Part shown: positions 1-64,000 of the stretch, one piece after another | Numbering within the stretch: the first letter of the stretch is position 1 | Layout: the number at the start of each line of letters is the position of its first letter | IMG/VR virus record: IMGVR_UViG_3300021979_000001 | Location: 162,948 to 226,947 of that record | Reading direction: 5' to 3' (one strand) | From: a virus | Taxonomy: Duplodnaviria; Heunggongvirae; Uroviricota; Caudoviricetes | DNA: 64,000 nucleotides | Program-made: the position numbers and the translations under genes | The notes under the pieces: generated by a model | Told to the model about the DNA's origin: nothing | The model's input: the letters and a program-made list of their open reading frames with translations, nothing else | The model's database searches: none

Positions 1-19
1 TCACACTGTATTATACTAT

Positions 20-240
20 GGCGTTGATGTCAGATAAGATCAAAATGTGATTGCTCTGTGATTTTCGATGGTTACGACATAGGCGAGTGATTACAATTCG
101 TATCAAAGAAACATATGATTCGTTATGTGAATGAGATTTGTTTTCGGTGGAATACCCGCTGGAAGTCAGCGGAAGACCGAGTTGAGATTCTTATCTCAAG
201 AACTCTTTGTAGACGACTACCATTGGACCACTTAAGTTCT
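20..240 (+). ncRNA. candidate structured non-coding RNA upstream of tnpB
   Basis: No ORF. TATACT -10-like box at 12-17. Stems: ttcgatggt/accattgga, catatga-TTCG-ttatgtg, tcggt..ccgctg/cagcgg..accga, gagttgagat/atctc-aag-aactc. Confidence 0.35.
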
Positions 241-262
241 TAGGACAGGGTTTTAACCCAAA

Positions 263-365
263 TTGATAAATAAAAATGAACGGTAATCATCGGGTGCCAC
301 CAACACCCAATGAGGCACCTCAAGGCGAAGTGTTGTCCCGTTCTAATGTATTTATCAAGGCGGGA
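263..365 (+). promoter_or_regulatory. late promoter ATAAATA (266-272) inside a three-way-junction leader abutting the tnpB RBS
   Basis: Perfect 10-bp inverted repeat ttgataaata(263-272)/tatttatcaa(349-358), inner stem gaacgg/ccgttc and two internal hairpins. RBS-like aaggcggga follows directly. Confidence 0.6.
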
Positions 366-368
366 ATA

Positions 369-1580
369 ATGACTTCCAATAAAGCATATAAATTACGGAT
401 ATATCCGACAAAACAACAAGCCGAATTGCTTAAGCAAATCGGTGGCAATTGCCGTTGGCTCTGGAATAAATTACTCGCTGATAACCAATCTCACTACACA
501 AAAACCAAAAAGTTCTTCTTTTACAAAGATATGTCTGCTTCACTACCAAGAATGAAGCAAGAAACCGAATGGCTCGGTGAGGCACCAGCCGTGTCCCTAC
601 AACGAGTTGCCAAGAACCTTGATACGGCTTTGAAGCAATGCTTCAAAGCCGGTAAAGGCTTCCCTCGCTTCAAAAAGAAATCAACCAATAAAGATTCATT
701 CTATATCACCAATCAGCAATTCGGTATCAAAGACAACAAGGTCAAAATACCGAAAGTGGGTTGGGTTAAATTCCGTGCTGGTTGCGTTCCTGTGGAACGC
801 ATCCTGTCAGCAACCGTATCTCAAGACGGCGACCACTGGTATTGCTCCGTCATGTGCGAGTATGAAACATCCGATTTGGTGGAACCAACCAATGCCATCG
901 GTATTGATTTGGGTTTGAACTATTTAATCACAACAAGTGATGGTGAGGTCGTTGATAACCCACGCCATTTACGTAAAGCAGAAAAGAAACTCACACGGAG
1001 ACAACGCCAGTTGTCTCGTGCCGAAAACAAAAGAAAGAAAAACGAAGGTAGAAAAAGAACTTCAAATAATTACCGCAAGAAACAACTGAAATTATATCGG
1101 TTGCACCGCAAGGTGCGAAACCAACGCAATGATTTCTTGCACAAACTAACAACGGAATTGATAGCCAATAATTCTGTTATTTGTCTGGAAGACCTCAACA
1201 TCAAAGGACTACACCGCACCCAATTAGCCAAATCCATATCGGATGTGGCATGGGGTGAATTGGTGCGTCAGTTGACCTACAAGGCTCACTGGTATGGTAA
1301 GCATATTGTCAAGATTGGACGATTTGACCCATCTTCACAAATTTGCTCTTGTTGTGGTCACAGACAAAAAATGTCTTTAGACAAAAGAACTTACGAATGC
1401 CCTTCTTGTGGGATGTCAATGGATCGGGATTTGAATGCCGCCATTAATATCAAAAATTGGGGAATAAACAAACTGGTAGGGCGAGGAACGCCCGAACCTT
1501 ATCAGGACGCTTTGCGTCCCGATAATACGCCTGTGGATGATACCTCTGACGGGGTTTATTCAGCACTTGCTGCTGAATAA
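369..1580 (+). CDS. tnpB: IS200/IS605-family RNA-guided endonuclease TnpB
   Basis: N-terminal AYKLRIYPT HTH; RuvC-I GIDLG; RuvC-II LEDL; Zn finger CSCCG..CPSCG; RuvC-III DRDLNAA. Start moved to ATG 369 (RBS upstream). Confidence 0.95.
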   Translation: MTSNKAYKLRIYPTKQQAELLKQIGGNCRWLWNKLLADNQSHYTKTKKFFFYKDMSASLPRMKQETEWLGEAPAVSLQRVAKNLDTALKQCFKAGKGFPRFKKKSTNKDSFYITNQQFGIKDNKVKIPKVGWVKFRAGCVPVERILSATVSQDGDHWYCSVMCEYETSDLVEPTNAIGIDLGLNYLITTSDGEVVDNPRHLRKAEKKLTRRQRQLSRAENKRKKNEGRKRTSNNYRKKQLKLYRLHRKVRNQRNDFLHKLTTELIANNSVICLEDLNIKGLHRTQLAKSISDVAWGELVRQLTYKAHWYGKHIVKIGRFDPSSQICSCCGHRQKMSLDKRTYECPSCGMSMDRDLNAAINIKNWGINKLVGRGTPEPYQDALRPDNTPVDDTSDGVYSALAAE

Positions 1581-1660
1581 ATTAGTCATGTGTCGTTGAA
1601 GCAGGAATATCATTGGCTACCACATATAGTGGTCTGCTATTTTAAAGTGATAGTTCCGTA
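1476..1660 (+). ncRNA. putative TnpB omegaRNA scaffold / element right end
   Basis: Overlaps the tnpB 3' end. Hairpins gggcg/cgccc (1479-1493), ttatcaggacgc/gcgtcccgataa, tttattcagca/tgctgaataaa (1555-1581); gaagcaggaa motif; ends at ...gatagttc. Confidence 0.65.
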
Positions 1661-1876
1661 AAAATAAAAAACAATAAGGGGACTATTATTTTAATTGACT
1701 AGAAAAACAAGTGTAATATCAATGGGTTAGCGCACTTTTTAATGTATAATAGGAATAAATTTATTAACAAATGTTAAAAAAGTGTTTACGAAACAGCATT
1801 CTTGGTCTATACGTTAGATTATAGCGAACGATTAACGTTCCTCCCCCACAATTGGTTACACAAGAGGTGCTTACCA

Positions 1877-2683
1877 ATGCCTAACAAAATTACGTTTAAC
1901 AAACCTGCTTGCATGATTTTTGGGGGCGAAAATGATGTCGGCATTCAGATCAAGGTTGAAAACGGCATTGCTTATTTTCGTCCTGCCATGACCGAAACCG
2001 ATGATGTCGTGAAGTTGCACGACCGTGGCAGTTCACATTCAGAAAACGCCCGTGGTGGCAGTGAAATGTTTCTGAAAGGTGGTTCTCGTCGAAATGAACT
2101 TGTAATGGCGCTGCAAAATCCGCATGGGCCGTATTTTGTTCTTGAACGAGATACCCACGGTTGGTTCAAGGCCATTCCGTTTGTTCCATCCCACAAACCG
2201 GCAAAGAAGACACTATCTGTTGCACCCCCGAAAAATGCACCGCACATTCGGGTATGGCGCAATCGGGTGACAAAAAAAGCCCCGGTGTTGACGCGCAACT
2301 TGGTTGAACTCGTCAATCGAGCAAACCAAAAAAATCCAGCACCCGTATCATATAAGGCAGCAAAAAATCTGGTTGCCGAGTATCAGCGTTATGATCGTGC
2401 TGGTCGGCCACTGCGTGAGGTATCCAGGGCAAAAAAGATAATTGCTTCATTTGAAACATCCGGTGGTGATGTAAATGCGGCGATGGCCCTTCAACTTCCA
2501 ACCGTTGCGACAACGGTCACGCCATCTACATCGCGGGCAAAGGGTTCGGTATCAGAACAAAATATCATCGCCCGTCAACAACAGATGATCGAAACCCAGA
2601 AAGAACAGCTTGAATCGCTGTCAAAATTGGTGTTGTCAATGGCGGGAAAGAAACTGACACCCGACGACCTTGCAATGTTATAA
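1877..2683 (+). CDS. hypothetical protein, basic, with C-terminal coiled coil
   Basis: Long ORF, GAGGTG RBS before ATG 1877, terminator downstream. Confidence 0.75.
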   Translation: MPNKITFNKPACMIFGGENDVGIQIKVENGIAYFRPAMTETDDVVKLHDRGSSHSENARGGSEMFLKGGSRRNELVMALQNPHGPYFVLERDTHGWFKAIPFVPSHKPAKKTLSVAPPKNAPHIRVWRNRVTKKAPVLTRNLVELVNRANQKNPAPVSYKAAKNLVAEYQRYDRAGRPLREVSRAKKIIASFETSGGDVNAAMALQLPTVATTVTPSTSRAKGSVSEQNIIARQQQMIETQKEQLESLSKLVLSMAGKKLTPDDLAML

Positions 2684-2730
2684 TCGCACCCGCATTTTGC
2701 GGCCAGGCGGTTCAACAATATAATCTCATA

Positions 2731-2765
2731 AAAGCAGGACCATGAAATGTGGTCCTGCTTTTTTT
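2731..2765 (+). terminator. intrinsic terminator
   Basis: aaagcaggacc/ggtcctgcttt stem followed by a T run. Confidence 0.8.
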
Positions 2766-2819
2766 GTTAGAAAGCAACGACGATAAATAAGATATATACT
2801 CGTTGCTAAAGGAAATTCC

Positions 2820-3332
2820 ATGGCTATTGATCTTGAAGTTTTACAAGATTCCCCGCATTTGCTTGATATTTTGTTACAAATGGAAGATGTATTAGATTCA
2901 TTGGACATTTACGTATCCAAAAATTGGTTTAAGGGTGAATTAATTGATGGGCCAAATGTTAGACGCTATTGGCTGGGCATGACTTTGCGATATGATTATC
3001 ATGATATGCCAAATCCCAAAGGGGCATTACGCCTTACCAAACATGGGATTAAGGTGCAGTTCAATAAAGTTGATGATGAACGGGATGCCGAAGATTCAGA
3101 AGCGGAGAAACAGGATGATGATCGGTATCATTGGGAAATTACTATTGAAATTCCACGTCGAATAATTGGGCAATTTTCCACCACCGAACTCGATTTTTAT
3201 GATGACGAGGTTGATATTGATGATGTCCAAGATGCACGTGATAGCGGCATGAATGATGAAACCGGCTATGATCGCGAGGAAAACGACGATTTTAACAATG
3301 ACTCCGAGGAAAATGATGACCAACCGTTCTAA
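2820..3332 (+). CDS. jumbo-phage hypothetical protein with acidic tail (late gene)
   Basis: ATAAATA at 2783-2789, RBS aagga, 170-aa ORF. Confidence 0.8.
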   Translation: MAIDLEVLQDSPHLLDILLQMEDVLDSLDIYVSKNWFKGELIDGPNVRRYWLGMTLRYDYHDMPNPKGALRLTKHGIKVQFNKVDDERDAEDSEAEKQDDDRYHWEITIEIPRRIIGQFSTTELDFYDDEVDIDDVQDARDSGMNDETGYDREENDDFNNDSEENDDQPF

Positions 3333-4044
3333 TTTAACCGAAGGTATGCGCGAAGGTGACCTTGCAAATATGCTATTGCCGATTATATCCGTAGATGAAT
3401 ATGAAAGCAAGATCGATGATAGCGCGGTTGTCATCGGATTTTACATCAATGATTTAAATGCGGCCCGCGATTTAAATCGGTATATACAGAAATCACCACA
3501 GGACATTATTGATACTGAAATTTCCCCTGCCCCCGATCAGCATGGGTATTATTTGGTATTTGTTGAGATTATCAATAATAAACAGCTACCTAAAATTATT
3601 ATGGAAATTATAGCTGACATTTCACCGTTAGTTTCTGTTGATACCTGGGAAATGCGATTACGTGGAGAAGATAGCCCGAAAGTGGCATCCGAATCCACGC
3701 TAATGCAATATTTTGGATATTCCATTGAGGAAAATGTTTACAAAATATTAACCAATACTGAATTACATGAAGCAACGGTCACTGGATCGTGCCTTCGTAT
3801 TGCAACCGAAAAATATGCTGCGGCCTTTGAAGTTATTGATATTGCACCCATTTCCATCATGGAAAATCATAAATTACTACGGGAAGAATCATTATCAATT
3901 ACACGCGATGATGTGAATACCTCAAAGATAATTATGGGTATGCTCGGTGAAGGCTGGTTTGCTGACAAATTTGGCGATTATTGGCTACTACATCAAGGGG
4001 GCAATAGCCAGGGGATTCTTGCCCGTGAAAAATATGAGGGGTAA
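3313..4044 (+). CDS. jumbo-phage hypothetical protein
   Basis: RBS gagga before ATG 3313; overlaps the end of the upstream gene. Confidence 0.8.
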   Translation: MMTNRSNLTEGMREGDLANMLLPIISVDEYESKIDDSAVVIGFYINDLNAARDLNRYIQKSPQDIIDTEISPAPDQHGYYLVFVEIINNKQLPKIIMEIIADISPLVSVDTWEMRLRGEDSPKVASESTLMQYFGYSIEENVYKILTNTELHEATVTGSCLRIATEKYAAAFEVIDIAPISIMENHKLLREESLSITRDDVNTSKIIMGMLGEGWFADKFGDYWLLHQGGNSQGILAREKYEG

Positions 4045-4127
4045 TGGCCGTTTATTATTTGACATATGACCACCCGATCAGCTATTTTTTAATACTAATG
4101 GAATTGGACGGATAAAAACAACGTCAG

Positions 4128-4541
4128 ATGCTAAGTCATTGGAATACATGGCTTTATCTGCTGTTTGATGGGGAGATCGAGCCTTTGGACGACCAATTGG
4201 AAGTAGTGTTAGACCTACCGATAACAAATGCTTTCTTCCGGCGAAAAACCTTTCCCCCGCTGGAAAAGATACAAGAAGATGGCACCGAAACAAATGAAAC
4301 CAAATTGAGTGTTTTGTTTTCGGTTTTACCACAAGAAGACCGAGCCAGACCGATGTTGGATTGGCTACACGGGAATATAGCAAAAACTGAATATAAAATG
4401 TATGCTAGGTTTTCATATGTATACAAACAATTCACGACCGATGTTTTTTATCATGGTGTGAATTTTGTTTTCACGGACGAATCCGAAGCCATGCTATTTC
4501 GCTTACGGTTTTTTGAACCCGCAACATCAATCGCCATTTGA
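4128..4541 (+). CDS. hypothetical protein, C-terminal 'E-D-A-x-L-F-x-L' paralogue family
   Basis: Ends FTDESEAMLFRLRF. Confidence 0.7.
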   Translation: MLSHWNTWLYLLFDGEIEPLDDQLEVVLDLPITNAFFRRKTFPPLEKIQEDGTETNETKLSVLFSVLPQEDRARPMLDWLHGNIAKTEYKMYARFSYVYKQFTTDVFYHGVNFVFTDESEAMLFRLRFFEPATSIAI

Positions 4542-4677
4542 CAATAAATGCCCTGTGTGCCACATGCCACAGGGTATTTTTATGTATATACCAGGATGTT
4601 AAAAACATCCATGACAATTATCAACCCTGTGTAATAAATACTAATGTTGTATTTACTTTTTCGCAGGGTTTAAGGTT

Positions 4678-4923
4678 TTGGTAGAATTATTTTCAGGCAT
4701 CATTGGTGCAATAATGGGTGGCGGACCAGAAGCAATGATTGCAATTCTGGTAGTGTTTGTCGTTTTATTGCTCCTAGACCGTCGCCGTTTGCTTGCTGAA
4801 ATCAAGCAAAAAGACGCTAAAGTTGAAAAGATCGTTGATGAATATTACAAAGGAAATTTAACGCTCACCGAGGCGTTGACATCCCTTAAACTCGTTTTAT
4901 TTGAGATTAAAGGGAAATTGTAA
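4678..4923 (+). CDS. small membrane protein (TM helix plus coiled coil; holin-like or adaptor)
   Basis: Hydrophobic AMIAILVVFVVLLLL followed by RRR; ATAAATA at 4634-4640. Confidence 0.75.
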   Translation: MVELFSGIIGAIMGGGPEAMIAILVVFVVLLLLDRRRLLAEIKQKDAKVEKIVDEYYKGNLTLTEALTSLKLVLFEIKGKL

Positions 4924-4924
4924 T

Positions 4925-5812
4925 ATGGTATGGTGGTTTTCAAAAAAGAAGCAGAAAGATAAATCTGATCGGGATTCACGTCATCAGGAAAAAATTATAT
5001 TAAGCCAGCTTGCCTTGTATTCTGCTGCATCTGATACAGCAGACGTTGCGCAAGATGTTACTAATTTACTTAAGTCCCGCCTGGAAGATACAATCTTGCA
5101 GTTTGAAACAACTGCACGCATTCTTAATGATGCATTGATCATCTGTGAAATGGACGGAACCATAGTTAGTTTTAACCCTGCTGCTGAACAAATTTTCGGA
5201 TATACCGCCGATACAATTATTGGAACACCGGTTCTGCCGCTGTTTAAACCATCACACAACACCGCTGGTAATCTTTGGGCTACCATCAATTACGAATCAA
5301 TTGCAAGCATCCCTGGGGTGCCCTTAAAAGAAGTTCGTGGTGTTCGTGCAAATGGTGAGGTTTTCCACATTGATGTTAATCATACCCGATTGGACAAATC
5401 CGATCATTCATCAATAATGTTAGTTTTAGTCCGGGATATATCCGAATTAATTGAAGCTAAAATCGAAACTAATGCGGCAAATGATCGGTATCAAACCGTT
5501 TTCAATAATAGTTTTGATGGAATATTGATTTTACAGGATGATAAAATCGTCGCAGCAAATCACACCATTAGTAATTTATTTGGATATTCCATCGATACGA
5601 TGTTAGAAAATCCTATTAATTTTCTGTTCGGTGATAAAAGTGAAACGCCATGCAGATTGCCGGTAGGTATATCCGAGCCAATTCATTTTGCACGGGAAGG
5701 CATTCATTCTGATGGTAGTAAAATAAAATTATTAATCACCACTAACAAAATAAAGTGGAATGGCACTGATGCTTGTTTAACGACAATAAAAGAAGTTTTT
5801 ACAAGCAAATAA
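4925..5812 (+). CDS. tandem PAS-domain protein without an output domain
   Basis: PAS1: DALIICEMDGTIVSFNPAAEQIFGY..RANGEVF..VRDIS. PAS2: FNNSFDGILILQDDKIVAAN..LFGY. Confidence 0.85.
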   Translation: MVWWFSKKKQKDKSDRDSRHQEKIILSQLALYSAASDTADVAQDVTNLLKSRLEDTILQFETTARILNDALIICEMDGTIVSFNPAAEQIFGYTADTIIGTPVLPLFKPSHNTAGNLWATINYESIASIPGVPLKEVRGVRANGEVFHIDVNHTRLDKSDHSSIMLVLVRDISELIEAKIETNAANDRYQTVFNNSFDGILILQDDKIVAANHTISNLFGYSIDTMLENPINFLFGDKSETPCRLPVGISEPIHFAREGIHSDGSKIKLLITTNKIKWNGTDACLTTIKEVFTSK

Positions 5813-5856
5813 AACGATTTTAGCATTGAACTGCTTACGCATAATACATTACCAAT

Positions 5857-5888
5857 AAAAAAGGCGGGGTTATTTTTACCCCGCCTTT
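5857..5888. terminator. bidirectional intrinsic terminator
   Basis: aaaggcggggt/accccgccttt between convergent genes. Confidence 0.8.
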
Positions 5889-5908
5889 AATTTTTGATCA
5901 AAACAGCG

Positions 5909-6169
5909 TTATGCGTTTTTCTGCAAAAACGCAATCAGGTTTTCGCGGGTAATGGTTTCGCCGGTGGTTTCGCCAGTGAAGCTGTGAATGTTGTCGAGAC
6001 GATAGTTGCGATTTTCGCCGTCCAGTTCCCCCGACACAAGCCAGGTTTTATCGGCAGCAGGACCAGCTTTGGTCAGGGAGACCCGACGGGTGGTGACTTC
6101 GCCATTCGGGCGCTTATATGTAAGTTCACCCGTAATCGGGTTTTTGGTTTCGAATTCGGTAACGCTCAT
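5909..6169 (-). CDS. stand-alone WYL-like domain protein
   Basis: LTYKRPNGEVTTRRV..WLV..RNYRLDNI matches the WYL pattern (Y...G..T.R.V...R.FRLDRI). Confidence 0.65.
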   Translation of the reverse strand: MSVTEFETKNPITGELTYKRPNGEVTTRRVSLTKAGPAADKTWLVSGELDGENRNYRLDNIHSFTGETTGETITRENLIAFLQKNA

Positions 6170-6229
6170 GGGAACCCTTTCAATAAAAATGATGATTTTA
6201 GAATGTGTTTAGAAACGATGATTGACCGG

Positions 6230-6442
6230 TTATTCTCCTTTTGCCTTTAAATCTTCATACCGTTTTCGCCATTCTGCGGCGCATTCCTCTCGGATATGGT
6301 TTGCATAAAAATCGTCACGCACCATACTGGATGTCACCTTTTTGTAGCGTTCCGCCGCTTTTGGGTCATATTTTGGATTAAACGGAGCAGGTGGATTTTT
6401 CCATTCATTATCAAAAAATCCAAGATTTCCTGTATAGTTCAT
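6230..6442 (-). CDS. hypothetical protein
   Basis: 70-aa ORF with RBS, co-oriented with neighbours. Confidence 0.6.
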   Translation of the reverse strand: MNYTGNLGFFDNEWKNPPAPFNPKYDPKAAERYKKVTSSMVRDDFYANHIREECAAEWRKRYEDLKAKGE

Positions 6443-6491
6443 GTTTTTAACCCTTGCGAAGCGGTATATCTTTCAGCGTCAATAAAAAAGT

Positions 6492-6578
6492 TGGTGCGGA
6501 TAGCCGGACTCGAACCGGCATGATCTTAGGATCGGCAGATTTTAAGTCTGCTGCGTATACCAATTTCGCCATATCCGC
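6492..6578 (-). tRNA. tRNA-Leu (anticodon TAA), CCA encoded
   Basis: Reverse complement GCGGATA..GCAGA-CT-TAA-AA-TCTGC, long variable arm, GGTTCGAGTCC, TATCCGC-ACCA. Confidence 0.97.
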
Positions 6579-6593
6579 AAACCTGATTGAAAT

Positions 6594-6622
6594 AAAATAC
6601 GGTATCAGGTAATCATAGTCAA
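6594..6622 (-). promoter_or_regulatory. sigma70-like promoter for tRNA-Leu
   Basis: TTGACT-17bp-TATTTT on the minus strand. Confidence 0.6.
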
Positions 6623-6638
6623 CCATTTTTTTGTTAAA

Positions 6639-6953
6639 TTATTTATAGTGGGATAACAATAATGTTTCTTTGTCACCCCATCGTATCGCTGCAAATTTTA
6701 CTTCATCAATTGCATCGGAAACTGACATATTAAACCATTCGCCTGCCATACGACGATACCGATTTTCATTGTGTATTTGCTTTTCCATGACTTTAATCAT
6801 GGTCGCGGGAAATTCTTCGGTATGATACAATACAAGTTTTGTCGCCTGCCCTGTTTGAAGCTGGCGCAATCTGCGTTTTGGATCAGCACTAAAACCAATT
6901 TTGACTGGTCCCAGTTCATCCGCTGCGATGACATAGATGCATTTTGTGTTCAT
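6639..6953 (-). CDS. GIY-YIG superfamily protein (T5orf172/MUG113-like)
   Basis: IYVI..VKIGFS..P.RRL.QLQTG..E..IH..GEWF. Confidence 0.85.
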   Translation of the reverse strand: MNTKCIYVIAADELGPVKIGFSADPKRRLRQLQTGQATKLVLYHTEEFPATMIKVMEKQIHNENRYRRMAGEWFNMSVSDAIDEVKFAAIRWGDKETLLLSHYK

Positions 6954-6988
6954 GCATCTATTTATTTCGGGAAAACCCCGATTATGAA

Positions 6989-7393
6989 TTAATTAGCGAG
7001 TTCCAGGACAAATGAATGTTGTTTTTCCCATTCAGCCAGGCCGATCATAATTTTTTCGGACCAGTATTCGTCTGGGTCAATCATGGTCTTGAACACATTT
7101 TTGGCGATTATCCCGAGTTGCACTTGCAACTCTATTGAGGATACACCAGATTTTTGTAAAAATTCAAATATATTTGCGATCATCATCACCCGATAATTTT
7201 TGTCTTCATTGTCGTTGGTGATAGAAATAATAATTTGGTTGACGATCCGGGTTTGAAAAGCCACGTCAAGATCGCCAATGTATGGGGATGCATCATTAAC
7301 AATGCTACCTGCCATATAGACAATATCATCCTGTGACGTTTCCAACTGTTCCAGATATTTTTCAAGTATGGTATTCATTCGATTATCCATCAT
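6989..7393 (-). CDS. hypothetical protein
   Basis: 134-aa ORF in a minus-strand run. Confidence 0.7.
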   Translation of the reverse strand: MMDNRMNTILEKYLEQLETSQDDIVYMAGSIVNDASPYIGDLDVAFQTRIVNQIIISITNDNEDKNYRVMMIANIFEFLQKSGVSSIELQVQLGIIAKNVFKTMIDPDEYWSEKIMIGLAEWEKQHSFVLELAN

Positions 7394-7417
7394 TATTTTA
7401 TTATTCCTGGATAATAG

Positions 7418-7792
7418 TCAAGATACCCGAATTTTACAATCATTTTCTAACACAAATTCAGACAATGTGTTTATTTTGGTTGGGCGGTGGTGCCGTGCGC
7501 GGGCCACCATTGACTGATTGGATTTCGTTGAACTTATCCGAAACCACAACAAATTTACCTGATCGATATAAAGGTATCCGCCCGGTTTCAGAAAAGAGAT
7601 CGATTTCCCACTGATACCACCAATACAGAATACCACATTATTTCCTTTACGTTGCAACGCCACAGTATCGTTATCGTTTTTCAAAACAGGACGTATATCA
7701 AACGCATTACTATCAACAATTTTTATCTGAACATCAGATGCATTGATAATTTCTGCTAATTCAGGCCGATTTGGTAAAACAACTTCGATCAT
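7418..7792 (-). CDS. hypothetical protein
   Basis: 124-aa ORF. Confidence 0.65.
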   Translation of the reverse strand: MIEVVLPNRPELAEIINASDVQIKIVDSNAFDIRPVLKNDNDTVALQRKGNNVVFCIGGISGKSISFLKPGGYLYIDQVNLLWFRISSTKSNQSMVARARHHRPTKINTLSEFVLENDCKIRVS

Positions 7793-8164
7793 TTTAAAAC
7801 CCTGTTTGTGTTGACGCCGGATACCTATCTACAAAGTGGGCATTAGGCAACTGCGTTTTAAGAGCAATATCTGCATGTCAACCTCCCAAAAAGGGTAGGA
7901 CAGTATACTATCATTTCATATATCATATGTTTTCAATATGTTATTAGTATGTGATGGCTGTCACAATTAAGAAAATATTTTTTCATACTGGAAAAACACC
8001 GGCTATTCCACACAACATCCCCGTGTGATTGAGGTTTTGCGGATAGATCAAAAATTGAAATAATTAAAAGATCAACGCAAAACATATGCGCAACAACCAC
8101 CCAACGATTTCGAATCGTGGATAACTTGTTGCACATGAAACTGTGTCAGACCGAAGTGATTTGT

Positions 8165-9310
8165 CTACTTTTGAAAAAAAACATTCATTGTATGAATGGA
8201 CGGCAACGAACATTTTTGTGCAATCGGCTTGGCAATCATATCCATTAATTTGCCATGTTGCTTTACTAACCGATTTCGAGCGGAAATCTGTTTTGTGGGT
8301 GATGCATCTTTCAGATCATACCATATAGTAGACGGGGGGCGGTGCATCAGATTAGTATGATGTTCCCAATTAGCAACCGATATGATTTCATCTTCCATCC
8401 CGGCTTGAATTGCCAGGTATAGCGCCGTTATCTGATCCAGTATTGGTGTTGAATCAAAATAAACGCACCCATATGACATCAACATCCCAGTCATATCATA
8501 TAATCGCAATTCGTATGGGATATGATCGAACTGATCTGGGTGATCTGCATTATCCAACAAACTTATATGTGTTCGCTTGATGCCGAATAGGTGTTTCCTG
8601 CCCGTGAAACGCACCTCCTGGAAGCACAGGAACGCATCTAGCATGTCAGACCCAATAATAGTTTTAACACCACGTATAGAGCGTTTTAAGACCTTTTGTG
8701 CGACACTTTTATTTGTGGGTTTATTATCAAACATGATTGTTTTTGGATAATGATTTTTAACCACATTTATATATTGACGATATGACGAAAAAACCGTCAT
8801 AGTTTCACGAAAACGTGCAACCATATCAATAAATTGTGCATCCCATTTCCGAATTTTATCCTGAATTACAAACGGTTCGGAAATGAAAGATGCAATTTCT
8901 TTTTTGGTCAACTTGCGATATTTTTTGTATTCCGGGAATTTCTTATCAGTGAAGTATTCCCAACGGTTATCATTAATCAAATTGGAAATATTAGATAATC
9001 CCATGGTTTTTTCGATGAACTGCACTGCACTTTTATATGCAATATTCGTTCTACGGTAATACAACTGATCATGAATAGTATTTGATGACATCACATCCGA
9101 TACAATAACAGACCGCTTCTCGATTGAAGCGGTCTGCCACCATTTCAGCATTTCATCGGTAAGATATGATATTGCATCAGGCATATCCATTACCAAATTC
9201 CAGTCAATATTGGGTTCTGCAATTGTCAACCACGACACCAAATCCGGCGTGATTTCTAACAGTTCAATCGAACTATCCACAACATAACGGACATCATGTG
9301 GTAATGGCAT
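8165..9310 (-). CDS. hypothetical protein with C-terminal Cys motif (GCVYF..P..DQ..AL.L....E.E...AN); partner of the GG-terminated protein
   Basis: 381-aa ORF starting 7 nt after the upstream stop. Confidence 0.75.
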   Translation of the reverse strand: MPLPHDVRYVVDSSIELLEITPDLVSWLTIAEPNIDWNLVMDMPDAISYLTDEMLKWWQTASIEKRSVIVSDVMSSNTIHDQLYYRRTNIAYKSAVQFIEKTMGLSNISNLINDNRWEYFTDKKFPEYKKYRKLTKKEIASFISEPFVIQDKIRKWDAQFIDMVARFRETMTVFSSYRQYINVVKNHYPKTIMFDNKPTNKSVAQKVLKRSIRGVKTIIGSDMLDAFLCFQEVRFTGRKHLFGIKRTHISLLDNADHPDQFDHIPYELRLYDMTGMLMSYGCVYFDSTPILDQITALYLAIQAGMEDEIISVANWEHHTNLMHRPPSTIWYDLKDASPTKQISARNRLVKQHGKLMDMIAKPIAQKCSLPSIHTMNVFFQK

Positions 9311-9316
9311 AACTGT

Positions 9317-9682
9317 TTACCCTCCGCGTAATGGTCTGGTCACAATGGTGCTGGATTGTGCAATTTCATCGGCATCTGATGACCGTTTTACCGTATCAGA
9401 GCGAATGTTACTGTGCGGTTTTGATGCGGAAATACGCCCCGCTGTAAAAAGCTGACTCATGATATTTTCATCGTCAAAAACAATACTTCGTTTGGTCAGC
9501 TTATCAACCGATGTCAGCTTCGTTTTGACTGTTACTTTATTATCATGTAACGTTTCCATAATAAAGAACACATATCCTTTATCGAGTAGGGATTGGATGG
9601 CAAGTTTCATATCGCCATCCACCTCCCGCTCCCAAGTGATGGTGGTATCACCCGAACCATCCAAAAAAGTCATCGTTCTCAT
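9317..9682 (-). CDS. small ubiquitin-like candidate ending in PLRGG
   Basis: RBS GGGAG before ATG 9682; beta-beta-alpha-beta..beta-like pattern; C-terminus IVTRPLRGG*. Confidence 0.7.
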   Translation of the reverse strand: MRTMTFLDGSGDTTITWEREVDGDMKLAIQSLLDKGYVFFIMETLHDNKVTVKTKLTSVDKLTKRSIVFDDENIMSQLFTAGRISASKPHSNIRSDTVKRSSDADEIAQSSTIVTRPLRGG

Positions 9683-9762
9683 AAATTCGACTCCCACAAG
9701 TTTTCAATTACAAGACTAAACACTATCAGTCATGTGGTTCAACAACAACCATAATATTAATA

Positions 9763-10971
9763 TTATTTGTAGTCTTCCCAATTAATATTACCAAAAACAG
9801 AGCGCATATTATCTATGTGCGTGCTGTTATTTTGTTGACCGATTTTCCAAAAAGCAAGATCAATGATATTACCCCCATCGTATTCACACCAGAACATTCC
9901 GCCCAACAAGTTGTTGATTTTGCGTAATTCTTTCAATTCCGGCATTGCTGCAACTGATTTCCGGTCACCTGGATGACGTTCTTTAGCTACCTGGACAGCA
10001 TCACGAACCCGTTTAACGGATTTGCCAATTTCCGCATAAAAATCTGTTTCAAATGCTTCCACTTTCTGGCGAACACCATCAACGAACAGGGGACGAGCAT
10101 CATCCATATTGCCATGCACAATCAATCGAACTATGTTTTTTTCATTATTGATGATGTCGTATGATGACGACAACTCACAATACCATTCCGATTTCATTTT
10201 GATCATGTGTCCATCATCAAAACGAATGACAATCCCTTCTTCATCGCGGGCAGTCTTAATGACATTAATCAATTTGTTAATATCAGTCACCCGATGTGAT
10301 ACTGCTTTGATTAGAGGGATACTCGGGTAACGAGAGATTAGTGTTTGCATGTCATCATAAGACCAATACTTGCCGCTTTCTAGTTCGCGAACCGCAGTCA
10401 AAACTAATTTGTCTTCGCCATACGCAAGAACAATTCTGTTGAACGGGGAACACCATTCAAAAATTGGCATTGCACCTTGTTTTTGTAATTCTGCCACAAA
10501 TTCGTCATAGATCGGGTGTTTTTCAACAAATTTGCTCGCCTGGTTGCTCACATCACTAATACCGCGTTTGGTTGACCACACGATACCCGTATCCAAATAC
10601 AATGGTGACACCATACTACCGTCAATTTTTTCCAAGACAATATGCGGCTTGGTGAAATCAATCGTATCTGATTTAGTTTCTGATTTCTCATTGAGATTAA
10701 AAAACTTGTGGTATCTACGACCAACCAATTTCCCGTTGGGATCAAATATCAGACCACGACATTCCCGCAAAATAGCGTAGTTTCGATCTAATTCCGGGTC
10801 ACCCGTCGTCGGCGATGGAAATGATTCATCGCACACAAAATTATAGCTAGAAACAATGTAATCTCCTTTATTATATATCGAGAAACATGGAGATTGTAGC
10901 GTTTTGTTAACCGCATCGATTGCAGTTTGCACATCTTCCAGGGTTAAATTGGTAGGAAAATCATAATTCAT
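9763..10971 (-). CDS. rnlA: T4 Rnl1-family RNA ligase
   Basis: RECRGLIF, YHKFFNLNE, motif I EKIDGS, FEW, EGIVI, KMK. Confidence 0.92.
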   Translation of the reverse strand: MNYDFPTNLTLEDVQTAIDAVNKTLQSPCFSIYNKGDYIVSSYNFVCDESFPSPTTGDPELDRNYAILRECRGLIFDPNGKLVGRRYHKFFNLNEKSETKSDTIDFTKPHIVLEKIDGSMVSPLYLDTGIVWSTKRGISDVSNQASKFVEKHPIYDEFVAELQKQGAMPIFEWCSPFNRIVLAYGEDKLVLTAVRELESGKYWSYDDMQTLISRYPSIPLIKAVSHRVTDINKLINVIKTARDEEGIVIRFDDGHMIKMKSEWYCELSSSYDIINNEKNIVRLIVHGNMDDARPLFVDGVRQKVEAFETDFYAEIGKSVKRVRDAVQVAKERHPGDRKSVAAMPELKELRKINNLLGGMFWCEYDGGNIIDLAFWKIGQQNNSTHIDNMRSVFGNINWEDYK

Positions 10972-11131
10972 TTTTCACAATAACCTTACACGTTTATGTA
11001 TCTATGTTATCAATACCATAGTTTTTTTTAAAAAAACAATATATTATTGTTAACTAAAATTTATTGTGATCCCTCGCTATATCATGATATATTTTAGCCA
11101 TACCCCTTTCACAATAGGACATAATATCACC

Positions 11132-11971
11132 ATGGCACCGGATTATTTAGATATAGATTATTTGCGTAGTTTGGATGTTGCCCCGGAGTCATTTGGGCTT
11201 GGGTTTATCCAACTGAAATTATCCAAAACGAGCAAAGTCAATTTTTGGGATGTCGCATCCCTTCTAACCGTGGACCAAGAAGATTTTCATACACATCCGT
11301 ATGATTTCACATCCACTATAATTGCGGGGTCCATAACCCACGAAACTGCAATCGTTACCAACGAAACCACGATTACCAATGAAAACAGCAAGCAACCATA
11401 TGGTTATTTACAATTCAAAACCGGATGTTGCCCTGGTAGTAAAGCAATCCTTGATGCAAATATTGATTTGTTATCATTGGGGAAAACAACACTGTCCGTT
11501 GGTTCAAAATATGACTTTCACCATACCATGTATCATCGTGTTCTAAAGGCATATGGTATCACCCATGTGACTAAAGGGAAAAAAGTAGAAGAATATGCCA
11601 AGATTGCAATTAAAACCGAAACCAAATTAAGCAACGCATTTGCAAACCAGTTGACAACAAAAGAATGCTGGGAACGAATTGAACAGATTATTTCACCATT
11701 TTTACCGGCAGAGTTTGAAACCCATCCAGGGTATCATCTAACCAAGATTGCTAAAGGACAGATTGGTGATGTATCAAAAATCGTGGAAGAATGTAATGAA
11801 TTGGTAGATGCCGCCGCGCAAGGTGCAAACATAATGATTTTGCATGAACTGTCCGATATTCATGGTGCAATGGAACTATATTTAAATAAACATCACCCAT
11901 CCTTATCAATCACTGATTTGGGTGTTATGTCTACCATCACCCAACGCGCTTTCACAAATGGGAGACGATAA
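11132..11971 (+). CDS. cupin-like domain fused to a HisE/MazG-like NTP pyrophosphohydrolase domain
   Basis: N-terminal FGLGFIQ..FHTHPYDF.S..I.G..E..YHRV (HxH..H). C-terminal SKIVEECNELVDA..ELSD (EExxE..ExxD). Confidence 0.7.
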   Translation: MAPDYLDIDYLRSLDVAPESFGLGFIQLKLSKTSKVNFWDVASLLTVDQEDFHTHPYDFTSTIIAGSITHETAIVTNETTITNENSKQPYGYLQFKTGCCPGSKAILDANIDLLSLGKTTLSVGSKYDFHHTMYHRVLKAYGITHVTKGKKVEEYAKIAIKTETKLSNAFANQLTTKECWERIEQIISPFLPAEFETHPGYHLTKIAKGQIGDVSKIVEECNELVDAAAQGANIMILHELSDIHGAMELYLNKHHPSLSITDLGVMSTITQRAFTNGRR

Positions 11972-12576
11972 TGAATATCAAATCATTATCACGCATTGTC
12001 GAGACAGCTACCTTTTTTCGTAACCTAAATTATGTCGAAATTGAATTGCCTTGGACCGCATCAAAGGCGGCAATGGAAACGACGATTGATCTGACACATG
12101 TCATGTCGTTATCATGCAACGGGGCTGATTATGGATTATTGGTTGGGTCTGCCGAACAGGCTTTTATCCAAAAGATGATTGATGGTGAATTATCGCCTGG
12201 GAAATATCAATCATTCACCCCCTGTTTCCGTCCTGATCCGGTGGATGAATTGCATCAGACTTATTTTACTAAGTTGGAATTGTGTGAACTTGTTTCACAT
12301 AAGACCGATATGGACGAATGCCAACATCGATTGGATTATATTACCCGGTGTTGTCGGGGAAATTTCACACGATTGGTGCGCGATGATGGTTTTGATGATC
12401 CGAATGTTGTTCACATCGTCAAAACACACGCTGGGTATGACATCGAAATCAACAATATTGAGATCGGTTCATATGGGATTCGCCAATTTGGCAAATTTAC
12501 ATGGATTTATGCTACTGGGATAGCTGAACCCCGTTTTGGCAAAGCGGTTTCCCAACTCCAATATATACCGGCTTGA
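11971..12576 (+). CDS. minimal class II aminoacyl-tRNA-synthetase-like catalytic domain
   Basis: GSAEQ; motif 2 TPCFR..DELH..YF.KLE; IEIGSYG; motif 3 GIAEPRF; no anticodon-binding domain; TAATG overlap with the upstream gene. Confidence 0.8.
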   Translation: MNIKSLSRIVETATFFRNLNYVEIELPWTASKAAMETTIDLTHVMSLSCNGADYGLLVGSAEQAFIQKMIDGELSPGKYQSFTPCFRPDPVDELHQTYFTKLELCELVSHKTDMDECQHRLDYITRCCRGNFTRLVRDDGFDDPNVVHIVKTHAGYDIEINNIEIGSYGIRQFGKFTWIYATGIAEPRFGKAVSQLQYIPA

Positions 12577-12841
12577 TATATTGGGTATCTGTATTCAAGT
12601 AAAATTCGCTTAGCATGAACAGCACATCATCAACCTGGCTACCAGTGATGACATGAATTTCATACTTGGAATACTCGATTACCCAATTATTTGACCGCAT
12701 GTTTTCGGCACACCAACATTCCAGCCATCTTGCCATAACCATCGAATTAACCGCACTTATCCCCGCGCCCATATGATCATAGACGTATATGATGCCAGTT
12801 CGCGATCTGGTGTGGTGTTTATCGTAAATGAGTTTGCCCAT
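12512..12841 (-). CDS. hypothetical protein, C-terminal-motif paralogue family
   Basis: WLECWC..W..DDVLFMLSEF. Confidence 0.6.
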   Translation of the reverse strand: MGKLIYDKHHTRSRTGIIYVYDHMGAGISAVNSMVMARWLECWCAENMRSNNWVIEYSKYEIHVITGSQVDDVLFMLSEFYLNTDTQYIKPVYIGVGKPLCQNGVQLSQ

Positions 12842-13015
12842 GATCTTATTTATGTTGTGATTGTCGATAGTGATTATATAGGAACGAAAAAAAGCCCGGA
12901 AAGGTTCCGGGCTTAATTTATATTATTTTATAATCCGAATGTCAGCGTTTTTTCGTCCCAACACATAGCATCACCTGGTTCAGCCGGGTGGATAATATGG
13001 CAGTGGGTGATACTA

Positions 13016-13294
13016 TTATCCACTCCTGGTGATATTTCCCATATTTGAGACATCACCATGAATGTCACCGCATTCAAGATTACCACGATTTGAGACATCA
13101 CCATGAATGTCACCACATTCAAGGTTACCGGAATTATTGATGTTATCAATAGTCCCGTCAACAACAACGATTTTAGTTGTATCGCTGGATAACGATATGG
13201 TCTGCGTTCCAACGATTATCGAGTCGATAGTGATGGCGAAGTTATCGCCATCACTAAGATTATATTCAGTTCCATTGATCCGAATCGTTGTCAT
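13016..13294 (-). CDS. small beta-helix-like repeat protein
   Basis: Repeated GNLECGDIHGDVSN units. Confidence 0.7.
   Translation of the reverse strand: MTTIRINGTEYNLSDGDNFAITIDSIIVGTQTISLSSDTTKIVVVDGTIDNINNSGNLECGDIHGDVSNRGNLECGDIHGDVSNMGNITRSG
13043..13129. repeat. 45-bp in-frame tandem duplication
   Basis: atttgagacatcaccatgaatgtcacc(g/a)cattcaag occurs at 13043 and 13088. Confidence 0.9.
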
Positions 13295-13297
13295 AGT

Positions 13298-13882
13298 TTA
13301 CAATTCACTACGACTGGAAACAACTTTGTCAATGATGCCATATTCCAACGCATCATGTGCGGACAAGAATTTATCTCGTTCCATGTCGTTCAATACCGTT
13401 TCATAATCTTTGCCGGTATTTTCAGCCATCATCGTTGTGAGGCGATGTTTCAGACGTTCCCCTTCTTTCAGGGAAATAAACTGATCAGTGATTTTGCCTT
13501 GGGTGCCGGATGACGGTTGATGAATCATTACGGTCGAGTCGAGAAGCGCGATACGATGCCCTTTGGTCCCGCAAGATAGGAACATCGCCCCCATGGACAT
13601 CGCCGAACCGGTAACCACCGTAACAATCGTGTTCTTGACAAATCGCATGGTATTGATCACGGCCAAACCATCATAAACCGATCCACCCGGCGAGTTAATA
13701 TACATATAAATTGGTTTTTCCGGGTCTTCGGCTTCAAGATGCAATAATGATGCCGTAATAACGGATGCCATCCGCGTTTCAACTACACCATCAACAAAAA
13801 TGATGTTTTCTTTCAGAAGCCGCGAATAGATGTCATATGACCGTTCGTTATGACCATCATTGGTAACTACTATTGGAATCAT
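13298..13882 (-). CDS. clpP: ATP-dependent Clp protease proteolytic subunit
   Basis: DIYSRLLKENIIF, YINSPGG; catalytic triad in AMSMG, MIHQP, ERDKF. Confidence 0.97.
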   Translation of the reverse strand: MIPIVVTNDGHNERSYDIYSRLLKENIIFVDGVVETRMASVITASLLHLEAEDPEKPIYMYINSPGGSVYDGLAVINTMRFVKNTIVTVVTGSAMSMGAMFLSCGTKGHRIALLDSTVMIHQPSSGTQGKITDQFISLKEGERLKHRLTTMMAENTGKDYETVLNDMERDKFLSAHDALEYGIIDKVVSSRSEL

Positions 13883-13895
13883 TACAATATTTTCC

Positions 13896-14159
13896 TTAAA
13901 CTGACAGTTTGACCATCACACTGTCTTCATACAATTCAAATCCAACCAATAACTCTCCACCACCCCCACCCCCGATTACATCCAAATATGTCCATCTACC
14001 AACACCAGACTGATACATGATTTCATTGATACGGGCACAACCATATGGGGATTTGGGATCAATTGATACAATGTGCCAACCAGTAGGTATCATTTGTCGA
14101 TTGAGTGTCAAATAATTTGGTGAAAGAGAATACACCAAATTTTTTAATTTCACATCCAT
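13896..14159 (-). CDS. hypothetical protein, C-terminal-motif paralogue family
   Basis: Ends GFELYEDSVMVKLSV. Confidence 0.6.
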   Translation of the reverse strand: MDVKLKNLVYSLSPNYLTLNRQMIPTGWHIVSIDPKSPYGCARINEIMYQSGVGRWTYLDVIGGGGGGELLVGFELYEDSVMVKLSV

Positions 14160-14219
14160 ATCATTTACCTAATCAGGGCAAAATCAGGGGAGAATTTATT
14201 TATATTCTCCCCTGATGGA

Positions 14220-15473
14220 TTATTTCCGGTGATCTTCGTATACCGCCGTTACCCCAAATGGAGACTGCGGGGCATTTTCCCCATACACGACAAATAACGT
14301 TTCGCAATAATCTGGGTCGCCCCAACCAGAACAAGGGTATCCGTCGGTAAAGAAAATCAACCGTTCCGGGCGAATTTCCTTTTCCTTCATGAACGCCCAG
14401 TTAACATTAAAATCGGTGCCACCGCCCCCTTGCATTTTGTAATCCACAATTTCTGACAAATTGGTTTCATCGTATTCTGTGAAACCATATACTTTCGTAT
14501 CAAAGGTCCACAATTTTACTTTTGCCTGTGAAAAGGTTTCCAGAATCCCTTTCGTTTCCGTCAAGAAATCGGTCAACATTTCCTGGGTCATTGATCCGCT
14601 TGTATCAATCGTGATACAAACATCAATCGTATTTTGGAAATTTTGCGCTGGCAACCGAACACCCGGCAACGCCCAATTCCGACGACTGAAACGGGTATAG
14701 GTATAATCGTCTTTTACTGCGGACCGAAAGGTCTGCTCCAACATGGTCCGCCAGTCAAGTTGCGCGTCACCCAACTCGTCAATCATCCGTGCAACGCCAA
14801 GCGGATAATCACCCGCCTTGCTACTTGCAATTGCTTGCATCGTTGCGGCCCGCATATCATTGCGAATTTCCGCAATTTCATCCGCCGACAATTTTGGCGG
14901 ACCATTTTCTCCGATGACAGTGATGGTTCCGTTGTTGGTCCCATCTTTATTACTGTCACCGTTATTGCCACCGTCTCCGGCCCCAAAATCGTGGTGTTCA
15001 TCCATTTCATCTTCGGGCCGAATAGTAACCGAATTTTGGATCAGAAGATCATAAATGGCTTCTGCACCCAATTCATCGGTATAGCGTTCGTCATACAGTG
15101 CCCCTTTGGGCATGACGCCAACACATCCTTTTTTTAAGGATTTCAATGCGGAATTGACCACATAATCGGTTGCCATGGCCCAAATTTTTGGATCACGTGA
15201 CCCACGCCGGTTGGCGTGATCATAAACCAGGTGCATTGTAATATGTGAAATTAAAAAAGAAACCCCACCCAGGCCATATTTTTCAACGGTTTTAATAATA
15301 AAATCACGGTTATAAAATAGCCGCCGCCCGTCTGATGTTATTGTTTTGCACCATTTCGATGCATCAACCTCGGTGAGCCGAATACTTAACTGCCCCAAGA
15401 ACGGATAATCGAATAGCATTTGAACTCGTGATGTAACAATTGCCCGGATTACAGGATCATCTTTTTCCATCAT
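14220..15473 (-). CDS. DUF2201-like metallopeptidase plus VWA protein (MoxR partner)
   Basis: TSDGRRLFYN, HITMH..DH, MIDAS motif DTSGS, GGGGTDF, FTDG. Confidence 0.9.
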   Translation of the reverse strand: MMEKDDPVIRAIVTSRVQMLFDYPFLGQLSIRLTEVDASKWCKTITSDGRRLFYNRDFIIKTVEKYGLGGVSFLISHITMHLVYDHANRRGSRDPKIWAMATDYVVNSALKSLKKGCVGVMPKGALYDERYTDELGAEAIYDLLIQNSVTIRPEDEMDEHHDFGAGDGGNNGDSNKDGTNNGTITVIGENGPPKLSADEIAEIRNDMRAATMQAIASSKAGDYPLGVARMIDELGDAQLDWRTMLEQTFRSAVKDDYTYTRFSRRNWALPGVRLPAQNFQNTIDVCITIDTSGSMTQEMLTDFLTETKGILETFSQAKVKLWTFDTKVYGFTEYDETNLSEIVDYKMQGGGGTDFNVNWAFMKEKEIRPERLIFFTDGYPCSGWGDPDYCETLFVVYGENAPQSPFGVTAVYEDHRK

Positions 15474-15543
15474 AATTTAATCCTCGTATATTCAAAAAAT
15501 GAGCGACAATAATTATCTTAATTGTCGCTCATTCACATGTCAA

Positions 15544-17040
15544 TTATTTACTTGTGCCGCCCATCAAAGGACCATATTTCGCCGCAAAATTGGCGAAATA
15601 TTTTGATTTTGCAGAGAACGGAAGCTGGTATTGACCCACGGCCATTTTGATAGCCAAGATGCATACTTCGGTTTTGAAGTTTTCCATCGAAAATTTCACA
15701 TAGTTATCGGCATATTTATGCCATTTTTGGCCCTGCTCGGTATTATTGAAAACCGAGACGGACGCATTGTTGTGGAATGCTTCCTGCCGCAATTGATCAG
15801 CACGTTCTTTGAGCATTTGCGACATGGCCGTGATCAGTGCAAATGACATTTGCGGATCAAGCTGTTCGCTCGCCTTGGTAATTGTCCCATCCAAGATTCC
15901 AGCAGGACTTGGCATTGCATCCAGCCGTTTGTAAAATGAACAGAACTTTTGTCCGTCAATGTCTCCGATAGCCCCATTCACGCTGGCATGGAACACATCT
16001 GTTCCAACGCGAACCCCGCGTTTTTCGTTGTGTTCCTTTGCTTTCAGCAAGTCGGACACAAACATCCACGTCCGGGGGGCGGAAAAACCCCGAACCGATT
16101 TAACCATATCATCTTGGCTGGAACTCAACTGCCCCTGAAAATGTGTCAGATACCCGATGACCGCCGGATGATACATCGCGTCAATGGCATGGGTTTGCCA
16201 GTCTTCGAAATTCGCGACCATTTCGACATGCACCAAGCGGCTACGCACCGGTGAAGGCAAAACAAATGTGATACCACGGTCGCCTTCCCGATTGCCGCAT
16301 GCGACAATCTGAAAATCATCGGGCAACTCATACTCGCCCAAACGACGGTCAAGCAACAATTCATAACATGCCGCAATCACTGATTGCGGGGCCGAATTTA
16401 ATTCTTCAAGCCCGAGAATGCCACGGGCTTTGCCGGAAACATTGACGCGAAGGTTGCCAGGTTCAAGATATTCGAACAGCAAGTCCGACAAGTCGTCGAT
16501 TGACAACGATTTGTTTTGCGCAATGATCCCCATTGCCGTGGCGTGGTTATGTTCTGTCGTCAAGCATACATCGACGTAATCGACGCCTTTGCTAACCAAA
16601 ATCGGCACGGTCCCGGCAGTCAGTTTGCGCAAATTGACATCGGTCTTTTGCACATATGGAATGTGATTTGCGCCCAACGGGTTCAAAAATTCAACCCGGA
16701 CAATTTCCTTGTGGTTAATTTCGGCCACGTGGTTGAAGTTAAGGTCGCGTGGTAGCGTCACCGGCGACGACCACGACAATGCGTTAATTCCGCCCCGCTC
16801 GTAAGGCATCGGAATACCACGCAAATCAGATGGGTCCATCTGGGAAAGGCGCATATCGATAAATGCCATATTTTCTTCGGTCGCAAATTGTTTGCAAACA
16901 GCGGACTTCCCGATGCCGGGCGCGCCCCAGATAAACATACTGACCTTTCCCGAGCCAGTCAGTCCCGTCGAGTTCAACAACCGCAATGCAGGCACCATCG
17001 TTGATGGTGTCAATGTTAAAACTTGTGTTTCTTTTGCCAT
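15544..17040 (-). CDS. MoxR-like AAA+ ATPase with a ~100-aa insertion
   Basis: Walker A GAPGIGKS, DMRLSQMDPSDLRGIP, LEELNSA, CGNR, SR, APRTW. Confidence 0.92.
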   Translation of the reverse strand: MAKETQVLTLTPSTMVPALRLLNSTGLTGSGKVSMFIWGAPGIGKSAVCKQFATEENMAFIDMRLSQMDPSDLRGIPMPYERGGINALSWSSPVTLPRDLNFNHVAEINHKEIVRVEFLNPLGANHIPYVQKTDVNLRKLTAGTVPILVSKGVDYVDVCLTTEHNHATAMGIIAQNKSLSIDDLSDLLFEYLEPGNLRVNVSGKARGILGLEELNSAPQSVIAACYELLLDRRLGEYELPDDFQIVACGNREGDRGITFVLPSPVRSRLVHVEMVANFEDWQTHAIDAMYHPAVIGYLTHFQGQLSSSQDDMVKSVRGFSAPRTWMFVSDLLKAKEHNEKRGVRVGTDVFHASVNGAIGDIDGQKFCSFYKRLDAMPSPAGILDGTITKASEQLDPQMSFALITAMSQMLKERADQLRQEAFHNNASVSVFNNTEQGQKWHKYADNYVKFSMENFKTEVCILAIKMAVGQYQLPFSAKSKYFANFAAKYGPLMGGTSK

Positions 17041-17071
17041 CGTTTGTTAGCCTTTCTAAATTCGGATACAG

Positions 17072-17266
17072 TTATTTTGATAGTGGCAGATCAACGTAAT
17101 CAATGCCTTTGTCACGCAACATTTTCGAGAAAATGGCAGACACACCCAACCACTTGTTTTCGGATGCATCCGATGTATTCGAAACATCTTGACGACAATT
17201 GTTTTCGGATGCATCCGATGTATTCGAAACATCTTGACGACAATTGTTTTCGGTAATATGAGCCAT
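17072..17266 (-). CDS. small protein with a duplicated 15-aa unit
   Basis: GGGAGGG RBS before ATG 17266; ENNCRQDVSNTSDAS occurs twice. Confidence 0.55.
   Translation of the reverse strand: MAHITENNCRQDVSNTSDASENNCRQDVSNTSDASENKWLGVSAIFSKMLRDKGIDYVDLPLSK
17154..17253. repeat. perfect 45-bp tandem repeat (2.2 copies) with an internal palindrome
   Basis: ttgttttcggatgcatccgatgtattcgaaacatcttgacgacaa at 17154 and 17199; contains the 14-bp palindrome tcggatgcatccga. Confidence 0.95.
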
Positions 17267-17442
17267 TTCAACCCTCCCAGTCGCGCATACTTGATAATTA
17301 ATAACCCAATGATGATCAATGGTAGATCATCTAGGACGTGGATATAGAGGAAATCCCCCAGGTGATCAATAATAAATCAAACGTTGCTGTTCCCCCTAAC
17401 GGTTGGCGTCATTTCATTTTGTCATATTGTCTTGATGACTTA

Positions 17443-17472
17443 ATAATAACCATCTTTTAAAACCACCGTCAA
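17443..17472 (-). promoter_or_regulatory. sigma70-like promoter of the MoxR-VWA-ClpP operon
   Basis: TTGACG-18bp-TATTAT with an A-rich upstream element. Confidence 0.55.
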
Positions 17473-17516
17473 CCATAATTTTTAAAAAAATGTTAGCTTG
17501 TTTCGAGAGGATAGTT

Positions 17517-17909
17517 TCAACTATACATTTGTATAAGATTGGTCAAGCTACCATTGCACAGGGCCAATGTAATATACATATGCCGATCAAACAGTATCAC
17601 TTGTTTATATTGATAGGTAAAATAATAAGGAAATGTTGATATGCGATCAAATTCCGTTAGGTCTTTCAACCTAGGATATTCGTTTAAATCAACCGCATTA
17701 TGCGAGTATGTTTTGGATAAAATATTAAATGCAAGGGGCTTTAATCGTAACCCGGTTGCATTGTCAATATTAGTGCCACGGAAATTCTTGAAAACAAAAT
17801 GACCGAAAGTAATATCGGACATTTTATTGATTTCCGGGGCCATTGCAGCATCGTTGTCCGCATAATAAATGCGGACAACTTTAAAAATATCTTTATATAT
17901 GTTACTCAT
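17517..17909 (-). CDS. jumbo-phage hypothetical protein
   Basis: FKNFR..GLRL..DRISTFPYY; ATGA overlap with the upstream gene. Confidence 0.75.
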   Translation of the reverse strand: MSNIYKDIFKVVRIYYADNDAAMAPEINKMSDITFGHFVFKNFRGTNIDNATGLRLKPLAFNILSKTYSHNAVDLNEYPRLKDLTEFDRISTFPYYFTYQYKQVILFDRHMYITLALCNGSLTNLIQMYS

Positions 17910-18202
17910 ACATCATTTTCTGTTACCATTACACCACCGGTTAACATGTAAACCATAAATTTATCAGTTTTAAACAACTTGTTTAATTTTTCAGCCAAAT
18001 TAAAGGCATGACCAGGATTGGAAAATGACACTTTTTTATATTTTGGTCCTGGATAATCAAGTAATGTATTCAATGATCGCAAATTGATCGGTTGCCCATC
18101 AAAAAATACAGCAAATATCGCTTCTGCTTTTAATACTTGTTCTGATTTAAATGTCTTTGGGTCAGTAAAATTCAACAAAACATCTGGTTTTGGACGACTC
18201 AT
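17906..18202 (-). CDS. jumbo-phage hypothetical protein (MSRPKP..GPKYKK.SFSNPGHA)
   Basis: RBS aagga before ATG 18202; late ATAAATA upstream. Confidence 0.85.
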   Translation of the reverse strand: MSRPKPDVLLNFTDPKTFKSEQVLKAEAIFAVFFDGQPINLRSLNTLLDYPGPKYKKVSFSNPGHAFNLAEKLNKLFKTDKFMVYMLTGGVMVTENDV

Positions 18203-18306
18203 TTTTTTAGTATCCTTATTTACGCTGTGGGTCCATTCCACACATCATTATTTATTCCAAACTACAAAAAACCGCGTTTGGTAATAAAGCGCTAAGGAAC
18301 TGTTAA

Positions 18307-18600
18307 CTATTGTGGATTAATCGTGCATTTTAAATCGTAGCCATTTTCTTGTGCGGCCCGGACAATGATGTCCCGTTTGGTCTCGGCCACATCATGCGTG
18401 AACGGACCAAACCCCGTGCAACCATTGTTGTGAACCGACCATGCATATAACGTTGCCGTATCTGGGTTAATTTTAAACACATCAATAATCAATAATATAA
18501 CAAAACTCAACGGTGTTGTGTCGTCATTGTGAATAATGACACACCACATCGACGGTTTTTTATTTTCAACCTTCTGGTTTTCCAAAATTCTTTCGTCCAC
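18307..18600 (-). CDS. clpS: N-degron adaptor ClpS
   Basis: PSMWCVIIHNDDTTP.SFV..VHNNG..AETK..L.CT. Confidence 0.9.
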   Translation of the reverse strand: MDERILENQKVENKKPSMWCVIIHNDDTTPLSFVILLIIDVFKINPDTATLYAWSVHNNGCTGFGPFTHDVAETKRDIIVRAAQENGYDLKCTINPQ

Positions 18601-18818
18601 AACATATATCCTTGTGTGTTTTCAAACGAATATCATATCATATCAATACTACACAGCGCGTTCAACACATTATTGTATCAATCGCACCAACAGTTGCATA
18701 CCACCCACTGATCCAGTAGACAATTTAAGGGTGTATGCAGCATATTAAGATGATTATTAATTTTATATTTTTAAATAAATAAAGGCATAGCACCTAATTT
18801 ATCATGAGAAGGCGAACT

Positions 18819-20507
18819 ATGTTATTAGCTGATTTGTTTGAAGGAACGACTGACACCGGATCACGGTATTTTATCGAAGAACTTGATTTATCACCTGGAC
18901 GGATTATTGATTCCAAGATTGGTAATGCCCGTATATCATACACCGTATATGATGACTACATCAAACTGCATTCGATACGAGTAAGTCAACCAAACCGCAA
19001 AAAAGGAAATGCAATCAATGCGTTACGTGAACTTTGTGCGGCGGCTGATACGTATGGGTATGATATTTTTCTTGATGCCTCGCCACTTGATAAACGAACC
19101 CGTCTTGATAAATTAGTTGCATTATATCGAAAATTTGGTTTTGAACTCACCGGAAAAACAATCAATCCGGTTGGCGATCCCCAAATGGTCAGGAAAGCAC
19201 AACCGCCAAAGTTAAATGATAATAGTAATGTAATTTCAGAAAACACTAACTTACAGCAATCGGTAAATAATCCTGCACTGATGACACTAGCAGAATACAT
19301 GACGTTTATGAACCCATCAGATAAACATCATTCGGAAAATGCATATAATTATACGGTGAATTCACTAAATAATATTTCCAATTTTTTCAGTAATCAGGTA
19401 ATGCTACCGTCCGAATGGAAAAACTATTCAGTTTATTCTGATAATAACCAAAACTATTTTATTCGGTTCCAGGACAAGAATGTCGGTTGGGTAGAACATG
19501 GTGTATTGTATATTGATAAACAGTATTATTTAAGAGGATTTGAAGACGCATTCGCCCAGGATTTAGAAATAAAATATGTGAAATATCCCGAACACCATTT
19601 TACTGAAATGCTTGCCGCGAAAGCAAAACGTGAATACCCAATTTTGTTACAAAATTTGTTATCAAAGGGCGAGCAATTTCAGCTACGCAAAAACGAACAC
19701 GATGACCTGGCAATTTTGAATGATCTTGGTCTCATTGTCTCTATAGCACAGAATGAATATGGATGCATTCTAGTATCCACCACAAAAGAATATCGAGGAT
19801 ATGGTTTCGGACGATTACTTGGTATTAGGTTTCGTGAATTACACCCGGATTTTAATACCGGTGGTGTAACCCCAAATGGACAAAAGCAAGTCGTTCGTAT
19901 TTGGAAAAAATACATAAGTGATGCAATAAAAAATGGGCTTTATACCCGCATGCTACGGGCTGGTAATATAACCAAGTCGCGAATCAATGACATCCTGTCT
20001 GATTACGATGGGGCCAAATTTACCTCAAATATCAACAAAACCACCAATATTGCAGCTAAAATACCAGATGATTACAAAAATTGGTTGGTATTTAATTATA
20101 ATAATTCAATAATTGTTTATCATCGTTCTGTATATGATGCATCACCCGCAGACGACGATTTGGAAAAATACATTGTTGGGTATTTACATTTGGAACACAT
20201 GTCGTCGGGAATACCAACATTACACGATATTCAATATGTGAATCAACGGGCAGAAAAGATTTTAATTTACGGATCGTTATTCTTAACAAACAACAAACTT
20301 GCAATAGATCACGAAGCATCCGATTTTACCGATAGTATCAAAACTCTCGATGATGTGACAATTAATAATAACATGGCATCAACAACTCGCGATCTGAATA
20401 TTTTATCGAAACTGTTTGATTATGAAAAAATCATTCGTTTAAAAAATGATCCATATAGCGAATATATGTATGCAATACAATCTGCCGCAGAATCAAAATG
20501 GCTGTGA
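18819..20507 (+). CDS. multidomain GNAT acetyltransferase protein, probable virion-internal protein
   Basis: N-terminal MLLADLFE; GNAT motifs RKKGNA..LYRKFGF and YRGYGFG..TPNG; late promoter near 18775. Confidence 0.75.
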   Translation: MLLADLFEGTTDTGSRYFIEELDLSPGRIIDSKIGNARISYTVYDDYIKLHSIRVSQPNRKKGNAINALRELCAAADTYGYDIFLDASPLDKRTRLDKLVALYRKFGFELTGKTINPVGDPQMVRKAQPPKLNDNSNVISENTNLQQSVNNPALMTLAEYMTFMNPSDKHHSENAYNYTVNSLNNISNFFSNQVMLPSEWKNYSVYSDNNQNYFIRFQDKNVGWVEHGVLYIDKQYYLRGFEDAFAQDLEIKYVKYPEHHFTEMLAAKAKREYPILLQNLLSKGEQFQLRKNEHDDLAILNDLGLIVSIAQNEYGCILVSTTKEYRGYGFGRLLGIRFRELHPDFNTGGVTPNGQKQVVRIWKKYISDAIKNGLYTRMLRAGNITKSRINDILSDYDGAKFTSNINKTTNIAAKIPDDYKNWLVFNYNNSIIVYHRSVYDASPADDDLEKYIVGYLHLEHMSSGIPTLHDIQYVNQRAEKILIYGSLFLTNNKLAIDHEASDFTDSIKTLDDVTINNNMASTTRDLNILSKLFDYEKIIRLKNDPYSEYMYAIQSAAESKWL

Positions 20508-20577
20508 TTGAAAAATATCAGGAAGACCGTGTGGTTTATGGCATACTCCGCGAAAATGTCAGCTTACCATAAAGCAT

Positions 20578-20612
20578 AAAAACGGGCTTGGTTAATACCC
20601 AAGCCCGTTTTT
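20578..20612. terminator. bidirectional intrinsic terminator
   Basis: aaaaacgggcttgg/ccaagcccgttttt. Confidence 0.85.
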
Positions 20613-20614
20613 AA

Positions 20615-22090
20615 TTAAAACTTAATTTTTTTAAGTTCTTCCAATTCTGAAATATACACTTGTTTTAATTTAGTGGGTGATTTCAGAATTGAAACATTAA
20701 GTTTTATATTTTTTTCCAGTTCGGCAATTTTATTTTTCACGTCCTGGGAAAATTCAACTGTCCATTTGTATGTGGCAAGATTTACGATTTTTTCTATTTG
20801 AGTGTCGTCAACGTTAATTTTTTTTGCAGTTGCTACTTTGGTAACATCCGCAACAACATCGGCCTTGTTTCCAAATTTTCCCAAACGTTGCGTGAATTTA
20901 TTGGTGAACAGCGCATCAATGCATTTCCAATATAACAATTCGTAATTATCATCCTTTACCAGTTTTTGATACCGGTTTGTATACCAGCCTAGACGCCAGT
21001 TAACAAATTCATAGATAAGGTCTTCGGGTGATGAATATTGTGAAATGGTCGTATAAGCCTGTTTTAAGGCCGTATATGCATCATTGCGCTGTTCCGGTGT
21101 CTGCGCCTTACGCAATTGTTCTTCCGCATCAGTGACCTTCGTGAGCGATCCCACCACAACAATGCGTTCCTTGGTCGTCTCACGCAATTTGAAGAATGTG
21201 ATTGCATCTTTTTCAGTCCAATCTTTAATTTGTCCGCGTTTAAAAGTCACCGTTATATCAATGTTTTCGGTTGACCGATCTGCAAACGTAACAAACTGCT
21301 TTTCTTCCTCCATGGAAATTAATCGTCTACGAAATTGCTCCACGGTCATCATTGGTGGAAGTTCGGTAATACGAATAGTGGTAGTGTTCACAATTTCACA
21401 ACTACCATAGAACGCCCATTGATTATCGCCGACTTTTTCAATTTTGGTGGCATACCGGTCAAATTTTGGTGGAAGCGACTTGATTTTATTTCCGGTTAAC
21501 GCATCTTGCGTTGCATTAATTAAGGCTTTGAGATCATGTGGTAGAATTTCAGTTGACCAACCAACCGCAACCCCTTTGATGCCGTTTAACAGCACAAGCG
21601 GAACTAACGGCAGAAAATGAACCGGTAAATAATTTGAGCCATCATAATTATCTTTTAGTGGCACTAAATTCAAATCTGCATAAAGCAATTTTTCTGCCGC
21701 TTTTGCTCGTCTGATTTCAGTATATCGGGGTGCCCCGATGCCTTCAACCGGTGCTACTCGATTACCAAATTGGCCCAATCCTTCCAGCAACGGGATATTG
21801 TTTTTAAACGGGGCACACAACAATCCAATCATGTTATTTGCCGACGCTTCCCCATGGTGATATAGCTTTTCATATCCCATAAGACCGGTCAGTGCGAAGG
21901 TTTTAAGTTTTTCAGCACGGTTGCGCACCAGCCATAATGCAGTGCGTTGTGCTTCTTTCATACCATCCAATACCAGAGGAATACCACGAGTATCGCAAAC
22001 ATAAATCGCATATTCTCGTGAACTGTCCAGTAGATACTTACTACCTGGGTGATCTTTATCATTTACAATATTCAGAAAATTAAACGTCAT
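20615..22090 (-). CDS. type IIA topoisomerase cleavage subunit (GyrA/ParC/gp52-like)
   Basis: DGMKEAQR, YHHGE, GQFG, APRYT (catalytic Tyr), GVAVGWST, ITELP. Confidence 0.95.
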   Translation of the reverse strand: MTFNFLNIVNDKDHPGSKYLLDSSREYAIYVCDTRGIPLVLDGMKEAQRTALWLVRNRAEKLKTFALTGLMGYEKLYHHGEASANNMIGLLCAPFKNNIPLLEGLGQFGNRVAPVEGIGAPRYTEIRRAKAAEKLLYADLNLVPLKDNYDGSNYLPVHFLPLVPLVLLNGIKGVAVGWSTEILPHDLKALINATQDALTGNKIKSLPPKFDRYATKIEKVGDNQWAFYGSCEIVNTTTIRITELPPMMTVEQFRRRLISMEEEKQFVTFADRSTENIDITVTFKRGQIKDWTEKDAITFFKLRETTKERIVVVGSLTKVTDAEEQLRKAQTPEQRNDAYTALKQAYTTISQYSSPEDLIYEFVNWRLGWYTNRYQKLVKDDNYELLYWKCIDALFTNKFTQRLGKFGNKADVVADVTKVATAKKINVDDTQIEKIVNLATYKWTVEFSQDVKNKIAELEKNIKLNVSILKSPTKLKQVYISELEELKKIKF

Positions 22091-22434
22091 CGATTAATAA
22101 CATCCATTAAAATTAAAAGTGCATGATCTTCTGCCTTGGTTAGACATAATGACACTGTGGTTTTATTTGCATTATCTGGGTCAGCCCACGGCACAAACGT
22201 ATGTTTGCCAATAAATCTGGTTTTGTCAAAATCTTTGAATAAAGTCAAATCCAGTTTTCGATTTGGAACAATAATAGGAAAACACATATTGAAAATTTCA
22301 AGAGTGTCCAACGACGATGCCGCGTTGCTTTCTTTGACTTTCTTATGAATGTAGGACAGCAATGACATGCTGTTGACATATCCGTTTTTGTCAACGTCAA
22401 ATAAATTAAGTTCATCATTCGATATTTCTAACAT
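22087..22434 (-). CDS. hypothetical protein, C-terminal-motif paralogue family
   Basis: Ends AEDHALLILM; overlaps its neighbours. Confidence 0.65.
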   Translation of the reverse strand: MLEISNDELNLFDVDKNGYVNSMSLLSYIHKKVKESNAASSLDTLEIFNMCFPIIVPNRKLDLTLFKDFDKTRFIGKHTFVPWADPDNANKTTVSLCLTKAEDHALLILMDVINR

Positions 22435-22712
22435 CTGAATAGCATCTTTCCCATTTCATAATCTATCCTGGACATAAACCATAACACAACGGTCATATCA
22501 AATTTATCATGAGGAAAATTACGCTGGCGTGATGGTGCAGGCCCGACTACATGTTTCACCATAGATACTTGGTTAACACGCCAATATATTCTTCCAATAC
22601 AACTTTCTCTAACCTTATTTTCAATGTCCGATAATGTCAAGGTATCTGATAGTTCAACATGCAAAGTGTATTTGCATTTTTTTGGTTTTACAACACTATG
22701 TGAGAATATCAT
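22428..22712 (-). CDS. hypothetical protein, C-terminal-motif paralogue family
   Basis: Ends WFMSRIDYEMGKMLF. Confidence 0.6.
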   Translation of the reverse strand: MIFSHSVVKPKKCKYTLHVELSDTLTLSDIENKVRESCIGRIYWRVNQVSMVKHVVGPAPSRQRNFPHDKFDMTVVLWFMSRIDYEMGKMLFRC

Positions 22713-23098
22713 TTTACCCCATAATTTTTCACTAAAAATTCAAATGTTATAGGATTATTGCAAAACACATATGGCAGCGACGTTGCAATAATTATTTTTC
22801 CACTTAACCCGGTGTTCATTAAGTCATACTTATTTACCGGCTGGGGCAACTTGATCACATAACCCATTGAGTGTTCAGCAATCTGACACGCCCCCAAATA
22901 CAGTTTACTGTAATCGTATTTGTCATAATCAGGTGTCATAATTTCAGACATGATTGCATCAATCGAGTAAACAGCATTTCCAGGAATAAGTGACAATGCA
23001 GTAATATGAGTTTGAACACGGCGACAAAAATCCATAAAGGAATCTTGTGTTGCACATTCACCAATGGAAACACACGCATCCCGAACAATATACACCAC
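22709..23098 (-). CDS. hypothetical protein
   Basis: RBS ggag, ATGA overlap with the next gene. Confidence 0.65.
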   Translation of the reverse strand: MVYIVRDACVSIGECATQDSFMDFCRRVQTHITALSLIPGNAVYSIDAIMSEIMTPDYDKYDYSKLYLGACQIAEHSMGYVIKLPQPVNKYDLMNTGLSGKIIIATSLPYVFCNNPITFEFLVKNYGVK

Positions 23099-23208
23099 TT
23101 TTCACACTCCAAAAAATAACAACGATAACAATTATTGCACACGAACCATTAATATACTCTAAAGAATGGGCGGGGTTTTTACCCACCCACTCTTTCTCTT
23201 TCTCTATC

Positions 23209-25134
23209 TCACATACCAATCCATTCCTTGCGGTCACCCGCCCGATTTGAATTAAATAACAAATCTAACGTTTCGGCAAGCATACTAGATGTGTTTCCAT
23301 GTTCATCAATATAATATTCATTGATAATGGGCCGCAGTTTTGGATTTCCAATAACATGTTTCCAATCCGGCATTTTTAATGCTGCCAAACCTTTTGCTCG
23401 TGTGATTTCCCACCCTTTGAATTTATCCGGTTCAAACATATGATAATTATCATTATACCAATATTTTCGAGTTTTTCCCTTAACTGCAATAATTAATGGC
23501 GTATCAAAAATATAAATAAATGGTTCCTTGTTTTCATCGAATAATTCGGGCCATTGCAGAAAGAAAAAATTAACCAGCAATGCTGCGATATTTTTACCAT
23601 CTTCATCTGCATCGGTGCAGATATAAACCTTACCATACCGCAGGGTTGATCGATTAACACGCTGCCCTGGCACCAACCCAATTGCATTCATTATGTTTGC
23701 CAACGCGGCATTTTCCATCACTGTTTTCTTAGTTTGACCAAAAACGTTCAGAATTTTACCACGTAATGGCAATCCACCATGAATGTCTGGATTTCGAGCC
23801 TCCACCATCCCGGAAATAGCAGATTTCCCTTCACCCAGAAACAGAATCGATTTAGAACGGTCGCGACCACAGGCATCATCTAAATCTTCAATCTTGACCC
23901 GTAAATTTTGCTTTGCCAGGCGATTGACATCACGTGCATCTTGTTTCTGTGTCCGTATTGCACATCGTTCATAGATACGTTCAATCCAGGCTGGGTTATT
24001 CTTGATTATCTTTTTGAAAAATTCAGCATCAGCCATATGGTGTCGAACAACCGAAATCACCCATTCATTGATTAACCGGGTTTTTGATTGTGAGTCAAAA
24101 CTTGGGGCATCCATTTCGGTTACGTTGAAAAGTAGCATTCCGCCAGAAATATCACTACGATTGGGTGACAAATTCTTTCGGCTTCTGTCTTTTTTCAATG
24201 CATCAACCAGCCCCGAATAAAATAGTTTACGAAATGAATCAACATGTGTCCCACCATTGAACACGGGAATGGCATTGACAATACTATGAACAAAATCGGT
24301 AGTTCCATCATCCATGAATTCCGGGACCAAATAAAAATTTGAAAGAAATTTGGCTGTATCGGATTCAATAGTAATCTTGATTGGGTTATTGTTACCGAAA
24401 ATTGTCTTTTCGATGGATTGCTTTGCTTTTAATTGTTGACCATTATAAAAAATCTTTAATTTTGGATAAATCATCGCCACTTCAAACATACGCGACTTGA
24501 CCAGTTCTTCTGGCAAGATCAGATGTTTAAACACGTGTGATGATAACTTAAAATCGACTCTTGTTCCGGTCTGCTTGTTTGAATCGGGGAAAATAGTTGC
24601 ATCATTAATGTTAAGTTTATTCTTCTTCAAATCTTCACTAAACGATTGAGAAAAATGTTTTTTATCACGTCTGATCGAAATATTAAAAAATTCCGAACAA
24701 AAGTTAACAATCGATGCACCAACCCCGTTCAAACCACGGGTGGCCCCGCGATCATCCCCGAAATTTCTGCCCGCCTTGGTTTCAACCATCGCCGCAGTAG
24801 CGATATATTGCTTAATAGTTTTATCAAACGTGATCGGGATACCCCGGCCATTATCTGTAACCGAAAATACCATGGTTTCAGGGTCGTAAGTCACGTCTAT
24901 TCGGTTACCATGCCCTTCGGTTACAACTTCATCAAGTGCATTGTCCAGGATTTCTCGAAATGCAGTGAAAACAGCCGGAACCCAGGTCAGTTCACGAATT
25001 ACAGGGGTATCATTGTCGTAAAGCATAACCTCTTGTGTGTGCGGATCACGCGATCCCAGATACATTTCCGTCCTGATTCGTGCATGCTGATAATCATCTA
25101 ATACTGAAAATTCTTTTTCGCTCTTTGCGGTCAT
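23209..25134 (-). CDS. type IIA topoisomerase ATPase/TOPRIM subunit (GyrB/ParE-like)
   Basis: EILDNA.DE, DNGRGIP, GLNGVGA, EGKSA, PLRGK, DADEDG, KGL. Confidence 0.96.
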   Translation of the reverse strand: MTAKSEKEFSVLDDYQHARIRTEMYLGSRDPHTQEVMLYDNDTPVIRELTWVPAVFTAFREILDNALDEVVTEGHGNRIDVTYDPETMVFSVTDNGRGIPITFDKTIKQYIATAAMVETKAGRNFGDDRGATRGLNGVGASIVNFCSEFFNISIRRDKKHFSQSFSEDLKKNKLNINDATIFPDSNKQTGTRVDFKLSSHVFKHLILPEELVKSRMFEVAMIYPKLKIFYNGQQLKAKQSIEKTIFGNNNPIKITIESDTAKFLSNFYLVPEFMDDGTTDFVHSIVNAIPVFNGGTHVDSFRKLFYSGLVDALKKDRSRKNLSPNRSDISGGMLLFNVTEMDAPSFDSQSKTRLINEWVISVVRHHMADAEFFKKIIKNNPAWIERIYERCAIRTQKQDARDVNRLAKQNLRVKIEDLDDACGRDRSKSILFLGEGKSAISGMVEARNPDIHGGLPLRGKILNVFGQTKKTVMENAALANIMNAIGLVPGQRVNRSTLRYGKVYICTDADEDGKNIAALLVNFFFLQWPELFDENKEPFIYIFDTPLIIAVKGKTRKYWYNDNYHMFEPDKFKGWEITRAKGLAALKMPDWKHVIGNPKLRPIINEYYIDEHGNTSSMLAETLDLLFNSNRAGDRKEWIGM

Positions 25135-25252
25135 ATCAAAATCACTAATAATTGGTTACGATAGTTTTGTATCTACCACAGTGTATCGTATCCGGTCAAA
25201 ATTAAAAACCGGATAAATACATATAGTTACACATACGGAGTTTTACCTAATA

Positions 25253-25798
25253 ATGGCTAGTTCATCTTACCACGTTGAAATCACTGGAATTTCAGGGACA
25301 TCACCATCAGATGGTTTCATCGACAACAAGAAAATCGAAAACTACATGGCAGATGGATCGATCCCGACCACTTTTGCTAATTCTACCGCAAAAGAGCGAG
25401 GAAATCAACGGTTTGTCTCAATGATCGCACAATTACAACTGATGGCTAACTGTGATCTGGTTGAAATTGTCGCAACCGGCGCGAATGCCAATACGGCACC
25501 ATCCAAATTTGAATTTGATTTGGTTTTTGAACATGGTGATTCCGTATTGGTTACCAATGACGAGTCAAATCCAGGAGAAGTATTAACCGGAATTGACGCG
25601 ATCAAACGGTGTATTGCGCGAATGATGATTGAAGATCGCGAAGATTTTTCTGATATTTACGACCCAACGGAATCAACAACCCCAACTAATGACGAATCTA
25701 TCCCTCGCGTTGGTGTCAGAATTGCGCATATGATAACCGGTCAACTCGTTAATAATTTGACATCAGGGGAAGAAAATATTACTGTATCTACTAATTGA
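25253..25798 (+). CDS. probable virion structural protein (late)
   Basis: GATAAATA near 25212, GGAG RBS, Thr/Ser/Gly-rich sequence. Confidence 0.65.
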   Translation: MASSSYHVEITGISGTSPSDGFIDNKKIENYMADGSIPTTFANSTAKERGNQRFVSMIAQLQLMANCDLVEIVATGANANTAPSKFEFDLVFEHGDSVLVTNDESNPGEVLTGIDAIKRCIARMMIEDREDFSDIYDPTESTTPTNDESIPRVGVRIAHMITGQLVNNLTSGEENITVSTN

Positions 25799-25978
25799 AA
25801 ATTGATTAGTATATGATAAATGATAACATCATTTTTTAAACAGTTTGACTTTGCTATCTAATACCGGATGGAAATTCATTAACGATATGAATACCCATCC
25901 GGTAATGTTTTTATACCCAATCACTAGAATATTATTATTGTTGTTGATCACGATTATTTATAAGCGAGAAATTTAAAT

Positions 25979-27418
25979 ATGACCAAATTATTCGTTGGGG
26001 TTTTTACTCTTTTATTTGCGATAATCATATCAGGTGTTGCAGCATACTTTTCGGTATATGGTCTTGCTGCCCTGTTTGCTGCTGCCGCACTGCCTGTTAT
26101 CATCATGGGTAGCGCATTGGAAGGCGGAAAACTTATTGCGGCAGCATGGTTACATGCAAACTGGAAAAATCCCCAGGTTAATTTTTTTCATAAAACATAT
26201 TTGATGGCCGCTGTTGTTGCTTTGATGCTTATTACTGCAACCGGGATTTATGGGTATCTATCAAAGGGTCATCTGGAACAGGCCGCGCCGGTGGCTGGTA
26301 TCGAATTAAAAATAGAGCATATACAACAACAAGTAGATGCCAAAGAAACCGATATTAGAAATCTCAAAGCCAGATTGGAACAGCTAAACGCTGCGGTTGA
26401 TGTTTATTTCAAAAACGACTATGCAACAAAAGGTTTGGCAGTTCGTGCTAAACAAAAGGAAGAACGTGCTGAAATTTCAACATCGATGGATGCAAATTAT
26501 GCAGCAATTGCCTCCTATAATGATCAGATTACCAATCTTAAATTGCAAGTAAATGATGTCGAAGCAAAATTAGGCCCGGTAAAATACGTGGCCCAATTAT
26601 TCGGCTGGACCGATCCCGAAATAGCTGTGCGAATGCTGATCCTGTTATTGATGTTTGCATTTGACCCGTTAGCCGTAATCATGGTGCTATCCGGGACGAT
26701 TACTATTGGTGATTACATACGAGATCGGGCGGAACGTAAAGCCAAAAACGATGAAGAAGACATGATCGATGCCAACACCAGATATGCCGAAGCCGAAAAA
26801 TTATTAACCGAAGCCCATGCATTACGCGAAGATAATGAACGAATGCAGGAAATATTGGCAAATAGTGAAAAAGATCAATCCGTCATGGCAGATACCCTCA
26901 AACAACAAATTGCGGATATTGAGCAGAAAAAAGCAGATCATGACAGAATGGTAGAAGAAAGTATCACCTTACATACCGAATTGGATAAAAAATATCAACA
27001 GGTGACCGATGCCGTATATCAAATTGAAATGGATCGAGAGTCATTAGATCAGTTAATTGTCGAGTTGGATCATCAACAGGCGTTAATTGATAATGAACGC
27101 ATGGAAATAAATGCATATCATGACGAAATCAATAAAAAAATTGCCGAATTACACACCATGCAAGATTTGCTGAATGAAGACAGAGATCAATTAATCGCAA
27201 TTGCAACTGATATGCTGGATAAAGAAAGAATACTTTCTGATTTTGATGCAGAACACAACAGTATCTTGCCGGAATTAGAAAAATTATTAATCGAAAATAA
27301 CACCCACGTTATTGATTCTTTCGATGATATGGCTCCTGATATTGACCAAAATGATATTGAAAATGCAGAAAATAAAACCAGAAATGCTGAATCATGGTTC
27401 TGCGAACCTAAATATTAA
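25979..27418 (+). CDS. multi-pass membrane protein with long coiled coils
   Basis: N-terminal TM helices (AAYFSV.GL, LE.GKL, GIYGYLSK.H), GPVKYVA..FDPLA, acidic coiled-coil tail. Confidence 0.85.
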   Translation: MTKLFVGVFTLLFAIIISGVAAYFSVYGLAALFAAAALPVIIMGSALEGGKLIAAAWLHANWKNPQVNFFHKTYLMAAVVALMLITATGIYGYLSKGHLEQAAPVAGIELKIEHIQQQVDAKETDIRNLKARLEQLNAAVDVYFKNDYATKGLAVRAKQKEERAEISTSMDANYAAIASYNDQITNLKLQVNDVEAKLGPVKYVAQLFGWTDPEIAVRMLILLLMFAFDPLAVIMVLSGTITIGDYIRDRAERKAKNDEEDMIDANTRYAEAEKLLTEAHALREDNERMQEILANSEKDQSVMADTLKQQIADIEQKKADHDRMVEESITLHTELDKKYQQVTDAVYQIEMDRESLDQLIVELDHQQALIDNERMEINAYHDEINKKIAELHTMQDLLNEDRDQLIAIATDMLDKERILSDFDAEHNSILPELEKLLIENNTHVIDSFDDMAPDIDQNDIENAENKTRNAESWFCEPKY

Positions 27419-27445
27419 TGTGTAGACATTTAAGGATAAAAAATA

Positions 27446-28714
27446 ATGAGTGGTGATAAAAACTTGCACTGTTCGTTTTGTGGTGAAGACGCCAATAACG
27501 TTCGCAAACTGATTGCTGGACCAGACGTTTACATTTGTGACCAATGCGTAACCCTTTGTCACAATATTATTTCTAACGAAGAAAAAATTAATGTAAGCAA
27601 CCTGTCAACCGAAGGATTTGAACCATCCGTTCCATCCCCCCGTAAGATTCGTGAATTTCTAGATCAATATGTTATCGGCCAGGATATGGCAAAAATAGCG
27701 GTATCAGTTGCGGTTTATAACCACTATAAACGATTGGAAAACCCAGTCGTCAATGATATTGAAATTGACAAATCAAATATAATGGTGCTTGGCCCTACTG
27801 GTAGTGGTAAGACTCTTATCGCACAATCGATTGCCAGAATGCTTGATGTGCCCTTTATTATTGCGGATGCCACTACATTAACAGAATCCGGCTACGTTGG
27901 TGACGATGTTGAAAGTATTGTCACGCGGCTCTTACAATCATGTAATTACGATGTTACAAAAGCCCAACGGGGTATTGTCTATATTGACGAAATCGACAAA
28001 AAAGGCAAAAAAGGTTCTGCTTCCAACAACCGGGATGTTTCAGGGGAAGGCGTTCAACAAGCCCTACTCAAACTGATCGAAGGAACCGAAGTTTTTATTC
28101 CGCCCCAGGGACCAAAAAAAGGTGGTGAAATGATTAAGTTCAACACCAAAGATATTTTGTTCATCGTAGCAGGTGCATTCGTTGGTATTGATAAAATCAT
28201 CGAAAAAAGCATTAATAAATCAAGTGGTATCGGCTTTGGTGCAGAAAAAGTTGGCAAAATTAAAATGTCACATGATGAATTGTTACAAAACCTGGAACCA
28301 GATCATTTCGTTCAATTTGGTATTATTCCTGAATTGGTGGGGCGGCTACCCGTTTTTGCCCCATTGACCGAACTTGATGCCGATACCATGATACGTATTA
28401 TGACTGAACCAAAAAATGCAGTAACAAAACAATTCAAAGCAATGTTCGCTCTTGAAAATATCGAACTGGTTTTCGAGGACGATGCTCTTACCGCAATATC
28501 CCAACAAGCACAAAAACGTAAAACCGGGGCACGTGGTATTCGTAGTGTTATTGAAAAGCATTTAATGAAATTACAGTATAATCTTCCCGATCTTAAAGAA
28601 GATGGTGTCACCAAAATCGTGATCAATAAAAAAACAATTGATGATGGCGAAGAACCAAAATTAGTTTTTACCAAACCCAAGAAAACTAAAAAATCAGAAA
28701 CCCCATCAAAATAA
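27446..28714 (+). CDS. clpX: ATP-dependent Clp protease ATP-binding subunit ClpX
   Basis: C4 Zn finger CSFC..CDQC, GPTGSGKT, GYVG pore loop, DEIDK, IGF loop, GARG. Confidence 0.98.
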   Translation: MSGDKNLHCSFCGEDANNVRKLIAGPDVYICDQCVTLCHNIISNEEKINVSNLSTEGFEPSVPSPRKIREFLDQYVIGQDMAKIAVSVAVYNHYKRLENPVVNDIEIDKSNIMVLGPTGSGKTLIAQSIARMLDVPFIIADATTLTESGYVGDDVESIVTRLLQSCNYDVTKAQRGIVYIDEIDKKGKKGSASNNRDVSGEGVQQALLKLIEGTEVFIPPQGPKKGGEMIKFNTKDILFIVAGAFVGIDKIIEKSINKSSGIGFGAEKVGKIKMSHDELLQNLEPDHFVQFGIIPELVGRLPVFAPLTELDADTMIRIMTEPKNAVTKQFKAMFALENIELVFEDDALTAISQQAQKRKTGARGIRSVIEKHLMKLQYNLPDLKEDGVTKIVINKKTIDDGEEPKLVFTKPKKTKKSETPSK

Positions 28715-28718
28715 AACG

Positions 28719-28755
28719 TAATCCCCGCTATACAACCAGGCGGGGATTATTTTTT
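28719..28755 (+). terminator. intrinsic terminator after clpX
   Basis: taatccccgc/gcggggatta stem followed by a T run. Confidence 0.8.
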
Positions 28756-28866
28756 GACCATAAATCAGATAATACAATCAGAAGTTTTAATAATTACATT
28801 ATAACTCCAATTTTGATAAATACCTGACAACTGTTTTATTATCATACGTTTAGGGAGAATTATTTG

Positions 28867-29427
28867 ATGTCCGATATGCGTCAATTAATTGATTTAGTCG
28901 AAGCACAGCCTCGGGCGGGTGCCAGAACGACTGCGAAAACAAAATCGATGGAATACGGGGATTTTACCCGAGAAGTGTTTTTAACGCATTTGAAAAAAAT
29001 TGCTAAAGAATTATTGGCAGTGAATGATTTGGGTAAAAAATATTCAATGACTATTCACGACAAAAACGTTTTAATCAATGGGTTCAACCCACTGATGAAA
29101 AGTGTCAAAACATCCCTGGCACAAGTAGAAAAAATGGTTAAAAATGCATCAATTCTACCAGAAGATGCAAACCATACCAGAAATGTATTATGGAGCGCAG
29201 AACAATATCGTGTTCATTTAGTCAGTATTAGGGATGATTTGCGCTTACGCTGGTATGGCATCGATAACCCGGAAGTTAAAAAGATGGTCAAAGACCTTTA
29301 TGATACCATCGTAGTTGTCGTTAACGATCTAACTAAACTTATCGATTTAATCGAAAACAAAGATACCAATAACAATGCCAAAAATAATAAAGGCAAAGGT
29401 ATGTTTGGGTTTCTCAAAGGACTGTGA
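28867..29427 (+). CDS. hypothetical late protein with an MSDMRQLIDLVE leader
   Basis: GATAAATA near 28815, GGGAG RBS. Confidence 0.75.
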   Translation: MSDMRQLIDLVEAQPRAGARTTAKTKSMEYGDFTREVFLTHLKKIAKELLAVNDLGKKYSMTIHDKNVLINGFNPLMKSVKTSLAQVEKMVKNASILPEDANHTRNVLWSAEQYRVHLVSIRDDLRLRWYGIDNPEVKKMVKDLYDTIVVVVNDLTKLIDLIENKDTNNNAKNNKGKGMFGFLKGL

Positions 29428-29593
29428 TTTCAAGCTGTTGGTCAATCTGTGTCACAATGCGAAAATACATTTTTTCAATTTCATACATATGTGCAAAAAA
29501 CTCGCCGACTGGTTTACTGGTCGGCAGTTTTGTTTCTGGATCAACGTCATCGCCGCTAAATGACTGGAAAAAATCAGTCTTATCAACAAACAT
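29414..29593 (-). CDS. 59-aa hypothetical protein missing from the ORF track (MFVDKTDFFQSF...LEITVL)
   Basis: Translated by hand; GGGGGTG RBS upstream; acidic, protein-like composition. Confidence 0.55.
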   Translation of the reverse strand: MFVDKTDFFQSFSGDDVDPETKLPTSKPVGEFFAHMYEIEKMYFRIVTQIDQQLEITVL

Positions 29594-29837
29594 GATAATA
29601 CACCCCCATATGATCCTATACGTATAGACAGTATGTATCGGTTAGTCAACTAAAATTTCGGGACCAGACCGTTATTTTCTAAATATTAGTGTATTGAAAT
29701 ATTGAAAAACAATAAAATAAGTCTATACCACATAAAATTCATCTTTTGGCCCATAATGAAAGATAACTATTAATGAATATTGCATATCATTTGTGTTTTC
29801 GATAATATTAAAATGTTTAATATTGGAGTTTCAAGAC

Positions 29838-30026
29838 ATGTCTAAACATTTTAATGATAACGGACGTAGTGGTATTTCGGTTTCTGTTCACAATGGTGAT
29901 CTTGAACAAGCAATTCAAGAATTGAACAAAAAATTAAAAAGTGACGGTATTATGAAACAATTGCGTGATCGCGAATATCATAAAACCAACGGACAAATGA
30001 AGCATGCCCGTAGAAAAAAGGAATAA
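29838..30026 (+). CDS. rpsU: 30S ribosomal protein S21 homologue
   Basis: VSVHNGDLEQAI..L.KKL..DGIMKQLRDREYH.T....K..RRK; GGAG RBS. Confidence 0.85.
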   Translation: MSKHFNDNGRSGISVSVHNGDLEQAIQELNKKLKSDGIMKQLRDREYHKTNGQMKHARRKKE

Positions 30027-30032
30027 TATGAG

Positions 30033-30374
30033 GTGCAAGAACCAGGATTTGTGTTGGATAGCGACATCGCCAGAAAAATCTGGCGGTCGCTTGTAATTTT
30101 CGAAGATGGCGAGCATTATTTGGTTGGCATCGATGGCGCTAAAGTTGAATTACCAAAATTTTCAACCAATCTGCCATCCGCGCAACGCATTATTTCATGG
30201 TTCCAGGCAAACGGGTTTGTCGTAAAAGCAACTCATGATCCGATTGCAAACGTATACCATGTGTGTTTTATTAAACCAACCAGCACAGATACCACAACCC
30301 AGTTTGCCACTGCACCAACGTTACCTCACGCAATTTGCATTGCGGCATTAACCGCATTAGATCGATATAAGTGA
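30033..30374 (+). CDS. phage ABA-sandwich (BC1872-like) protein
   Basis: LPKFST.L.SA..I..ATAPTLPHAIC.AAL. Confidence 0.7.
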   Translation: MQEPGFVLDSDIARKIWRSLVIFEDGEHYLVGIDGAKVELPKFSTNLPSAQRIISWFQANGFVVKATHDPIANVYHVCFIKPTSTDTTTQFATAPTLPHAICIAALTALDRYK

Positions 30375-30461
30375 AAAATTATCGTTGACAATTATGCGAA
30401 ACATAATTATGTTCGCTCATAGAAAGAACGATGAACTTATTTTACATAAGGGGAAATATTC

Positions 30462-30650
30462 ATGACCACACATCGTTTTATTCAGATGCACAATCTTTTG
30501 GATACCCTTACATCCAAAGTTCGTCAGTGCCGTAACGCGGCAGAAAACCTGGCCCGAATTGGCAATAAAATCGGATCAGACCACTACACTCACCGTGCAG
30601 ATCGCTATGCGCGTGTTGCCGGTCTTTGCGAAAAACGACTTGAAATGTAA
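30462..30650 (+). CDS. small hypothetical early protein
   Basis: TTGACA-type promoter near 30385, AAGGGGA RBS. Confidence 0.65.
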   Translation: MTTHRFIQMHNLLDTLTSKVRQCRNAAENLARIGNKIGSDHYTHRADRYARVAGLCEKRLEM

Positions 30651-30682
30651 TCCTGTTGTTTTTCGAAGATAAATAAAAATAT

Positions 30683-30756
30683 GCGGGTATAGCTCAATGG
30701 TAGAGCAGAAGCCTTCCAAGTTTAAGACGAGGGTTCGATTCCCTCTACCCGCTCCA
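30683..30756 (+). tRNA. tRNA-Gly (anticodon TCC), CCA encoded
   Basis: GCGGGTA..AGCTCAATGGTAGAGC..CT-TCC-AA..GGTTCGATTCC..TACCCGC-TCCA; ATAAATA at 30669-30675. Confidence 0.96.
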
Positions 30757-30826
30757 TCATCATATTTCATTAGGCATTACCATTAATACGCGGCGTATCA
30801 TTTTTTGTTGTGATACGCTATTTTTG

Positions 30827-30952
30827 TATGCACTATTTTAATGTCCTGTGGACCGCATTAACTATTGTGGCACCCAGACTATCGAGTAGTCATCATATGC
30901 GCTGTATGAGCAGAAAATATGCCCTGGCGGCGATGTTTTTAATAGTCATACC
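30827..30952. repeat. degenerate ~125-bp direct repeat, copy 1
   Basis: tgcactatt..cccagacta..gctgtatg.gca.aaa.atgcc..cgatgttt..catacc, shared with 32007-32125. Confidence 0.7.
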
Positions 30953-30977
30953 AAACGCCACCCAATTAAACAGAATA

Positions 30978-31988
30978 CTACGAACACAGCAAATGTATTA
31001 ACGTGGCGATTTCATTCGTTCGACACAAATATATGTGTCCAGAATTTTCAATAGGAACAATCACAACATCCGTATTATTCTGGTTATAACCATAACACAT
31101 TAACGGGCTTAGTTTGTTCGGTAATGACCCATCAATAATATATGGTATTGCAGGACCAGTTTCATGATAATAACTGCTAATCAGCATGCAATTTAAATAT
31201 TGTTGAATACGGGTTTCTTCATTATCAGTCAAATAAAATACATTATTAACATTGTCAAAAACACGCAATATACTATGTTCGTCGTAGTCATAACACGTGA
31301 TTGTATATGGAAAATCTTTAAATGTCACCATATCAGAATATTTGGTTTGTTCATCAATAGTGTTCATATTCTGATCATCATTGTGAAATACTAATGTTTC
31401 TAATTTGTTACGGGAATTCATATTTTTACAATATAATATATTATACATAAATTTATTAATTTGATTTGTTTGAAACCATCTATAAAACCCAATGTCAGAT
31501 GATTTGTATACTTTAATATCTTTTCCAACCAATATTGTATTTTTATGGTCGTTCTTAATTATTCCAAAATAATATTCATCCATAACATTAAGCGAACTAG
31601 CATAAAACATACTATTTGATAATTGGTTTTCCATAACGTAAATAAAATGTTCTTTTGACGAATAAGTGGTGATTTTATTACTACAAAATGGTTCAAGACC
31701 AGACAATGTTGCTTGAAGTTTTTTTATAATTTTCACTATTTTATTGGGAATTGCACCGAGGTCATTAGTTTCAATACATTTTTCGGTAACATTTTTTATA
31801 TCTAAAACAATATTACTTTTGTTAATAACTTGAGCAGAAGATATATTGATATAAAATTCATTGGTGATGCAAAAATACCCATTTTTGCTGTTTTTATCCC
31901 GCAACGCAATATTGATATAAATCATGAGTTGATCCTTAGAACAAGATAACCATTCATTCCTATACCGATTATCATCAAATTTCAACAA
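30978..31988 (-). CDS. very AT-rich hypothetical protein, C-terminal-motif family
   Basis: 336-aa ORF ending LCRTNEIATLIHLL. Confidence 0.7.
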   Translation of the reverse strand: MLKFDDNRYRNEWLSCSKDQLMIYINIALRDKNSKNGYFCITNEFYINISSAQVINKSNIVLDIKNVTEKCIETNDLGAIPNKIVKIIKKLQATLSGLEPFCSNKITTYSSKEHFIYVMENQLSNSMFYASSLNVMDEYYFGIIKNDHKNTILVGKDIKVYKSSDIGFYRWFQTNQINKFMYNILYCKNMNSRNKLETLVFHNDDQNMNTIDEQTKYSDMVTFKDFPYTITCYDYDEHSILRVFDNVNNVFYLTDNEETRIQQYLNCMLISSYYHETGPAIPYIIDGSLPNKLSPLMCYGYNQNNTDVVIVPIENSGHIYLCRTNEIATLIHLLCS

Positions 31989-32006
31989 AACGCGACTACC
32001 TGTTAC

Positions 32007-32125
32007 TGTGCATTATTCGCCCATACAGGAGCCGTTTCACGATCTTTACTTCCCAGACTACCTAAACATCATTACATGTGCTGTATGCGCAAAAAATGCC
32101 GCGTAACGTCGATGTTTATCATACC
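32007..32125. repeat. degenerate ~125-bp direct repeat, copy 2
   Basis: Collinear blocks match 30827-30952. Confidence 0.7.
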
Positions 32126-32404
32126 TATATTATATCCATTAATTTAAGCATGGGGATTATGATTTCATGATTATGTCGAATGACCATATAATTGTTTATA
32201 TGGCTTGGCGACATAACATGTCCTATCGTTTCGTAATAAAACAAAACATCGATGTTATCATACTTTTAATATATGTCAGATGGTATGTATCGGGTTATAT
32301 GTGCGAAAGTGAGTCTCACATTGTTCATGATTTGATGAAATTATTGTGACACACCTTCTGTTTATGTGATGGAATATTGGGGTTAACATGTAAATTTATT
32401 TTTC

Positions 32405-33187
32405 CTAGTTAGCATTCACCAGATATAGCACATAATCACTTTCATTCTTAAAATATATTCTTTCATCGGTTACACTTACAATCGCGGCAACATCATAAAA
32501 GCAATATGAATTATAAGTGACAGTATCATAATATGCCTTCTCTATGGTCAATACCTGGTGTGAGCCATATGATAACTTATCAAACAACATAATATGAACA
32601 GCATGTTCGCTAATAGTATCACGAAAGCTGGTAGTATAACAGAAATCGTCAAGGCACAACGTTTGTTTAACCCGTGCATGATGCTGTATATTCATGATTT
32701 GAGCATTGTTTATAAGATAACAATAATCACCAATTACATATCCATCGGTTGTTTCAAACGGGAAGCTGTAATTAGTTTGGTGAAGACACTCGTTAATAAT
32801 CATAGATTTATTTACGGCGATACCGTCATGCATCACTATTGTGGAATCAAACGTAAGATCACAGGCAGGACTAATTATTTTAAAGCGTTCATGCTGCCAA
32901 TTATCAAACGATTTGGAAATAGTTTTGTCATTATTTAAAAATACCACATAACATATTGTGTAGTTTTCAAACTGTGTAAAATTAGTAGTTTGATCACAAT
33001 AATGAATGCCATACTTATACTCATTAGGCAGAATTATATTTTGAACAAAGTCGAATACATTATGATACTTTCTATTCTCGTTAAACAGAATTGTCATATC
33101 TTTACATGATGCAATAATAATGCTATCATCTTCACCGTCATCATTATATGATTCAACATAATAAACGAAATGTTTCTTTACTGTCAT
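32405..33187 (-). CDS. AT-rich hypothetical protein, C-terminal-motif family
   Basis: Ends IYFKNESDYVLYLV. Confidence 0.7.
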   Translation of the reverse strand: MTVKKHFVYYVESYNDDGEDDSIIIASCKDMTILFNENRKYHNVFDFVQNIILPNEYKYGIHYCDQTTNFTQFENYTICYVVFLNNDKTISKSFDNWQHERFKIISPACDLTFDSTIVMHDGIAVNKSMIINECLHQTNYSFPFETTDGYVIGDYCYLINNAQIMNIQHHARVKQTLCLDDFCYTTSFRDTISEHAVHIMLFDKLSYGSHQVLTIEKAYYDTVTYNSYCFYDVAAIVSVTDERIYFKNESDYVLYLVNAN

Positions 33188-33253
33188 CGCAAGTTTCCGC
33201 AGTTAAATTAAACCGAGTTATCAGTCATCTGGTCTTAACATTAATAATTACCA

Positions 33254-34114
33254 TTATCCATGTAGCATTTTAAACATCGTCGCGTCCTCTAATGTTTTAC
33301 ACAACACCAAATATTTGTTTCTGTTACCAATGGCGGGTTCCATAATAATGATATTATATTTTTTGACATTGAACCCAGGAAAAAAGATCGGGACATGATT
33401 TCGCATGAAATATTTTCCTATTTGACTCACCCCGTCCCGCTGATATGGATATGGCTCCACCAATGGCACATTCATCCTTTGTTTCAACAAATACTCGTCT
33501 AACGGCACATAATAATAATCGTTATGTTCTAACAACACCGCACGAATATTCGGAATCTCAATAGATTCAATCATATGAGGAAAATGGTTCATTGATATTG
33601 GTTCTGGTTCAGAAAATGATTGATCATATATAACGGAATATTCCGACTCATTCACATAATATATAAATTCATTTGTGACCAACATATCGATGTTATTCTT
33701 AATGAATGGATGACGCAACATTACTTTATTATTGTTGATTTTCCCAACTTTAACACCCGGACCATATCCTATTATATTTTTATTGGTTGCAGATACAGGT
33801 GTGTCCCTGATCATATATATATGTTTTAATGCAGACAGTTTATAAAATGCAGACTGTTTATGATAATAACCATCAGTATAACTGGCAATTTCAAAATCAG
33901 AATGTGTTATCAGCATTTTGTTTTTGATTGCATGACATGCCGCCTTCATAATGTCATAACCACCGTTATCAATCACCGTTACCGTGTCAACTACTGATTT
34001 AATAAACGAAATATCAGATAAAAGGTGACTGATACTATGAGACATATGATAATAATCAGTAGGAAAGTCCCAACTTTTACTTATATCATATGCCTCGATA
34101 CGAAATGCTTTCAT
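33254..34114 (-). CDS. AT-rich hypothetical protein, C-terminal-motif family
   Basis: Ends LCKTLEDATMFKMLHG. Confidence 0.7.
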   Translation of the reverse strand: MKAFRIEAYDISKSWDFPTDYYHMSHSISHLLSDISFIKSVVDTVTVIDNGGYDIMKAACHAIKNKMLITHSDFEIASYTDGYYHKQSAFYKLSALKHIYMIRDTPVSATNKNIIGYGPGVKVGKINNNKVMLRHPFIKNNIDMLVTNEFIYYVNESEYSVIYDQSFSEPEPISMNHFPHMIESIEIPNIRAVLLEHNDYYYVPLDEYLLKQRMNVPLVEPYPYQRDGVSQIGKYFMRNHVPIFFPGFNVKKYNIIIMEPAIGNRNKYLVLCKTLEDATMFKMLHG

Positions 34115-34307
34115 TTTTAAATCATCCGATATTCTTAATTAATCAGTAAGTTTAATAACGTTAATTGTATATACATAAACCCCACTGAACCAAACAAACG
34201 ATACCAACTACCCCTTTACAATGGTTCCTGATATTTTACAACAAAAAAAGCGGGTGCCCATAATTGGGGGACACCCGCTGTCATCATCACCGTGTTATAT
34301 CGTCAGA

Positions 34308-34640
34308 TTATGACGGAACCCCGGCCCAATACACACCGGTATTACGATCCACCGACCCTCGGATATTTGTGTCGCCTCGGCACATTTCGCGGGCGATATT
34401 GGTCATCAATAGTAACAAATCGGAACTAACTTCATTGTCCAGAATAACCGGCCCATCTTTTGGCATACCGAAATCAACAACCACAATTGCAGTAGGGTGT
34501 TGATGTCCATTAACATGGACTGATGGCTTTACCGGCAGTTCCAGGCCATCAACGAACGTTTTCAATTCAGACACACCGTTGCGGCGCTTGGTGCGTTTCG
34601 TTGCATTGGTGGTTCTGGTCTTTTTTGCTTCTACAGTCAT
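34308..34640 (-). CDS. hypothetical protein with basic N-terminus
   Basis: 110-aa ORF followed by a terminator-like hairpin. Confidence 0.7.
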   Translation of the reverse strand: MTVEAKKTRTTNATKRTKRRNGVSELKTFVDGLELPVKPSVHVNGHQHPTAIVVVDFGMPKDGPVILDNEVSSDLLLLMTNIAREMCRGDTNIRGSVDRNTGVYWAGVPS

Positions 34641-34790
34641 ATTCTTAACCTATAAACTAAATTAAACTATACGTTCTTTGTTATATGGCGTAGAACGTTT
34701 AACACCATGATTTTGTTTTACCAAAACCGGCCTATCAAATGCAATATATTTTTGTTAACCAAACATTAAAACAATGGGATAAATAATTTT

Positions 34791-35120
34791 ATGTGTAAAG
34801 ATATTGACATTTGGTTGGAATATACAAAAGAAATAACCCCGATTGCAGATTGTGATCGGTTACATTTGTTGTGCCCGGAACCCAGTCTGACACTATCCCA
34901 TATTGGACATCATTCATATCTTGACTTGCATGGACTTAGTGTGCAGGCCGCATATAAGAAAACCCTGGAATTTATTGATCGTGCCAACCAAAATGGTTTG
35001 AAAAAAGTGACGATCATAACAGGAAAAAGCGGGGCCATTCGAAAAGAGTTTCCCGAATGGTTATCCCGCTATCATGTCACCGATATAAATGGTGGTTCGT
35101 TTTCAGTTAAGATCAGGTAA
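34791..35120 (+). CDS. Smr/MutS2 C-terminal domain protein
   Basis: LDLHGLSVQAAY..FI..A...V.IITGKSG..R..F.EWL..GGSF.V. Confidence 0.9.
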   Translation: MCKDIDIWLEYTKEITPIADCDRLHLLCPEPSLTLSHIGHHSYLDLHGLSVQAAYKKTLEFIDRANQNGLKKVTIITGKSGAIRKEFPEWLSRYHVTDINGGSFSVKIR

Positions 35121-35631
35121 GTTCGAGATTGATGGCATTCAACAGTTTAATGCCTTGCTGTTTGCATCCATCCGCCACCATCTCAACCAAATCATCAACC
35201 AGGATGGTGCAACCCATCTTTTTTGCAACCTTTGCTTTCCAACCCATCAAATCAGCAGCTTGTTGCCACAAATCATCATTGGTTACTTTAGCCAATTCGG
35301 TTGCATAGGTCAGTCGTGTTTCGCCGGGTTCGAGAACAGTCACATCCAGTTCAAACTCAACATTGATATATGCCATATACCAATTGGAGTTTTCCAAATT
35401 GGTTGTTGTTTTGAACACCCCATCAGCATATCCATATTGTGACAGGTAATACGGAATGTCGGCAACCGTATGATTATCCCGAAATGTGATGATGTGATGT
35501 TCCTTTTCTGGATTATCAATGATGTATTGCCGAAATAAAGTTGAATGTGGCCCTTGATGCAAGGTCAAATCAAAGTCCCAGCCGATTACGGCGTGGTTGT
35601 CAAGATGCTGTTTGACCTTTAAAAATGACAT
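35113..35631 (-). CDS. HAD-superfamily hydrolase
   Basis: Motif I DFDLT, K, motif IV VDD. Confidence 0.75.
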   Translation of the reverse strand: MSFLKVKQHLDNHAVIGWDFDLTLHQGPHSTLFRQYIIDNPEKEHHIITFRDNHTVADIPYYLSQYGYADGVFKTTTNLENSNWYMAYINVEFELDVTVLEPGETRLTYATELAKVTNDDLWQQAADLMGWKAKVAKKMGCTILVDDLVEMVADGCKQQGIKLLNAINLELT

Positions 35632-35723
35632 TTTTGATTAACTCCATAAAAACAATTATTGACTTTTACCGAGAAATTGTGAAATTGTCAAATCTTAATT
35701 TAAAATTATGGTATTTACATAAT

Positions 35724-35900
35724 ATGTTCATATGTAACTGTAATGGCATCAACGAACGTAAAATTTCTGAAATGGTATCAAACGGTGCTAAAAAATATTC
35801 AGATGTATTCGCGATGACTGATACCAAACCATGTTGTGGTAAATGTAAACACGACATTAATGCGTGTATAAATAACACGGTTAATGACCACAAAAAATAA
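35724..35900 (+). CDS. bfd: bacterioferritin-associated ferredoxin-like [2Fe-2S] protein
   Basis: MFICNCNGI.E..I.....CCGKC. Confidence 0.85.
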   Translation: MFICNCNGINERKISEMVSNGAKKYSDVFAMTDTKPCCGKCKHDINACINNTVNDHKK

Positions 35901-35902
35901 TA

Positions 35903-35932
35903 TTGACTGATGATACGATCATCACCTATATT
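35903..35932 (+). promoter_or_regulatory. sigma70-like promoter with a palindromic spacer, upstream of the large ncRNA candidate
   Basis: TTGACT-18bp-TATATT; overlapping dyad tgatgat-acg-atcatca. Confidence 0.55.
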
Positions 35933-35940
35933 AGTTTTTT

Positions 35941-36570
35941 ACATATTGTCCAGGAAGTAATAGGGGCCACTTCCGCCCCAAAGCAAGTCCATCCGGGAGA
36001 TAACAGAGACCGGGGTTTGCATGGCAGGACAGCCCACAAGCCGGATGCATGATCCACATGGTTAAGCCGACCATGGCGAGGTTATGTAAACAGCCGCTTG
36101 CCACACAAAGGATGTGGACGAAGGCACCTTAAAAGAGGATAGTTATGTCTTGAGCATATTTGACATCTATCCACATATGCAACAGTCCACCAATCGCTTT
36201 GCATATGGGCTTGTGAAAACTAAATTTACCATTTTTACATAACCGTTGGACCTACGATACATTTGCCTGTGCAGCAAGGTTGTTTAACCCCGATGCACCG
36301 TTTGATTAGGATGAAATGTGAGGTCGAGATAGGGCTATACTTGTTGGTTACCGGGCAACCGCCAACTATCATCGTAAAGGTGATTAGTAGCTTATTGGTA
36401 GCGGGCTAAATGACTCAGGAAGTTATTTTTAATTCGCTTAATGTCTCTCCCTTGGACTAATTCACCACTATTGCATTCAATTGCTATTAGTGTTTGCGCA
36501 ACAACGATGTTGTGTCTATAATTTGAATTAGTCCAGGGGGGAGAAAGAGCATAACATCTGATCTAGGATG
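35941..36570 (+). ncRNA. large structured non-coding RNA candidate (~620 nt)
   Basis: ORF-free and GC-enriched, with more than 12 helices, G-U pairs on the + strand, a GNRA loop and crossing helices. Confidence 0.7.
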
Positions 36571-36798
36571 CATGTTCTATTTTTTAATAATCACTGTGTT
36601 CATTACGTATTTTTCTTATTGTCTTTTTATTCCTTAAAAATCAACAAGAATGAAATTTACAAGCATATGTGAACGTTAGTGAACAGATGCGCTGTATAAT
36701 TTCTTCTTGTTGCGATAGGGTCTTAATGATTTTTTTCCGCAAGGAAAACAAATCAGAGAGACCCTTCCAGTTAATGTCACTCACGGATAATTACCATA

Positions 36799-37125
36799 AT
36801 GACCAAATACACTTCATTACACGGGAATATGACGATACTTATCGACGAACAAATAATTACAGATGGAATCAATATATTAAATATGATCAATAATATTTCT
36901 GTGTTGTCTTCCTTGAAAGGAATACATGGCCCACATATGATCTATGAAAAAATCATCATTGATGAATTACATGTCGATATAGATGCCACAATGTATTGGC
37001 TAAAGAATTTTGGACTAATCACGCCAGTAATGCAGAAATCAGTTGCGATTACACCAAAAGGAATTAAATCACTTGACTTATCATCATTTCTATCTACAAA
37101 TCATTTAATTCCAGTTAGATCATAG
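36799..37125 (+). CDS. hypothetical protein (possible winged helix)
   Basis: L..FGLI...ITPKG pattern. Confidence 0.6.
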   Translation: MTKYTSLHGNMTILIDEQIITDGINILNMINNISVLSSLKGIHGPHMIYEKIIIDELHVDIDATMYWLKNFGLITPVMQKSVAITPKGIKSLDLSSFLSTNHLIPVRS

Positions 37126-37134
37126 GGACATGTC

Positions 37135-37563
37135 ATGAAAAAATACGAATTACTTAACAAAAAAGCACGGTTTGATTATTATCTTCACGATACCTTCGAA
37201 GCAGGGATTATGTTAACCGGGTTTGAAGTAAAAAATATTCGAACCCATAATGTTAGCATTACTGAAAGTCATATCCGTGTGGAAAACGGAGAAGCATGGT
37301 GGGTTAATTCCACTATTGGTCATTCAGTCGTTAATATGTTTGATAAACACGAACCAACTCGTGTTCGAAAATTATTATTGCATAAAAATGAAATTGCAAA
37401 ACTGTATGACGCCGTGAATAAAAAGGGAAATACCATTGTTCCCACCAAACTATATGAAAACAATGGCGTTTTTAAACTGGAAATTGCCATTGCCACTGGT
37501 AAGAAAACCGTGGACAAACGACAAACCATTAAAGAACGTGAATGGAAACGTTCGGGGCATTGA
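37135..37563 (+). CDS. smpB: SsrA-binding protein SmpB with shortened C-terminal tail
   Basis: NKKARFDY..FEAGI.L.G.EVK..HEP.R.RKLLLHK.EI..GKK..DKR.TIKERE. Confidence 0.96.
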   Translation: MKKYELLNKKARFDYYLHDTFEAGIMLTGFEVKNIRTHNVSITESHIRVENGEAWWVNSTIGHSVVNMFDKHEPTRVRKLLLHKNEIAKLYDAVNKKGNTIVPTKLYENNGVFKLEIAIATGKKTVDKRQTIKEREWKRSGH

Positions 37564-37650
37564 TAAAAATACCGATGATTTTTAGTCATCGGTATTTTTA
37601 ATTGGTAATATTAATTTAAATTATGATATATTTTATTTTCCCGTTAAAAT

Positions 37651-38130
37651 ATGGTTGTTTATATAATGAATGAAATACTTATTGCTGATTTAGAAACCAA
37701 TGGCATATCACCAAGTGAAATCTATATTGTTGGTGTTCTGAATTATACGACTGATGAATATACACAATATTATCAGTCACTTGATGAAATATCAGTAGGA
37801 TTAATGCGATTAAATGATGCCAGATTAATTATTGGTCATAATTTCATCAAATATGATTCGACTACAATACGTAAGTTAACCGAAGGGGTAATTGATATTC
37901 CTGAAACCAAGATAATCGACACTCTTACCATGTCGAGAAAATTATTCCCGGACATGAAGAAACATTCCCTTGGTGAATGGGGTGATATTTTTGATTATCC
38001 CAAGATCGATTATAAACTTGGTTTTGATCGGTTCCATCCTGAAATGTTACCATACTGTGAGCGGGATTGTCGTTTGAATAAAAGACTATATGATTTCCTA
38101 ATCAGCCAGGAAACCAATAAATTATCGTAA
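37651..38130 (+). CDS. stand-alone DEDDy 3'-5' exonuclease (Pol A/T7-like proofreading domain)
   Basis: DLETNG, GHN.IKYD, DTL, HSL..W, YCERD. Confidence 0.85.
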   Translation: MVVYIMNEILIADLETNGISPSEIYIVGVLNYTTDEYTQYYQSLDEISVGLMRLNDARLIIGHNFIKYDSTTIRKLTEGVIDIPETKIIDTLTMSRKLFPDMKKHSLGEWGDIFDYPKIDYKLGFDRFHPEMLPYCERDCRLNKRLYDFLISQETNKLS

Positions 38131-38838
38131 TTGGTCAATCGCTTGCATTACCATCGCTACGCCCCTATTTGGTTTTAGTTTATATAAATCCATTGTTAAG
38201 TTTCGCAAAATTTCATCTCGATACATAATCGATGATGTCAATGTAGTGACATCTGACGCATTTATATATTGATTAAGTAATAGCATGAGCATCATTCGAT
38301 CTGATTGAGTGGCATATGGTCTAAAACGATATAACGTTAACATATTTCCTTCGCTTATTAGTTGTTTCATTTTACTGTATTTGTATATGTCATTTTTGAA
38401 TACGAAATGATATATGCTGTCCCAGTTCAGTTGAACATCATACAAAAATTCTCCGTATTTAGGTATCTCTGTTAAATCAATTGTTTTTAAAAATGAATGG
38501 ACTACTGCGATATAGTAATCGATGTTCCCTGGACAACCATGTGCATCGTTAACAATCGATAATGGATACTGATCTACGAAAGTTCGCAAATCATTAAATG
38601 ATGCAAATTTGATTTTTAGTGTTGGTTTATATTTTTGAATACCATAAACAACATTATATGTATTATTTAATGTGTTTGCAAATGGGGAACGTGATGCGGA
38701 ATAATCAACCGCATAATCAGGAACAAGGTTAATCACATCGACGTGGGATTGGTGTAGATCGCTATACTCTTGTTTTGACAGAGCAAACTGCAATTTGATG
38801 CGATTTTGTGATAGAATCGTTATTTTTTTAATGTTCAT
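38122..38838 (-). CDS. hypothetical protein
   Basis: 238-aa ORF, ATGA overlap with the upstream gene. Confidence 0.7.
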   Translation of the reverse strand: MNIKKITILSQNRIKLQFALSKQEYSDLHQSHVDVINLVPDYAVDYSASRSPFANTLNNTYNVVYGIQKYKPTLKIKFASFNDLRTFVDQYPLSIVNDAHGCPGNIDYYIAVVHSFLKTIDLTEIPKYGEFLYDVQLNWDSIYHFVFKNDIYKYSKMKQLISEGNMLTLYRFRPYATQSDRMMLMLLLNQYINASDVTTLTSSIMYRDEILRNLTMDLYKLKPNRGVAMVMQAIDQLR

Positions 38839-39530
38839 AATTGATATAGTTCGTTTAGGATTTCCGTGGATTCTAGCGCTTTATCTGCGAACCCAAGTTT
38901 AATATACCAATCGAGTGCATACTCATAAAACTCGATATATGACGACACGTTATTATTGTGTATTGCCATTGCAGTAATGGTTTCGGGGGATAGGGTGTTA
39001 AAACGACCAGTCTGGGTCAACCAGAATAAATTTTTTCCTAGATTGTATTCTAATGTTTGTTGGTCAATGATTTTAACATCTTTGATATTTTTGGGATTAA
39101 CAATGATTTCGTGTTCATCCCGGTCATTCATATATGCAATTATATCATTGAAATCAACGGTTGTTGATAAAACATAACCGGTATGATCTATCGTCCGTTT
39201 CACGAATGCGTCGGCACATTTACGATCCGTAGTCCATGACCATCCGGTGTAATTGTGCGAACCACAGCCACGGTAAATTTGCAATGGTTGTGAAAGAGCA
39301 TTCAACCATTTGCGGTCTTTTGGGCGCATCATCAGCGCATATAATGGATTGGTTTTTACATCATCCAAAATTTCAGAAATTATATCAAGATTGTCGAATA
39401 TATTTTCCGAAGTAACCCATGCGCCACCAAATGCCCGCCAGAATTTTCGTTCTGATATTACTTTCCTTTTCCTGGCATTGTATAGCGCGGAAATACGTTC
39501 TGGTTTGTCAAAAAGATACAACCAATCCAT
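38835..39530 (-). CDS. ADP-ribosyltransferase-fold protein (R-S-E type)
   Basis: IYRG..GWSWTT....A..F..EHEIIV. Confidence 0.65.
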   Translation of the reverse strand: MDWLYLFDKPERISALYNARKRKVISERKFWRAFGGAWVTSENIFDNLDIISEILDDVKTNPLYALMMRPKDRKWLNALSQPLQIYRGCGSHNYTGWSWTTDRKCADAFVKRTIDHTGYVLSTTVDFNDIIAYMNDRDEHEIIVNPKNIKDVKIIDQQTLEYNLGKNLFWLTQTGRFNTLSPETITAMAIHNNNVSSYIEFYEYALDWYIKLGFADKALESTEILNELYQL

Positions 39531-39582
39531 ATCAAAGCATCCTGGTGTTTTTGGTGATGATGTTTATACTTAACACAAATTA

Positions 39583-39828
39583 TTATATTTGTAATAGAAA
39601 GAATATTGCATCTGTTTTGTTTTTGAAAAGTAGGGTTGGTTCAGGAAAATTAATCACAGTGACATCCGAATCGAATGAAAATCTTTCCAAATATTTTATC
39701 ATTTTATAAAACGAATAATAGTAATCACCATATAACGGATCAAACATCATAAAACGTTTATCGGTAATATCGATGACGACCGCACATTCATATGGGTCGT
39801 CATCGAAAAATGCGTCACGCAGTCTCAT
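39583..39828 (-). CDS. hypothetical protein, C-terminal-motif family
   Basis: Ends LFKNKTDAIFFLLQI. Confidence 0.65.
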   Translation of the reverse strand: MRLRDAFFDDDPYECAVVIDITDKRFMMFDPLYGDYYYSFYKMIKYLERFSFDSDVTVINFPEPTLLFKNKTDAIFFLLQI

Positions 39829-40288
39829 ATTTTTCCAACAATTGTGCCAGAAAATTGCGGGATTTCACCGGATCACGGTAATATACGGCTTGCCCACCGG
39901 CCTTTTCCCAACGTTTCACATTGGCGATGAAATCATCAACCAGTATATCACCATGTGCAACCATATGTGTTGCTTTATCCCGTGATAAACACGTGGTAAC
40001 GTTATCCCAGTTGAAATGATGTTTCCACCATTTTCGTTTTGCTACAACGGCAACATCATAGCCGGTTCGTGGGCACCCGGTTAAAACAGTTGGATTGAAC
40101 CGGCTAACCAATTCCCACAACTCATGTGCCCCCTCTTTAAGAGGGACACCATCCCAAAAATCGGGGGTGTTATTAACGTTTTCCCACAATTCGGGATTGC
40201 TCATATCTTTTGGCAATTTACCAAAATTTGACAACACATGGCTGTCAAAATCTGCAAAAACACCGTCGGAATCAACAAATAAATTCAT
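39815..40288 (-). CDS. HAD 5'(3')-deoxyribonucleotidase-like protein
   Basis: DSDGVFADF, LTG, K..W, LVDD...N...W..AGG. Confidence 0.88.
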   Translation of the reverse strand: MNLFVDSDGVFADFDSHVLSNFGKLPKDMSNPELWENVNNTPDFWDGVPLKEGAHELWELVSRFNPTVLTGCPRTGYDVAVVAKRKWWKHHFNWDNVTTCLSRDKATHMVAHGDILVDDFIANVKRWEKAGGQAVYYRDPVKSRNFLAQLLEKYETA

Positions 40289-40833
40289 TACTTCGTCCCT
40301 TTAAGCAATACGTATTTCATTTTAGTGGTGTCTGCTTGTAGCAGTTTAATCAAAGCGTTACCAGCCATAATAGCATCAGACAATGCATTATGATGCTGGG
40401 TCACTGTAACGCCCACATGTTCGCATAGTGCGGGCAATGACATATTATTTTTTGTTTTCAGAACGTGCCGAGCATATCCTTGACTACATCCGATAGGTCG
40501 CATTAGTGTCGAATGACCAATAATATGCAAATCGTGATTGAGCATTTTATGATCATTTTTTGCAGAATGTGCGATAATCGAATCCGTATTGATGAAATCC
40601 ATCAATTTTGGAAAAGCATGCTCGAACAACATCCCTTTACGGCATTGTTTTGGGTGGATACCAATTTTTTTGATGACGTAATAGTTGAAATCCGACGTTT
40701 TTGGATTTACCAGAATTTCAAGTGTGTCAGTCATTTTTCCGTTTTCAAACCGGGCCGCACCGATTTGAATTATTTGACGAACGTTTTTATAATCACGTCC
40801 GGTTGCTTCAATGTCGATTGCAACGAAACGCAT
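40288..40833 (-). CDS. DEDDh exonuclease (DnaQ/epsilon-like)
   Basis: DIEATG, IQIG, AHSA..D, HHNALSDA. Confidence 0.9.
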   Translation of the reverse strand: MRFVAIDIEATGRDYKNVRQIIQIGAARFENGKMTDTLEILVNPKTSDFNYYVIKKIGIHPKQCRKGMLFEHAFPKLMDFINTDSIIAHSAKNDHKMLNHDLHIIGHSTLMRPIGCSQGYARHVLKTKNNMSLPALCEHVGVTVTQHHNALSDAIMAGNALIKLLQADTTKMKYVLLKGTK

Positions 40834-40977
40834 AATTGGCTCCCCTGGTCAATGAATGATTAATATAGCAACATAATTTTAAACGTCAAACCAATAATTA
40901 ATGTTGCTCATTATTAATTGTTTTGGAACATATTGATGTGTTAGGATCACTAATCTCATTTTTATAGGTATGATGTA

Positions 40978-42354
40978 ATGAAAAAAACAACGTGGTGTCC
41001 GCTTCCATGGTTACATATCGGTGTTCGGAACAATGGTGATTTGCGATTATGTTGTCACTCGAATACGGCCCCAGGAAAGGGTATTTATTTAAAAGACGAT
41101 GGGGTGACCGCGTATCGTGCAGATGATCCGGGTGCTATTGAAGCTGCCAGAAATTCACAATTGGCGAAAGATGTAAGAAAAACAATGATGTCTGGGGAAT
41201 GGCACCCAAGTTGTATTCGGTGTCAGCGGGAAGATGAAGCAAATCTCAATAGTCGTCGTCAATATGAAACAGAATTGTGGGCACCCGCGTTAACCGAAGA
41301 TCAATGTGCAACAATTACCGACACCGATGGCACACTGGACGTATCCAAGTCACCCCTGCGATATATTGATTTGCGCCTGGGTAATTTATGCAATCTTAAA
41401 TGTCGGATGTGCGGACCGACGGACAGTTCAATGTGGTATGACGATCTACCAGAGCAGGCAGATGGTTCAAAACAGTTCAATGATTCACATGGTGCGGTCC
41501 AGCTTATCCGTAATAATAAGGGTGGATGGATTGCTGCCAACAATGATTATGACTGGCCGCAGAACCAACAATTTTGGGATGATTTCAAGAAAAATATTTC
41601 TGCATTGCGCTTTATCTATGTGGTGGGTGGTGAACCCTTCATGATAAAAGAACATTTTGAATTTCTGGAATATCTTATTTCAGAAGGGGTGTCAGAAAAA
41701 ATCGTTCTTGAATACAATACAAATGGTGTCGTTATTCCGGCACGGGCGGCTGATATTTGGGCAAAATTCAAGCGGGTTCGTATTGGAGTTTCGCTTGATG
41801 GTGTTGGGGAAATCAATGATTACGTCCGATACCCCGCAAAATGGACGCACATTAAGAAAAATTTACACCGCCTTGATGATACACCAGATAATATCGAAGT
41901 ATGGTCATCCTTAACCGTGCAGATTTATAATATCTACTATCTGGATCAGATTTTAGATGAATGGATTGTTATGAATACGCAAGAGTTTAAAAAAATCAAT
42001 GGGTTAAAGCGAAAAAAACCTATTACTACGTCACATGCGCTGCATGGACCGATTAATTTCAATATTCGGACGTTACCGTCAGAAATCAAAAATGCGATCA
42101 AAAATAAGTTTGATGATGCAGCTTCATCATTTGATGATCGTCATCCTGGGATTGATCCGAGATACAAGACTGCATATGTCGAAACACTGGATTCGTATAT
42201 CAAGTTTATGATGGCTGACGATGCGTATTCCCCCGAGAATTTTGCAAGTTTTTGGGCACAAACATGTGATTTGGACAAAAAACGTAACCAAAATTTTAGC
42301 AATACGTTTCCTGAATTTTATGACATCATTTGTCCATATTTAAAAGATAAATAA
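40978..42354 (+). CDS. radical SAM protein with N-terminal SPASM/twitch-like Fe-S domain
   Basis: CPLPW.H..LCC..C.RC; CNLKCRMC; GGEP; YNTNG; SLDG..Y.RYP..W. Confidence 0.92.
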   Translation: MKKTTWCPLPWLHIGVRNNGDLRLCCHSNTAPGKGIYLKDDGVTAYRADDPGAIEAARNSQLAKDVRKTMMSGEWHPSCIRCQREDEANLNSRRQYETELWAPALTEDQCATITDTDGTLDVSKSPLRYIDLRLGNLCNLKCRMCGPTDSSMWYDDLPEQADGSKQFNDSHGAVQLIRNNKGGWIAANNDYDWPQNQQFWDDFKKNISALRFIYVVGGEPFMIKEHFEFLEYLISEGVSEKIVLEYNTNGVVIPARAADIWAKFKRVRIGVSLDGVGEINDYVRYPAKWTHIKKNLHRLDDTPDNIEVWSSLTVQIYNIYYLDQILDEWIVMNTQEFKKINGLKRKKPITTSHALHGPINFNIRTLPSEIKNAIKNKFDDAASSFDDRHPGIDPRYKTAYVETLDSYIKFMMADDAYSPENFASFWAQTCDLDKKRNQNFSNTFPEFYDIICPYLKDK

Positions 42355-42622
42355 AATCGGTTCTGGATGAACTAATCTGGTGGACAACGGATTACATAAA
42401 ACTTTATACCCCCGGCAAATGTTTTGTCGGGGTTTTTTTGTAATTTTTTACCAATCATAACCACATAAAATAAATCGACGTGGTGGGGTAAAATCGGGCC
42501 GTGTGCGATGGTTACGACGGTAGATTGATACTGGTTCCATTTTATCAGATACTCGCGTGTAGGGTCAAAAAAAAGGGCGGAACAATTGTTTCCACCCTTT
42601 TTAAATTATTGATATATGATAT

Positions 42623-43105
42623 TCAAACTTTACTGGTAATAATCCATTCGTCATTAATAAAAATCATGGAAATTGCGCCATTATCGGAATTTACGGTATA
42701 TGTTGATGCACCATCAATTGTTTCAGACCCATCGGGTGTGATTGTGATATTATCGGTGCCTGCGCCACCCCGATCTTTAATCACGAGATGTTTACCGGTG
42801 ATTCCCGGTGCAAGAGTAATGGTTGTTCCACCACTGGCCGGAGTTACGATAACGTAGTTTGTATCGGAATTGAGAGTATGTGTGGATGTAGATACCGTTT
42901 CAAGAATTAAATCGGTTTCGATTAGTGTCCACCCAGTTGCTCTACGAAAGAAAAGCGCGGGGGACGTTCCGTGTTTTATATAAATATCACCGTTATTGCC
43001 AAGCCCGATAAGAGGGACATTTGCACCTTGATGCACCGTCGGGCCATTTTTACCAATAGAAAATGATGCGGCCATCGTTCCTGAAATATTATGTTTAACC
43101 TGCAT
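42623..43105 (-). CDS. probable virion (tail/fibre-associated) protein
   Basis: TATAAATA upstream; G.NGD.YI and ITL....G....IKD.GG..N.ITI..G.ETIDG beta-rich motifs. Confidence 0.7.
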   Translation of the reverse strand: MQVKHNISGTMAASFSIGKNGPTVHQGANVPLIGLGNNGDIYIKHGTSPALFFRRATGWTLIETDLILETVSTSTHTLNSDTNYVIVTPASGGTTITLAPGITGKHLVIKDRGGAGTDNITITPDGSETIDGASTYTVNSDNGAISMIFINDEWIITSKV

Positions 43106-43234
43106 AAGCTATATTCCTTAATAGATTGTCTATTTATAACGAGTGAATATTTCGTTTCTCGCTTGAATATAAAAAACATAGCATATGATGGCAATTGCCT
43201 GGTAATTTAAAATCACCAGGCAACGATAATTATG

Positions 43235-43873
43235 CTATTTATAGGTGTCTGCCTTAAATTTCTGGTGGTAGTCAATGCCCTTTTTATGGGGCAGGTTAAA
43301 CACATTCCGCATCATATTCACAAATAACATGCCTTGTTCTAACGCATCGTCTACTGCAATATGGGTGTGTGGCAAGCGTTCTTTCCATTTTTGCGGGACT
43401 GTTTTTTTGACCGCACTTGAAAACGGTGAGATGTGTTTTTGTGACCATATGATGCTTTTCATGTCTACTACACTGGAAAACCCAAACGGGTTTTTTCCAT
43501 AAAAATGATGGAAATAATAATCAATCCATTTAAAATCATAAATGGCCGGATACCCTGCAAACACCGCTTTGGCATTTGATAATTTTTCCATTTCGCAAAT
43601 CCATGTCGCATAATCATGCATTGCGATACTTGGTAAAACCGGGTTAATTCTGGTTTCCGCATATGCCACGGGATTATTATTCCAGAATTTGGTAGTATCC
43701 GGGGAAGGGGTGGCATTTGGAAGAAGATCGAGATTTCGGGAAAATGAACCAATCACCGTTTTGTCAATGGTAACGGCGACTGATCCGAAACTCAACATGC
43801 TACTAAGTCCGGGAAATTTGCCATCAGCCTCAATGTCGGTGCTGATGAAAACGTTGTGCGTTATGTTGGTCAT
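43235..43873 (-). CDS. DEDDh 3'-5' exonuclease/exoribonuclease (Rv2179c-like)
   Basis: DIEADG, YP..YD, DMKS, HTHIAVDDA.EQ. Confidence 0.85.
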   Translation of the reverse strand: MTNITHNVFISTDIEADGKFPGLSSMLSFGSVAVTIDKTVIGSFSRNLDLLPNATPSPDTTKFWNNNPVAYAETRINPVLPSIAMHDYATWICEMEKLSNAKAVFAGYPAIYDFKWIDYYFHHFYGKNPFGFSSVVDMKSIIWSQKHISPFSSAVKKTVPQKWKERLPHTHIAVDDALEQGMLFVNMMRNVFNLPHKKGIDYHQKFKADTYK

Positions 43874-43941
43874 GTATGATCCTTTTAATAAGTGGATAAC
43901 GTCGTTGACAATTAAAAAATAATGTATTTTATGATATTTGT

Positions 43942-44484
43942 ATGATAGTTCTGTATTTCATAATTTGGAAAACACGTATCATGATAGATCATAATACTAA
44001 TATAACTTGCCAAATACAAGTGAATGGGAAGTCTCTCGATGAAAACCGTGATGACAATGACGGATCACTGGTTATCACGGCATGCCAGAACACGGAGTTC
44101 AGCGTATTTGTGGCGAATGATGCAGATCATGACCGAGAAATTGCCATAGCAATTGATGGGGTGTCAATCATTGATGGATGTATTTTCGATAATAATAGTG
44201 AAGGTTACATTTTACGGGCACACCACACAATGGTGATACCCGGTTGGCTCATTGATCAGAATAATTCACAGGGATTTGTTTTTGGGCCAAATAATGCCAT
44301 TATCAACATCATGGTTTATAATGGCACGATAGAACGACCTGTTGCTCATTCGGATCAATTATGTGGATCGTCATTTAATCATAGCCGGACATACGGCAAG
44401 AATAAATCATTTCCGCTTAATCGTATCGAGTTCGAACGTGGTGAATTGGTTGGGACATACGTAATAAAGGTATTTTCCTCATAA
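43942..44484 (+). CDS. beta-sandwich hypothetical protein
   Basis: VNGK..F.VFV.N..IDGVSIIDG..GYIL....IPGW. Confidence 0.7.
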   Translation: MIVLYFIIWKTRIMIDHNTNITCQIQVNGKSLDENRDDNDGSLVITACQNTEFSVFVANDADHDREIAIAIDGVSIIDGCIFDNNSEGYILRAHHTMVIPGWLIDQNNSQGFVFGPNNAIINIMVYNGTIERPVAHSDQLCGSSFNHSRTYGKNKSFPLNRIEFERGELVGTYVIKVFSS

Positions 44485-44491
44485 TTATTAA

Positions 44492-45055
44492 TTAAATCCA
44501 CTGAATGATTGGACCAGAACCTTTGTAATCGTGATCCCACACGAACCATGCAAATGCGATCATACCGGAATTTTTCATTTTGATACCATTACGTGTCATG
44601 GTTAATCGTTTTGAAAAAACATGCACTGATGCAAGTGGGGTATTTTCGAACATGGTTTTTCTTTTCCCACCTTCTAAAAACGCCAGTTTGCACAACATGG
44701 CAACTTTTCCGGTAGTCAATGATAAGGAATGCTCAACAAATTGTTGCGCCAGGGTGTAAGGCGGGTTTGTTATGATATTGTCGAATTTTTTATCAGATGT
44801 CAGAAAATCAATTCCGGTATCACCATAACCACGATCAATCAAATCGCTGGAAAACACTTGATGACCCTTTTCAATAAGCAAATTACTAATTGCGCCGTCA
44901 CCGCATGCTGGTTCCCAAATGGTTCCAGTAAAGGTTTCTCGTGACAATAAACCTAACGTTGCTTCGGGTGGGGTAGGATAAAAATCATTTTCGGGACGGC
45001 CAGTTGAGGTTCCAACTAAACTTCTTGCTCGTTTTAGGCGATTTTCTGTATTCAT
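44492..45055 (-). CDS. amino-DNA methyltransferase (N6-adenine type)
   Basis: DFYPTP, WEPACGDG, DFL, ITNPPY. Confidence 0.88.
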   Translation of the reverse strand: MNTENRLKRARSLVGTSTGRPENDFYPTPPEATLGLLSRETFTGTIWEPACGDGAISNLLIEKGHQVFSSDLIDRGYGDTGIDFLTSDKKFDNIITNPPYTLAQQFVEHSLSLTTGKVAMLCKLAFLEGGKRKTMFENTPLASVHVFSKRLTMTRNGIKMKNSGMIAFAWFVWDHDYKGSGPIIQWI

Positions 45056-45171
45056 TGGTTGCTTTCATAAAAAATATGTTCAGGGAACAGTATTTTTATT
45101 TAGCTAACCTATTGTTAACCCACTCTTTTTAAAAAAGATCACTTTTTTTTAAAAAAATGGTGTTTTTTATA

Positions 45172-45200
45172 TTGACGATCCGGCCTCAAACCGTTAAGTT
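45172..45200 (+). promoter_or_regulatory. sigma70-like early promoter
   Basis: TTGACG-17bp-TAAGTT with T/A-tract upstream elements. Confidence 0.6.
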
Positions 45201-45259
45201 ACATCTATCGGCGGACAACACAGTCACCGACTAAACATTAAAATGTAGGAACAAAAATC

Positions 45260-46174
45260 ATGACCGATTTTATCAAAAATCTCAAAGCCGAAGCGGAAAC
45301 CATCGTCGCCCGTGGCGACAAAAACCTTAAGAAAATGTCTTCTGGTCGTTCTGACATGTTCAAGGTGAACCCGTTTCTGTTGACCGTCGAACCGGGCTGG
45401 AACAGCCGGGAAGTGGATGCGCCGGGATACGATGCTGCAATTCGCGAACTGGCCCAGCAGATTGCTGATCAGGGTGTCCTCAAACCCCTGATGGTCAAGG
45501 TTTCTTCGGATGGCAAATTGGTGGTTCGTGATGGTCATCGTCGCCTTGCTGCAACAATGATCGCCATCAATGAACTCGGTGCCGAAATTCTGACTGTTCC
45601 GGCTCTGCCGGTTGATCGTAATTCGAACGCCGCCGACGAACTGTTCATCCAGATCACCTCAAACTCGGCTGAAAAGCTGACCGCCTTTGAAATGGCAAAG
45701 GTTTTCAAGCGCCTGATTGGCTTTGGCTGGACCGAAGCACAGATTGCACAGAAAGCTGGCGTAACCCCGCAGACTGTTGCAAACACTTTGGTTCTGATGG
45801 CGATGCCGGTGCCGGTGCAGAAGATGATTGTGGCAAAGACCGTTTCTCCAACTCTTGCCCGCCAGGTCTTCAATGCAACTGGTCAGGATGCGGATGCTAC
45901 CGTTGCCGAATTGACCAATGCTGCTGTAACCGCCGCCGAAGCCGGTAAGGAAACGATCACCGCAAAGCACCTTGCCGATGATGGCGCAGCATCGGATGTC
46001 AAATACGTCAGCCCGAAGAAAGCGGCCAAAAAAGCAAAAGCCACCGTTAACGTGGCTACTGAAATGAAGGCAGTATTCGATGCTGCAACCATCGACAATT
46101 CCGGCGAACGTGATGTTGTCGTAACCTTCTCGATTGCCGAATTTGAAAAGGTCAAAGAACTTCTGGCTCTGTAA
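45260..46174 (+). CDS. ParB/Srx-domain protein with HTH
   Basis: EPGWNSR, GVLKPLMV, DGHRRL, HTH WTEAQIAQKAGVTPQTV; GC-richer codons. Confidence 0.88.
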   Translation: MTDFIKNLKAEAETIVARGDKNLKKMSSGRSDMFKVNPFLLTVEPGWNSREVDAPGYDAAIRELAQQIADQGVLKPLMVKVSSDGKLVVRDGHRRLAATMIAINELGAEILTVPALPVDRNSNAADELFIQITSNSAEKLTAFEMAKVFKRLIGFGWTEAQIAQKAGVTPQTVANTLVLMAMPVPVQKMIVAKTVSPTLARQVFNATGQDADATVAELTNAAVTAAEAGKETITAKHLADDGAASDVKYVSPKKAAKKAKATVNVATEMKAVFDAATIDNSGERDVVVTFSIAEFEKVKELLAL

Positions 46175-46196
46175 ATCAAAACCGATGCCGAAACAT

Positions 46197-46227
46197 AGGC
46201 GGGGTTCGTTATGAACCTCGCCTTTTT
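46197..46227 (+). terminator. intrinsic terminator
   Basis: aggcggggttc/gaacctcgcct stem followed by a T run. Confidence 0.8.
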
Positions 46228-46313
46228 CTATAAATAGTCTACTAATAATTATCATTTGACAAATAAATGTTACCGAATAGAATATAATCAACCTTTTTGG
46301 TGGGAAATTAAAA

Positions 46314-46514
46314 ATGATTATCAGTGAATTTGACTATAACCAACTTCTGGTTATTAATATTGCGGGTGAACGGTCATCCAATTATGATCGTCGAATTTCG
46401 ATAATTGAATTTGAAGTAAAACGCAAAGCACGAATGATGGGCATTACGAATGATGTCATCATTTTCGAAGCAATTGAAAAATTAATTAAAAAAGAACGAA
46501 AAACTGTTCATTAA
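46314..46514 (+). CDS. hypothetical protein
   Basis: 66-aa ORF with RBS and upstream promoter motifs. Confidence 0.6.
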   Translation: MIISEFDYNQLLVINIAGERSSNYDRRISIIEFEVKRKARMMGITNDVIIFEAIEKLIKKERKTVH

Positions 46515-46526
46515 AACGGAAACCGA

Positions 46527-47216
46527 ATGCGATACAATGATTTAATTGAAGATGCCACTAACGATATGGGCGCACGGGATCAAATTCGATCTGTTATCAG
46601 ACGATTGATCAAAGTGATGCCATCATTTTCGGAATTTCATATTGGTGAATTGTCATCACCCAAAGGGTCATTGAAAATTCCGTATTTGACAATGAAAGAA
46701 ATGGGGTTTTCCGATTTCACTGATCTTGCTATTGGGACAATTGACGTTTCTGATGACATTGGGGTTTTTATGAAAATTCCAGATGACAGAAACGTAAATA
46801 TTCCCGCAGTCAATATGCTGTTGATCACGGCTAAGCCCGATGCCACCCCAAGTCAGGTGGCACAATCAATTCGGAAATTACCATATACGGTAATCCATGA
46901 ACTGGTGCATTATCAGGATTTAAAGCGTAAAAAAGGAAAAACTGTTAGTGCAACAAGTAATACTGATATGTCGGCATCCGATTATTTCAATCATTCATTT
47001 GAACTGAATGCCTATTATCATGAAGGTATTGCCAGGATGGAAGATAATCAAAATTTCATGGCAATGACTGATATGGAGTTTACTGACTTTATTAAGTTTT
47101 CATTTCGGTTTTTTGAACGGGATTGGTTGCAACATCTTTCAGATGATAACAGAAAACGATTGATTAAACGGTTGTTTTCATTATGGCAATCATACCAAAA
47201 TACAAATCCTGCGTAA
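46527..47216 (+). CDS. zincin-like metallopeptidase with an MRYNDLIE leader
   Basis: IHELVHYQD..YF....ELNAY. Confidence 0.75.
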   Translation: MRYNDLIEDATNDMGARDQIRSVIRRLIKVMPSFSEFHIGELSSPKGSLKIPYLTMKEMGFSDFTDLAIGTIDVSDDIGVFMKIPDDRNVNIPAVNMLLITAKPDATPSQVAQSIRKLPYTVIHELVHYQDLKRKKGKTVSATSNTDMSASDYFNHSFELNAYYHEGIARMEDNQNFMAMTDMEFTDFIKFSFRFFERDWLQHLSDDNRKRLIKRLFSLWQSYQNTNPA

Positions 47217-47322
47217 CCTGTTCCATTTTGACATAGCTGAAATGCTGCACATGCACAATGAATTCAGTGATTGATTAGGTAAATAGTAATAACAAATCGT
47301 TGTTACTGAATGGATTCCTAAG

Positions 47323-47421
47323 ATGGTTATGAATTTTTTGCGGCGCATCATGCGTCGATATATTGACGCACGTATGGCCCAAGTAAAGTATAAAATCTCA
47401 CATGGTGGATGGATAGTATGA
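47323..47421 (+). CDS. 32-aa Arg-rich peptide (MVMNFLRRIMRRYIDARMAQV...)
   Basis: Translated by hand; ATGA overlap with the next ORF. Confidence 0.45.
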   Translation: MVMNFLRRIMRRYIDARMAQVKYKISHGGWIV

Positions 47422-47585
47422 AAGATTTTTTGAAAAAGTTAAATGAAGCATGGAAAAGATTTCTGAAATGGAACAGCATGTCGGATGAAGAACGGTATTT
47501 GTCCAAGGCAGTTGACCTTGCCGACCTTGAAGAACGTCAACGACGTATCATTTACGGTCCTACTTCATCCTGGCGTTCATATTAA
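47418..47585 (+). CDS. 55-aa DUF3563-like protein, missing from the ORF track
   Basis: EERYLSKAVDLADLEERQRRI matches the E.YL..S.D..DLE.R.R pattern. Confidence 0.7.
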   Translation: MKDFLKKLNEAWKRFLKWNSMSDEERYLSKAVDLADLEERQRRIIYGPTSSWRSY

Positions 47586-47994
47586 TAATGCTCGTTGTCC
47601 AAAGAAACCCACTGATTCTGCGAATTGGTGGGTTTTTTATTTCAAAATTGGTTTTTCGGTTTCACATGTAACCGAATAATCAGTTGCCCGCCGAATGGTT
47701 CCGGTGTTATCCGCCAGTCCATATATATGCTGCCCAAAACCAGTTTCGATTTTTTGTTCATAGGTATCGGCTATATCCGGGCACGACAATGGCGGTAAGG
47801 GACCAAAAAATGCAACCACCATCCCGGCAAGGTAAATCGTTAAAAACATCATGTATCCCAAAAAATAGTTGATCCTGCATATTAGCATACCCCTATATGG
47901 GTGTCATTAAACTTTTTTCCACGAAAATATTGCAATTGTTAGGCCACTGGTGGTAATTTGATGAAATACCATTTATACAGGAACACTTACAATA

Positions 47995-48387
47995 ATGACT
48001 CCTTCAAAATTTGCACATCCCTTTGATAGCGTTAAAGAATTTCATAGTTCGTTTGGGGTAACCAATCAAACATCCCCATCATTTCCAAATGCAACCACTC
48101 GCGAATTGCGGCAGCGTTTGCTATTGGAAGAATATAACGAATATTGTGAAGCAGAACAGCAAAATGATTTGGTTGAAGTAGCAGATGCCCTGGCGGATAT
48201 GATCTATATTATTTGCGGAACTGCCGATATTTACGGCATCCCACTTGATGAAATTTTCGCCGAAGTGCATAGATCGAATATGTCAAAGTTGGATAAAAAC
48301 GGGTTACCGATTTATCGGGAAGATGGAAAAATTCTTAAAGGGCCAAATTATTTTCGGCCAAACATTACACAGTTTATTGAAAAGTGA
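47995..48387 (+). CDS. MazG-like NTP pyrophosphohydrolase
   Basis: V.EFH..F..LL.EE..E..EVADALAD..Y..EVHRSNMSK..DGKILKG. Confidence 0.93.
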   Translation: MTPSKFAHPFDSVKEFHSSFGVTNQTSPSFPNATTRELRQRLLLEEYNEYCEAEQQNDLVEVADALADMIYIICGTADIYGIPLDEIFAEVHRSNMSKLDKNGLPIYREDGKILKGPNYFRPNITQFIEK

Positions 48388-48431
48388 TTGTTTCTAAATA
48401 ACCATGAAACATATGATTACAGGGTAATGAG

Positions 48432-48776
48432 ATGATATTTCATGATATTAATTACAGCACATGGTCTGATGAAGCACTCATGAACAAGGTGTTAGAACTT
48501 AACAAGCATTTAAATAATTGTTATGGCAATGATTTATTGCAGTATCAAATCATGGTTATGTTAGAAACTGTTCAGATTGAACAACATGATCGGGCGTTAA
48601 AGTCTCGATTTGATATGGAACAAAAGATGAACAGTAGTTCGATTATGATAGAAACCGATCCATCGATGTCGGAAAAACCAACAGAACTTGAAAGCGAAAC
48701 GCAAAAAAATAAATCAAAACGCCCGGTTCCATTTAAAATGACCAAAACACCGGTAAAACCATCAAATAACAAATGA
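48432..48776 (+). CDS. hypothetical protein
   Basis: CTAAATA upstream; first gene of the polymerase operon. Confidence 0.7.
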   Translation: MIFHDINYSTWSDEALMNKVLELNKHLNNCYGNDLLQYQIMVMLETVQIEQHDRALKSRFDMEQKMNSSSIMIETDPSMSEKPTELESETQKNKSKRPVPFKMTKTPVKPSNNK

Positions 48777-48790
48777 TTTAAGGATTGTAT

Positions 48791-49609
<819 letters not shown>

Positions 49610-49671
49610 TTTAACTATAAGGGCAACATGACAATGATGTGTTGCCCTTATAAAACCACGAACGAGACAGC

Positions 49672-50205
49672 ATGAAAACGATAAACCGAACAATTGATGA
49701 ATGGGGGAGAACGATTCTTTCACCTGATGCGGTGTTTGAATTAATGTATAATGGGCGGGTGGATTACGATACCATTCTAGTTGAAGATCACGACGAGATT
49801 AATCAATACAACACCATGTGTAAAACATTTGACCGGGAAAACATGTGCCTGGCAACACCAGAGCCAATGCCGCATACCCCGGATGAAGAATTCCAGGAAC
49901 GGAACCAAACATGGATGATCGACGACTATATTAAGGATATTCCAATTCGGGATTTTCTTATTACCATGTGCAAAGATGACGAACAAAGAGATCGGGTCCA
50001 TCATGAAATGGATTTGTTCGAAGAACGAAACTTGGTTCCGTTGTTGCAGTTAATGATATATTTGGTTGACCATTTTCGCACAAATAACATTGTTTGGGGC
50101 GTTGGGCGAGGATCGAGTGTTGCGTCATTCTGTCTTTTTTTAATTGGTGTCCATAAGATTAATCCCATAAAATATGGTCTGGATGTGCATGATTTTCTGA
50201 AATAG
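49672..50205 (+). CDS. split family-C DNA polymerase (DnaE-like) fragment
   Basis: RV..E..LF..WGVGRGSSVAS..LFLIG.HKINPIKYGL...F. Confidence 0.9.
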   Translation: MKTINRTIDEWGRTILSPDAVFELMYNGRVDYDTILVEDHDEINQYNTMCKTFDRENMCLATPEPMPHTPDEEFQERNQTWMIDDYIKDIPIRDFLITMCKDDEQRDRVHHEMDLFEERNLVPLLQLMIYLVDHFRTNNIVWGVGRGSSVASFCLFLIGVHKINPIKYGLDVHDFLK

Positions 50206-50269
50206 GTTTGGACAAAACACCAAAATACCAGTTATTATCCGGCTAAACACGAGCAGATGGCACAAAATT

Positions 50270-50509
50270 ATGGAACAACGAAAAATTGAAAGCTATTACT
50301 TTCTGATCAGACGCGGAACAACTCCCGCATGGTCCATGACAGATTGGATTAAATTTAGAAAGTGGATAGACGATAATGCACCAACAACGACGGTCTGCAT
50401 AGATACCAATAAAGTAGAAATCATATTTGATAATGAAAATGATGCCACATTATTTGTCTTGCGATGGGGTGACACTTTTCCAATAGATCAATATCATTCC
50501 AACGTATGA
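50270..50509 (+). CDS. hypothetical protein, C-terminal-motif family
   Basis: IFDNENDATLFVLRWG. Confidence 0.75.
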   Translation: MEQRKIESYYFLIRRGTTPAWSMTDWIKFRKWIDDNAPTTTVCIDTNKVEIIFDNENDATLFVLRWGDTFPIDQYHSNV

Positions 50510-50516
50510 GGCAGAT

Positions 50517-50801
50517 ATGTCATATTTTAGATTACGTGAACCAGATATTACTGCGTTGATCAAAAACACACCGGAATTTGCTAGTGATCCAAAAATTGTT
50601 ATCAACCATGTTTCAATTTCATACCGGTGGGACATGCACAAATATATTGCCCCGGTTGAAAATTACTATGATGAATTGAAAATAATTGGGAGTTGGATAG
50701 ATTGTAATATCACTGGGCCATGGTCATATGGTTTGGAATTGGGTGACTTCATTTTTTTACAAGATGAAGAATTAATGCTTTTCATGTTATGTTGGAAATA
50801 A
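50517..50801 (+). CDS. hypothetical protein, C-terminal-motif family
   Basis: WI..N..G.W..FLQDEELMLFMLCW. Confidence 0.7.
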   Translation: MSYFRLREPDITALIKNTPEFASDPKIVINHVSISYRWDMHKYIAPVENYYDELKIIGSWIDCNITGPWSYGLELGDFIFLQDEELMLFMLCWK

Positions 50802-50804
50802 TAA

Positions 50805-51299
50805 ATGGCAGATAATTCACATTTGTTTCCGTCTTTATATCAAATAATTGGCGCAATTGGTGGAAATATGGAAGAAACATATTTAATCAATTTGCTGGAT
50901 ACACTTGATCATGCATCAAACAATAAACAAGTTACTAATGATGCCAATAATTCGTTATTACCACCAAGAGTTATTGATAATTCAACTATCGAAATGTTGA
51001 ATGACAATGTTCGCGATATTATTGATAATACTATCATTAATGTTAATTCATATGATGGAGTTCGAGTTGCACTGGCACGCCTGGAAAATGCAAGACTAAA
51101 CAATACAGCATCGGCATTCGCATATCTGGTAATACAAGCATATATTGGATTAGTCGAAGAAGTGTCATTAGATACATTATTTGAAAATGAATTAAATATT
51201 GTTGAAGTCTCTAAACACTTGACTGACCAACTAAAAGTTGTTGCTGACGAACGCCAGGGTAATGCAACACTTTCGCAAGTAATTAACAATGATAAATAA
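50805..51299 (+). CDS. hypothetical protein
   Basis: 164-aa ORF in an operon. Confidence 0.7.
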   Translation: MADNSHLFPSLYQIIGAIGGNMEETYLINLLDTLDHASNNKQVTNDANNSLLPPRVIDNSTIEMLNDNVRDIIDNTIINVNSYDGVRVALARLENARLNNTASAFAYLVIQAYIGLVEEVSLDTLFENELNIVEVSKHLTDQLKVVADERQGNATLSQVINNDK

Positions 51300-51325
51300 T
51301 ATACATTGTTAATGGAGATAAAATA

Positions 51326-51697
51326 ATGAAGGTTAGATCAATCCGTGGTAGAGAAGTTGATATGTCAGCCCTTTCTGCACGAAATGAGACCAAAAAGGCG
51401 ATTGGTAACGCGAATATGAATGCACGTGGTGATGAAGTTGATTCCCAGGGTCGTATTGTTCGTGATCGCGCACAGATTGCACGGGACTATTATGCTACTA
51501 ATCCCAATGCAGTGAAAACATCAACATTAAATAAGATTTCAGCAGAAATTCTTACGCCTGAACAGGCCGTTAAAAAGGCAATTGAACAACAAGTTGCCGA
51601 TCAGGCCGCGTTTGCAGAAAAAGCAAAAGCCAAACAGGCCGAAGTTACGACAAAACCTGCACCACGAAAACGTAAAATCACAGAAACCGACGAATAA
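51326..51697 (+). CDS. jumbo-phage late hypothetical protein (RS.RG..VDM..GN..MNARGD)
   Basis: GATAAATA near 51292, GGAG RBS. Confidence 0.8.
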   Translation: MKVRSIRGREVDMSALSARNETKKAIGNANMNARGDEVDSQGRIVRDRAQIARDYYATNPNAVKTSTLNKISAEILTPEQAVKKAIEQQVADQAAFAEKAKAKQAEVTTKPAPRKRKITETDE

Positions 51698-51839
51698 CAA
51701 ACAACAAAAAAATTAAAAACATAAAAGGCGGAATTTTTATTTCCGTCTTTTTTTTATTTTCGGTCACTTTAATTTTGGTGTTAACATCCAAAACAGAGTA
51801 TGATTAGCATATCGAAACCAGAAACGAGTAAATTAATAA

Positions 51840-52172
51840 ATGACTATTAAAGATTTTACCCCAATGAAAGATTATGTCTTTGTGACTAATCTTGAACATG
51901 GTCAACAAAAGACCAAAACAGGCATTATCATTATGGATGATGATATGAAAGATAACGGGATCAAACCCCGTTGGGCACAAGTTTATAAAGTCGGAGACAA
52001 ATGCACCGACTTATCGGTTGGCGATTGGGTTCTAATTGAACACGGACGTTGGACATCCGGTTTTGATGTTGAACCAGATAATGGGGAAAAAGTGCGACTG
52101 TGGCGCATTGATTATCCAGAAGGAATTTTATTGGTTTCAGAAACCGATCCTCGCCAGACTGTATATAACTAA
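51840..52172 (+). CDS. groES: co-chaperonin GroES homologue
   Basis: P..D.V.V..KTKTGIII..V..VG..L.VGD.VL. Confidence 0.85.
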   Translation: MTIKDFTPMKDYVFVTNLEHGQQKTKTGIIIMDDDMKDNGIKPRWAQVYKVGDKCTDLSVGDWVLIEHGRWTSGFDVEPDNGEKVRLWRIDYPEGILLVSETDPRQTVYN

Positions 52173-52184
52173 CCAATTGGGTTT

Positions 52185-53126
52185 GTGATGAATCACGTTT
52201 TATGGGTTGATAAATATCGTCCTAATGAATTGGCCGATTATGTTTGGCGGGATGATCAGGAACGCGAAAAGGTAGAAGAATGGTTATCCACCGGGGTTCT
52301 ACCGCATCTTTGTTTTAGTGGCTCTCCTGGCACCGGTAAAACATCATTGGCTTTGATGATGTTAAAATTGCTGAACGTCCCTGATGGCGATATTTTGATC
52401 CGTAATGCGGTTAAAATTCGCACGGTGGACAAATTTCAGGAAACAATCACAAATTTTGTATCAACCTGGCCTTTTGGTAATATGAAATACGTGGTGTTGG
52501 ATGAAGCAGATAGATTATCTGCCACATCCCAGGAATTTCTGAAACATGAAATTGAAAAATATTCCGACACATGCCGGTTTATTTTTACCTGCAACAATGC
52601 ATCCAGATTGATTTCTCCATTAATATCACGTTGTCAATGCATGGATTTTCGACTTCTTGATTATGATGATTTTATTGCTCGCGTTGGGCAAATTCTCATG
52701 TCAGAAAACGTCAAGTTTGAAGTGGATGATTTGGTTAATTACGTGAAAGCTACGTATCCAGATATGCGTAGATGTATTAATCTGCTTGAACAGTCTACCG
52801 TTAAAAACAAACTTTCAAAACCACGTGCATCAGATGTCAATGGATCGTCAAACGATTATTTGCTCAATGCATTGTGCCTGTTTCAAGAAAAACGTTTTCG
52901 CGAAGCACGAAAATGCATTGTAGAAAATGTCCGGGCTGATGAATATATTGAAATTTATCAATTTTTGTCCCGAAATCTGGATTTATGGGGGAATACCCTA
53001 GATTTACAGGATGACGCGTTTTTGGTTATCCGAAAGGGTATGCTTAATCACGCAATTGCCGGTGATCCAGAAATCAATTTGGCCGCTACCATCATTGAAC
53101 TTGGCCGAGTTAATATGAATACTTAA
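52185..53126 (+). CDS. clamp loader AAA+ subunit (RFC small / gp44-like)
   Basis: LWVDKYRP, GSPGTGKT, LDEAD, FTCN, SRC, DMRR.IN. Confidence 0.95.
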   Translation: MMNHVLWVDKYRPNELADYVWRDDQEREKVEEWLSTGVLPHLCFSGSPGTGKTSLALMMLKLLNVPDGDILIRNAVKIRTVDKFQETITNFVSTWPFGNMKYVVLDEADRLSATSQEFLKHEIEKYSDTCRFIFTCNNASRLISPLISRCQCMDFRLLDYDDFIARVGQILMSENVKFEVDDLVNYVKATYPDMRRCINLLEQSTVKNKLSKPRASDVNGSSNDYLLNALCLFQEKRFREARKCIVENVRADEYIEIYQFLSRNLDLWGNTLDLQDDAFLVIRKGMLNHAIAGDPEINLAATIIELGRVNMNT

Positions 53127-53146
53127 CGCATATCGGAGAAAATAAT

Positions 53147-53509
53147 ATGCATAATCTTAGAAAACGTCCTTTTTTGATCGTAAATATTGTTCATCGTCCC
53201 TCAAAACGGGCATCGACAAGTGTTAAAGGATGGGGGGACGATCCCAGTAATTGGGATTCATTTGAACAAACATCCGTTGTTGACAGTGTTAAAAGTCATC
53301 ATATGCAAACAGCAAGTGTTATTATTGATGTCATGAACGGAACAACGGTCAAGAACCGGTTTTCAGAATCAATGACATCGCAGCAGGCAGCAGAACATTA
53401 TCTGGTGAAATATAAGGAAGACGTTACCCAGGCAATGTCTATTTGGATGTCAAAGCTGGCAAAAAATAAAACACCATCCACCCCTCCTTCTGTAGAGGAA
53501 GTGGTTTAA
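53147..53509 (+). CDS. hypothetical protein
   Basis: GGAG RBS, directly downstream of the clamp loader. Confidence 0.75.
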   Translation: MHNLRKRPFLIVNIVHRPSKRASTSVKGWGDDPSNWDSFEQTSVVDSVKSHHMQTASVIIDVMNGTTVKNRFSESMTSQQAAEHYLVKYKEDVTQAMSIWMSKLAKNKTPSTPPSVEEVV

Positions 53510-53568
53510 TTTAATTAGCCGGGTGATGATCGTCATTGCCCGGTTTTATTTTTTTTGAAGTAAGGTTC

Positions 53569-54165
53569 ATGACACAAATAATTTTAACAGATGTTGATGA
53601 AACAGTGCTGCGTTTTGCAGAACCGTTTGAACAATGGATGAAAACCCAAGGATTCATCGCGCAATACCCAGTTCGTGACGTGCATCATATTGATAAAGCA
53701 TTCAATATCAGTAATGACGCCATTTTGTCGCATATTAATAATTTTTGCACAAAAGATCGCATGGCAACACTGCCAGCCGAACCGGATGCCGAAGAAGAAC
53801 TACCTGTATTATATAATATGGGGTATCGGTTCATTGCCATTTCTGCATGTTTGGATGATCCAGAAATCGTTGAAGCCAGAACAAACAATCTCACTAAGGC
53901 ATTTGGCTTTCAATGGGACGAAATTCATTGTGTCGGTCTCAATGGAAGTAAAACGGATTTGCTCCATCAATATACCAAGGTTTCAAATATTTGGGTTGAA
54001 GATAATATTACGCATGCAGAAACAGGATATGAACTCGGGTATGATTCATTTTTACTCACAAGGCAATATAATATGATGACGCCATTTTCCGGCTATCGGG
54101 TGAATAGCTGGCATGAAATTAAAAACAAAATAGTGTCTACAGAATATGGGAGTAAATCAAACTAA
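53569..54165 (+). CDS. HAD-superfamily nucleotidase-like protein
   Basis: LTDVDETVL, K, WVED. Confidence 0.85.
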   Translation: MTQIILTDVDETVLRFAEPFEQWMKTQGFIAQYPVRDVHHIDKAFNISNDAILSHINNFCTKDRMATLPAEPDAEEELPVLYNMGYRFIAISACLDDPEIVEARTNNLTKAFGFQWDEIHCVGLNGSKTDLLHQYTKVSNIWVEDNITHAETGYELGYDSFLLTRQYNMMTPFSGYRVNSWHEIKNKIVSTEYGSKSN

Positions 54166-54332
54166 CAATTTATTAAAATTATGTGGTCATTTGTCGCATG
54201 TAAATGTTTGTTAATAAAAAATTCATTTATTGAACTTGGCATTAAACATAAACACCAACTAAAATGATTTTTTACTTACCTAAATAATTATGTGCGGCAC
54301 ACAAAATACTTCCCACACACGGAGGACATGAA

Positions 54333-55097
54333 GTGGCAAAAATCCACTCTAAACGCGCAAAACGCGCAACCCGCCCTAACCCTAGAGAAGACCGCAATTA
54401 TAATATGCGCGGTGGTGATCTACATTTATCCCGAAATACCCCAAAACAGAATAAAAAAGATATTCGTCTTGTGCCACGAAATATTGCACAAGAAGAATAC
54501 ATCGAAGCATTGTTTGATGAAGATCAATATTTGGTTTTCGCAATGGGTCCAGCCGGTTGCGGCAAAACCATGATTGCAACGCTACACGCAATTCAGGGGT
54601 TCCAGGATGGATTATATAAAAAAATCGTAATTACACGTCCCGCAGTATCCGTTGATGAACAACATGGCTTTTTGCCTGGTGGACTTTTCGAAAAAATGCA
54701 ACCTTGGGTCATGCCAATATTGGATGTGTTCAAGGAAGTCGGTTACACACCTAATGACATTACCAGCATGATCGAATGCGGCGATCTTGAAATTGCACCG
54801 CTCGCTTATATGCGTGGTAGAACATTTAAAGATTCAATTATCATTTTTGATGAAGCACAAAATTCAAGTCCTGCGCAGACTAAAATGGTTCTTACCCGTA
54901 TCGGTGAAAATAGTCGAATGATTATCACAGGTGATCTTCGGCAGCATGATCGCGGTTTTGATGATAATGGATTGAAAGATTTTGTTGAACGGTTGTCCGG
55001 GACAAATGATAATATTACCGTTATTGAATTTGAACCAGAAGACGTTGAACGTCACCCAGTTATTGAACAGGTCTTGCGTATCTACGATCAAGACTAA
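54333..55097 (+). CDS. phoH: PhoH-like ATPase
   Basis: GPAGCGKT, ITRPAV, GFLPG, AYMRGRTF, DEAQN, TRIG, GD..Q.D, RHP. Confidence 0.96.
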   Translation: MAKIHSKRAKRATRPNPREDRNYNMRGGDLHLSRNTPKQNKKDIRLVPRNIAQEEYIEALFDEDQYLVFAMGPAGCGKTMIATLHAIQGFQDGLYKKIVITRPAVSVDEQHGFLPGGLFEKMQPWVMPILDVFKEVGYTPNDITSMIECGDLEIAPLAYMRGRTFKDSIIIFDEAQNSSPAQTKMVLTRIGENSRMIITGDLRQHDRGFDDNGLKDFVERLSGTNDNITVIEFEPEDVERHPVIEQVLRIYDQD

Positions 55098-55410
55098 TCG
55101 TCGGTGTCGCCGCACGGATTAGATTTTTTGAAATGAGACTAAAATTAAATTATTATGGCATTTCCGCCAACAACACGAAAGGAGATTATTGATTTATCTA
55201 TCAACCGTTTCCGAATGTTATGGAAACACCATTAACTAAAAATAGTTGTAACAATTTCAAAGGCCCGCCGTAGGTAAAGCGGGCCTTTCTATTTGTAAAA
55301 ATAAATCAATGGTATGGTGCTTTTTTCGGGGATACAATGAGCATTGGAGATTTTTTGGTATGGGGGTGGCCTAAATACGTAACTGGCACTCAATGGCCGT
55401 TAAACGGCTT

Positions 55411-55686
55411 CTAACCCCATGTTAACTGAATTAATGTTGCCTGGTCTTCATCTGATATATAAATTTTGATACTTGTTTTAGTATCAACTAATACCCAGTC
55501 ACGCATAAATACACCAAGCGAATTTTGGCACCAATCAATAATACCGTCGCCATCCGTGTTCGGTGATTTCATTTTTTCATAATGTTCTTCTGTAGAAAAA
55601 ATAATAAACGGAAATTTACTTATAATCAACGCGCCATCTTCTAACGTCGTTGATATGAAAAATTCGTTCGTTTCTTTTGTTATCAT
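55411..55686 (-). CDS. hypothetical protein, C-terminal-motif family
   Basis: WC....G..W..DEDQATLIQLTWG. Confidence 0.7.
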   Translation of the reverse strand: MITKETNEFFISTTLEDGALIISKFPFIIFSTEEHYEKMKSPNTDGDGIIDWCQNSLGVFMRDWVLVDTKTSIKIYISDEDQATLIQLTWG

Positions 55687-55810
55687 CGCGATCCCCTATA
55701 TAAGTTAATTATACTTATATTGATAAAAAATATATTATTAGTGTATTTTTATTGTTGCAATCAGATATATTTCTGTTATAGTAACAAACATAACCAGTGA
55801 GGAAAAAATT

Positions 55811-56431
55811 ATGAACATTTTCAATAAAAATGCAAGTGAAATCGTCATTGGACGCCGTGTTTATTTTTCCTTATACGGTGGGAACACCGGCACCATCGTT
55901 AATATCGAACGCGATATGACAACGATCATTTGGGATGATGGCAAAAAAAGCCGGACTCCTATCGCCATCGTGTGTGGTGTTCAATGGGAAGTATATGACG
56001 AAGTTGTTTCGGCGGACGAAATTCAAAAATTGAAAGACCTGAATGCCGAGTATGAAATTCGGAAAATCGAAGATGAAAATAAAAAGAAAGAAGATTTCGC
56101 TAAAGAAATCGAATATTGGAAAAATAATCGCGAAGGCCGCAAAATTGCTGCCGATTTTTCGAAACCCATTTTCGATCAAGGGCTTGCTGCAAAAAACATT
56201 CGGATTGACCTGAAAACGAAATTTGGGGCCGGGGTGAAATTCTCGGTGAAGCAGCATGGCGGATCAATTCGGGTTTCATGTGATGATAAATCTATCTCAC
56301 GGAACGAAATCAAAAACGTGGTAACCCGGTATGAATCGGGATCGTTCGATTCAATGTCTGATTGCTACAATTATAAACAAGATGCTTTCGCCGATGTCTT
56401 TGGTAACGCCAAATACGTGTTTGTCGAATAA
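55811..56431 (+). CDS. early protein with an LPD29-like C-terminal domain
   Basis: AAKNIR.DLK..F..VKFSV..SI.V..Y..G.FDSM.D.Y.Y..F...FG.AKYVF; TTGCAA/TATAGT promoter upstream. Confidence 0.75.
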   Translation: MNIFNKNASEIVIGRRVYFSLYGGNTGTIVNIERDMTTIIWDDGKKSRTPIAIVCGVQWEVYDEVVSADEIQKLKDLNAEYEIRKIEDENKKKEDFAKEIEYWKNNREGRKIAADFSKPIFDQGLAAKNIRIDLKTKFGAGVKFSVKQHGGSIRVSCDDKSISRNEIKNVVTRYESGSFDSMSDCYNYKQDAFADVFGNAKYVFVE

Positions 56432-56672
56432 ACAGGCCAGCTATCCAATAAATAAAAGCCACCCAGGAACATAATCTGGGTGGCTTTTTATATTAATAAC
56501 GCAAAAAGTATTATAAAAATAATAGCAATTCGCACGAGTAATGTTATGTTCGGTGGCGGATGTTTATTATACAAATGATCATATCCCGATTTGTGATCAT
56601 GTTCTATGTTTTATTCGCTGGGATAAAATTATCCGATAAACGTTCATTCAATTTATTCATCAACAAACCTTT

Positions 56673-57368
56673 TCAGTTATTAAAAATATCTTCGGTAACC
56701 ACGGTAAAACCGTGATCTGCGAACCGCTTTGCGACATCTTCAGTATATTCGATGAAACAGGGACCATCAGCATCCGCAATAGGCTGACCGGTAGAATCAG
56801 ACTTAATCAGGGCGAATATCCCTTCTATTTCTTCGTAACCGACAATCCCAGCAGGCCAGAAGGTTGTTGAAAACTCCGGCGAATGATTGTAAATGAGACC
56901 GCCCCATGGCCCATTCACAGCAGATAGAACACAGCCAACAACACCGAATAATTTATCAGGCATCAGATAGACAGTAAACAATCGCGGGTCAACAAATGCC
57001 GCACTGTATATAAACCCATCTTCAATGGCTTGATCGCCATATTTTTTAGTAAATTCGTCGGGGGTAGGCACATTCGAAATATTGGACAGCCACGCGTTTT
57101 CAGCAGGCATAGGAAAGCGAATAGAAACATCGTCCCCAATTGCCACGGCAATAACTGGTGTTTCAGTTAAATGGAAATAGCGCACCATTTTGTTCGCATC
57201 GCCGATGAACTCAAAAATTAACTTCCATTCAGTCAATTTCCCGGTGAATTTCGCAGAGATCGACAAATTATCATCTGCAATGAGGGACCACGAATTATCA
57301 GAAAAAATCGCCAGTTCCGGGACTAGGGTGGTGTTATTCAAATAAGAAATAATATCGTTATTTGTCAT
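56673..57368 (-). CDS. hypothetical protein, tandem paralogue A
   Basis: Shares FPMPAE..WLS, DPRLF, FWPAGIVG.EE.EG and RF.DHGFTVVTED with 57474-58112. Confidence 0.8.
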   Translation of the reverse strand: MTNNDIISYLNNTTLVPELAIFSDNSWSLIADDNLSISAKFTGKLTEWKLIFEFIGDANKMVRYFHLTETPVIAVAIGDDVSIRFPMPAENAWLSNISNVPTPDEFTKKYGDQAIEDGFIYSAAFVDPRLFTVYLMPDKLFGVVGCVLSAVNGPWGGLIYNHSPEFSTTFWPAGIVGYEEIEGIFALIKSDSTGQPIADADGPCFIEYTEDVAKRFADHGFTVVTEDIFNN

Positions 57369-57473
57369 GGGAATCCTACTAAAAATCCAAAATTAATATC
57401 CTCAAAATTATTTAATATAAAGGATCACACCCGAAAGTGTAATCCTTTATCCGATCAAGCAATTCGCTTAAAC

Positions 57474-58112
57474 TTAAGCACCGAAGTCATCTTCGGTAAC
57501 CACGGTAAAGCCGTGATCTGTGAAGCGTTTGGTGGCGTCCGAGGCATTTTCGATAAAATTGAAACCGTTGGCATATTCAATCGGCTTGCCGGTAGAATCT
57601 GCTTCGAGCAGAGAGAACGTCCCCTCCATTTCTTCGAAACCCACTATACCAGCAGGCCAGAAGGATGCCGGAAACTCCGGCGAATGGGCATCGGTGAGTT
57701 CCATTTGATTATGCAGGGAATTTACCGCGTGTAGAGTGCAGAAAACCCCGAATAATGCATCGGGGGTTAAACAGACTGCAAACAATCGTGGGTCAATCAG
57801 TTTTGCACTGTATTCGAAACCATCATCAATGGCTTGATCACCATGACTGTTAACAAAATCATCGGGTGTAGGAACGTCCGAAATATCGGACAGCCACACG
57901 CTTTCGGCAGGCATAGGAAAGCGAAAAGAAATGTCGTCACCAATGCTGACAGCAATAACCGGCGAGTCAGTCATATGAAAATACCGAATGGTTTCGCCAG
58001 TAGTAACATGCGCAAATTCGGTAATCAGAGACCAACCCTTCGCATTAAAAACAGCCATTTCCGGCGGCGGTGTGGAGTTCAGATACGAGATAATATCATT
58101 CATATTCGACAT
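57474..58112 (-). CDS. hypothetical protein, tandem paralogue B
   Basis: Same motifs as paralogue A; own TTGACT promoter upstream. Confidence 0.8.
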   Translation of the reverse strand: MSNMNDIISYLNSTPPPEMAVFNAKGWSLITEFAHVTTGETIRYFHMTDSPVIAVSIGDDISFRFPMPAESVWLSDISDVPTPDDFVNSHGDQAIDDGFEYSAKLIDPRLFAVCLTPDALFGVFCTLHAVNSLHNQMELTDAHSPEFPASFWPAGIVGFEEMEGTFSLLEADSTGKPIEYANGFNFIENASDATKRFTDHGFTVVTEDDFGA

Positions 58113-58190
58113 GACATTTCCTATTGATAGGATAAAACACCATCGTTGACGTGCTATTATATAAAGTAGATAATTTTAAGTCAACCGTTT

Positions 58191-58730
58191 TTAATCATAG
58201 TCATATTCCCAAATCGAACCGGCATCAAACGCGATATATGATGTAAACACATGCCCAAAACATGCATCTTCCATTATCATACCATCATACCCTAATTTCA
58301 CAAGACCATGTATGAATTGTGGTAGCTGTAAATATCCATTTGCTGACATTCGATAGTAATTTATATCGGTATCGCCGTATTTGTTTAAAAAATATTTTGG
58401 AATATCACTCCAAAATTTCGGGTCTATGTTCAAAACATTTTTTATTATACGTTGATCGCGTTCTTCTTCAAAATTTGCTGGATTTTTTAATGATAGAAAA
58501 AAACTGCGAACTGGGCCAAATTCTGCGGCAGCATCATAATCATCAGTGAAATAATAACCAGTTCTGCTTCGAGTCATCCCGTTTTCATGTCCGGGTTCAA
58601 ATTTATCAAATGATGAAGTAGTTCCATGGTAAACCATTAACGGATTGCCATCAAAATCTACAATCTTGCTACCAGAAAACCATGTGTCAAATGACGACAT
58701 TTCTTCACAAATATTAATATAATTGCGCAT
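58191..58730 (-). CDS. ART-PolyVal-like ADP-ribosyltransferase with an MRNYINICEE leader
   Basis: F..WF.GSK.VD..G.PL.VYHGT..F..F..G.YFT..A..F..L.NP..GYDG.I..Y.AF. Confidence 0.85.
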   Translation of the reverse strand: MRNYINICEEMSSFDTWFSGSKIVDFDGNPLMVYHGTTSSFDKFEPGHENGMTRSRTGYYFTDDYDAAAEFGPVRSFFLSLKNPANFEEERDQRIIKNVLNIDPKFWSDIPKYFLNKYGDTDINYYRMSANGYLQLPQFIHGLVKLGYDGMIMEDACFGHVFTSYIAFDAGSIWEYDYD

Positions 58731-59062
58731 GTAAACCTATATATTCATTTTAGATATTTATTTAAAAATGTTCCATGTTTTTCCAAATATATTTCATATG
58801 GCCGCTGGATATGCTTTGGACAAATGTGTATTCAGAATATTTTTAAGAATGTCTAACATCATTATTACCATAAAACTCACATTGGGTGCTGATATTATAC
58901 AGTATCTCCGAATGCGGGTGAAATTATTTTAGTAGGAAAAATGTATTTTTATATTAACCGCAAAAGTTGTAATTCGTTATAGAACAAATTATGAACAATG
59001 GGTATAGGATTACAGTCATATATTATATCGGCAATTATTTTTAATCTAATAGAGAACCCAAT

Positions 59063-59092
59063 AAAAAACCCGGCCTGAAAGACCGGGTTTTT
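59063..59092 (-). terminator. terminator after the major capsid gene
   Basis: aaaaacccgg/ccgggttttt. Confidence 0.85.
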
Positions 59093-59117
59093 ATCATTTT
59101 TCGTGGTCGAAAATTGA

Positions 59118-60317
59118 TTAGATGAAGGACAGGGAATTGGTATCGATACCGACCAAGCCCAAATAATCGGACGCGTTGCCGAGTGACGACGCCGAGTTGG
59201 TAAGTTCCTTGTAACCATAACGGCTCATGAACGAAACAACTGGTTCCATGGTATTTGGATCGATAACAGCCCCGGTTGAAGTCAGTGGAACATAAGGGCA
59301 ATAGAATGCAGCAGCATCAGTATCGTTACCTTTGTAACCAACCATAACCGGTGTTGCATCAGATGCATACTGGTCAACGTAGACACGAATTGAGTTGTTC
59401 AGCAAACCAACAAACTTAGTATTGGTTGGTGCTTCGAAAACGCCTTCGGTTGTGCGGGCGAACGAAGATGTTGTAGCAGACTGCAACACGGTGAGAGCAG
59501 TCGGAGAAACAACAACCCAGTTACCAGCGCCACGACGGGTGCGCGCAGCGATCAGGTTAGCTTGACGACCGATCAGGATAGCGAGAGCCGCGTGAACATC
59601 ACCAACGAATGTTGGGGTTCCGGTGACTGCATCCTGTTTGAAGATCGCGGTTGGTGCGCCTGGCAGTGCCCGCAGTGATGTCAGGATTTCCTGGTCGATT
59701 TCAGCAACGAGTTCCTGTGCGAGAGCGGCCATGATTTCTGCTTCGATGTCGATACCTTGCTGTGCTTCTGCATCCTGTGCAGCTTCAAAGGTCCAGCGGG
59801 CGCTCATTTTACGTGAACGTGCTTCAACGACTTCTTTCAAAATCTGGACAGTCAAGCGCTTACCAGCAGTTCCTTCGAGTGAACTTGTAGCGGCACCATG
59901 CGGTGAGTTGACATCAAGATTACCACTGTAGTAGCGAGCAATATCAAATGGTGACAGTGCTTCTGAACCAGCAGTAACACCACCTGGAACAGTGTCGCCA
60001 TACCGAACGCGCATTGTGTGAATCTGACCAACTGGGCCGGTCATTGGTTGAACGCCGATAATTTCGTTAGCGATAACCGTAGGCATGACACGACGGATAA
60101 CTGGCAGAATGACTTTATTCAGAGTAGCAACATTGGCAGAGTTAGTTGCGCCAGATGTTGCAGATTCCATCAGATAACGATGTGTGTTATCGAGAATGGT
60201 TTCCATCACTCTTTTCTTATTTCGGTTCTTTGACCCGTCCTGGTTGTGTTCGAGATCATAACCTTCGCAAAGGGCTTCTTTAGTGCGTTTCCATTGCGTC
60301 TCAAAAAGTTTACTCAT
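59118..60317 (-). CDS. major capsid protein (T4 gp23-like)
   Basis: LPVIRRVMP..IA.EIIGVQPM.GP.GQI, RK.SARWT.EAAQD, EIDQEI, RRGAGN, YCPYVPL, SRYG. Confidence 0.96.
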   Translation of the reverse strand: MSKLFETQWKRTKEALCEGYDLEHNQDGSKNRNKKRVMETILDNTHRYLMESATSGATNSANVATLNKVILPVIRRVMPTVIANEIIGVQPMTGPVGQIHTMRVRYGDTVPGGVTAGSEALSPFDIARYYSGNLDVNSPHGAATSSLEGTAGKRLTVQILKEVVEARSRKMSARWTFEAAQDAEAQQGIDIEAEIMAALAQELVAEIDQEILTSLRALPGAPTAIFKQDAVTGTPTFVGDVHAALAILIGRQANLIAARTRRGAGNWVVVSPTALTVLQSATTSSFARTTEGVFEAPTNTKFVGLLNNSIRVYVDQYASDATPVMVGYKGNDTDAAAFYCPYVPLTSTGAVIDPNTMEPVVSFMSRYGYKELTNSASSLGNASDYLGLVGIDTNSLSFI

Positions 60318-60362
60318 AATGTTTAGGCTCCTAAAACTTTTTTTAAAAAATTGACCGGTTAA

Positions 60363-61598
60363 TTACTTTTTAATACCGGAAAGACGAACGATTTTTTCGA
60401 GTTCGCTATCGACTAGTGGGTCAGTAGATTCCTCTAAGATTGCTTTTGCTCTATTGCCGGTTTTCACGGTTGAGTAGCGCTGCGTTTCTTTTTTATTTTC
60501 GTTCAGCGTGGTTTTGCCTTTTGGGGCAGGTTTCCGGGCTTCGTTCATAACAACCGGAAGTAATTTATTAAAAGCATCGCGAAGTTCTGCTGTCTTTGTT
60601 GTTTCCAACATTGATTCCATCACGGCACGTTTATCGCCGCGCAGGTTTGACATCAGTTCATTCATAACCTTATTCCGACGTTCGCGGCTTTCGGCTAACT
60701 GTGCTTTACGCTGTGCTGCGGTAGTATTTTTGGCGGCTTCATCTAATTTTTGTTTAGTGGCTCGAAGTTCATTAGTGGTGCTTTCAAGCACTTTCTGTAA
60801 TTCACCAACTTTGGTGCCTTCGATAAAATAAGATGACATGAATTCATTGGCGACTGCCTCGAATACACGACGACCAAACATATTTTCGCGATTGCGCTCT
60901 AATTCGTCATGAAGTGACGAAAGTTCAGTTTTCAGTGTTTCGTTGATGAATGTTTCAGCACGTTTTGCCGATTTCTCGACAATGCGCTTTTTCATTTCAG
61001 CAAGCTGGGCACGTCCTTCTGATGCGAGTTTGACGCGGGCTTCGACTAGGGCGCGTTTGTCCTGGGCGAATTCTTTAAGTTCTGCGGTTACGCGACGAAC
61101 GACAAACTCATCGATTTTTTGTAACCGGGCAGCATGTTCATCAGCCATTGCAGCCTTGACTTCTGCCAGTTCTTCTGCCATAATGTTTACCTGTTCAGCG
61201 AGTTTCGCTTTCTGGGCATTCAGTTCAGCAGCTTTTGCACTAAAATGTTCTTTAATGCGTTTGGTGAGCATGTCGGTTTTCGTCGAATATTCAGAAGCAT
61301 ACTTTGAACGAGATTCTTTGATTGCTTTGCGGGCAACGGTGCGTGCTTCTACAAATTTTTTGATTTCGGCATTTTTGGCTTCTTCATGTTCGGCAATAAC
61401 ATTGCCCATGAGGCGGTCCATAGCTTCAACCATTTGATTTTTATCATGCTCGTAACGACGTGAAAATTCAGCGCGAACATTGTGTTCTGCTTCTTCTTTC
61501 GCTTCGGCAACACGAGCATCAAATGCTTCTTGTAATGATTCCATCACTTCTTTTGAAAGCGTTTTATCCCCAAGAATACTGGTTAGATTATTTACCAT
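60363..61598 (-). CDS. prohead scaffolding protein (gp22-like)
   Basis: Coiled coil, REN.FGRR.FEA...EF; lies between the protease and capsid genes. Confidence 0.85.
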   Translation of the reverse strand: MVNNLTSILGDKTLSKEVMESLQEAFDARVAEAKEEAEHNVRAEFSRRYEHDKNQMVEAMDRLMGNVIAEHEEAKNAEIKKFVEARTVARKAIKESRSKYASEYSTKTDMLTKRIKEHFSAKAAELNAQKAKLAEQVNIMAEELAEVKAAMADEHAARLQKIDEFVVRRVTAELKEFAQDKRALVEARVKLASEGRAQLAEMKKRIVEKSAKRAETFINETLKTELSSLHDELERNRENMFGRRVFEAVANEFMSSYFIEGTKVGELQKVLESTTNELRATKQKLDEAAKNTTAAQRKAQLAESRERRNKVMNELMSNLRGDKRAVMESMLETTKTAELRDAFNKLLPVVMNEARKPAPKGKTTLNENKKETQRYSTVKTGNRAKAILEESTDPLVDSELEKIVRLSGIKK

Positions 61599-61615
61599 AA
61601 GAAATTAACTCCGGG

Positions 61616-62239
61616 TTATTTCAACTGTTCAATCCAAGACATCAATTCCTTTTGTAAAAAGGTTTGTGCCTTTGGATCGTGGGATACAGCATGCGCTAAA
61701 CTTTCAATTATCGCGCCGCGCTTACTGTCTCTTGATTCATAAACCGGTCGAGGATATGCCCCAGGCGCAGATGGCCGAGCCACGATGTCAACAGTCACAA
61801 TTTCAAAACCTGAAACTGATCCATCGTTGTCAACATCACCGCTACCACGTGACGATACCCCGAGTTTCACATCACATTCGATCAGTGTTTTGATGATGTT
61901 CCCAACTGGCGTGGGGAGAATTTCAAGTTTCCCCATGCCATTCGGGCCATCCATCCACATCTTAGAAATGCGATGTGAAACACGATCAAGATTGATGTTC
62001 AATTCTTCGGGGTGATCACATTCCCCAAGAACACTTTCGCCTTTAGTAATAATTCCGTTGATTGCATCAACAGCAGACGAAATTTCACGAACCGGATATA
62101 TACGTTGATTGTGATTTCGAACACCACCCTGAACAAAAATTCCAGTCATGTATAATTTTTTTGCATTGCCATTTTCACCAGCCGACGATTCAACAACCAT
62201 CCCTGCTTGATCAAATGTCATTCTTTCTTGCAAAATCAT
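61616..62239 (-). CDS. prohead protease (gp21-like)
   Basis: GIFVQG..RN.N.RIY, GE.DHP, RVSH, GVSSRG.G, DIVA.PSAP.A. Confidence 0.95.
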   Translation of the reverse strand: MILQERMTFDQAGMVVESSAGENGNAKKLYMTGIFVQGGVRNHNQRIYPVREISSAVDAINGIITKGESVLGECDHPEELNINLDRVSHRISKMWMDGPNGMGKLEILPTPVGNIIKTLIECDVKLGVSSRGSGDVDNDGSVSGFEIVTVDIVARPSAPGAYPRPVYESRDSKRGAIIESLAHAVSHDPKAQTFLQKELMSWIEQLK

Positions 62240-62276
62240 TATGTGTCCCTTCTCAAATCGTATATGTTATTTATGA

Positions 62277-63224
62277 TTATTTCTTTTTTCCGAGTGGCGA
62301 AACATTATTGCCATCAGATTTTAATTTGTTAAGTTCAGCCGACTTATCGCCTTCTTTACTTACACGCTGTGTATTATCGGTCGAACGTTTGCGGGAATTT
62401 GCAAACTTTGCATTAGTGTCTTTGACATCTGGTGCAGTTTCACGGTCAAAACCTTTGTGGCCGTTGCTTTTAATTTCAACCGGCTTACCGCCTTTACCAC
62501 GTTCTGCCATTGGCTTCATTGGAATCGGGGTTGCCTTGTTCTGATCAAATGATTTTCCGGTGCCAACTTCTTTACCATCATCGTCAAGTGAAAGACTGAT
62601 TTTTTCCAAATCACTTGCAATGCTTTCCGTGATTGAATCAAAATCATCATCTTCATCTTCGTGATGAATATCAATTTCCAGATCACCTTCCTCTAATTCG
62701 TCTTCTTCTTCTGTATCCATTTCCAGATCATCCGCAGTATCTTCTAATTCTTCAACATCTGCATCTGCATCTGTTTCCAAATTATCTACATCATCGGCTT
62801 CGGTAGATACATCACCCATCAGTTCTTCGAACTGGGCGACAAGGGTATCTAACTGATCTTCAAAGTCTTCCAAGCGGTCTTCGATTTGTTCACCATCTTC
62901 TTCGGTTTCTTCGGTGTCCGCTTCAAGTTCGTCGCTGTCCATACCCATATCTGTTTCCAGATCGTCAGCAGCAGCTTCCACTTCTTCTTCGTCCGCATTG
63001 TCTTCTGCTGCATTTTCTGCATCAGCAAGATCATTAACGTCGTAATATTCTTCTGATGTAATCGAATCATCGAAGTCTTCTTTGAGGATTGATTCATCAC
63101 CCTGGCGCAATGATTCGTGAATTTTGCGTGAACGCTGAATCATGTAATTACGCATAAGTTCGGTGGCGCGATCTGTGTTATCATCCAGTAGTGCAGCGAT
63201 TGCACTTTCAAGAATTGATTTCAT
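62277..63224 (-). CDS. highly acidic prohead core protein
   Basis: SRKIHESL, D/E-rich body, EDRLED.ED.LD.L..QFE; late promoter motif upstream. Confidence 0.8.
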   Translation of the reverse strand: MKSILESAIAALLDDNTDRATELMRNYMIQRSRKIHESLRQGDESILKEDFDDSITSEEYYDVNDLADAENAAEDNADEEEVEAAADDLETDMGMDSDELEADTEETEEDGEQIEDRLEDFEDQLDTLVAQFEELMGDVSTEADDVDNLETDADADVEELEDTADDLEMDTEEEDELEEGDLEIDIHHEDEDDDFDSITESIASDLEKISLSLDDDGKEVGTGKSFDQNKATPIPMKPMAERGKGGKPVEIKSNGHKGFDRETAPDVKDTNAKFANSRKRSTDNTQRVSKEGDKSAELNKLKSDGNNVSPLGKKK

Positions 63225-63386
63225 TTTAATAACTCCCTAAAATTATTTGTTGCTCAATGTTAATTAACATTCTATTTTTATTTAGTAACTTGACCAAAAA
63301 AAGTGGATTTAAGTGCAAAAAAGTGCAAAAAACGATATTTTTAATAAAAAATTCAAAAAAATATCATCAATTGCTAGCTATGGAAA

Positions 63387-63626
63387 TTAGAAGTTCATCC
63401 CCATGCCACCCGTTTCTTCTTGTTGACCATACATGATTCCAAGTAAATCTTGGTTCTGTAACTGTTCTAATTTTTTCATCGCTCTTAATTTCTTAAGACG
63501 ATTTAAGTGTCGTAGAGTCAATACTGGCTTTCGTGTGTCATTTCGTCTACGTCGTGTTAGTTTGTCTTCCGCTGGGTCATATAACGCGGTTGATAATTCA
63601 TCCTTCGAAACTTCAAAGATGTTCAT
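63387..63626 (-). CDS. small head-module protein
   Basis: DTRKP.LTLR.LNRL..LR..MYG; directly downstream of the portal gene. Confidence 0.8.
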   Translation of the reverse strand: MNIFEVSKDELSTALYDPAEDKLTRRRRNDTRKPVLTLRHLNRLKKLRAMKKLEQLQNQDLLGIMYGQQEETGGMGMNF

Positions 63627-63646
63627 GATTTGTTCCTTTATACTTA

Positions 63647-64000
63647 TTATGCATTATTATCTGTAGTTGGTTCTGGGGCGGGTGCTGGCTCATTGTTCGA
63701 ACCACCCGCATCATCCAAATCACCCATATCACCAGTATCGTCCAAATCGCCCAAATCAGCATCGTTATCGTCGAAATTAAAATCAGCACCGAACCCACCA
63801 CCGGATGGTCTGATACCAACCGAACTTAAATCACTATTTGGATCAGTATCAGCCGGTGTTGCACCTGTGGTTTTTTTAAGTTTATTTGCATTTTCTTCTT
63901 TCCACATGGCTTGGTTCATTATGATTTCTTCACTCGTTAGACCTAGGAACCGTTCCATTTTAAACCGTTCTGATAATTTTTTATTTCCTTCAAGTTGCTG
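63647..64000 (-). CDS. portal protein C-terminus (5' part lies outside the window)
   Basis: RFLGLT.EEI..N..MW.EEN plus acidic Gly-rich tail; position in the head module. Confidence 0.75.
   Translation of the reverse strand, partial: QQLEGNKKLSERFKMERFLGLTSEEIIMNQAMWKEENANKLKKTTGATPADTDPNSDLSSVGIRPSGGGFGADFNFDDNDADLGDLDDTGDMGDLDDAGGSNNEPAPAPEPTTDNNA

What the first reader, a model, noticed from the sequence alone, without database searches (positions are those of the whole stretch)
8165..9760. Candidate phage ubiquitin-like conjugation pair: LRGG-terminated protein plus Cys-motif partner
Seen: a two-gene unit with its own promoter-like TTGAAC..TAGTCT. Gene 1 (121 aa) reads strand (MTFL), GSGD, strand (TTITW), helix (MKLAIQSLLDKG), strand (YVFF), and a final strand (TIVTR) ending PLRGG-stop. 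That is the beta-grasp order, and the last four residues match ubiquitin. Gene 2 starts 7 nt later and has a C-terminal domain with GCVYF.STP.LDQ..AL.LA...E.E...ANW. Established: Ubl/ThiS/MoaD proteins are activated at a C-terminal GG and transferred via catalytic cysteines. No E1 (ThiF) or JAB gene is visible, but an adenylating enzyme (Rnl1) lies directly upstream and ClpX/ClpP/ClpS are in the window. Inference: an undescribed protein-tagging system, or a decoy against host Ubl-based defences. Caveat seen: the GG codons (GGA GGG) also form the Shine-Dalgarno of gene 2.
Basis: partly seen in the sequence, partly recalled or inferred. Interest (0 to 1): 0.85.

Follow-up and report, generated by a model that had tools for sequence, protein, structure and literature searches.

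The report
Phage Gly-Gly-tail protein with cysteine partner
A giant phage encodes a small protein that always ends in Gly-Gly directly before a partner protein with one invariant cysteine in an E2/RWD-like domain; the pair recurs in hundreds of phage lineages without any activating enzyme, so it may be an undescribed minimal protein-tagging module, but its chemistry is unproven.

Summary
On the minus strand of a 457-kb phage genome, gene 1 (9317-9682, 121 aa) ends PLRGG-stop. Gene 2 (8165-9310, 381 aa) starts 6 nt later and carries the reported Cys motif.

- **Gly-Gly end:** 118 of 120 listed homologues end in GG, encoded by many different Gly codons. The ribosome-binding-site explanation is rejected.
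- **Partner residues:** Cys282 and Asn314 are invariant in 150 representatives, out of 787 clusters at 50% identity. Asp292 and Glu306 are 99% conserved.
- **Gene pairing:** in 17 of 17 loci gene 1 precedes gene 2.
- **Partner fold:** the C-terminal domain is modelled with pLDDT 96-98. It weakly but consistently resembles RWD/UEV/E2 folds, and the Cys sits right after strand 4.
- **Missing enzymes:** no ThiF-type E1 and no JAB above cut-off in five complete jumbo-phage genomes.

What is not supported: a beta-grasp fold for gene 1. The only model is poor and looks ferredoxin-like. Neither gene shows any sequence link to Ubl or E2 families. The complex prediction gave only weak support.

Best reading (about 0.4): an E1-less Gly-tail/Cys-domain conjugation-like pair, closest in logic to E2-only CBASS.

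Earlier scan notes describe similar phage pairs on other DNA. I could not link them to this family by sequence.

The parts
9317..9682 (-). Gene 1: 121-aa protein with an invariant C-terminal Gly-Gly. The family's tail consensus is [ST]-V-[AG]-V-[RK]-[PQ]-hydrophobic-x-G-G.
   Evidence: ORF and translation. (154 homologues; 118 of the 120 listed end in GG; tail logo). (invariant G11 W17 G36 F39 D71 G121).
9317..9325 (-). GGA GGG TAA: the two terminal Gly codons and the stop. They overlap the Shine-Dalgarno-like GGAGGG of gene 2.
   Evidence: Gly codons differ among 14 loci, so the conservation is at the protein level.
8165..9310 (-). Gene 2: 381-aa partner protein, made of an N-terminal all-helical domain plus a C-terminal Cys domain.
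   Evidence: (787 representatives at E<=1e-3). (AF2 model, mean pLDDT 81.5).
8741..9310 (-). Gene 2 residues 1-190: helical N-terminal domain. It is conserved only in the long forms and is absent or replaced in the 235-310-aa homologues.
   Evidence: helices 5-186. (short homologues match only profile positions about 180-340).
8336..8722 (-). Gene 2 residues 197-325: the conserved core domain. Its order is helix-helix, four-strand meander, Cys, two helices, which is UBC/RWD/UEV-like.
   Evidence: pLDDT 96-98. (FANCL Z 4.5, VPS37A UEV-like Z 4.4, GCN2 RWD Z 4.1 and 3.9, Knl1 RWD Z 4.0, RWDD2 Z 3.8). (canonical and bacterial E2s at Z 2.1-2.7 over about 94-110 residues). (alignment A7).
8465..8467 (-). 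Codon of Cys282 (TGC), the invariant cysteine immediately after strand 4.
   Evidence: the sequence reads gca on the plus strand. (150 of 150 conserved; also N314 100%, D292 and E306 99%, F227, P289 and G304 above 90%).
8075..8091 (-). Terminator-like hairpin 74 nt after the gene 2 stop; a possible end of the two-gene transcript.
   Evidence: It is a consensus match only, and terminator-like sites in the region are at chance level.
9713..9742 (-).
   Evidence: the sequence is present. (not scored by the scan; unverified).

Best explanation
This is a self-contained two-gene phage module. A small carrier protein presents a conserved, flexible C-terminal tail ending in a free Gly-Gly. The partner is a UBC/RWD-like domain with one invariant cysteine placed directly after its fourth strand.

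The most likely mechanism has three steps:
1. The tail docks on the Cys domain.
2. The terminal glycine carboxylate is joined to Cys282 as a thioester.
3. The glycine then stays on the partner or passes to a lysine of a phage or host protein.

No phage carrying the pair encodes a ThiF-type E1. Activation must therefore come from a host E1-like enzyme (MoeB/ThiF class, present in nearly all bacteria) or from the pair itself, as reported for the E2-only CBASS enzyme.

Shown here: the genes, the invariant GG and Cys, the pairing, the absence of E1 and JAB, and the predicted fold class of the Cys domain. Inferred: binding of tail to domain, any covalent bond, the energy source and the target.
For: - **GG end:** 118 of 120 listed homologues end in GG (the other two are one AG and one truncated) despite 20-51% identity to the query. 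All end exactly at GG, so no processing protease is needed.
- **Protein-level constraint:** the Gly codons vary among loci.
- **Tail pattern:** hydrophobic residue at -4, basic at -6, alternating Val at -7 and -9. This resembles a Ubl last strand plus tail.
- **Partner residues:** Cys282 and Asn314 are invariant and Asp292 and Glu306 are 99% conserved in 150 representatives of a family of 787 clusters.
- **Pairing:** 17 of 17 loci have gene 1 upstream of gene 2 on the same strand. Fourteen are adjacent or overlapping. They come from jumbo phages, a Chelatococcus prophage, Prevotella-associated contigs and short-form variants.
- **Fold of the Cys domain:** pLDDT 96-98. All six rows of the fold search that map to this domain alone are UBC-superfold proteins (FANCL, UEV-like, four RWD; Z 3.8-4.5).
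- **E2 matches:** about ten canonical or bacterial E2 chains align over residues ~198-333 at Z 2.1-2.7. By linear interpolation of the aligned ranges, Cys282 falls within about five residues of the E2 catalytic Cys. That placement is my inference.
- **No E1 or JAB:** no ThiF and no JAB above cut-off in five complete jumbo-phage genomes. No recurring third gene in the neighbourhoods.
- **Complex prediction, weak support:** score 0.52, best of 3 controls 0.00. The mark was reached by 58 of 80 solved complexes and 2 of 110 mismatched pairs. At 0.60 or under it was reached by only 7 of those 80 and by both mismatches that passed. The runs agree in at least 2% of contacts, and the partner's pLDDT is at least 47.
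- **Precedent:** an E2 alone forms thioester and isopeptide bonds with the C-terminal Gly of its neighbouring CD-NTase (bioRxiv 10.1101/2022.05.25.493364; PMC12948482).
Against: - **Gene 1 fold:** no beta-grasp is shown. The shallow-alignment AF2 model (pLDDT 56.5) has a core that matches ferredoxin-like domains (UreE C-domain Z 5.2, rmsd 2.2 A, 58 residues) and no Ubl.
- **Weak fold scores:** all matches for the Cys domain are below Z 5, a level the tool itself warns can reflect a common arrangement only. Foldseek found nothing at E<=0.001 in the PDB.
- **No sequence link:** there are no Pfam, PHROG, NCBIfam or PADLOC hits. hhalign gave probability 0.6% against MoaD and 0.6% against Prok-E2_B.
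- **No HPN motif:** the only frequent His (H263, 70%) lies before strand 3.
- **Energy problem:** a free Gly carboxylate cannot form a thioester without an energy source, and none is encoded.
- **Weak docking:** the complex score is in the weak band and one of three runs scored 0.00.
Confidence: 0.4

Rival explanations
1. The two proteins form an obligate non-covalent complex. The tail inserts into a tight pocket of the partner where only glycines fit. The invariant Cys is structural, redox-sensing or metal-binding, and nothing is transferred.
For: - Strict pairing (17 of 17 loci) and the weak complex signal fit simple binding (score 0.52, best control 0.00, with the caveats given).
- RWD and UEV domains, the best fold matches, are non-catalytic binding modules.
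- No energy-providing enzyme is encoded.
Against: - A single Cys that is invariant in 150 of 150 representatives, together with invariant Asn and 99% Asp and Glu around it, looks like an active site rather than a packing residue.
- A terminal GG kept in 118 of 120 sequences, always exactly at the end, is the hallmark of carboxylate chemistry.
Confidence: 0.25
2. Gene 1 is a sulfur carrier of the ThiS/MoaD/TtuB type. A host E1 adenylates its Gly-Gly end, which is then converted to a thiocarboxylate. The partner's Cys relays a persulfide or uses the sulfur to thiolate tRNA, DNA or a cofactor.
For: - The mature GG end and the absence of E2, E3 and JAB genes are typical of sulfur carriers.
- ThiS/MoaD and hence their E1s are present in 41 of 41 sampled host-order genomes.
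- RNA-repair or tRNA genes lie nearby in three unrelated phages: Rnl1 here, RtcB in the Chelatococcus prophage, and a Thg1-like gene in Atu_ph07.
Against: - Gene 1 has no profile similarity to MoaD/ThiS (hhalign probability 0.6%; no Pfam ThiS hit in 117 members).
- The partner matches no sulfurtransferase, PP-loop, rhodanese or MoaE family.
- The nearby RNA genes are not conserved neighbours.
Confidence: 0.1
3. The pair is a counter-defence device. The Gly-Gly tail mimics the substrate of host Ubl-type defences (CBASS Cap2, Bil, Bub), and the Cys domain traps or diverts the activated intermediate.
For: - The pair is almost confined to phages: 1 of 401 sampled alphaproteobacterial genomes carries it, and that copy is in a prophage.
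- Such host systems act on C-terminal Gly residues.
- This phage carries a second, orphan copy of the Cys protein.
Against: - No direct evidence.
- The pair occurs in phages of very different hosts, most of which would lack these patchy defence systems.
- The tail and the domains show no sequence likeness to CD-NTase tails, BilA or Cap2 E2.
Confidence: 0.1
4. The terminal GG is a by-product of translational coupling. The GGN GGN codons are kept because they serve as the Shine-Dalgarno sequence of the next gene.
For: In the window GGAGGG lies 9-14 nt before the gene 2 ATG. Most loci have tightly coupled genes.
Against: - Codons such as GGC GGC, GGT GGT and GGT GGC make poor SD sequences, yet they still encode GG.
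- GG persists when gene 2 lies about 750 nt away or behind another ORF (L005, L014, L018).
- The preceding eight tail residues are conserved as well.
- Only 2 of 2256 frames in this densely coupled genome end in GG.
Confidence: 0.02

Closest known systems
E2-only CBASS (CdnG/cGAS plus stand-alone E2; Yan et al., bioRxiv 10.1101/2022.05.25.493364; Xiao et al. 2026, PMC12948482)
   Same: - A two-gene logic without E1 or JAB.
- The neighbouring protein's flexible C-terminal tail, with a conserved terminal Gly, inserts next to the catalytic Cys of a small E2-fold protein.
- The substrate need not be a beta-grasp protein.
   Different: - Gene 1 is a 121-aa protein, not a nucleotidyltransferase.
- There is no effector gene.
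- The module is phage-borne rather than part of a host defence.
- The Cys domain has no sequence similarity to CBASS E2 and lacks the conserved His pair. Its fold match to E2 is weak (Z 2.1-2.7).
- The tail ends exactly at Gly, so no peptide bond is available to drive transfer.
Bacterial Ubl conjugation operons (Bil ABCD, Bub/6E, type II CBASS Cap2/Cap3)
   Same: A small protein with a C-terminal Gly is encoded next to an E2-fold protein with a catalytic Cys. The setting is phage-host conflict.
   Different: - Those operons always include a ThiF-type E1 and usually a JAB peptidase. Here neither is found in five complete genomes.
- There are no PADLOC or Pfam hits.
- A beta-grasp fold is not shown for gene 1.
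ThiS/MoaD/TtuB/Urm1 sulfur carriers (Pfam PF02597)
   Same: Small proteins that end in a mature Gly-Gly, have no dedicated protease, and are encoded beside their using enzyme.
   Different: - No profile similarity (hhalign probability 0.6%).
- Gene 1 is longer, at 115-205 aa.
- The partner is not MoaE, ThiG or TtuA-like.
- No E1 is encoded by the phage.
RWD / UEV / FANCL-ELF domains (non-catalytic members of the UBC superfold)
   Same: These are the best structural matches for gene 2 residues 197-325 (Z 3.8-4.5). They have a compact helix, four-strand meander and helices, with a short loop after strand 4.
   Different: - Those domains lack a catalytic Cys. Here a Cys is invariant at exactly that loop.
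- There is no sequence similarity, and they are eukaryotic families.

Membership tests
Ubiquitin-like beta-grasp modifiers/carriers (ubiquitin PF00240, ThiS/MoaD PF02597) | Mature or processable C-terminal Gly-Gly (or Gly) at the end of a flexible tail | tested here: met
   118 of 120 listed homologues end exactly in GG; hydrophobic residue at -4.
Ubiquitin-like beta-grasp modifiers/carriers (ubiquitin PF00240, ThiS/MoaD PF02597) | Beta-grasp fold | tested here: inconclusive
   Only a 7-sequence AF2 model was available (pLDDT 56.5). Its core at residues 9-90 matches ferredoxin-like domains (UreE Z 5.2) and no Ubl. The order of secondary-structure elements is compatible with either fold.
Ubiquitin-like beta-grasp modifiers/carriers (ubiquitin PF00240, ThiS/MoaD PF02597) | Sequence or profile membership | tested here: not met
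   No Ubl family among the Pfam hits of 117 members. No PDB sequence hit. hhalign against a 25-sequence MoaD alignment gave probability 0.6%.
Ubiquitin-like beta-grasp modifiers/carriers (ubiquitin PF00240, ThiS/MoaD PF02597) | Cognate ThiF-family E1 encoded with it | tested here: not met
   PF00899 is absent from the window's own genome and from four other complete jumbo-phage records, while the control rang in 14 of 14 genomes. None was seen in 17 neighbourhoods.
Ubiquitin-like beta-grasp modifiers/carriers (ubiquitin PF00240, ThiS/MoaD PF02597) | Adenylation, thioester or thiocarboxylate formation at the terminal Gly | not testable with these tools
   Needs biochemistry.
E2 / UBC superfold (UQ_con PF00179, Prok-E2 families, RWD, UEV) | N-terminal helix, four-strand antiparallel meander, then helices | tested here: inconclusive
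   The model of residues 201-312 has this order at pLDDT 96-98. All six domain-only rows of the fold search are UBC-superfold proteins, but at Z 3.8-4.5. E2 chains score Z 2.1-2.7. Foldseek found nothing significant.
E2 / UBC superfold (UQ_con PF00179, Prok-E2 families, RWD, UEV) | Conserved catalytic Cys in the segment between strand 4 and helix 2 | tested here: met
   Cys282 follows strand 277-281 and precedes helix 290-302. It is invariant in 150 of 150. Its equivalence to the E2 Cys rests on topology and interpolated ranges, not on a residue-level superposition.
E2 / UBC superfold (UQ_con PF00179, Prok-E2 families, RWD, UEV) | HPN motif upstream of the Cys | tested here: not met
   There is no HPN. 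The only frequent His (H263, 70%) lies before strand 3.
E2 / UBC superfold (UQ_con PF00179, Prok-E2 families, RWD, UEV) | Sequence or profile membership | tested here: not met
   No E2, RWD or UEV Pfam family among 150 domain sequences; only weak DUF4754 hits in 11. hhalign against Prok-E2_B gave probability 0.6%.
E2-only CBASS | E2-fold Cys protein next to a protein with a conserved C-terminal Gly tail, with no E1 or JAB | tested here: met
E2-only CBASS | The tail-bearing protein is a CD-NTase, and an effector gene is present | tested here: not met
   Gene 1 is 121 aa with no nucleotidyltransferase family hit. PADLOC gives no hit for either protein.

The most novel reading that the evidence does not exclude
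The pair is a complete, E1-independent protein-tagging machine. The roughly 125-residue RWD/UBC-like Cys domain would itself capture the free Gly-Gly carboxylate of its neighbour and ligate it to phage or host proteins. That would be a minimal ancestor-like form of ubiquitin-type conjugation used by phages during infection.
Probability: 0.15. Interest if true: 0.9.

Novelty: new variant of a known kind. Interest (0 to 1): 0.7.

Why it matters
Ubiquitin-type conjugation in prokaryotes has so far been studied as a host defence (CBASS Cap2, Bil, Bub), and it always involves an E1.

Here a much smaller unit is conserved across hundreds of phage lineages, from 40-kb phages and a prophage to 490-kb jumbo phages. 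It consists of a Gly-Gly-tailed protein and a roughly 125-residue Cys domain, with no E1, no protease and no family annotation.

If the pair does covalent chemistry, it would show that phages carry their own tagging system. It would also make two questions testable: how little machinery such chemistry needs, and whether host E1s are hijacked.

Two members sit in cultured phages with tractable hosts: Atu_ph07 on Agrobacterium tumefaciens C58, and Phosso on Sinorhizobium meliloti. Even if the pair only binds non-covalently, it defines two large unnamed protein families with clear catalytic-looking invariants.

Tried and rejected
**Rejected explanations**
- The ribosome-binding-site artefact for GG is rejected on codon variety, spacing and the conserved tail.
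- Rnl1, ClpP and ClpX as parts of the unit are rejected, because they are not neighbours in any other locus.
- A conserved upstream ATPase acting as a hidden activating enzyme is rejected. The AAA protein of the Chelatococcus prophage and the VapE-like protein of the Prevotella contig are unrelated, and the other upstream genes have no family.

**Sequence and profile searches that gave nothing useful**
- Pfam, PHROGs, PADLOC and NCBIfam on both proteins.
- Pfam on ten long homologues.
- Profile searches of PDB sequences for gene 1, gene 2 and the Cys domain.
- hhalign of the gene 1 family against MoaD, and of the Cys domain against Prok-E2_B, both probability 0.6%.
- Fused forms: the gene 1 profile is absent from 149 gene 2 homologues. 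A search among longer proteins found none, which is weak evidence.

**Structure-based searches that gave nothing useful**
- Foldseek against the PDB for both models.
- BFVD returned only the Atu_ph07 orthologue.
- The ESM Atlas returned only unnamed stand-alone domains of about 140 aa.

- Scans of bacterial genome contigs failed for lack of a conserved pattern.
- Other scans found nothing, or only the Chelatococcus copy.

**Other limits**
The gene 1 fold therefore remains open.
- Literature searches found no description of the pair.
Full report
**What is there**

The window lies in a single 457,165-bp virus record. No close DNA relative is in the phage collection.

Two tightly packed genes sit on the minus strand:
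- Gene 1 is 9317-9682, 121 aa, starting MRTMTFLDGSGD and ending TIVTRPLRGG-stop.
- Gene 2 is 8165-9310, 381 aa, with its ATG 6 nt after the gene 1 stop.

The reported Cys motif is at residues 281-315 of gene 2. Rnl1 lies upstream, and ClpP and ClpX are elsewhere in the window. The proposed promoter hexamers exist, but the scan did not score them and promoter-like sites there are at chance level.

**Is the Gly-Gly end meaningful?**

Neither protein matches any family in Pfam, PHROGs, NCBIfam or PADLOC. Homologous pairs were first found in Sinorhizobium phage Phosso and Agrobacterium phage Atu_ph07, then in IMG/VR contigs.

- A profile search returned 154 gene 1 relatives. Of the 120 listed, 118 end exactly in GG, one ends in AG and one is truncated.
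- Identity to the query is only 20-51%.
- The last ten residues follow [ST]-V-[AG]-V-[RK]-[PQ]-hydrophobic-x-G-G.
- The two Gly codons differ freely among loci: GGA GGG, GGC GGC, GGC GGT, GGT GGT, GGT GGA, GGT GGC.
- GG is retained in three loci where gene 2 is not the next gene (L005, L014, L018).
- In this genome only 2 of 2256 frames of at least 60 aa end in GG.

**The partner**

An exhaustive profile search found 787 representatives at 50% identity (686 at E<=1e-10). In the best 150:
- Cys282 and Asn314 are invariant.
- Asp292 and Glu306 are 99% conserved.
- Phe227, Pro289 and Gly304 are above 90%.

Many homologues are short (235-310 aa) and share only the C-terminal 125 residues, so that domain is the conserved core.

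The AF2 model built from 150 sequences has mean pLDDT 81.5, and 96-98 over residues 201-320. The order of elements is two helices, a four-strand meander, Cys282 directly after strand 4, then two helices.

- A Foldseek-independent search of 48,161 PDB representatives gave six rows that map to this domain alone. All six belong to the UBC superfold: FANCL Z 4.5, VPS37A UEV-like Z 4.4, GCN2 RWD Z 4.1 and 3.9, Knl1 RWD Z 4.0, RWDD2 Z 3.8.
- Re-alignment of Foldseek's own list brought up about ten canonical E2s and a bacterial E2 (8tz0_C). They cover residues ~198-333 over 94-110 residues, but only at Z 2.1-2.7.
- From the aligned ranges, Cys282 falls within about five residues of the E2 catalytic Cys. 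That is interpolation, not a residue-level alignment.

These Z-scores are weak by the tool's own standard, and there is no HPN motif. Profile comparisons to Prok-E2_B are null. I therefore call the domain UBC/RWD-like in fold class but not a member of any E2 family. Eleven of the 150 domains weakly hit the uncharacterised Pfam family DUF4754.

**Gene 1 fold**

This is the weak point. The only model was made from seven sequences (pLDDT 56.5). Residues 11-80 reach about 65-78, and the last 40 residues are disordered.
- Foldseek and the wide search match its core to ferredoxin-like domains, not to ubiquitin-like proteins: UreE C-domain Z 5.2, rmsd 2.2 A over 58 residues, plus EF-G domains and PII.
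- The order of secondary-structure elements, including the unmodelled first strand, is compatible with either fold.
- No Ubl family appears among the Pfam hits of 117 members.
- hhalign against MoaD gives probability 0.6%.

The beta-grasp claim is neither supported nor excluded. What is firm is a compact N-terminal domain followed by a conserved tail ending in GG.

**Pairing and context**

In 17 of 17 loci that I could read, a gene 1 homologue lies upstream of a gene 2 homologue on the same strand. Fourteen are adjacent or overlapping, and three have a small ORF or about 750 nt between them.

The loci come from:
- five jumbo phages of 345-490 kb;
- a Chelatococcus asaccharovorans prophage with RecT and exonuclease genes;
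- Prevotella-associated contigs with a VapE-like helicase;
- other metagenomic phages.

No third gene recurs. ThiF is absent from all five complete jumbo-phage records, and no JAB passes its cut-off.

The family is rare in bacterial chromosomes. One of 401 sampled alphaproteobacterial genomes has it, and that copy is the prophage. This phage also has a second, orphan copy of gene 2 outside the window. The other four jumbo phages have one copy of each gene. No fused forms were found.

**Do the two proteins bind?**

The complex prediction gave weak support.
- The score was 0.52, and the best of 3 controls was 0.00.
- The mark was reached by 58 of 80 solved complexes and 2 of 110 mismatched pairs.
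- At 0.60 or under, it was reached by only 7 of those 80 and by both mismatches that passed.
- The runs agree in at least 2% of contacts, and the partner's pLDDT is at least 47.
- One run of three scored 0.00, and no interface was reported.

**Interpretation**

The best-supported reading is a minimal two-component module in which the GG tail engages the Cys domain, probably with carboxylate chemistry at Cys282.

The closest known logic is E2-only CBASS. There, a stand-alone E2 forms thioester and isopeptide bonds with the conserved C-terminal Gly of its neighbouring CD-NTase, without E1 or JAB, and the substrate is not a beta-grasp protein (bioRxiv 10.1101/2022.05.25.493364; PMC12948482).

The main difficulty is energy. 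The tail ends at a free carboxylate and no activating enzyme is encoded. A host MoeB/ThiF-type E1 or an unknown activity would be needed. ThiS/MoaD was found in 41 of 41 sampled genomes of one host order.

The rivals are:
- a purely non-covalent complex;
- a sulfur-carrier system that borrows the host E1;
- a counter-defence decoy.

None is excluded.

**Novelty**

I found no description in the literature searched, including the jumbo-phage comparative survey PMC7824862.

Earlier notes of this scan describe phage GG-tail plus invariant-Cys pairs, and a mini E2/RWD-like Cys domain, on other DNA. Sequence look-ups did not connect them to this family. I cannot say whether they are the same family.

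Noticed in passing
G000:C1:253559-254731 (minus strand; about 27 kb beyond the window's end): A second, orphan copy of the gene 2 family (391 aa). It keeps Cys, Pro, Asp, Gly-x-Glu and Asn. The 181-aa ORF upstream does not end in GG and does not match the gene 1 profile. The four other jumbo phages checked have a single copy.
   Followed up: partly
window 9766-10971 (-); L009 12772-14136; L002 7147-7935: RNA-repair or tRNA genes lie within a few kb of the pair in three unrelated phages: Rnl1 here, RtcB in the Chelatococcus prophage, and a tRNA-His guanylyltransferase in Atu_ph07. They are not conserved neighbours elsewhere, so this may be coincidence.
   Followed up: partly
window 276-1577 (+): A TnpB/IS605 OrfB-type protein (OrfB_IS605, Cas12f1-like TNB and HTH domains) inside a jumbo-phage genome.
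   Followed up: no
window 13301-13882 (-), 27446-28711 (+), 14223-15473 (-): Phage-encoded ClpP and ClpX, plus a DUF2201 metallopeptidase/VWA-like protein next to ClpP.
   Followed up: no
window 20618-22090 (-) and 23212-25134 (-): Type II topoisomerase subunits (GyrA-like and GyrB-like). They place the pair in an early or replication-type region.
   Followed up: no
window 4901-5809 (+): A 303-aa protein with two PAS domains, an unusual sensor-type protein for a phage.
   Followed up: no
window 11971-12573 (+): A 201-aa protein with a sub-threshold match to the class II aminoacyl-tRNA synthetase core (PF00152, 22.2 bits against a cut-off of 25).
   Followed up: no
gene 2 family, alignment A7: 11 of 150 Cys domains weakly match the uncharacterised Pfam family DUF4754 (best E 2.8e-4). 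The ESM Atlas holds stand-alone 138-144-aa proteins with the same predicted fold in Chloroflexota and phages (TM 0.63-0.70).
   Followed up: partly

Follow-up and report, generated by a model that had tools for sequence, protein, structure and literature searches.

Two overlapping genes in a large phage genome

We analysed a window of 64,000 nucleotides, that is, the whole stretch of DNA to which the positions below refer. It comes from a 457-kb phage genome that carries two overlapping genes, gene 1 and gene 2, with the following features.

9763..10971, minus strand: T4 Rnl1-type RNA ligase, divergent neighbour, listed for context only (PF09511, E 4e-31; PF20819, E 4e-7)
11116..11119, plus strand: AGGA, possible ribosome-binding site of gene 1, 12 nt 5' of its ATG (sequence reading)
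11132..11971, plus strand: gene 1, 279 aa, fusion of a cupin and a HisE/MazG-like pyrophosphohydrolase (ORF; start from homologue alignment)
11132..11640, plus strand: cupin domain of gene 1, residues about 1-170 (VIA, phrog_4784/phrog_4786, invariant columns)
11717..11968, plus strand: HisE/MazG-like all-alpha NTP pyrophosphohydrolase domain of gene 1, residues 196-279 (phrog_6408, PF01503)
11960..11973, plus strand: GGGAG ribosome-binding site within the end of gene 1, followed by the TAATG overlap (sequence reading)
11971..12576, plus strand: gene 2, 201 aa, minimal class IIa SerRS-type aaRS catalytic core (ORF, PHROG, AF2, VIA, hhalign)

The two genes have one base in common: the TAA stop codon of gene 1 (11969-11971) and the ATG of gene 2 (11971-11973) form the TAATG overlap that a preliminary description of this DNA had pointed out, and GGGAG lies 6 nt 5' of the second ATG. 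For gene 1, we place the start at the ATG at 11132 rather than at the upstream GTG at 11066, because homologues in the alignment begin at 11132. A promoter scan marks a promoter-like site at 11064-11093, such sites being no commoner here than in shuffled sequence. The product of gene 1 (protein 1) has 16 full-length homologues at 34-40% identity, and since proteins 1 and 2 each have many full-length homologues, the ORFs are not chance ones. The AF2 models of both proteins have a pLDDT of 90. In Foldseek, the model of the whole protein 1 returned only weak cupin/JmjC matches (TM <= 0.28), unusable for function, and a nucleotide search of phage records using the module gave no match.

Gene 2 encodes a minimal SerRS-type core

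Protein 2 comprises no more than a complete class II active site of the SerRS type; the aaRS-like family to which it belongs is among the smallest class II cores known. In structural comparison with VIA, its model matches mt-SerRS at Z 20.6 (191 aligned residues, rmsd 2.8), and six SerRS entries head the table, the next five at Z 17.6-18.2; for SerRS structures such as 7u2a, 2dq0 and 1ser, the scores run from 20.6 to 17.6. The fold match spans all 201 residues of protein 2 and, on the SerRS side, residues 235-472 only. On the profile level, hhalign pairs it with bacterial SerRS at a probability of 96% (E 1.5e-9), and its best PHROG is phrog_4806 (E 2.8e-33).

The alignment covers the active site. 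Motif 1 lies at P26, motif 2 is TPCFR87 and motif 3 is at R188; S-A-E62 corresponds to the SerRS TAE motif, TPCFR87xE to TPCFRSE, and F99/K101/E103, D157, E164/S167 and R188 to the ATP, Mg and motif 3 residues. Within the aaRS-like family, F99, K101, E103, E164 and S167 are conserved, and all the active-site residues that map to SerRS are invariant. Protein 2 hence shares with SerRS the three class II motifs, the TAE-type binding of the alpha-amino group, TPCFRxE, the adenine-stacking Phe, the Mg-binding Glu/Ser and the motif 3 Arg. The preliminary description had credited it with motifs 2 and 3 and no tRNA-binding domain; both statements hold, and motif 1 is kept too.

Protein 2 also differs from SerRS. 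The N-terminal coiled-coil tRNA arm is absent, as protein 2 begins at the motif 1 helix both in the AF2 model and in the VIA alignment; the loop of motif 2, with which SerRS touches the acceptor stem, has seven residues fewer and His95 in place of its Arg. Two residues are candidate ligands of the serine hydroxyl, namely the Glu of the KxE strand and the Thr of HTLNGSG, roles assigned by reference to the T. thermophilus SerRS structures. The Glu is kept as E103, whereas the Thr column holds W178 in protein 2. No serS (TIGR00414) match was found by NCBIfam at E <= 1, and Pfam tRNA-synt_2 reaches 22.2 bits, under its cut-off of 25. The best NCBIfam match is genX, but we rejected an identity with EpmA/GenX (TIGR00462, class IIb LysRS-like), given 23.8 bits against a cut-off of 286.9 and a Z of 13.4 against 20.6 for SerRS. 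The isoelectric point is uninformative between the hypotheses discussed below (median pI 5.2 for the mini cores, 5.4-5.7 for canonical SerRS). Databases call the family seryl- or histidyl-tRNA synthetase, a label accepted unquestioned in at least one genome paper (PMC8953757); this annotation should be corrected, even if the function turns out to be mundane.

Stand-alone relatives of tRNA synthetases have repeatedly surprised by their chemistry: they lysylate EF-P, synthesise asparagine or load carrier proteins, for example. Bll0957 (3mey, an amino acid:carrier-protein (aa:CP) ligase), AsnA, EpmA/GenX and HisZ are likewise class II cores without tRNA-binding domains, which bind or activate an amino acid to serve a non-tRNA purpose. 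EpmA and AsnA had been named earlier as models for protein 2. Structural similarity to them is present but, at Z 13.4 and 13.8, weaker than to SerRS, as is that to Bll0957 (15.8) and HisZ (14.8-17.4), and all four are longer than protein 2 by about 100 or more residues. Their partners also differ: a carrier protein for the aa:CP ligase, none for AsnA, EpmB/EpmC for EpmA and HisG for HisZ, compared with an NTP pyrophosphatase here.

Gene 1 joins a cupin to a HisE-like domain

Protein 1 had been described as an HxH..H cupin joined to a HisE/MazG-like EExxE..ExxD domain, an architecture confirmed by its AF2 model, VIA, phrog_6408 and the invariant residues. Residues about 1-165 form a cupin barrel in the model, which resembles many small cupins over residues 2-161 (VIA Z 11.5-9); the N-terminus thus has the double-stranded beta-helix and the His-rich metal motifs of the cupin superfamily. 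H53 and H55 (HxH), H135, C99 and an FGLGFIQLKL strand are invariant among homologues. The barrel, the HxH...H arrangement and the lack of an acidic ligand at its usual position are reminiscent of the 3-His cupins CDO, Dke1 and gentisate dioxygenase, although Z scores of only 9-11.5 are in the same range for unrelated small cupins, including non-redox ones. PHROG matches are phrog_4784 (E 3.8e-6) and phrog_4786 (E 4.2e-6, 96 residues); the latter, labelled cysteine dioxygenase, is the sole link to cysteine dioxygenase type I, as Pfam CDO_I does not match the cupin at E <= 1. Among 14 cupin members, Pfam found Cupin_2 in only one (E 0.005) and otherwise essentially nothing, the cupin profile matched no PDB sequence at E <= 10, and a search of the ESM Atlas returned unnamed viral clusters only. 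In these searches, the cupin is without any sequence relative of known function.

The C-terminal domain (residues 196-279) matches phrog_6408 at E 7.5e-32 and contains three long helices at 214-275 in the AF2 model. With Pfam PRA-PH (PF01503), it scores E 0.004-0.012 and 16.5-18 bits, under the gathering score of 21.3, which one relative exceeds with 22.0 bits; at E <= 0.1, PF01503 is matched by 41 of 57 family members and PF03819 by nine. All 57 sequences retain E24, E25, E28, E44 and D47 of the EExxE...ExxD motif as well as K21, and among PDB entries the profile finds the HisE structures 2a7w and 1yvw at E 0.07-0.3. Judged by its sequence and model, the domain belongs to the all-alpha NTP pyrophosphohydrolase superfamily (HisE/MazG/dimeric dUTPase), and the partner of the mini core appears to be a HisE-type NTP pyrophosphohydrolase with intact metal ligands. 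With HisE/MazG it shares the size of about 80 helical residues and the K...EExxE...ExxD metal site, HisE being the best match among Pfam and PDB profiles. It differs from HisE in two invariant motifs of its own (GYH at the N-terminus, RAFxxGxR at the C-terminus), its scores under the Pfam cut-off, its fusion to many unrelated domains and the lack of a histidine-operon context; the conserved neighbours of the pair included no his genes.

Co-inheritance of the HisE-like and aaRS-like parts

A survey of gene neighbourhoods, suggested in the preliminary description, revealed strong co-occurrence: the HisE-like and aaRS-like parts adjoin or are fused almost everywhere, while the cupin is associated with them at the genome level. 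The two genes adjoin in 105 of 108 loci. In all 83 phage loci, which were selected by the presence of the aaRS-like gene, a HisE-like gene is encoded on the same strand no more than 2.3 kb away, with a median gap of 11 nt and in either gene order, and it is likewise found beside the aaRS-like gene in 22 of 25 loci from genome assemblies. By tblastn, 276 cultured-phage records contain the aaRS-like and 265 the HisE-like gene, with identical genus profiles. Both parts form a single aaRS-HisE ORF in at least 13 loci (L032, L084 and 11 CPR/DPANN loci) and in nine of 162 family representatives. The two parts are a near-obligate pair, inherited as a unit, and we are highly confident that this unit is a functional one.

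The aaRS-like family comprises about 1,500 clusters at 50% identity, almost all of them viral or from CPR/DPANN. Considerably more than a thousand phage, CPR and DPANN lineages have the cupin, HisE-like and aaRS-like parts in association or as fusions. Carriers of the pair include phi92/rV5-type coliphages, Acinetobacter T4-like phages, phiCbK-like/Caulobacter giants and jumbo phages. We found no functional study of the pair or of its product in the literature.

Cupin, radical SAM and other partners

The cupin is an optional third member of this unit. Eighteen of 23 cupin-bearing viral records also contain the pair, which the cupin abuts in nine of those 18, and three of the five records without an aaRS-like gene are fragments, 17-34% complete. 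Cupin-bearing rows are scattered across the aaRS tree, a pattern that is indicative only, since the tree comes from a quick method and has poor resolution, 53 of its 99 forks being open. In six CPR/DPANN loci, a radical SAM gene of 221-256 aa abuts the aaRS-HisE fusion at the cupin's place. The nearest family of these proteins is MoaA in three of five cases and a tungsten-cofactor radical SAM maturase in the other two, with viperin ranking lower; every such match is far under cut-off and mostly reflects the shared core. NTPs are substrates of both MoaA and viperin.

The fusions extend beyond the pair and include cupin-HisE, HisE-cupin and radical-SAM-HisE proteins. Further fusion partners of HisE are a DnaQ-type 3'-5' exonuclease, a P-loop kinase-like domain and a GGQ-less RF-1-like domain; of these, the exonuclease was the one informative partner that Pfam identified among ten long HisE fusion proteins, leaving the others unassigned. 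The C-terminal extension of the HisE protein of Acinetobacter phage reaches an hhalign probability of only 0.5% against the cupin family described here, and we found no link between the two.

A possible route to an amino-acid-nucleotide conjugate

We tentatively favour a reading in which the two genes provide one three-part enzyme set acting on an amino acid and a nucleotide, whose product may be an amino-acid-nucleotide conjugate. The mini core would use ATP to turn an alpha-amino acid into an aminoacyl-adenylate, a nucleoside triphosphate would lose pyrophosphate to the HisE-like domain and become a monophosphate, and the 3-His cupin might modify that same nucleotide or amino acid in a metal-dependent, probably oxidative reaction; the acceptor derived from the nucleotide, instead of tRNA, would then receive the activated amino acid. 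We consider it probable, though by no means secure, that the mini core and the HisE-like domain are both active as described. An oxygenase + ligase + pyrophosphatase pathway had been proposed from the start, with base modification, translation-factor modification or alarmone control as its putative uses. The genetic linkage supports it in part, and calling two of its members ligase and pyrophosphatase is reasonable, since their catalytic residues are conserved; the chemistry we infer, and a putative role of the cupin as an oxygenase is suggested by its 3-His site and by the radical SAM substitution in CPR/DPANN loci.

Such a scheme would follow the logic of puromycin-type aminonucleoside pathways, which combine amino-acid coupling with an NTP pyrophosphatase and a redox enzyme whose substrate is ATP. 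In the puromycin/A201A/cystocin pathways (Pur10, Pur7, Pur4, Pur3, Pur6), the steps obey this logic, with Pur10 as ATP dehydrogenase, Pur7 converting NTP to NMP and PPi, and Pur6 coupling the amino acid (PMC11641026). This is an analogy only, as the enzymes are non-homologous: Pur7 is a Nudix protein, Pur10 is NAD-dependent, and Pur6 has an unknown fold and is perhaps tRNA-dependent.

Several points count against the conjugate. Truncated aaRS paralogues use ammonia (AsnA), a protein lysine (EpmA) or a phosphopantetheine thiol (aa:CP ligases) as acceptors, and none of those studied is known to use a free nucleotide. In most loci, the pair stands alone, without a redox partner, so that the acceptor would usually have to be an ordinary metabolite. 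Furthermore, a pyrophosphatase that destroys NTPs sits beside an ATP-using ligase without obvious stoichiometric logic, and the pair is often found among tRNA or RNA-repair genes, a setting with which a tRNA role is equally compatible.

The main rival, which we judge rather unlikely, builds on this setting. Here, the mini core would dock the CCA end of host or phage tRNAs and aminoacylate or shield it, possibly with a helper protein, while the HisE-like domain would strip a blocking pyrophosphate or nucleotide, the whole being a repair or protection kit against host tRNA-targeting toxins. The carriers are large, tRNA-rich phages; of 76 viral loci, each taken as roughly 12.5 kb, 26 contain tRNA genes, and tRNA arrays enclose some of the modules. 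An Rnl1-type ligase is encoded next to the module here and within 6 kb of the pair in four other loci, a CCA-adding enzyme and Pth are its neighbours in PcCB7V and a YqeY/GatB-like protein in phi92, and the HisE-like domain is fused to the 3'-5' exonuclease and the GGQ-less RF-1-like domain mentioned above. Moreover, the rV5-type neighbourhood, which includes a MazG protein, has been interpreted as serving RNA-end repair (PMC9503650). However, protein 2 has neither a tRNA-binding arm nor an anticodon domain, and the shortened motif 2 loop affects the very element that meets the acceptor stem in SerRS. No RNA-end activity is known among all-alpha NTP pyrophosphohydrolases. In the genome studied here, the module is remote from both the tRNA array (about 125-185 kb) and the CCA enzyme (about 190 kb), and besides HisE no neighbour recurs in more than 11 of 84 loci.

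The near confinement of the family to viruses and to genomes under heavy conflict, and the movement of the cassette among unrelated genomic settings, would suit a role in counter-defence or house-cleaning, in which the pair would eliminate or neutralise a host nucleotide that is toxic or serves as a signal (an alarmone, a ddhNTP-type chain terminator or an amino-acid-ADPR-type signal), with the aaRS-like core as binding or modifying subunit. The similarity of the radical SAM partner to viperin and MoaA points the same way, and house-cleaning is the classic role of HisE/MazG enzymes (Moroz 2005, cited in PMC9503650). We nevertheless regard this role as unlikely: PADLOC found no defence match for the module, nor was there any other defence-related match, a 905-kb Woesebacteria contig carries the aaRS-HisE fusion in an ordinary-looking chromosomal setting, and the full adenylation machinery is kept, which a sponge or hydrolase would not need. 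We think it decidedly improbable that the module serves DNA base hypermodification, with the pyrophosphatase converting dNTP to dNMP and the ligase and cupin adding an amino acid before incorporation. It is true that base-replacement pathways are fed by all-alpha NTP pyrophosphatases of phages, dCTPase and MazZ among them, and that in phi92 the pair adjoins ribonucleotide reductase genes; yet the carriers (T4-like Acinetobacter, rV5/phi92-like, phiCbK-like and jumbo phages) have very different DNA chemistry, the pair is found in cellular CPR chromosomes too, and there is no recurring partner of the kinase, transferase or polymerase type. Finally, a regulatory subunit of the HisZ kind without catalytic activity, or else an aa:CP ligase with the 80-aa helical partner as carrier, might be suggested by the PHROG name of the family, 'histidyl tRNA synthetase', by the Z scores to HisZ and Bll0957, and by the placement of a SerRS-like core beside a small helical protein, as in the aa:CP ligase. 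This pair of readings is hardly credible, and we ruled out both: the family keeps the catalytic Arg, Glu and Ser without variation, which HisZ does not, and the SerRS structural score is higher. Several members have A or T instead of the sole Ser in the ELSD motif of the partner, so that this Ser is not a phosphopantetheine site, the invariant residues of the partner being the MazG/HisE metal ligands.

Within the conjugate reading, a bolder version can be formulated, to which we assign a low probability. The mini SerRS core would be an aminoacyl-nucleotide synthetase charging a free nucleotide that has been trimmed to the monophosphate by the HisE-like domain and, in some lineages, modified by the cupin (with O2) or by radical SAM (without O2). 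The product, made by the phage, might imitate the 3' end of aminoacyl-tRNA or be a nucleotide tagged with an amino acid, steering host translation or immunity; if true, this would be a reaction class new to the aaRS superfamily. The family is very common in large phages, and the NTP-pyrophosphatase partner together with the interchangeable cupin and radical SAM offers a concrete three-enzyme hypothesis that is testable in tractable phages.

A cupin-HisE fusion overlaps a minimal SerRS-type core

Gene 1 (11132-11971, plus strand; protein 1, 279 aa) and gene 2 (11971-12576, plus strand; protein 2, 201 aa) overlap in a TAATG, in which the stop codon of the former (11969-11971) and the ATG of the latter (11971-11973) have one base in common; a GGGAG lies 6 nt upstream of the gene 2 ATG. 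Homologs place the start of gene 1 at ATG 11132, whereas the database entry uses GTG 11066 instead. In the structural model of protein 1 (pLDDT 90), residues ~20-160 form a β barrel and residues 214-275 three long helices. The barrel is a cupin (VIA Z 11.5-9 against many small cupins), in which H53, H55, H135, C99 and the strand FGLGFIQLKL are invariant. It has no sequence relative in Pfam or the PDB, and its PHROG matches are families without known function and one labeled cysteine dioxygenase (E 4e-6). For the helical part, the match is phrog_6408 (E 7.5e-32). Among 57 aligned relatives, 41 of which match Pfam PRA-PH at E <= 0.1, residues K21, E24, E25, E28, E44 and D47 of this HisE-like domain are invariant, and the acidic ones correspond to the metal site (EExxE...ExxD) known from HisE/MazG enzymes.

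Protein 2 matches phrog_4806 (E 2.8e-33), and its model (pLDDT 90) aligns over the full length to SerRS catalytic domains. Six SerRS entries head its structural match table, led by human mt-SerRS (Z 20.6; the next five, 17.6-18.2), whereas HisZ/HisRS (14.8-17.4), PylRS (16.9), the aa:CP ligase Bll0957 (15.8), AsnA (13.8) and EpmA (13.4) rank below them. When its profile was aligned with that of bacterial SerRS (probability 96%, E 1.5e-9), S-A-E62 fell on TAE, TPCFR87 on TPCFR, F99/K101/E103 on the F/K/E in the second strand of motif 2, D157 and E164/S167 on the D and E..S that bind metal, and R188 on the motif 3 arginine; all of these residues are invariant across the aaRS-like family. Three features differ from SerRS: a motif 2 loop shortened by 7 residues, histidine in place of the arginine of that loop, and tryptophan aligned with the threonine before NGSG. 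We also considered a carrier-protein and a HisZ reading, both of which fail on residue conservation. Every feature of the preliminary description, i.e. the TAATG overlap, the cupin, the HisE/MazG-like metal site and the aaRS-like core, is present.

The HisE-like and aaRS-like genes form a pair

Our viral sample consisted of 80 loci fetched by the aaRS-like gene and the annotated phages CcrPW, PcCB7V and Lazarus. In all 83, the aaRS-like gene has a HisE-like gene on its own strand and no more than 2.3 kb away, with a median gap of 11 nt between the domain matches and in either gene order. This supports the linkage part of the pathway of oxygenase, ligase and pyrophosphatase suggested in the preliminary description. 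Likewise, tblastn against phage records found the aaRS-like gene in 276 and the HisE-like gene in 265, nearly identical sets with the same genus profile (among others, 112 Escherichia, ~60 Acinetobacter and 13 Caulobacter records). The two domains even share a single ORF in L032, L084, 11 CPR/DPANN loci (lineages of tiny microbes) and 9 of 162 family representatives.

The aaRS-like family is large, with 1,481 clusters at 50% identity in an exhaustive profile search (E <= 1e-10), and its Atlas clusters are 88-100% viral. Only 26 aaRS-like loci came from assemblies of 185,579 prokaryote species, mostly from MAGs but with two rhizobial isolates among them; among the 25 complete ones, 22 have a HisE-like gene. 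Apart from the pair itself, no neighbor is shared by more than 11 of 84 loci, so the cassette is self-contained and mobile. Two active sites, intact as judged by conserved residues, one predicted to be adenylate-forming and the other of the NTP-pyrophosphohydrolase type, are inherited as one unit.

In genome papers and databases, these genes appear as seryl- or histidyl-tRNA synthetase and MazG, and one paper accepted the SerRS label at face value (PMC8953757). In our full-text literature searches, no study of the pair turned up that was experimental or a dedicated comparison. The enzyme set is real and widespread; it is uncharacterized and belongs among the stand-alone aaRS paralogs. To this, the window adds the cupin-HisE fusion, a genome-level tie between cupin and pair, and the parallel between cupin and radical SAM proteins.

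A cupin or a radical SAM protein can join the pair

A search from the cupin side returned 23 viral loci. In 9 of them the cupin adjoins the pair, as a cupin-HisE fusion or as separate genes, with the cupin between HisE and aaRS and either of these two first; in 9 others the pair lies elsewhere on the same record; and 5 records are without it, three of these being fragments 17-34% complete. Only 11 cultured phages, all of Caulobacter, have a cupin of this type, and those checked also carry the pair, ~170 kb away within a tRNA array. In a poorly resolved tree of the aaRS-like protein, rows with a cupin are spread out (8 changes for 9 rows), which argues for repeated association and against a single lineage. 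An hhalign comparison gave no link between this cupin family and the C-terminal extension of the Acinetobacter phage HisE protein (probability 0.5%).

In CPR/DPANN, a radical SAM protein of 221-256 aa takes the place of the cupin and, in 6 loci, sits directly beside the aaRS-HisE fusion; the HisE-like protein P0282 is a direct fusion to the same radical SAM family. The best NCBIfam scores of this radical SAM protein, which fall well short of the cut-offs, are for MoaA, a tungsten-cofactor maturase, viperin, NrdG and QueE; of these, MoaA and viperin have nucleoside triphosphates as substrates. One of the loci, L097, is on a 905-kb Woesebacteria chromosome contig, so the system is not purely viral. 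There, the aaRS-HisE fusion and its radical SAM neighbor lie between a restriction-modification pair, the directly adjacent NrdR and transporters, 5 kb upstream of the canonical serS. The metal or radical enzyme is an optional addition to the pair, and its distribution, cupin in phages and rhizobia versus radical SAM in CPR/DPANN, is what one would expect if a single step were carried out by an O2-dependent enzyme in the former and an O2-independent one in the latter.

Other HisE fusions

The 119 longer proteins with a HisE-like domain comprise 17 cupin-HisE, 8 aaRS-HisE and 3 tandem HisE proteins and 91 with other extensions. Among the latter are a P-loop AAA_28 domain, a relative of which adjoins the pair in Caulobacter phage C2, and the exonuclease domain of four representatives, listed here together with a fusion in locus L082:

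P0214, P0237, P0264, P0271: DnaQ-type 3'-5' exonuclease plus HisE-like domain, ~270 aa (PF03104, E 4e-11)
L082:5312-5995: HisE-like domain plus degenerate RF-1/ArfB-type domain (PF00472, E 9e-5, below cut-off), without GGQ motif and seen in this single case

Given this range of fusions, the HisE-like domain is the hub of a toolkit centered on nucleotides or nucleic-acid ends.

Proposed function

The core would form an aminoacyl-adenylate, the HisE-like partner would convert an NTP to its NMP, and the third enzyme, cupin or radical SAM, would modify one of the substrates. The pathway suggested in the preliminary description is a fair hypothesis, supported in its linkage part and putative in its chemistry. 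We tentatively favor a nucleotide-derived acceptor for the amino acid, because the partner is a nucleotide enzyme, as are most fusion partners, because the core contains no tRNA-binding element and its motif 2 loop is trimmed, and because there is precedent: the puromycin, A201A and cystocin pathways couple an ATP redox step, an NTP pyrophosphatase and amino-acid ligation (PMC11641026).

The main rival, in our view only slightly less likely, is a function at tRNA 3' ends: tRNA genes occur in one third of the viral loci, and occasional neighbors encode RNA ligase, CCA-adding enzyme, Pth or YqeY. Moreover, Iyer et al. (2022; PMC9503650) interpreted the rV5-type neighborhood, including MazG, as RNA-end repair, leaving the synthetase-like gene unmentioned. 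Two other roles, DNA hypermodification and the removal of nucleotide signals, are less probable.

Genomic surroundings

Unusual tRNAs and a YqeY-like gene near the pair in other phages are:

L064:10989-11063: tRNA with CUA anticodon (amber suppressor type)
L094:650-722: tRNA with a four-base anticodon call
L007:399-474: tRNA with unreadable anticodon
L113 (phage phi92) 9831-10265: YqeY/GatB-C-like protein gp195, directly after the pair gp197 and gp196

YqeY is absent from the genome of the window itself. The source is an IMG/VR virus record of 457,165 bp (complete by CheckV), of which the window covers bases 162948-226947; it carries 20 tRNA genes and 1 tmRNA, and genes 1 and 2 are the sole plus-strand genes within a minus-strand run. 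The RNA ligase gene lies upstream and is divergent; downstream are small ORFs without assigned function and a ClpP/DUF2201 cluster, whose 498-aa ORF had no match in a Pfam search.

G000:C1:160209-160554: tmRNA gene, just outside the window, 14 kb upstream of the module
9763-10971, minus strand: T4 Rnl1-type RNA ligase with Rnl1 C-terminal domain (PF09511, E 4e-31)
12512-12841, minus strand: putative 109-aa ORF, convergent with gene 2 and covering its last 65 nt
13016-13294, minus strand: 92-aa ORF with a direct repeat, motif of ~16 residues (GNLECGDIHGDVSN, twice)
13298-17040, minus strand: consecutively, ClpP protease, DUF2201 metallopeptidase/VWA protein and 498-aa ORF

In L046, L073/L076 and L083, too, an Rnl1-like gene is no more than 6 kb from the pair, and L009 likewise has a tmRNA, 1.3 kb from its pair.

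Follow-up and report, generated by a model that had tools for sequence, protein, structure and literature searches.

The window analysed here, a stretch of 64,000 nucleotides, covers bases 162,948-226,947 of a 457,165-bp IMG/VR jumbo-phage record, labelled G000 in this work. The major capsid protein of the phage shares 74% identity with its counterpart in Sinorhizobium phage Phosso and 64.5% with the one in Agrobacterium phage Atu_ph07, and the 457-kb genome contains 20 tRNA genes. A 434-aa transposase (phrog_506, E 4e-132) is encoded at window positions 276-1580, within the jumbo-phage genome. The longest stretch of the window without an ORF of at least 60 aa lies at 35901-36668 (768 nt) and holds a predicted RNA of about 650 nt (35939-36590, plus strand). 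The GC content of this RNA is 43.5%, reaching 48.5% in its 5′ half, compared with 39.1% in the window and 34-38% in the flanks. The RNA is preceded by a sigma-70-type promoter (35903-35932, plus strand) consisting of TTGACT (35903-08), an 18-nt spacer and TATATT (35927-32), in which 10 of 12 positions fit the consensus. The original prediction, made from the letters of this DNA, had pointed to the same promoter and to the longest ORF-free, GC-enriched stretch, and both descriptions are borne out. The 5′ end of the RNA was placed from the −10 box and the 3′ end from a hairpin followed by U6 (36580-85); the sequence beyond the RNA tail is AT-rich. The plus strand folds with a predicted energy of −216.6 kcal/mol (z = −5.5 against shuffled sequences), and the minus strand gives z = −3.1. 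Downstream of the RNA are located an ORF (36799-37125), the smpB gene (37135-37563, Pfam 2e-49) and a gene of a 159-aa DEDDy 3′-5′ exonuclease (37651-38130, plus strand; PF13482, PHROG ‘DNA polymerase exonuclease subunit’). The latter protein resembles the exonuclease domain of T7-type PolA and retains the catalytic D, E, D, Y and D residues.

The scan of the window against all 4227 families of Rfam 15 (cmscan) yielded two tRNAs as the only matches at the gathering score. Nothing meaningful was obtained across 35700-36800 at E ≤ 10, including GOLLD, ROOL, OLE, HEARO and raiA, which did not rise above noise, and four other members of the RNA family described below (B, C, D and E) matched no model at E ≤ 1. 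The cmscan comparison recommended earlier has thus left five members, A-E, without an Rfam family. Transfer-messenger RNAs possess a tRNA-like acceptor with a T-arm, a CCA end and a tag reading frame. None was detected in the window either by ARAGORN or by Rfam at E ≤ 10, and an ordinary permuted tmRNA with the tag ANDNVASNMAVAA was located by ARAGORN elsewhere in the phage, outside the window (G000:C1:160209-160554), so the tmRNA identity was rejected. This two-piece tmRNA lies about 2.4 kb before the window start and about 39 kb from smpB, and its tag style points to an alphaproteobacterial host. RNase P RNA is distinguished by the P4 pseudoknot with the GGAAAGUCC and ACAGAA..GGCUUA regions; it was rejected because of the lack of a match in A at E ≤ 10 and in B, C, D and E at E ≤ 1, and the RNase P-like AAGUCC..CCGG turned out to be a plain hairpin with a variable loop. 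Group I and II introns contain a catalytic core (P3-P8/P7 or domain V) and are inserted in a gene; they were dismissed on the grounds of the Rfam result and of the intergenic position of the RNA behind its own promoter. A template RNA of the retron or DRT type was rejected because the 457-kb phage contains no reverse transcriptase (PF00078), which was found in control genomes by the same search. The hammerhead-like CUGAUGAG of member D is not conserved and was set aside as well. These comparisons agree with the earlier remark that no T-arm/CCA of tmRNA, no RNase P sequence and no full group I core are visible, and the literature search found no previous description of the family.

Relatives of the RNA were recovered stepwise. 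A search of the phage's own genome revealed a second copy, B, located 217 kb away on the opposite strand, which aligns with the copy in the window, A, over the full length, promoter included, at 78% column identity. A covariance model of the 5′ domain (R1) added a third copy in this phage and two in a 607-kb relative, and a further copy, in a 415-kb record, came from a search with a three-block DNA pattern. With the covariance models of the central domain, R2 and R3, four copies were placed in this phage, near 126.3, 199.0, 305.7 and 415.9 kb, together with three copies in G001, two in G021 and one in G004 (a fragment), all three being related IMG/VR jumbo phages. Agrobacterium phage Atu_ph07 carries one divergent copy of about 430 nt on the minus strand of MF403008, at about 383.2-383.6 kb, in an annotated 2.2-kb gene-free gap. 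Most matches of the three-block pattern are due to chance and lie in coding DNA; after their removal with R2, about 11-12 metagenome contigs remained, several of them syntenic with locus A, as well as four matches in two bacterial chromosomes. At least 24 relatives were found with covariance models built in this analysis, and the collection of homologues proposed earlier has produced a multi-copy family that extends to bacteria. The region upstream was read in five further members, B, C, D, E and F, and each has the equivalent promoter element, TTGAC-N17/18-(T/G)ATAnT.

The distribution of the family is patchy. Matches to R2 and R3 are absent from five complete close relatives and from Phosso, and no copies were found in a sample of 150 other alphaproteobacterial genomes. 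The blastn search against 50,697 phage records gave no homologue, with the same outcome for 20 related IMG/VR records; exact 20-mers and hairpin patterns found nothing in viral contigs, and synteny searches through SmpB or the exonuclease in viral contigs found no close relatives. Some of the Atu_ph07-like jumbo phages contain two to four diverged copies, and the family is rare in mobile and defence islands of alphaproteobacteria. Several weak matches to the central domain (15-20 bits, E about 2e-4 to 0.06 per genome), at 77146-77271 (+) and 365020-365180 (−) of MF403008.1 and at G009:C1:63601-63737 (−), may belong to further divergent members.

The fold of the RNA was analysed by comparison of members; all positions below refer to the plus strand. 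The 5′ domain (35947-36032) is closed by P1 (35947-51/36028-32) and comprises S1 (35953-58/35969-74), S2 (35963-67/35975-79) and the P3 hairpin (35983-36020), with compensatory changes between A and B. The a-b-a′-b′ arrangement of S1 and S2 occurs in 16 of 24 members, compared with 9% of shuffled sequences, and its covarying variants include GGAAGU/ACUUCC, GAGAC/GUCUC and GGCGGU/ACCGCC. Since loop 3 measures just 0-1 nt, S1 and S2 may alternate as conformers rather than form a true pseudoknot. The long-range helix P4 (36035-42/36208-15), seen in the alignments, closes the multi-helix core P5-P9 and shows compensatory replacement of A-U by G-C and C-G pairs (ACAAG/CUUGU in A, CCGAG/CUCGG in C, CCGAG/UUUGG in E). 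P5 (36046-54/36080-88) is a variable hairpin that competes with the 11-bp helix of the original prediction; in the alignment of A and B all its pairs, 117-126 with 149-159, are preserved by one-sided changes.

The central domain (36086-36249), scored at 131-133 bits by R2 and R3, consists of P6, P7, P8 and P9, followed by the invariant single-stranded CAUAACCGUU (36238-47). Among 11 members, 93.5% of the cells in this domain are paired, compared with 67.2% for shuffled sequences and 29-45% when the partners are slid; this share is somewhat inflated, as the members were aligned by fitting to the model. Compensatory changes occur in 28 of 31 pairs, and the covariation score is 0.676 compared with 0.19 for shuffles and at most 0.15 for slid partners. 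Despite the fitting, the controls with slid partners and the variety of pair types uphold the case for covariation. RNAalifold applied to A and B gave 102 pairs, 21 of which are kept by two-sided changes. Further downstream, the variable domain P10 (36250-36325) precedes a three-way junction that starts from GAGAUAGGGC (36326-35); within this part (36250-36400; columns 332-468 of the alignment) the pairs are shared by A and B, with many compensatory changes. The junction carries a CGG-GNAA-CCG hairpin and a hairpin with a GUAAA loop, and its helices are visible in all sequences compared. Overall, the conserved core contains at least 13 helices backed by compensatory substitutions and the conserved single-stranded motifs CAUAACCGUU, AAAAAGGCAC and GAGAUAGGGC.

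The 3′ part of the RNA includes the P14 hairpin (36407-36430), defined by comparison of members, then P15 (36444-36544), a long hairpin with the basal pairing UCUCUCCC/GGGGGGAGA and a length of 20-50 bp depending on the member, and the tail (36560-36575). The region is purine-rich, with a conserved GGGGGRGAAAG and a run of five or six G at the base of P15. The C-run/G-run base of P15 is kept throughout, and its length varies: P15 of A has 21 bp with side branches, B forms a nearly continuous stem of about 50 bp (L002), and a long hairpin is also seen at about 1560-1620 of L130 (minus strand). In 18 of 18 members P15 folds more stably in the sense than in the antisense orientation, the mean difference being 11.4 kcal/mol, and there are 2-7 G-U pairs in the sense strand and 0-3 in the antisense strand. 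The whole RNA folds better in the sense orientation in 17 of 18 members. This preference, found in 17-18 of 18 members, indicates selection on RNA and not on a DNA palindrome.

Most of the structural claims of the original prediction are confirmed by these comparisons. Nearly all helices it listed are real and kept in relatives: tgtcc/ggaca, ggggc/gcccc, gcaagtcc/gggtttgc, ccaca/tgtgg, ggatag..atgtc/gacat..ctatcc, catatgcaa/ttgcatatg, gttgg..cgg-GCAA-ccg..ccaac, atcatc-GTAAA-ggtgat and the 21-bp stem, for which the G-U pairs had been taken to suggest selection on plus-strand RNA, in line with the strand preference of P15. The covariation it had called for is present, far above shuffles. The two helices it had described as crossing have fared differently: cacaagcc/ggcttgtg, which is P4, is upheld by compensatory changes, but the 11-bp ggttatgtaaa/tttacataacc (36080-90/36234-44) is perfect in A only and has two mismatches in B. 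The specific pseudoknot proposed from this crossing is unsupported, because the 11-bp helix is not conserved and the local P5 hairpin covaries. The general conclusion, a large structured plus-strand non-coding RNA of no recognised class, is met by the fold, the covariation and the Rfam results alike. Paralogue A is a member of a family of ornate, independently transcribed RNAs of about 430-650 nt that match no Rfam model, and it is almost certain that this is a genuine new structured-RNA family. To our knowledge, large RNAs with complex conserved folds are rare, examples including ribozymes, OLE and the ROOL and GOLLD RNA cages, and no match of the family to any of these was obtained. For each copy, about 0.6 kb of seemingly “empty” sequence can now be annotated in the genomes of these phages.

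The most peculiar feature of the RNA is a module of about 23 nt (AGUGAC..AAA..), which is duplicated on either side of P15. In the loop of P14 it reads (G/A)A-CUC-A followed by a tag, and in the tail it reads (G/A)A-UCU-(A/U) followed by an identical tag. In A, the loop contains AACUCA and the first tag copy (36417-23), and the tail contains GAUCUA and, as found by comparison of the tags, the second copy (36565-71). The tag, i.e. the last 5-11 nt of the module, is the same within a member and differs between members and paralogues, for example AGGUUGAUGA in D, AGGUACAG in E, AUCAGA in C, CGGAAAU in H, GCAAGACAC in m184 and AGGGUAUUGC in m153. The two copies agree on average at 6.8 of 8 positions within a member, compared with 3.8 of 8 between members; an exact permutation over seven independent members gave 2/5040. 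The identical stretch reaches 10-11 nt in D, m153, m236, m184 and m232.

The conserved part of the module, CUC as opposed to UCU, shows a fixed difference between the copies in nearly all members. A target-site duplication caused by the insertion of the hairpin was therefore rejected, as the conserved part differs in a fixed way and the variable part is identical. An old duplication with fixed differences and an identical variable end implies selection or conversion and not neutral decay, and the occurrence of an identical variable element at two sites points to sequence-specific recognition. No complement of the tag was found at a consistent place inside the RNA, and pairing of the tag with the P7 loop was rejected, as it is not member-specific (permutation p = 0.77). 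A 10-nt tag has one reverse-strand match in its 607-kb genome, approximately the number expected by chance. In paralogue C (L089, about 1130-1160, minus strand) a third tag of about 10 nt is situated in the 5′ strand of the long hairpin, which means that the tail of this paralogue could displace that strand.

The genes surrounding the RNA differ between paralogues. The association with SmpB that had been suggested does not extend beyond this locus: at syntenic positions in other phages the RNA occurs without smpB, and the ordinary tmRNA is encoded elsewhere. Synteny with locus A extends to G001, G021 and several contigs. The exonuclease gene adjoins the RNA in four to five loci; it lies directly downstream in D, F, L218 and L236, where it encodes 150-165 aa, and in the present phage the ORF 36799-37125 and smpB are inserted between the two. 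Of five RNA-positive phage genomes, four encode the exonuclease, and all five RNA-negative complete relatives lack it. Atu_ph07 and the two RNA-bearing bacterial genomes do not have it, and hence it cannot be an obligatory partner of the RNA. Stand-alone exonucleases of about 150 aa were observed at L092:6902-7345, L293:1501-1923 (minus strand) and L218:1365-1859, in T4-like jumbo phages. The inspection of GC skew, another of the earlier suggestions, showed that copies A, G and B occupy local minima of the cumulative skew, at places where gene orientation diverges, but the skew here follows the direction of transcription, so the minima constitute weak and not independent evidence.

It seems that these features are best combined by a scaffold RNA that would recognise nucleic acid through the twin tag, a reading to which we assign a probability of roughly 0.45. 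The conserved core would serve as the scaffold and the tag as the specificity element, and both copies of the tag would be kept identical since both must pair with the same complementary strand. That the identity of the tags reflects base pairing with a common partner has, judging by the sequences, about an even chance of being right. The target could be located in trans, in which case the RNA would be guide-like or regulatory and might act with the DEDDy exonuclease in this sub-clade; this variant is tentative and on balance improbable. The other option is a target in cis, namely the template DNA strand at the tail, which would be recognised by the upstream loop.

A broader version of the scaffold reading supposes a programmable RNA, whose scaffold of about 500 nt would show a paralogue-specific sequence twice for pairing with nucleic acid; we regard it as rather unlikely. 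Such pairing would either guide a partner enzyme, namely the co-occurring exonuclease of the phages or the recombinases of the bacteria, or anchor an R-loop. If this is true, each jumbo-phage genome contains several ‘addresses’, and the system is of a new RNA-guided or RNA-anchored kind. The IS110 bridge RNA, the omega RNA of IscB/TnpB and HEARO likewise combine a conserved scaffold with short variable segments resembling specificity elements, and the RNA described here also stands next to recombinase genes in two bacteria and next to the gene of an RNase-H-fold nuclease in phages. In contrast to these guide RNAs, the neighbours are a classical resolvase, a classical integrase and the 159-aa DEDDy exonuclease and not IS110, IscB or TnpB, and the Rfam model of HEARO is not matched. 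Bridge RNAs of IS110 adjoin a DEDD/Tnp recombinase and present different guides in two internal loops; the two tags here are identical direct copies, and with the non-IS110 neighbours this led to the rejection of an IS110-type bridge RNA. The genetics of the family is unusual, with diverged paralogues within a phage, a patchy occurrence among close relatives and jumps into bacterial defence and mobile islands. Since the cultured phage Atu_ph07 (Agrobacterium tumefaciens C58) carries a member, tests of expression, structure and knock-out are feasible now.

The scaffold reading has to be weighed first against the possibility that the RNA is the pre-primer of a replication origin, like ColE1 RNA II or the R-loop transcripts of T4 oriF/oriG. 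According to this explanation, host RNA polymerase would make a folded RNA, the loop tag of which pairs with the template strand at the identical tail; this pairing and the purine-rich G5-6 run would hold in place a persistent RNA-DNA hybrid, to be trimmed and then extended. Origins of the ColE1 or R-loop type are characterised by precisely such a persistent hybrid at the origin and by priming from the processed 3′ end. The equality of loop and tail tags would be explained directly, and the purine-rich 3′ region with its conserved GGGGGRGAAAG, the AT-rich sequence past the tail, the position of A, G and B at skew minima and the polymerase-type proofreading exonuclease as a conserved neighbour all fit. 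The likeness to ColE1 RNA II and T4 oriF/oriG extends to the size of about 550-650 nt, the own promoter read by host RNA polymerase, the G-rich element near the 3′ end and the upstream loop that could pair with downstream template DNA. T4 has several replication origins, and two to four copies per 0.4-0.6-Mb genome would be comparable; bacterial copies next to resolvase and integrase genes recall plasmid-type maintenance modules. However, the absence of any copy from the five complete close relatives and Phosso would be odd for an essential origin, the skew minima lose weight for the reason given above, copy A ends with a terminator-like hairpin and U6, and the genes around copies B and C are unrelated to replication. 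The core is also far more elaborate than that of the primer RNAs with which it is compared, none of which, as far as we know, has such an ornate covarying core, and homology with them is not expected. Taken together, this explanation is unlikely.

Self-assembly of the RNA into a multimer or cage, in the manner of ROOL, GOLLD or OLE, is a doubtful explanation. ROOL and GOLLD (RF03087, RF01998) are similar to the family in size (0.5-0.8 kb), ornateness supported by covariation and encoding by phages or prophages, and they share with it the lack of a known protein partner or function; the conserved loops might form intermolecular bridges, and there is a precedent in the RNA-only nanocages formed by the phage- and prophage-encoded ROOL and GOLLD (bioRxiv 10.1101/2024.12.08.627333). 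Nevertheless, neither sequence nor structure matches ROOL, GOLLD or OLE, the helices and motifs being different, and complementary loop pairs were not found in the RNA. It is positioned away from tRNA islands, and it is distinguished from ROOL and GOLLD by the presence of several diverged paralogues in one genome and by the variable tag duplicated around the 3′ hairpin, which assembly would leave unexplained.

The bacterial copies raise the question of a mobile-element RNA, either a guide or cofactor of site-specific recombination, the twin tag of which would match the core of two DNA partners in an IS110-like manner, or a remnant of a ribozyme or retroelement. In Caenispirillum salinarum ADH2-936, the RNA and most of a serine-resolvase gene are contained in a 1,858-bp inverted duplication with 100% identity, the copies of which (L246:3013-4870 and L271:4953-6810; NZ_CP085224, about 678 kb and 699 kb) are separated by 21 kb, with an IS3 element and a SIR2-like gene adjacent to them. 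A 2.6-kb insertion interrupts one of the resolvase copies. The chromosome of Azospirillum sp. TSH64 has a repeat of at least 1.6 kb, which carries the RNA and the gene of a 201-aa tyrosine recombinase and adjoins BREX genes. These duplications, the patchy occurrence among phages and the multi-copy nature of the family would suit a mobile element. The two recombinases belong to unrelated families, though, and none is adjacent to the RNA in phages; the phage paralogues are old (about 75% identity) and hold syntenic positions across phages, the phage has no reverse transcriptase, and the nearby IS3 could explain the bacterial duplication, all of which makes a mobile-element RNA quite improbable.

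A cis-acting leader, antiterminator or regulator of the downstream operon can be given very little credit: most copies do stand at the start of a group of co-oriented genes, but the downstream genes are unrelated between copies, copy A ends in its terminator-like hairpin at least 210 nt before the next ORF, and at about 650 nt the RNA is far larger than the leaders known to us. The least probable explanation, and one that hardly survives, is a DNA-level element (a palindrome, origin or recombination site) or a very divergent representative of a known class (tmRNA, RNase P, group I/II or GOLLD), for which one could cite the long inverted repeat between direct repeats and the ability of extreme divergence to escape Rfam models, and against which stand the G-U pairs and folding energies favouring the sense strand in 18 of 18 members, the compensatory changes throughout the molecule, the Rfam result at E ≤ 10 and the tmRNA located elsewhere.

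The commonest tags, CAGGAAG and CAGGAUG, resemble the CsrA-binding repeat, CAGGA(U/A/C)G. Sponge RNAs of the CsrB/RsmZ type combine multiple GGA motifs with the presence of CsrA in the same system, and the GGA-like tag with one copy in a hairpin loop is reminiscent of them. Many tags have no GGA, however (AGGUUGAUGA, AUCAGA, GCAAGACAC), and no CsrA gene was found in the four phage genomes searched (G000, G001, G021 and Atu_ph07), so a CsrB-like sponge was rejected.

Past the tail, many members possess one or two hairpins with differing stems and with loops containing GAGCGAAGCGAG or a repeated AGCGA, which were read at L086:2100-2180, L088:2080-2160, L134 (minus strand) and L236. In the window, their counterpart is a GUGAAC..GUGAAC repeat directly before a TATAAT box at about 36660-36700. 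These hairpins could represent a second conserved element or a protein-binding site.
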